Positions 1 through 7,741 of a stretch of DNA of 7,741 nt are shown here, piece by piece. The stretch comes from Paramicrosporidium saccamoebae KSL3 (Eukaryota; Fungi; Cryptomycota), in NCBI GenBank assembly GCA_002794465.1, contig MTSL01000084.1, forward strand, positions 20,187 through 27,927, in the 5' to 3' direction. Numbering within the stretch: position 1 is the stretch's first letter; each line of letters begins with the position of its first letter. The notes below the pieces were generated by a model that was not told the origin of the DNA, ran no database searches, and saw nothing but the letters and a program-made list of their open reading frames with translations. The translations under genes and the position numbers were made by a program.

Positions 1-1
1 C

Positions 2-1651
2 GATATATCAGGGTACACCTCAAGCGCCTATGAAACTGCCAAATCTTACATTCCAAGCACGGCGCCATCAGAACCTTCCACTATATCAGGCTATGCTACC
101 AGAATGTATGACTCGACTAGCTCATATTTGCGGGGAGGATCTTCAGCACCGCAAGATGGAGCGCTAGACCAGTTGTACCAGGTAGCAACTGGATATTTTG
201 ACACCATCAGCACTCATGGTCATGAAATGGCAAATCAGTTCTTGAATGCGTCCATGTCGGAGCAGGCCACTGTGGTTGCCATTGCCGCCGTTCTGGTATA
301 CGCAGCATACAATTACAAGGCCATCATCTCCTCAGTAAAGAATGCCGTTACTTCTGCCGGATCGTGGATTCTCAGAAATGTAAAGAGTGCAACCACAACC
401 ACCTCAAAGGCGATTAGCGAATTATTTGCCCTGATCAGTCTAGCCACCATCAGACTTGGACATCAAATCCTCCCCTACTCTCTTTCAGCATTCATTCCCG
501 CTTGGGTTAAGCACGGCATCTCCCTCCGTGACTATGTGGGCTTTGTAGGCCAGGCAGTCGCTACTAATCAGACCGATACGCTGGATGTGCTCATTGGCCT
601 GTCGACTACAATTATTTCCCCTAATGACTTGGTTCCGACAGCACAGTCTGCTCCATCTGACAAAACCAACCGAGTTATTCCGGAGAATGCCGCCATGAAG
701 ATTATGGAGCAAATTGTGCGTCCTTCAGTGCCGGCATTTATTGTGGACAAATTCTTGGACAGTGCCAAGCTGGGCCCGACCTATCACCTTATGACGGCCA
801 TGAAAGAGAGATGCAACAAGTTTAGCATCCTGTACCAAGCTGAAATCGCCCTGATCTTTGGAACACATGGAAGGGTTGGAGCCCTGTCGGTTTTGCGACG
901 TCAGCCAACCGAAAGGATTGAGCCACAATTTTTGACATTTTATCGCTTGTTGATCGAAGCCCTCTTTACTCCCAACAGCACTGACGCCATAGAAAAGCTG
1001 GGAAAGAGCTACGAGGGTCTTAAGCAGATCAATTTGAATATTACTCCTCTACATTTGCAGCTCTTGGACATGCTCGTTAGTAAAGGACAGTGTCTTTTGG
1101 ACAAAAATGTCAACCCCAGAGTGTGCAGAATGGCCATTCAGTACATACAGCCGATGATACAGGGAGTATCTATCGTGGGCGCCCACTCACCACACTTGGC
1201 GTACCTACAGCCCATCACAAATGCTCTCACTCGCGAGAGCTTCTTCAACGCCCAGAAAGACGACTATGCCATGCTTGCAATCGCTATACGGGCATTCCAA
1301 AATGATCAGGCTGCTCTGAAGCAGCTCAATTGCGGCCGCGATCTGGCGTGCAAGGTGTTGAAGGATCTTTCAAATAAATCTCCCTTGCCCGACCCATGTG
1401 GAACGCACAACTCTGAGACCATACTTGTTGAGAACATGCCACAATGGATTGATGCACATGCAGAGATGGACAATAGTGCCAAGGAGAAATTTGTCGCCGG
1501 TCTGATATATATGCTGGCAAATGTGCATCCCGACACCCTTCCCAAGTGGGTGTACTACAAGCAATCACTAGCAGATGCATTCAATAGCTCCATCCAAAAA
1601 CATTGCGCCGCTAGAAATCTTCAAGCTCGAGCTACAATGAACCATTTGTAA
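2..1651 (+). CDS. Hypothetical protein, 5'-truncated (at least 549 aa); probable membrane segment; no recognisable family
   Basis: The frame of the 104..1651 ORF stays open back to position 2 (DISGYTSSAYETAKSYIPSTAPSEPSTISGYATR-MYD...), so the true start is probably upstream of the window. It contains a hydrophobic stretch ATVVAIAAVLVYAAYNY. The TAA stop at 1649-1651 overlaps AATAAA at 1650-1655. Confidence 0.8.
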   Translation, partial: DISGYTSSAYETAKSYIPSTAPSEPSTISGYATRMYDSTSSYLRGGSSAPQDGALDQLYQVATGYFDTISTHGHEMANQFLNASMSEQATVVAIAAVLVYAAYNYKAIISSVKNAVTSAGSWILRNVKSATTTTSKAISELFALISLATIRLGHQILPYSLSAFIPAWVKHGISLRDYVGFVGQAVATNQTDTLDVLIGLSTTIISPNDLVPTAQSAPSDKTNRVIPENAAMKIMEQIVRPSVPAFIVDKFLDSAKLGPTYHLMTAMKERCNKFSILYQAEIALIFGTHGRVGALSVLRRQPTERIEPQFLTFYRLLIEALFTPNSTDAIEKLGKSYEGLKQINLNITPLHLQLLDMLVSKGQCLLDKNVNPRVCRMAIQYIQPMIQGVSIVGAHSPHLAYLQPITNALTRESFFNAQKDDYAMLAIAIRAFQNDQAALKQLNCGRDLACKVLKDLSNKSPLPDPCGTHNSETILVENMPQWIDAHAEMDNSAKEKFVAGLIYMLANVHPDTLPKWVYYKQSLADAFNSSIQKHCAARNLQARATMNHL

Positions 1652-1668
1652 TAAACGAACGATTGTAT

Positions 1669-1739
1669 GCAAGTTTGGTTTAGTGGTATAATTGCCGCCT
1701 GCCACGCGGTAGACCCGGGTTCGATTCCCGGAACTTGCA
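1669..1739 (+). tRNA. tRNA-Gly: tRNA-Gly, anticodon GCC, eukaryotic type (no intron, no encoded CCA)
   Basis: Acceptor stem GCAAGTT/AACTTGC plus discriminator A. D-loop AGTGGTA. Anticodon stem GCCGC/GCGGT with loop CTGCCAC (GCC at 1701-1703). T stem CCGGG/CCCGG with loop TTCGATT. Closely resembles eukaryotic tRNA-Gly(GCC). Confidence 0.97.
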
Positions 1740-1743
1740 AAAC

Positions 1744-1747
1744 TTTT
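1744..1747 (+). terminator. Possible weak Pol III terminator (T4) after tRNA-Gly
   Basis: TTTT begins 5 nt after the tRNA 3' end. With only four Ts it may be leaky in fungi. Confidence 0.4.
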
Positions 1748-1762
1748 AAAAAGGCTAAAGGC

Positions 1763-1845
1763 TTGAAGTGATGATCAAATCAAAGAGTCAAGCTCTGATG
1801 CCAAAGGCAATGCAGACAAATTTGATTACGACGGTATCTGATCAG
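1763..1845 (+). ncRNA. Box C/D snoRNA with two rRNA antisense elements (LSU target equivalent to yeast 25S U2417; SSU target equivalent to yeast 18S C1007)
   Basis: Box C GTGATGA 1768-1774, box D' CTGA 1795-1798, box D CTGA 1838-1841, and a short terminal stem TTGA(1763-66)/TCAG(1842-45). The D' guide AGAGTCAAGCT (1784-1794) is complementary to conserved LSU AGCUUGACUCU. The D guide GATTACGACGGTAT (1824-1837) is complementary to conserved SSU AUACCGUCGUAGUC (14 bp, one G-U). An internal hairpin TGCC-AAA-GGCA follows D'. Box C' is degenerate and not placed with confidence. Confidence 0.88.
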
Positions 1846-2146
1846 TCTTTTGTATGGGGGAGTATCGTCGCATAGTCGAGTCCTTTTGTGTTGCGTATTA
1901 GGGGTTTTGTATTGCATAGTGGGAAAGATGCCACGGCCCAAGCCAGACGGAAAGAAAGTTTGTCCACTGTTAATCCAACGGATCGAATCATGCAGTGACT
2001 CATTTATTATCGCTCGCTTTTAATTTAAAAGCCTGTTTCTAGTCTCACAAATGACGCATTAACAGTGCTAAACAATAAGGATACAAACCTCATTGTTTTT
2101 CATTGGTCGTCCAAGTGCCTGGCCCATCTCACTACCACTTGCCACA

Positions 2147-3125
2147 ATGGTGTGGCTGCATGACGTTGGCTCTCCAGCAGACAGTGTCGAACTTTTGCCA
2201 ACAGTCGCTGGAGAGACATTTATTTCAGTTGCTACGTATTTGTATGACGAGAGTGCCAAGACGCGGTCTGGAGAACTGCGGATAGCCAAGGTGCTCTCAG
2301 AAGACAAGCTGTGCCGCCTTCTGAAGCGCCTCTAAATGTTGTAGGGAAATGGTTGAAAAGATCCATGGTCCGGGTGTATTGGATGTCAAGTGGACTGGAG
2401 GTGCTGATAAAAGTTGCAGCGGTGTATGGGCGTGTTCGGACGGAAGCGTCTCTATGGGTGTTTTCGACCCAACCATGGAAAAGCTGCAGGTACAGTCCAC
2501 ATTTGACCTGGATGCAGAGAGCATCACAATGGCCTGCGATATGAATAATGACCTTATTGCTGCCGCAATGAGCAGTGGCGCCGTCATTCTTTGCACCAAA
2601 GCTGGTGACGTACATGCCATAAAAGGTCACTCACTGGAAGCATGGACTGTTGCATTTGACCCACACCAGCCGCATATTCTCCACTCGGGCGGCGATGATG
2701 CCAAATGGCGGGGATGGGACTTGCGTAGTAGGGATTCTGCATTCACATGTTCATGGCATACCGCTGGCGTCTGCTCCATCCAACCGCATCGAACTGATGC
2801 AAATCTCATTGTCACAGGAAGCTACGATAAACACGCCGCATCGTGGGACCGGAGGACGCTACAGCAACCATTACAAACGGTCAAGGCCAATTCGGGGGTT
2901 TGGAAACTTAGATGGCATCCAAGCGACGACATGAGAGTGCTGGCCGCTTGCATGTATGACGGATTCTACGTCTTTGACATGCAACCTGCCCACGTTTATT
3001 CCAAATATGATCCACAGGCTCTGTCGTATGGGTGTTCATGGCTCAATGCCGCTACAGCAGTGACATGTTCCTTTTACAACCACCAAGTCCAATTATGGAA
3101 GGTGGATAACTATAATGATAAATAG
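2147..3125 (+). CDS. DPH7: Diphthine methyl ester hydrolase-like WD40 protein (Dph7/Rrt2/WDR85); exons 2147-2310 and 2345-3125, 314 aa
   Basis: Splicing joins MVWLHDVGSPADSVE...VATY...RSGEL...DKL to EMVEK.... Family-typical motifs: PADSVE, LDVKW, HSLEAWTVAFD, GGDD...WDLR, HTAGVCSI, TGSYD...WDRR, GVWKLRWHP, ACMYDGF, SYGCSW, TCSFYN...LW. Confidence 0.88.
2311..2344 (+). other. Spliceosomal intron, 34 nt (DPH7)
   Basis: GTGCCG...CTAA...TGTAG. Removal restores the frame (CT+G GAA ATG) into the 2349 ORF. The donor at 2291 would not restore the frame with this acceptor. Confidence 0.75.
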
Positions 3126-3234
3126 ATTGCCAAATAGAATGCTAAACAGATTGCTAAACAGAATGCTAAATAGACTGCTAAATGGAATGCTAAACAGAAT
3201 GCTAAATGGAATGCTAAATAGAATGGCCAATAGA
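3115..3234. repeat. Tandem repeat, 10 x 12 bp, consensus ATGCTAAAYAGA
   Basis: Units: atgataaataga, ttgccaaataga, atgctaaacaga, ttgctaaacaga, atgctaaataga, ctgctaaatgga, atgctaaacaga, atgctaaatgga, atgctaaataga, atggccaataga. The first unit overlaps the DPH7 stop codon. Confidence 0.95.
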
Positions 3235-3293
3235 GATGACTGTTTACATGAACCAAGTGTCTAGTGGCGCCGATTGGCCGATCATTCCATTCA

Positions 3294-3989
3294 ATGCAGC
3301 CACTTTACATTATTGCTCTCACATGTCTGGCACAGAGCTTCGTATGGGCAGCCGTCAAGAAACACATTAAAAACAACCCAGCGGGGGCGCTCTTCACAGG
3401 CGTATCGGGTAAGGAGATTACACAGACGGCAAAGGTGGTCAAGGCGCTGGCCAAGGGCTCTGACGTAGTATTCGTGTCCAGTCCAAAAAAGGTCAAGGAC
3501 CTGGATAAGCTTCTTACTGAGCAAAAATATCATTTATACACACTGCACAAGGTGCGAGTGGCCAGCAAGTCAGTGCTGACGCAAGAGGGTGGTGTTCTCG
3601 TGTACACACACAGCAACGGAAGAAAAATTCTACTAGACGTGGGCACCAAGACAGAGACGGAGATGCTGAAACAAGCCGAATGGCTGCGGCCGCAGGATCC
3701 CGATTACATCATGTTCCGACGGAAAGATTTCAAGAACCGCTTTCTCCATGCCGTCCATATGCCAGCAGTTTTAGATGACACAAAGATTGGAAAGGGTACC
3801 GTGACGCTGCAACTGCTAGAAATTGCCAAGATGCCCGCCCCTGAGGAAAAGATGCAGTCGGGAGAGATGGGTGTTTTCAAGCTCATTTTATGGATTTGTC
3901 TAGCAGTGGCTGTTCCGGCGATAGTTGTCATCTCTGCAGTCCTAGTGCTCCGCAGTAGGGCTAAACGGGCCGGCGAAGCAAAACTTTAG
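3294..3989 (+). CDS. Hypothetical type I membrane protein, 231 aa
   Basis: The ORF track starts at GTG 3264, but ATG 3294 gives a signal-peptide-like N-terminus (MQPLYIIALTCLAQSFVWA). A C-terminal TM helix (LILWICLAVAVPAIVVISAVLVL) is followed by the basic tail RSRAKR. AATAAA lies at 3993-3998. Confidence 0.75.
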   Translation: MQPLYIIALTCLAQSFVWAAVKKHIKNNPAGALFTGVSGKEITQTAKVVKALAKGSDVVFVSSPKKVKDLDKLLTEQKYHLYTLHKVRVASKSVLTQEGGVLVYTHSNGRKILLDVGTKTETEMLKQAEWLRPQDPDYIMFRRKDFKNRFLHAVHMPAVLDDTKIGKGTVTLQLLEIAKMPAPEEKMQSGEMGVFKLILWICLAVAVPAIVVISAVLVLRSRAKRAGEAKL

Positions 3990-4243
3990 ATCAATAAAAC
4001 AATTATGTGTTACAACATAATGTCGGTGATAATACTAATAGGGATTCCAAATCCGAAAGGCCACACTAGATAGATATGTATCAATATCACATTACACGTG
4101 AATGGTGGTTGTCGGGCTAATACAATGTCTTTATAACATTAACACAATTCCAGTCCTATACACAAACATGGCCAAATGATACATCCAACCATTACAACTA
4201 CGCCCAAACATTACATCCCAACAACTACACACCCCCATGGACA

Positions 4244-5513
4244 CTATGCAATTTTTACAGACCATTCGTGCTGTATTTCGCCATATTGGATCATAGTGAT
4301 GGCCTCCCAGAATCGCATCGCCAGAGGACCCGCCATACTCGTGGGATCCTTCTTATCGAGGGGAATCTGCAGATCCTGTCCGTTATAATGTATTGCCTTG
4401 ATTGGCGACACCACAGCGGCCGTGCCGGCTCCAAACATTTCATGCACTCGGCCCTCGCCCAATGCACGGGTCAGCTGCTGCATGGTGACGGTGCGTTCAC
4501 TGACTTTGAATTCGTTCCAATTGCGTCCCAATTCGAGGATAGAGTCTCGTGTTACTCCTGGAAGAATGGTTCCATCCGTCAGAGCGGGGGTCACCAATTC
4601 CAGCTCATCTTGCTCGTTTGTCCAGTAAATGAAACAATTCATAGTGCCCACCTCGGTGACTTGATGATCTGGACCAAACAGCCACAGGATCTGCTGATAT
4701 CCAGCCGGTGCCACCTTGGTTTGAGGCAGAATTCCCCCGGCATAGTTACTACAAAATCAACATTAACCCCCATCCATGGCATACGCTCCAATCTTGTAGG
4801 CACCAGTGCCTCCCGGCCATGCCCGCACAAAGCGATCTTCGGCATAAAGCGACACGGGACTAAAGCCAGTTTTGTAGTACGGCCCCACAGGACAGCAAAT
4901 GACAAAGAGTAGCGCTTTGTTGGGGGGAGACACTCCCAGGGATTCCTGAGTGCCGATAATGGTCGGACGGATGTACAGCGAATAGCCGGGCTGGTCAGGG
5001 ATCCAATCACTGTCCGTCTTTACCGTCTCTTCTACAAGTGCCAACAACTCTGTTGGATCAAAAGACGGCAGCGCCAGTCTTTGTGCTGAATTAAGTAGCC
5101 GCTGCATGTTGAGCTCTGGACGGAACAATCGGACAGCGCCGCTGCGGTCCTTGTACGCCTTTAACCCCTCAAAACATTCAATGGCATAATGGAGCACTGA
5201 AGCCGATGGTGGCAGTGAGAGATTGCCGTACGGCTGGATGAGCGGGGTTGCCCAGCCCTGTTCACGCGTCCATTCGCAGGTCAACATGTGGTCAGTGAAA
5301 GTGTGTCCAAACTGCAGTTCTGCCAGCGCAACCCTTTCTCGTCGCGTCTTGGTCAACTCTACCCGCAGTCGTTTGTGCTACGGAGCTGTCGACAGTAAAA
5401 AGTATTACCTTGAGGGGCAATCCCGCTGACGGCTCATTGATTTGTGTTGGCATCGATGGTATTCGGCGAGAGGAAAAGTGACGACAAATAAGCCCCACAA
5501 CCCGTGAGACCAT
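4244..5513 (-). CDS. BAT1: Branched-chain amino acid aminotransferase (PLP fold IV), probably mitochondrial; exons 5513-5409, 5377-4785 and 4748-4244, 400 aa
   Basis: Motifs FGHTFTDHML, YAIECFEGLKAY, LFRPELNMQRL, YIRPT, RAWPGGTGAYKIGANY (catalytic Lys; GANY formed only after splicing), GYQQILWLFG, EVGTMN, ILPGVTRDS and EMFGAGTAAVVSP. The N-terminus MVSRVVGLICRHFSSRR resembles a presequence. BAT1 versus BAT2 orthology cannot be resolved here. Confidence 0.95.
4749..4784 (-). other. Spliceosomal intron, 36 nt (BCAT intron 2)
   Basis: GTATGC...TTAA...TTTTGTAG. It contains an in-frame TAA, and removal gives the conserved KIGANY motif. Confidence 0.93.
5378..5408 (-). other. Spliceosomal intron, 31 nt (BCAT intron 1)
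   Basis: GTAATA...CCGTAG, phase 0. It joins ...LPLK to HKRLRVELTKT... and so links the ATG at 5513 to the conserved domain. Confidence 0.8.
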
Positions 5514-5939
5514 TAATTTGCTGTAAATGTAAACATCACCTTAACACTTAATTCGTTTCCATGTGCGTTTCCGGCACTACTGCGGCATTGAGGCGAGGTT
5601 TCCAGTGACAACCGTGTTCAAGTTTAAACGAGGGACTGTTTATTAAAAAACGTACCTCCTTTTATAGGCAATCATCCTCATTAAGACTAGCGTAATCGCT
5701 ATCTGGATCATAGCCACCAACCATATGCGGATATTGGCCCCTTTACTTATAGTCCGCATATAGGATATACTCTCCCAAAGTATAGCCCTGTCCTTAATTG
5801 ATGGATTAGGAAACAAATTCCATCAGATTCCATTCGCTAGATAAGAACATGCAAAGCCACTGCAATAAAGACAACCCCGAATTTCTCCGTAACCCTCCAC
5901 CCTCCGTATCACTCTCACCCAACTCCCACCCTCTCCTCA

Positions 5940-7302
5940 ATGACAAAGGGCAAATACACCATTGATGACGCCCTCGAGGCCGTCGGCTTTGGACGTTTCC
6001 AATGGATGCTTCTTGTGCTCTCGGGCATTGGTTTCTTTGCCACCACCGTCGAGCTCATTTCCGTATCACTTTTGCGTGCGCCTCTGCGAGAGCAATGGCC
6101 TGCCGTGGACGACAAACGTTTTGCATATCTCATGTCAGCGACGTTTGCGGGCGAATTGTTGGGCGGGTTGGCGTGGGGAGCGGTGAGTGATCGCATGGGA
6201 AGACGGGCCACCTTTGCAGGCACCGCTCTTATGGCTGCCGTATTCGGCATGTTGGGCTCGGTGGTTCCGTGTTTTTACAGCTTTGCTATCACTCGTTTCG
6301 GCCTTGGTTTTGCCATTGGCGGCAGTTTGGCCATTGATTTTGTCTATTTTGTGGAATTTGTGCCTGCCACCTCTCGTGGATTCCGTACCACCTTTATCAT
6401 CCTTCTGGGGATCATGGCATGTATGCAGTTTCTTTTTATAATGCACTGTAGTCTTTTACGCCTCTCTGGTGGGCTGGCTGACTTTGCCCGTCTGGCGATA
6501 TTTCGTCTTTCTTTGCGGATTGCCTTATGGCTTGCTGTTTCTGGGACGTCTCGCCTGGCGCTGGGAATCCCCGCGTTTCCTTATGGCTCGAGGACGCACT
6601 GCCGAGGCCACCGAAGTGCTTCGACAGATTGCCAAACAAAACGGCACTGTTCTTCCAGAGGGCGAGTTGGAACCGTTGCAGAACATTTCCACCTCCGCTC
6701 CCGGATTGGCGTCCATTGCCTCGGCTGGGATGATTCGCCCCACCATTACCGTCAGCATCCTCTTCTTCTTCCAGACCTTTTCCTACTATGGTCTCACCAT
6801 TTGGCTGCGCAGTTTTGCTGCCCAACGAGGCATCCCCAATTTCAATCCCATGACTGCCTTTCTCGTCATTGGTCTCTCCGAGCTTCCCGGTCTCGCCCTG
6901 ACTACTCTCCTCATTGAACGTGCCGGTCGCCGTCCCGTTCTCCTTCTCAACTTTATTGGTAGTGCTCTTTGTAGTGCAATGCTGTTGTTGGTCACCACCC
7001 AAGCTGGCTTCCTGGCCGTCACCTGTGCATCGTACTTTTTCATTGTCGGCTGTTGGGCTGCCATCTATGTCTCCACTCCCGAAGTGTTCCCCACGACATG
7101 TCGTGCCAGTGCCTTTGCCGTTGCCGGCGCCTGTGGCAAACTCGCCGGTATGACCTCTCCGCATCTATTTGGACATTTGTTGGACATTAATGCGCCGTTT
7201 GGAACAATCGTGGCATGTGTCTCGGGTGGCTTCCTGATTGCTGCCCTAACCAGCGCCCTGCTCATGGTGGAAACTACTGGAAGACGTCTCCGAGACAATT
7301 AA
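5940..7302 (+). CDS. Major facilitator superfamily transporter, SVOP/SV2-like; exons 5940-6420 and 6452-7302, 443 aa
   Basis: N-terminal IDDALEAVGFGRFQW, motif A SDRMGRR, TRFGLGFAIGG, EFVP...RG, WRY, ESPRFL, ERAGRR and EVFPTTCRASA, with about 12 hydrophobic segments. Substrate cannot be inferred. Confidence 0.92.
6421..6451 (+). other. Spliceosomal intron, 31 nt (MFS gene)
   Basis: GTATGC...CTGTAG. Removal joins ...GIMA to FFYASLVGWLTLPVWRY in the frame of the 6469 ORF. Confidence 0.92.
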
Positions 7303-7485
7303 ATACAACCAATACAAAAGCATCAAATGTAACTTTAGTTTTGTTAAATTAATAAGGCTAACCTTGATGCTCACCAGCCCCCGCGAGTTCCATGAACGCA
7401 ACCTTGAATCTTTCCCATAGTTGAGCGCTAGTTATTTGAAGTGTTTATTATTGATATATATGTATATAGTTGGATGGATGTTGGA

Positions 7486-7740
7486 TCACTCTTCATCGTC
7501 ACACAGGACCACAGCGTGGGCCATGGCTGCTTCACTGACAATGTAAGCCAGCTCCTGGTCGAGATAACGAGGGCCCGGATATGCCTCAAAAGTCGCTCCA
7601 CAGGCCAATAACATCCAGCCTATTGCAAATACACCCATCTTTATCTCACCCTTGCATCGGAGGGCCAATGTGGTCATGACAAAAATGATTGGTAACAGTA
7701 ATGCCAGATCCTGGTCATCGGAGCCCGGACTACGCCAAAC
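7486..7740 (-). CDS. C-terminal fragment of a hypothetical membrane protein, truncated by the window edge
   Basis: The frame is open from the window end: VWRSPGSDDQDLALLLPIIFVMTTLALRCKGEIKMGVFAIGWMLLACGATFEAY...CDDEE*. It has two hydrophobic segments. AATAAA on the minus strand lies at 7449-7444, downstream of the stop. Confidence 0.6.
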   Translation of the reverse strand, partial: VWRSPGSDDQDLALLLPIIFVMTTLALRCKGEIKMGVFAIGWMLLACGATFEAYPGPRYLDQELAYIVSEAAMAHAVVLCDDEE

Positions 7741-7741
7741 T

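Follow-up and report, generated by a model that had tools for sequence, protein, structure and literature searches.

The 7,741-nt stretch of DNA analysed here (hereafter the window) contains a complete tRNA-Gly(GCC) gene that is closely followed, on the same strand, by a box C/D snoRNA, and this pair is common to eight loci despite differing flanking genes. Such a recurring pair suggests that the Pol III promoter of the tRNA also makes the snoRNA. On balance, we are inclined to regard it as a tRNA-linked Pol III unit, in which the polymerase would pass a leaky terminator behind the tRNA and RNase Z and exonucleases would then free the snoRNA. A first-pass annotation had described the window as fungal-like and had listed a tRNA-Gly(GCC), a gap of about 23 nt, a box C/D snoRNA and T4 ends. 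All of these elements were recovered, and the best named protein matches come from Chytridiomycota (60–63% for BCAT), in agreement with the suggested origin.

The tRNA gene, the snoRNA and their neighbours

The tRNA gene, of nuclear type, lies at 1669–1739 on the plus strand, where it was detected by ARAGORN and by the Rfam tRNA model (65.3 bits, E 7e-13). With its cloverleaf, its GCC anticodon and an internal Pol III promoter composed of an A box (TGGTTTAGTGGT, 1676–1687) and a B box (GGTTCGATTCC, 1718–1728), and with CCA not encoded, it is a eukaryotic nuclear tRNA-Gly(GCC) gene. All window features described below are on the same plus strand. The trailer and spacer (1740–1762) begin with AAAC, continue with a T4 run (1744–1747) and then become A-rich. 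A 7-nt tandem duplication of AAAGGCT (1750–1756 and 1757–1763) is found in the spacer, and 23 nt separate the end of the tRNA from the start of the Rfam snoRNA match (1763).

The snoRNA, with two guides, occupies approximately 1760–1847 and was recognized by the Rfam snoR14 model, rDNA complementarity, conservation and covariation. It belongs to the box C/D class, having a C box of the RUGAUGA form (GTGATGA, 1768–1774) near the 5′ end, a CUGA D box (CTGA, 1838–1841) near the 3′ end and a terminal stem (about 1760–1766 paired with 1842–1847); a D′ box (CTGA, 1795–1798), an internal hairpin (1800–1808) and a C′ box (TGCAGA, 1811–1816) lie between. The guides, AGAGTCAAGCT (1784–1794, against 28S) and TACGACGGTAT (1827–1837, against 18S), are perfect 11-nt Watson–Crick complements of the 28S-like and 18S-like rDNA of L056 and abut the D′ and D boxes, respectively. 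Both are thus rRNA complements of at least 10 nt that end at D or D′, with the fifth paired nucleotide as the target. The mature snoRNA is predicted to guide 2′-O-methylation at one 18S site (GAUAC[C]GUCG) and one 28S site (AGCU[U]GACUCU), which we take to be yeast 18S-C1007 and 25S-U2417; a literature search for the target sites of yeast snR79 and snR66 yielded no confirming paper. The terminal stem and the internal hairpin covary among the eight loci; in the global RNAalifold fold the guide regions are paired, which does not reflect the biological structure, and only these two elements were used from it. Because the perfect guides abut D and D′ and are conserved in eight genomes, and because the stems covary, the snoRNA is real far beyond chance.

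Judged by its sequence, the snoRNA is of the snR79/snoR14 type. Yeast snR79, plant snoR14 and the Dikarya orthologues share with it the D guide (CUACGACGGUAUCUGA-type) against the 18S GAUACCGUCGUAG site, and most fungal orthologues possess, as in the window, a D′ guide against the 28S AGCUUGACUCU site. On the other hand, most orthologues outside the clade are 90–99 nt long and have a different conserved upstream hairpin. The Rfam snoR14 score of the window snoRNA (24.1 bits) is below the gathering threshold of 40, and the best snR79 score among the related orthologues is 24–28 bits against a gathering threshold of 55. It should be noted that short snoRNA models are sequence-specific, and low scores therefore weaken the claim to a named family, not the class assignment. 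A crude scan of about 80 kb of clade loci revealed no further snoRNA, and no further tRNA was found in any clade locus. A 12-nt match of the snoRNA search inside the BCAT coding region (window position 4694) was judged to be due to chance.

Upstream of the pair, the ORF list contains ORF515 (104–1651), a lineage-restricted orphan protein gene of 515 aa. It has no Pfam match above the curated cut-off (one weak match fell below it), an exact look-up of its protein returned no recorded match, and the single homologue found is in L001 (76% identity). In the window and in L001 alike, the tRNA follows its stop codon at a distance of 17 nt, and the upstream promoter zone of the tRNA therefore overlaps the end of ORF515. 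DPH7 (WD40, diphthamide biosynthesis; 2093–3125) starts about 300 nt past the snoRNA and is a neighbour rather than a host gene. A convergent PPP4R2-like gene adjoins the snoRNA in its stead in L002, L003, L078 and L007, and the upstream neighbour, a same-strand ORF in the window and L001, is a divergent BCCIP gene in L007. Thus, the flanking genes differ and the tRNA is the only constant same-strand upstream element, with no host gene or intron available. A location of the snoRNA within a DPH7 intron or UTR was ruled out on the ground that the downstream neighbour varies among loci, which agrees with the earlier statement that the snoRNA is not intronic. In addition, no tRNA or snoRNA was found beside DPH7 in L004, L074–L077, L081 or the named chytrid Terramyces (L082), L081 being uninformative for linkage as its contig ends too early; the pair thus has no fixed association with DPH7.

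Conservation of the pair and of the T-runs around it

The eight loci are those of the window and of seven uncultured relatives (L001, L002, L003, L007, L078, L079 and L080). The tRNA copies are identical or compensated in L001 and L007 (the latter with a compensatory change in the acceptor stem) and, for their 3′ halves, in L002, L003, L078, L079 and L080. DPH7 is 51–80% identical to that of the window in the six loci having it; the sequence of the spacer is unconserved, and nothing upstream of the snoRNA was found to be conserved beyond the tRNA and the snoRNA themselves. Outside the clade, none of the 29 non-redundant orthologues, which are mostly Dikarya-like, has a tRNA before the snoRNA, in contrast with the window. 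Searches of the genome-contig and viral-contig collections with the tRNA 3′ half and with the snoRNA gave no match. The first-pass annotation had pointed to tRNA–snoRNA adjacency in relatives as informative and had argued that the spacer leaves no room for a separate snoRNA promoter. Both points held: the pair is kept in eight divergent genomes with different flanking genes, and the spacer is 23 nt in the window and 12–37 nt among the loci. Adjacency alone is nevertheless weak evidence of coupling, because a spacer of this size is a very small rearrangement target.

The best-conserved feature of the spacer is the T-run behind the tRNA. Every one of the eight loci has a run of T4 or at most T5 that lies 3–6 nt past the tRNA, no more than 7 nt from the acceptor stem, and is followed by purines, with neighbouring bases that differ; the chance of such a run is about 0.05 per lineage. 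Given this position in every locus, the tRNA looks self-terminating, and the T4 at 1744–1747 is taken as its primary Pol III terminator, probably a leaky one. Vertebrates terminate Pol III efficiently at T4. The shortest run that serves as a terminator in S. cerevisiae is T5, efficient termination takes T6, and T4 is weak even with the help of structure, RNA structure near short T-tracts being known to assist weak Pol III terminators (PMC9278858). The earlier claim that T4 is too weak to terminate is poorly supported: a run of the same length had been credited with ending transcription behind the snoRNA, which makes the argument internally inconsistent, and a T4 or T5 is present in eight of eight loci. 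The conserved TTTTAA motif was also considered as a TATA-type promoter of the snoRNA and was rejected, its distance to the snoRNA 5′ end (approximately 9–19 nt) being variable and too short.

Behind the snoRNA, three T4 runs are clustered on the sense strand of the window (1848–1851, 1884–1887 and 1905–1908), the first of which abuts the terminal stem; the cluster (1848–1908) represents candidate secondary or fail-safe Pol III terminators. A run of T4 or longer lies at most 20 nt after the snoRNA in five of the eight loci, compared with 2 of the 29 out-of-clade orthologues, a comparison that depends on the threshold (p 0.002 at ≤20 nt, 0.23 at ≤25 nt) and is weak evidence. In the 100 nt after the D box, the eight loci together contain 12 such runs against 3.1 expected, and 3 A-runs. 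No run of T4 or longer was found within 45 nt past the snoRNA in L003, L078 and L080.

A ninth locus, L029, is syntenic with L007 (BCCIP, 25% identity, E 2e-15; PPP4R2, 29%, E 3e-7), and its tRNA position is filled by a non-tRNA element for which neither Rfam nor ARAGORN gave a tRNA match. This element contains a perfect T-arm/B box (ACAGGTTCGATCCTGT), with the B box GGTTCGATCC inside the T-arm, and an A-box-like TAGTTCAACTGG, at an A–B spacing of about 21 nt that is shorter than the spacing in tRNAs. There is no T-run ahead of the L029 snoRNA, and a T4 run follows 22 nt after it. Because of its box motifs and syntenic position, the element looks like a decayed tRNA left with its promoter boxes; L029 is one sequence, from which constraint on the A and B boxes is not measurable.

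Proposed transcription of the pair

In the reading that we favour, TFIIIC would bind the A and B boxes of the functional tRNA-Gly(GCC) and Pol III would start just upstream of the tRNA. The majority of polymerases would halt at the T4/T5 that lies 3–6 nt past the acceptor stem, yielding ordinary pre-tRNA-Gly, and a minority would pass this minimal terminator, continue through the box C/D snoRNA and be released at a following T-run. RNase Z would cleave after the tRNA discriminator base, snoRNP proteins would assemble on the C/D kink-turn, and exonucleases would trim the 12–37 nt spacer and the 3′ tail. Several observations argue for such read-through. Both genes are real and functional, and the pair has been kept in eight genomes with a diverged spacer; the tRNA is the only constant upstream element, and the spacer has no room for a Pol II promoter. 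L029 has kept the boxes, the post-tRNA T-run never exceeds T5, and T-runs are enriched after the snoRNA; in addition, the 29 out-of-clade orthologues have no tRNA and rarely a near T-run, and precedents are known. On the other side, the T4/T5 of all eight loci is in a configuration that makes short T-tracts work (PMC9278858), and a lineage terminating efficiently at T4 would allow little read-through. L003, L078 and L080 have no near T-run, the downstream T-run test is threshold-dependent, adjacency across a small spacer is weak evidence, and L029 is a single sequence with a short A–B spacing. A further proposal, to which we attach somewhat less than even confidence, is that the clade shows, at one syntenic locus, two stages of an evolutionary series: a working tRNA-Gly(GCC) with a deliberately minimal T4/T5 terminator would leak into the snoRNA, and L029 would represent the stage at which the tRNA has decayed to a bare A/B leader and the terminator has been lost.

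It appears rather unlikely that tRNA and snoRNA are adjacent but independent genes, the former ending at its own T4/T5 and the latter being transcribed from a compact or neighbouring Pol II promoter. Compactness of the genomes, together with a spacer too small to be disrupted, would then preserve their adjacency. Most fungal snoRNAs are indeed Pol II products (PMC2780460), the T4/T5 is at the canonical terminator position in all eight loci, and not every locus has a T-run behind the snoRNA. A promoter bidirectional with BCCIP might serve in L007 and L029; BCCIP lies upstream in both (its ORF ends about 390 nt upstream in L007, and its start codon is about 90 nt from the snoRNA in L029), which makes a divergent promoter conceivable. 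However, no divergent upstream gene is present in the window and L001, where only the same-strand ORF ends 17 nt before the tRNA, and nothing upstream of the snoRNA is conserved outside the tRNA and the snoRNA. The promoter would also fall inside a tRNA gene occupied by TFIIIC and TFIIIB, and both the perfect B-box hairpin in the apparently dead tRNA of L029 and the loss of its T-run would be left unexplained.

An origin of both RNAs from a Pol II polycistronic precursor is improbable. The 3′ region of the ORF515 mRNA would then run through the tRNA and the snoRNA with the tRNA as punctuation, its excision by RNase P and RNase Z forming the mRNA 3′ end and freeing the snoRNA. Pol II is blocked by active tRNA genes, the divergent orientation of the gene upstream in L007 and L029 leaves the unit there without a Pol II gene on its own strand to feed it, and the conserved T-run would be left without a role. 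In favour of this precursor, the ORF515 stop codon and the tRNA are 17 nt apart in L001 as in the window, so that the 3′ UTR of ORF515 must extend up to or into the tRNA, and dicistronic tRNA–mRNA transcripts have been reported for plants (bioRxiv 10.1101/2020.04.13.039131). Finally, chance juxtaposition of the tRNA with a functionless snoRNA-like sequence or pseudogene, with which the Rfam snoRNA scores under the gathering thresholds would agree, is hardly credible and is effectively refuted by conservation, the guides, boxes and covarying stems being kept in eight or nine genomes with diverging flanks.

Comparison with known Pol III units

In the literature reached, full tRNA–snoRNA transcription units have been described in plants only (PMC2780460, PMC2566860), and fungal surveys reported tRNA–5S and tRNA–RUF70 fusions and no tRNA–snoRNA (PMC2566860). 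Pol III snoRNAs with tRNA-like leaders are known for yeast snR52, C. elegans UM2 and Drosophila (PMC2527325), and the novelty in fungi claimed by the first-pass annotation is therefore smaller than supposed. If the pair is a real unit, tRNA-linked snoRNA expression would reach early-diverging fungi, through the isoacceptor that recurs in the fusions of plants and Yarrowia, the ratio of the two Pol III products might be set by a conserved weak internal terminator, and L029 would add a comparative route to the origin of the snR52/UM2 tRNA-like leaders. If the evolutionary series is true, it would provide the first tRNA-driven snoRNA in fungi and, by direct comparison of loci, evidence that snR52/UM2-type promoters arose from tRNAs, as has been proposed, with the tRNA:snoRNA output ratio set by terminator strength. 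If the pair is not a unit, it is merely a tightly packed small-RNA gene pair in a compact genome.

In the tRNA–snoRNA genes of plants, the terminator is located only after the snoRNA. The dicistronic tRNA-Gly(GCC)–snoR43 genes (Kruszka et al., 2003, as cited in PMC2566860, PMC1904278 and PMC2780460) resemble the window in that a complete, functional tRNA immediately precedes the snoRNA in the same orientation and leaves no space for a snoRNA promoter, and RNase Z is the expected processing enzyme in both. The tRNA-Gly(GCC) isoacceptor is recurrent in Pol III fusions (Acker et al.) and is also that of the window. In poplar, however, the snoRNA directly follows tRNA nucleotide 73, and in established Pol III fusions (tandem tDNAs, Yarrowia tRNA–5S) the terminator comes only after the second gene (PMC2566860), whereas a T4/T5 stands between the genes, in a 12–37 nt spacer, in all eight loci of the clade. 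Plants have the unit in several copies (12 in Arabidopsis) and its precursor has been demonstrated, whereas the window has one locus with a snoRNA of the snR79/snoR14 type, not snoR43, and a joint precursor that is predicted. The single locus with a different snoRNA implies an origin independent of the plant units.

Yeast snR52 and C. elegans UM2 (PMC2527325, PMC5356446) share with the window a type-2 Pol III promoter upstream of a C/D snoRNA; their leader is removed post-transcriptionally and termination takes place at a T-run, steps for which counterparts are proposed in the window clade. The window differs in having a functional tRNA gene with its own terminator rather than a degenerate leader, and the targets of snR52 are unlike those of its snoRNA. 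A non-tRNA A/B-box leader with no intervening T-run, as in the snR52/UM2 type, is found in L029 and not in the window, and the L029 element has the same look as the yeast and C. elegans leaders.

A fungal precedent for a tRNA driving a non-tRNA RNA by Pol III is provided by the tRNA–5S rRNA and tRNA-Trp–RUF70 genes of Yarrowia lipolytica, in which tDNA-Gly(GCC), the isoacceptor of the window, is the commonest fusion partner (PMC2566860). Yarrowia is a hemiascomycete and not an early-diverging fungus. Its spacers, which have no T-tract, are 4–7 nt long in every gene but one, a triple fusion with 17 nt (PMC2566860), and its second RNA is 5S or RUF70, whereas that of the window is a snoRNA.

The tRNA-Gly(GCC) gene and the box C/D snoRNA

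A complete tRNA-Gly(GCC) gene, as claimed in the first-pass annotation, was called at 1669-1739 of the forward strand by both ARAGORN and Rfam (65.3 bits, E 7e-13). Its A box (1676-1687) and B box (1718-1728) are canonical, and CCA is not encoded. Behind it on the same strand lies a box C/D snoRNA (~1760-1847), with C box GTGATGA (1768-1774), D' box CTGA (1795-1798), a short internal hairpin (1800-1808), C' box TGCAGA (1811-1816), D box CTGA (1838-1841) and a terminal stem (1760-1766/1842-1847). The best Rfam snoRNA match was snoR14 (24.1 bits, below the gathering score of 40), and orthologues in other loci weakly matched snR79. The 11 nt abutting the D box, TACGACGGTAT, are a perfect Watson-Crick complement of the rDNA sequence GATCAGATACCGTCGTAGTC, found in many 18S fragments, and the 11 nt abutting the D' box, AGAGTCAAGCT, likewise complement CCCTGTTGAGCTTGACTCTAG in the 28S of L056; both targets are real rDNA present among the fetched loci. 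By the box-plus-five rule, the predicted 18S target is the second C of GAUACCG, which we take to correspond to yeast 18S-Cm1007 (snR79), and the predicted 28S target is the second U of AGCUUGAC, presumably yeast 25S-Um2417 (snR66). Across the eight loci that carry the pair (see below), all boxes and both guides are invariant, except that the D' box reads CCTA instead of CTGA in three of them (L007, L079 and L080), whose D' guide is intact. Both the internal hairpin and the terminal stem vary in sequence, with pairing kept. Judged by its boxes, rDNA-matching guides, conservation and stems, the snoRNA that had been proposed downstream of the tRNA is real.

The window is eukaryotic and compact. 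The pair is preceded by ORF515, an orphan ORF of 515 aa (104-1651, +), and followed by DPH7 (~2093-3125, +), a membrane protein gene (3264-3989, +), a branched-chain aminotransferase gene with a short intron (BCAT; 4244-5356, -) and an MFS transporter gene (5940-7302, +). The top named matches of BCAT were Chytridiomycota (60-63% identity), with Zoopagomycota and Mucoromycota next, and that of DPH7 was a chytrid, at only 36% identity. Thus, the genome was correctly described as fungal-like, and these matches point to an early-diverging, chytrid-like fungus. A search of 5.8 billion clustered proteins gave ORF515 one homologue only (76% identity, from a JGI metagenome), and no Pfam family passed the curated cut-off, which marks the ORF as a lineage-restricted orphan. 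Only 17 nt separate its stop codon from the same-strand tRNA downstream, both in the window (1649-1668) and in the related locus L001 (L001:2292-2311). The tRNA gene and its TFIIIB zone must therefore share sequence with the 3' UTR and poly(A) site of the mRNA, whose 3' end might form by RNase P cleavage or at a roadblock.

Related loci and the T-runs behind the two genes

Relatives were found by fetching syntenic contigs through homologues of DPH7 and ORF515, and by a single metagenome scan with a snoRNA pattern. The adjacency recurred in seven further loci (L001, L002, L003, L007, L078, L079 and L080); in the six loci carrying DPH7, its identity to the window ranged from 80% (L001) down to 51% (L003). 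The pair is flanked by ORF515 (+) and DPH7 (+) in the window and L001, a convergent PPP4R2-like gene lies behind the snoRNA in L002, L003 and L078, and L007 has a divergent BCCIP homologue upstream and PPP4R2, then Spo11, downstream. The tRNA is thus the sole constant same-strand neighbour of the snoRNA, which, as first proposed, is not intronic: neither an intron nor a host gene is available. Five independent Logan contigs start at nearly the same base within the tRNA (L002:1-29, L003:1-29, L078:1-29, L079:1-28 and L080:1-30), which implies assembly breaks at a repeated gene. The tRNA-Gly(GCC) would therefore be multicopy, with the snoRNA on one copy only and different trailers on the others.

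The scan also gave 29 non-redundant orthologues of the dual-guide snoRNA, none with a tRNA, most of which seem Dikarya-like, judged by a common upstream hairpin. This covarying hairpin (L006, L008, L010, L013, L014, L016, L017, L019 and others) precedes the C box by 25-40 nt; an example is GCTTG-GTCGAA-CAAGC, the loop being GTCNNA, and CAGRYTC comes next. Another snoRNA apparently ends, with its D box, farther upstream. The hairpin might serve in the processing of a polycistronic precursor, and its loop bears a faint likeness to a T-loop/B box one base short. Neither tRNA nor snoRNA was found at DPH7 in the other DPH7 loci of the group or in the named chytrid Terramyces. One further contig, L035 (PVBE011072251.1, 5902 nt), carries 11 ARAGORN tRNA calls and, at one end, an 18S fragment; it is a chimeric assembly or else a tRNA array beside rDNA in an unrelated eukaryote.

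The distance from the tRNA end is 17-43 nt to the C box and ~12-37 nt to the probable 5' end of the snoRNA, and the spacer is unalignable among the eight loci apart from a T-run that begins 3-6 nt past the discriminator base in every one. The trailers read AAAC-T4-AAAAAGG in the window (T4 at 1744-1747), AAAC-T4-AAGG (L001), AATG-T4-AAATCG (L002), AAA-T5-AATGG (L003 and L078), ATATAA-T4-GTTT (L007), TTAAA-T4-GAG (L079) and AACA-T4-AGGG (L080). Because ~5% of lineages would have such a run by chance, its presence in all loci indicates selection. It occupies the canonical site of a tRNA primary terminator, and T5 is its greatest length. For budding yeast, the shortest terminator is T5 and an efficient one takes T6, T4 being weak even with structural help, and a folded acceptor stem aids short T-tracts in releasing Pol III within 7 nt (PMC9278858); the T-run of the eight loci falls inside this range. 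Termination in this lineage may follow the yeast or the vertebrate pattern, and none of the fetched clade loci contained a second tRNA. The window spacer also contains a tandem duplication of AAAGGCT (1750-1763), absent from L001, which adds ~10 nt and repeats the sequence flanking the terminal stem of the snoRNA on its 5' side, so spacer length is free to vary. In L007, a perfect 6-bp hairpin, AATTGG-TTGC-CCAATT (L007:1895-1917), stands just behind the T4-G-T3 run and has no counterpart in the other loci.

Behind the snoRNA, a T4 abuts the terminal stem at 1848-1851 (+), as first described, and further T4 runs follow at 1884-1887 and 1905-1908 (+). The first-pass argument from T4 contradicts itself, since it takes a run of this length to be too weak upstream of the snoRNA but to act as terminator downstream of it. 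A run of T4 or longer starts within 20 nt past the D box in five of the eight loci, compared with 2/29 tRNA-less orthologues (Fisher p = 0.002), a contrast that is gone at a 25-nt limit (p = 0.23); L003, L078 and L080 lack such a run for at least 45 nt behind the snoRNA. Within 100 nt past the D box, the eight loci contain 12 sense-strand runs of T4 or longer, where the whole loci would predict 3.1 and where A-runs number 3 (Poisson 1e-4, binomial 0.035). Clusters of secondary T-tracts occur behind yeast tRNA genes (PMC9278858), and this enrichment is suggestive of such clusters, although not decisive.

The L029 element and the mode of transcription

In a ninth locus, returned by the scan, the orthologous snoRNA and an element ahead of it (L029:693-850, -) are flanked by homologues of BCCIP (divergent) and PPP4R2 (convergent) (flanks L029:304-645 and 870-1760), as in L007, with proteins far diverged from those of L007 (25% and 29% identity, respectively). 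The ~70-nt stretch at the position of the L007 tRNA gave no tRNA by Rfam (isolated stretch, E up to 10) or by ARAGORN down to relaxed thresholds. Its T-arm is perfect and includes a consensus B box (ACAGGTTCGATCCTGT), and an A-box-like TAGTTCAACTGG and an anticodon-arm stump with a 4-nt loop are also present; the acceptor stem is absent, and the A-B box spacing of ~21 nt is short in this single sequence. No T-run separates the element from the snoRNA (gap ~10 nt), and a T4 run lies 22 nt behind the snoRNA. From its motifs and syntenic position, the element looks like a decayed tRNA. Promoter boxes kept and a terminator lost in a dead tRNA are expected if the tRNA element drives the snoRNA and hard to explain otherwise, although only one sequence is at hand.

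Across all loci, Pol III read-through from the tRNA promoter is the most economical reading, and we lean towards it. Pol III would start at the tRNA and mostly terminate at T4/T5 to give tRNA-Gly; the fraction passing this run would yield the snoRNA, which RNase Z would free together with exonucleases that trim up to the snoRNP boundary. That the terminator behind the tRNA is conserved would also suit a pair of independent genes in which Pol II makes the snoRNA, but there is no promoter space for the snoRNA and no conserved upstream motif, and L029 further weakens this explanation, which we consider rather unlikely. The ORF515 stop codon so close ahead of the tRNA in the window and L001 prompted the idea of a Pol II precursor punctuated by the tRNA; this does not fit L007 or L029 and seems improbable. 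A non-functional chance arrangement is excluded by the conservation.

Comparison with known tRNA-snoRNA genes

In the proposed mode, the unit would work like the plant tRNA-Gly(GCC)-snoR43 genes, with which it shares the isoacceptor, one that is oddly recurrent in Pol III fusions according to Acker et al. (PMC2566860). However, known fusions have a terminator only behind the second gene and a spacer of a few nucleotides (PMC2566860), whereas here a T4/T5 run stands at the terminator site behind the tRNA in 8/8 loci; a defining trait of the plant-type dicistronic gene, the lack of an internal terminator, is therefore missing. Given this internal terminator, a different snoRNA and a single locus, the unit is a variant in its own right, outside the plant snoR43 family. 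The principle is not new, since tRNA-like leaders of Pol III snoRNAs have already been described in yeast, worms and flies (PMC2527325). L029 has the same architecture as the yeast snR52 and C. elegans UM2 loci, which were put forward as what is left of tRNA-snoRNA genes (PMC2527325). What is new is a complete tRNA-snoRNA tandem in fungi, a conserved minimal terminator inside it, and, in L029, a syntenic intermediate linking the two known architectures.

Follow-up and report, generated by a model that had tools for sequence, protein, structure and literature searches.

The window analysed here is the whole 7,741-nt stretch of the Paramicrosporidium saccamoebae KSL3 contig MTSL01000084.1. It is gene-dense and its introns are short. 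A tRNA-Gly(GCC) gene and a predicted box C/D snoRNA lie on the same strand between an orphan reading frame and DPH7, as listed below.

104-1651: ORF1, a 515-aa orphan upstream of the tRNA gene, with no Pfam domain and a single homologue
1669-1739, plus strand: tRNA-Gly(GCC) gene (Rfam RF00005, 65.3 bits; Gly-GCC according to ARAGORN)
1740-1759, plus strand: tRNA-snoRNA spacer, with a T4 run at 1744-1747 and a 10-nt insertion at 1748-1757 relative to the related contig L001
1760-1848, plus strand: predicted box C/D snoRNA including its terminal stem, present in five taxa; sub-threshold Rfam alignments of snR66, snoR14 and snR79 span 1756-1851
1848-1851, plus strand: T4 run read from the sequence, candidate Pol III terminator of a read-through transcript
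2349-3125: DPH7, downstream of the snoRNA; best named match from a chytrid (36%)
About 4715-4762: intron splitting BCAT

ORF1 is a lineage-restricted gene, with one homologue among 5.8 billion proteins, encoded at 135-2294 of L001 (76% identity). Its stop codon shares bases with an AATAAA motif (1650-1655) and is separated from the tRNA gene by only 17 nt, and the same layout is found in L001. With the stop codon and AATAAA so close to the tRNA, the 3' end of the ORF1 mRNA has to be generated at the tRNA gene or within it. The best named matches of the BCAT exon are fungal (56-63%), those from animals and plants being slightly lower, as is also the case for DPH7. Closer relatives are represented only by unannotated metagenome and SRA assemblies. 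The MFS/sugar-transporter gene at 5940-7302 is split over two overlapping frames (5940-6917 and 6469-7302), which could reflect an intron or a frameshift.

The tRNA gene, which had been overlooked in the first-pass annotation of this DNA, ends 20 nt before the terminal stem of the snoRNA. Its discriminator base is A1739, the expected cleavage point of RNase Z. The 10-nt insertion in the spacer looks like a local duplication of AGGCT (AGGCTAA AGGCTTG). The snoRNA itself has a core at 1763-1845, or 1760-1848 when the terminal stem is included, and consists of the following elements.

1760-1766, plus strand: 5' half of the terminal stem, GGCUUGA, partner of 1842-1848; RNAalifold on five taxa gives three stem pairs with two-sided changes and pairing kept
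1768-1774, plus strand: C box GUGAUGA, of which UGAUGA is invariant in five taxa
1784-1794, plus strand: D' guide AGAGUCAAGCU, identical to the Rfam snR66 consensus at D' and invariant in five taxa
1795-1798, plus strand: D' box CUGA, invariant in five taxa
1799-1809, plus strand: D'-C' internal hairpin UGCC-AAA-GGCA, varying in length and sequence among taxa with pairing kept and two compensatory pairs
1811-1816, plus strand: C' box UGCAGA (UGCGGA in L058, L059 and L062), a typical degenerate C' box
1824-1837, plus strand: D guide GAUUACGACGGUAU, in the same register as in the Rfam snR79 consensus and invariant in five taxa
1838-1841, plus strand: D box CUGA, invariant in five taxa
1842-1848, plus strand: 3' half of the terminal stem, UCAGUCU (RNAalifold, five taxa)

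The spacer between the C box and the D' guide measures 9 nt. The fifth base upstream of the D' box is A1790, and the fifth base upstream of the D box is G1833. The RNA has the features by which the box C/D class is recognized, namely C and D boxes with a terminal stem, internal D' and C' boxes, and at least 10 nt of rRNA complementarity adjoining the D and D' boxes. The first-pass annotation had proposed a double-guide C/D snoRNA at 1763-1845, and all the elements that it named lie where it had placed them and are conserved in five taxa.

These five taxa are the window and four related contigs (L001, L058, L059 and L062), which carry the same snoRNA. The DPH7 encoded next to it is 84% identical to the window DPH7 in L001, 51% in L058, 54% in L059 and 50% in L062. 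In the five-way alignment, the D' and D guides (11 and 14 nt) and the C, D' and D boxes are invariant, and the C' box shows an A/G variant. The C-D' spacer, the hairpin, the spacer between the C' box and the guide, and the flanks are variable. Compensatory changes were detected by RNAalifold at five pairs only, three in the terminal stem and two in the D'-C' hairpin, the arms of which read GGCCAC/GUGGUC in L058 versus GGUCAC/GUGACC in L062; the other pairs correspond to invariant columns and are uninformative. Invariant guides and boxes combined with compensatory stems are what a functional C/D snoRNA with both guides in use would be expected to show.

The tRNA linkage is conserved as well. 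L001 has both the tRNA and the snoRNA in the corresponding position, with a 100% identical tRNA and a snoRNA that departs from the window sequence at a few positions outside the guides; the flanking sequence downstream cannot be aligned. Contigs L058, L059 and L062 start with the last 29 nt of the tRNA (identical), followed by the spacer with its T run and then by the snoRNA. The distance from the tRNA end to the C box is 28 nt in the window, 18 nt in L001, 18 nt in L058 and L062, and 24 nt in L059. A T run begins 3-5 nt past the tRNA in all five (T4 in the window, L001 and L059; T5 in L058 and L062). Past the snoRNA, L001 has a T4 run 16 nt after the D box and L059 a T5 run 17 nt after it; no run of at least four T was found within 40 nt past the snoRNA of L058 and L062 (only TTTGT/TTTATT). 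In run SRR21707646, BCAT (L004) and DPH7 (L058) are on separate contigs, unlike in the window, and the tRNA-snoRNA-DPH7 module is still kept. Other contigs of the relatives (L002-L004, L056, L057, L060, L061 and L186) contain neither the snoRNA nor a tRNA.

Two further observations concern these contigs. The independent SRA-assembly contigs L058, L059 and L062 are all broken at one identical base within the tRNA-Gly gene; this common break point fits a multi-copy tRNA-Gly of which one copy carries the snoRNA. The Mrt4 protein of the relative represented by L186 has its best match among solved structures in human.

The D' guide (1784-1794) forms 11 Watson-Crick pairs with GAGCUUGACUCU, or 12 when C1795 is counted, and the D guide (1824-1837) forms 14 pairs, one of them G-U, with AUACCGUCGUAGUC, two further pairs reaching into the D box. 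Through A1790, the D' guide would direct methylation of the LSU U that corresponds to 25S U2417 in yeast; through G1833, the D guide would direct methylation of the SSU C that corresponds to 18S C1007 in yeast. Target positions were numbered on L070, a yeast-type rDNA unit with Rfam matches for SSU at 2050-3849, 5.8S, LSU at 4604-7996, and 5S on the opposite strand; the rDNA used for this check was eukaryotic rDNA contaminating bacterial assemblies (GTDB genomes). The SSU 16-mer AGAUACCGUCGUAGUC occurs once in L070, starting at 18S nt 1001, so that its second C is C1007. The LSU 12-mer GAGCUUGACUCU is likewise found a single time, and its second U is nucleotide 2414 counted from the start of the Rfam LSU match. 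This U becomes 2417 if the 25S rRNA, which we take to be 3396 nt long, ends at 7996. Of 120 eukaryotic rDNA loci, which had been pre-selected by the SSU pattern, 50 contain both targets without mismatch; the SSU target had no match in IMG/VR. Since both rRNA sites, mapped here on yeast-type rDNA, are conserved, the guides are probably complementary to the rRNAs of P. saccamoebae itself.

In yeast, both positions are methylated, 25S Um2417 being guided by snR66 and 18S Cm1007 by snR79 (PMC5199042). The Neurospora crassa homologues are CD2 for the D' guide and CD18 for the D guide, and they are separate RNAs in N. crassa and Schizosaccharomyces pombe; no Arabidopsis or human homologue is listed for the CD2 and CD18 sites (PMC2780460), which would agree with a fungus-like affiliation of the window. 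The two targets named in the first-pass annotation thus agree with the mapping on L070 and with the register of the snR66 and snR79 consensus sequences, and its statement that yeast uses two separate snoRNAs for these sites is borne out by the literature, which extends it to the two other ascomycetes. Very probably, then, 1760-1848 (plus strand) is a canonical, conserved double-guide box C/D snoRNA with the equivalents of yeast 25S Um2417 and 18S Cm1007 as predicted targets. Its anatomy and its conservation are read from the alignment, whereas methylation at both rRNA sites is predicted by homology. The predicted snoRNP would consist of the RNA and the core proteins fibrillarin/Nop1, Nop56, Nop58 and Snu13, and would carry out two ribose 2'-O-methylations.

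A comparison with Rfam had been suggested in the first-pass annotation. In a standard scan, no Rfam snoRNA family reached its gathering score for 1760-1848. A permissive scan gave sub-threshold end-to-end alignments to snR66 (25.0 bits; gathering 65), snR79 (21.7; 55) and snoR14 (24.1; 40); for comparison, the Saccharomycetaceae-type locus L006 scores 85.3 bits with the snR66 model. Rfam contains no family with both guides in one RNA. With respect to Saccharomyces cerevisiae snR66 (RF00477), the D' guide and box AGAGUCAAGCUCUGA are identical to the consensus (15/15), the register is equal and the size is similar, but the D slot holds a snR79-type guide instead of the yeast sequence. With respect to S. 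cerevisiae snR79 (RF01184), the D guide ACGACGGUAUCUGA is one base apart from the consensus ACAACGGUAUCUGA, and the register and the predicted target C are equal; outside the D guide the two RNAs are unrelated, and the P. saccamoebae RNA also carries the Um2417 guide. By score the snoRNA belongs to no Rfam family, and it would work like snR66 plus snR79. A single P. saccamoebae RNA would in this way combine the jobs of the separate snR66 and snR79 of S. cerevisiae, S. pombe and N. crassa.

Guiding on both subunits is in itself not unusual, contrary to what the first-pass annotation implied. In S. cerevisiae, snR47 (18S Am619 and 25S Am2220), snR51 (18S Am100 and 25S Um2729) and snR52 (18S Am420 and 25S Um2921; presumably the yeast snoRNA that is transcribed by Pol III) are also C/D snoRNAs with one 18S and one 25S guide each, although their target sites differ and they have no sequence relationship to the P. 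saccamoebae RNA. N. crassa CD17 and CD22 likewise serve both subunits (PMC2780460).

The snR66 family was also searched in metagenomes with a pattern of the C box followed by the D' guide, which gave 51 loci. An earlier metagenome pattern, with both guides 15-45 nt apart, had given no match; the Pleosporales form described below has a longer gap, and L001 was outside the collection scanned. In eight of the 51 loci (L012, L026, L032, L048, L050, L051, L054 and L055), the RNA also contains a snR79-type D guide, CUACGACGGUAUCUGA, and its internal insert is longer. Exact-protein clusters assign L048 to Pyrenophora and L012 and L055 to Alternaria, both Pleosporales. This fused snoRNA carries the same two guides in the same D' and D slots of one C/D snoRNA as in P. 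saccamoebae. It differs in its length of about 118 nt and its long D'-C' insert, in lying 113-126 nt downstream of the RNase MRP RNA without a nearby tRNA, and in being unalignable with the P. saccamoebae RNA beyond guides and boxes, so that common descent and independent assembly are both possible. No description of a fused snR66/snR79-type snoRNA in Pleosporales was found in the literature searched.

Other members of the family have a different D slot. About 18 filamentous-ascomycete-like loci (L005, L008, L011, L014, L017, L018, L025, L027, L028, L031, L036, L038, L043, L044, L046, L047, L049 and L052) carry another, perfectly conserved D guide, AUGCGUUAUGGUAU(CUGA), for which no target with at most one mismatch was found in the 120 eukaryotic rDNA loci. 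Yeast-type loci, including those assigned to Nakaseomyces glabratus, Hanseniaspora uvarum, the Candida parapsilosis group and Sungouiella intermedia, are without a snR79-type guide. The D slot of the snR66 family thus appears evolutionarily labile and interchangeable, holding a snR79-type guide in the present lineage and in Pleosporales, another guide in filamentous-ascomycete-like loci and no recognisable guide in yeast-type loci. The fused form may be ancestral or may have arisen more than once. The first-pass annotation had considered an ancestral fusion or a fusion in a compact genome; the tie to compactness does not hold, as the same guide pair occurs in one snoRNA in the non-compact genomes of Alternaria and Pyrenophora. 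Fused and split guides are probably better read as recurrent reshuffling than as a special ancestral state.

No tRNA was found near the snR66-type snoRNA in any of the 51 metagenome loci. Instead, nhmmer located an RNase MRP RNA gene 113-250 nt upstream on the same strand in 38 loci, and in the seven loci tested it scored 66-96 bits with Rfam RF00030. Among L006-L055, examples of this pair are L048 1007-1599, L006 4981-5545 and L045 1442-2132, and the order spans Saccharomycetaceae, CTG-clade yeasts, Alternaria and Pyrenophora. In S. cerevisiae, NME1 and SNR66 are adjacent same-strand genes (PMC9731477). Like the P. saccamoebae snoRNA, snR66 therefore lies just 3' of another same-strand ncRNA gene; its partner is the RNase MRP RNA at 113-250 nt, whereas that of the P. 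saccamoebae snoRNA is tRNA-Gly at about 20 nt. The tRNA in the P. saccamoebae lineage and the MRP RNA in ascomycetes suggest that the snR66-type snoRNA is habitually located behind another ncRNA gene, the carrier depending on the lineage. A description of MRP RNA and snR66 as a conserved unit was not found in the literature searched.

The less ordinary point of the locus is the conserved tRNA linkage, which in the literature surveyed is mainly reported from plants. The tRNA-Gly(GCC)-snoR43 genes of Arabidopsis (12 copies) are Pol III genes whose transcripts are processed by RNase Z, and rice tRNA-Met-e-snoRNA is a further dicistronic plant gene (both from Kruszka et al. 2003, as relayed in PMC2566860 and PMC3141230). 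The dicistronic tRNA-snoRNA organisation was even termed exclusive to plants (PMC2780460); tRNA-like leaders were reported for Caenorhabditis elegans snoRNAs, with yeast loci mentioned too (PMC2527325). As in P. saccamoebae (20 nt; arrangement conserved in five taxa), plant tRNA-snoRNA genes have a C/D snoRNA directly 3' of a same-strand tRNA with a short spacer, the Arabidopsis isoacceptor is equal (Gly-GCC), and RNase Z cleavage, predicted for P. saccamoebae, would likewise free a snoRNA-containing trailer. The plant type is defined by having no terminator between the genes and a terminator after the second (PMC2566860), whereas here T4-5 is found in the spacer of all five taxa and a run of at least four T past the snoRNA in three of the five. 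Moreover, there is one copy per contig in P. saccamoebae and its relatives versus 12 copies in Arabidopsis; snoR43 is unrelated, with no Rfam match to it among matches with E up to 10; and the P. saccamoebae window proteins look opisthokont- or fungus-like, not plant-like. The layout resembles plant tRNA-snoRNA genes but differs from them in one defining feature, the T run of the spacer.

Production of the snoRNA by tRNA-coupled Pol III read-through has about an even chance, or slightly less. Pol III would start at the internal promoter of the tRNA gene, and a fraction of the polymerases would read through the T4-5 run of the spacer. RNase Z would then cut after the discriminator A1739, and exonucleases would trim the trailer to the protein-protected snoRNA. 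A promoter of its own has no room, because the stem starts 20 nt past the tRNA-Gly gene and the linkage is conserved. As tRNA genes are presumably transcribed far above what is needed for a snoRNA, low read-through might suffice. Weak Pol III terminators permit productive read-through (PMC3141230) and are documented to couple tRNA maturation with the production of a downstream RNA, for example in Arabidopsis tRNA-Gly(GCC)-snoR43 (PMC3141230; PMC2566860), which is one reason to favour this route. Pol III transcription is also known for one yeast snoRNA (PMC2527325). The main difficulty of the route is the conserved T4-5, a canonical Pol III stop, between the tRNA and the snoRNA. In the Pol III tandem units described, the terminator comes after the second gene (PMC2566860). 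Human Pol III is efficiently stopped by T4 and T5 in vitro; in S. cerevisiae, most tRNA genes have T6-7, and T5 or longer is regarded as canonical (PMC3141230).

The same T run, conserved 3-5 nt past the tRNA in five taxa, favours the strongest alternative, in which a real snoRNA is derived from a Pol II transcript (ORF1 read-through or 3' flank, or another unit) and the tRNA is a self-terminating bystander in a gene-dense genome. The missing run of at least four T soon after the snoRNA in L058 and L062 points in the same direction, as do the Pol II occupancy of yeast snR66 and NME1 (bioRxiv 10.1101/352906) and the ORF1 stop codon and AATAAA directly upstream in the window and in L001. This alternative is nevertheless the less likely one. 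The spacing of 18-28 nt between the tRNA and the C box persists between taxa whose DPH7 proteins are only about 50% identical, and also in SRR21707646, where the wider gene order has changed and BCAT and DPH7 are separated; a promoter has no room between the tRNA and the snoRNA; a transcript from upstream would need to cross a tRNA gene occupied by TFIIIC and TFIIIB; and contigs L058, L059 and L062 end in the tRNA, so that an ORF1-type upstream gene is seen only in the window and L001. The maintained spacing at the same time favours the Pol III route, and so does the ascomycete homologue, which in 38 loci follows another ncRNA gene, that of the RNase MRP RNA.

A functional double-guide snoRNA together with a tRNA-coupled Pol III route therefore makes the best overall explanation, and one that seems rather probable. 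A more ambitious reading can be put forward tentatively, its odds being somewhat short of even: the locus would be a true Pol III dicistronic tRNA-Gly(GCC)-snoRNA gene of a non-plant (probably opisthokont- or fungus-like) lineage, independent of the Arabidopsis snoR43 genes, in which the weak T4-5 splits the output between tRNA and snoRNA; given the MRP pairing in ascomycetes, the snR66 family would have been promoter-less for a long time, swapping its ncRNA carriers.

Two other explanations concern the RNA itself. Only one guide might be used, the other being a relic, so that the RNA would be functionally snR66-like or snR79-like only; some C/D snoRNAs do have an apparently unused guide slot, and yeast-type snR66 loci have no snR79-type D guide, but this is very improbable with both guides 100% conserved (11 and 14 nt, five taxa) while the spacer, hairpin and flanks change, and with the guide pair also conserved in the eight Pleosporales-type loci. 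A chance resemblance with no snoRNA at all, which could be argued from the absence of a Rfam snoRNA family at gathering score and from a single-sequence fold energy no better than that of shuffles (z = -0.9, as usual for C/D snoRNAs), can practically be dismissed given that the RNA is conserved in five taxa and its stem shows compensatory changes. Only 0.02 and 0.00 guide-plus-box motifs are expected per shuffled window, the four related contigs, which are independent, carry exactly these guides, and both predicted sites are known yeast methylation positions.

For annotation, two conserved rRNA methylations, one at an LSU site near the peptidyl-transferase centre and the other in the SSU, would be assigned to a single gene. 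What makes the locus interesting is mostly its conserved linkage to a tRNA and the way in which the snR66 family is paired with carrier genes. If tRNA-coupled expression is true, tRNA-snoRNA genes extend beyond plants, and the locus would show a leaky Pol III terminator put to natural use in yielding two RNAs.

A minor observation concerns the rDNA used for target mapping. More than 120 contigs of bacterial and archaeal assemblies (L066-L185) contain eukaryotic 18S rRNA, at least 50 of them as whole rDNA units, several with yeast-type spacing, which represents contamination. L070 itself is NZ_BMQD01000062.1, which is labelled Planomonospora parontospora although it carries yeast-type rDNA. In addition, three IMG/VR contigs classed as viral (L063 1-271, L064 1695-2060 and L065 1-369) bear terminal fragments of eukaryotic LSU rRNA, corresponding to model positions of about 2419-2816, and could result from misbinning of eukaryotic DNA or from an element inserted into rDNA.
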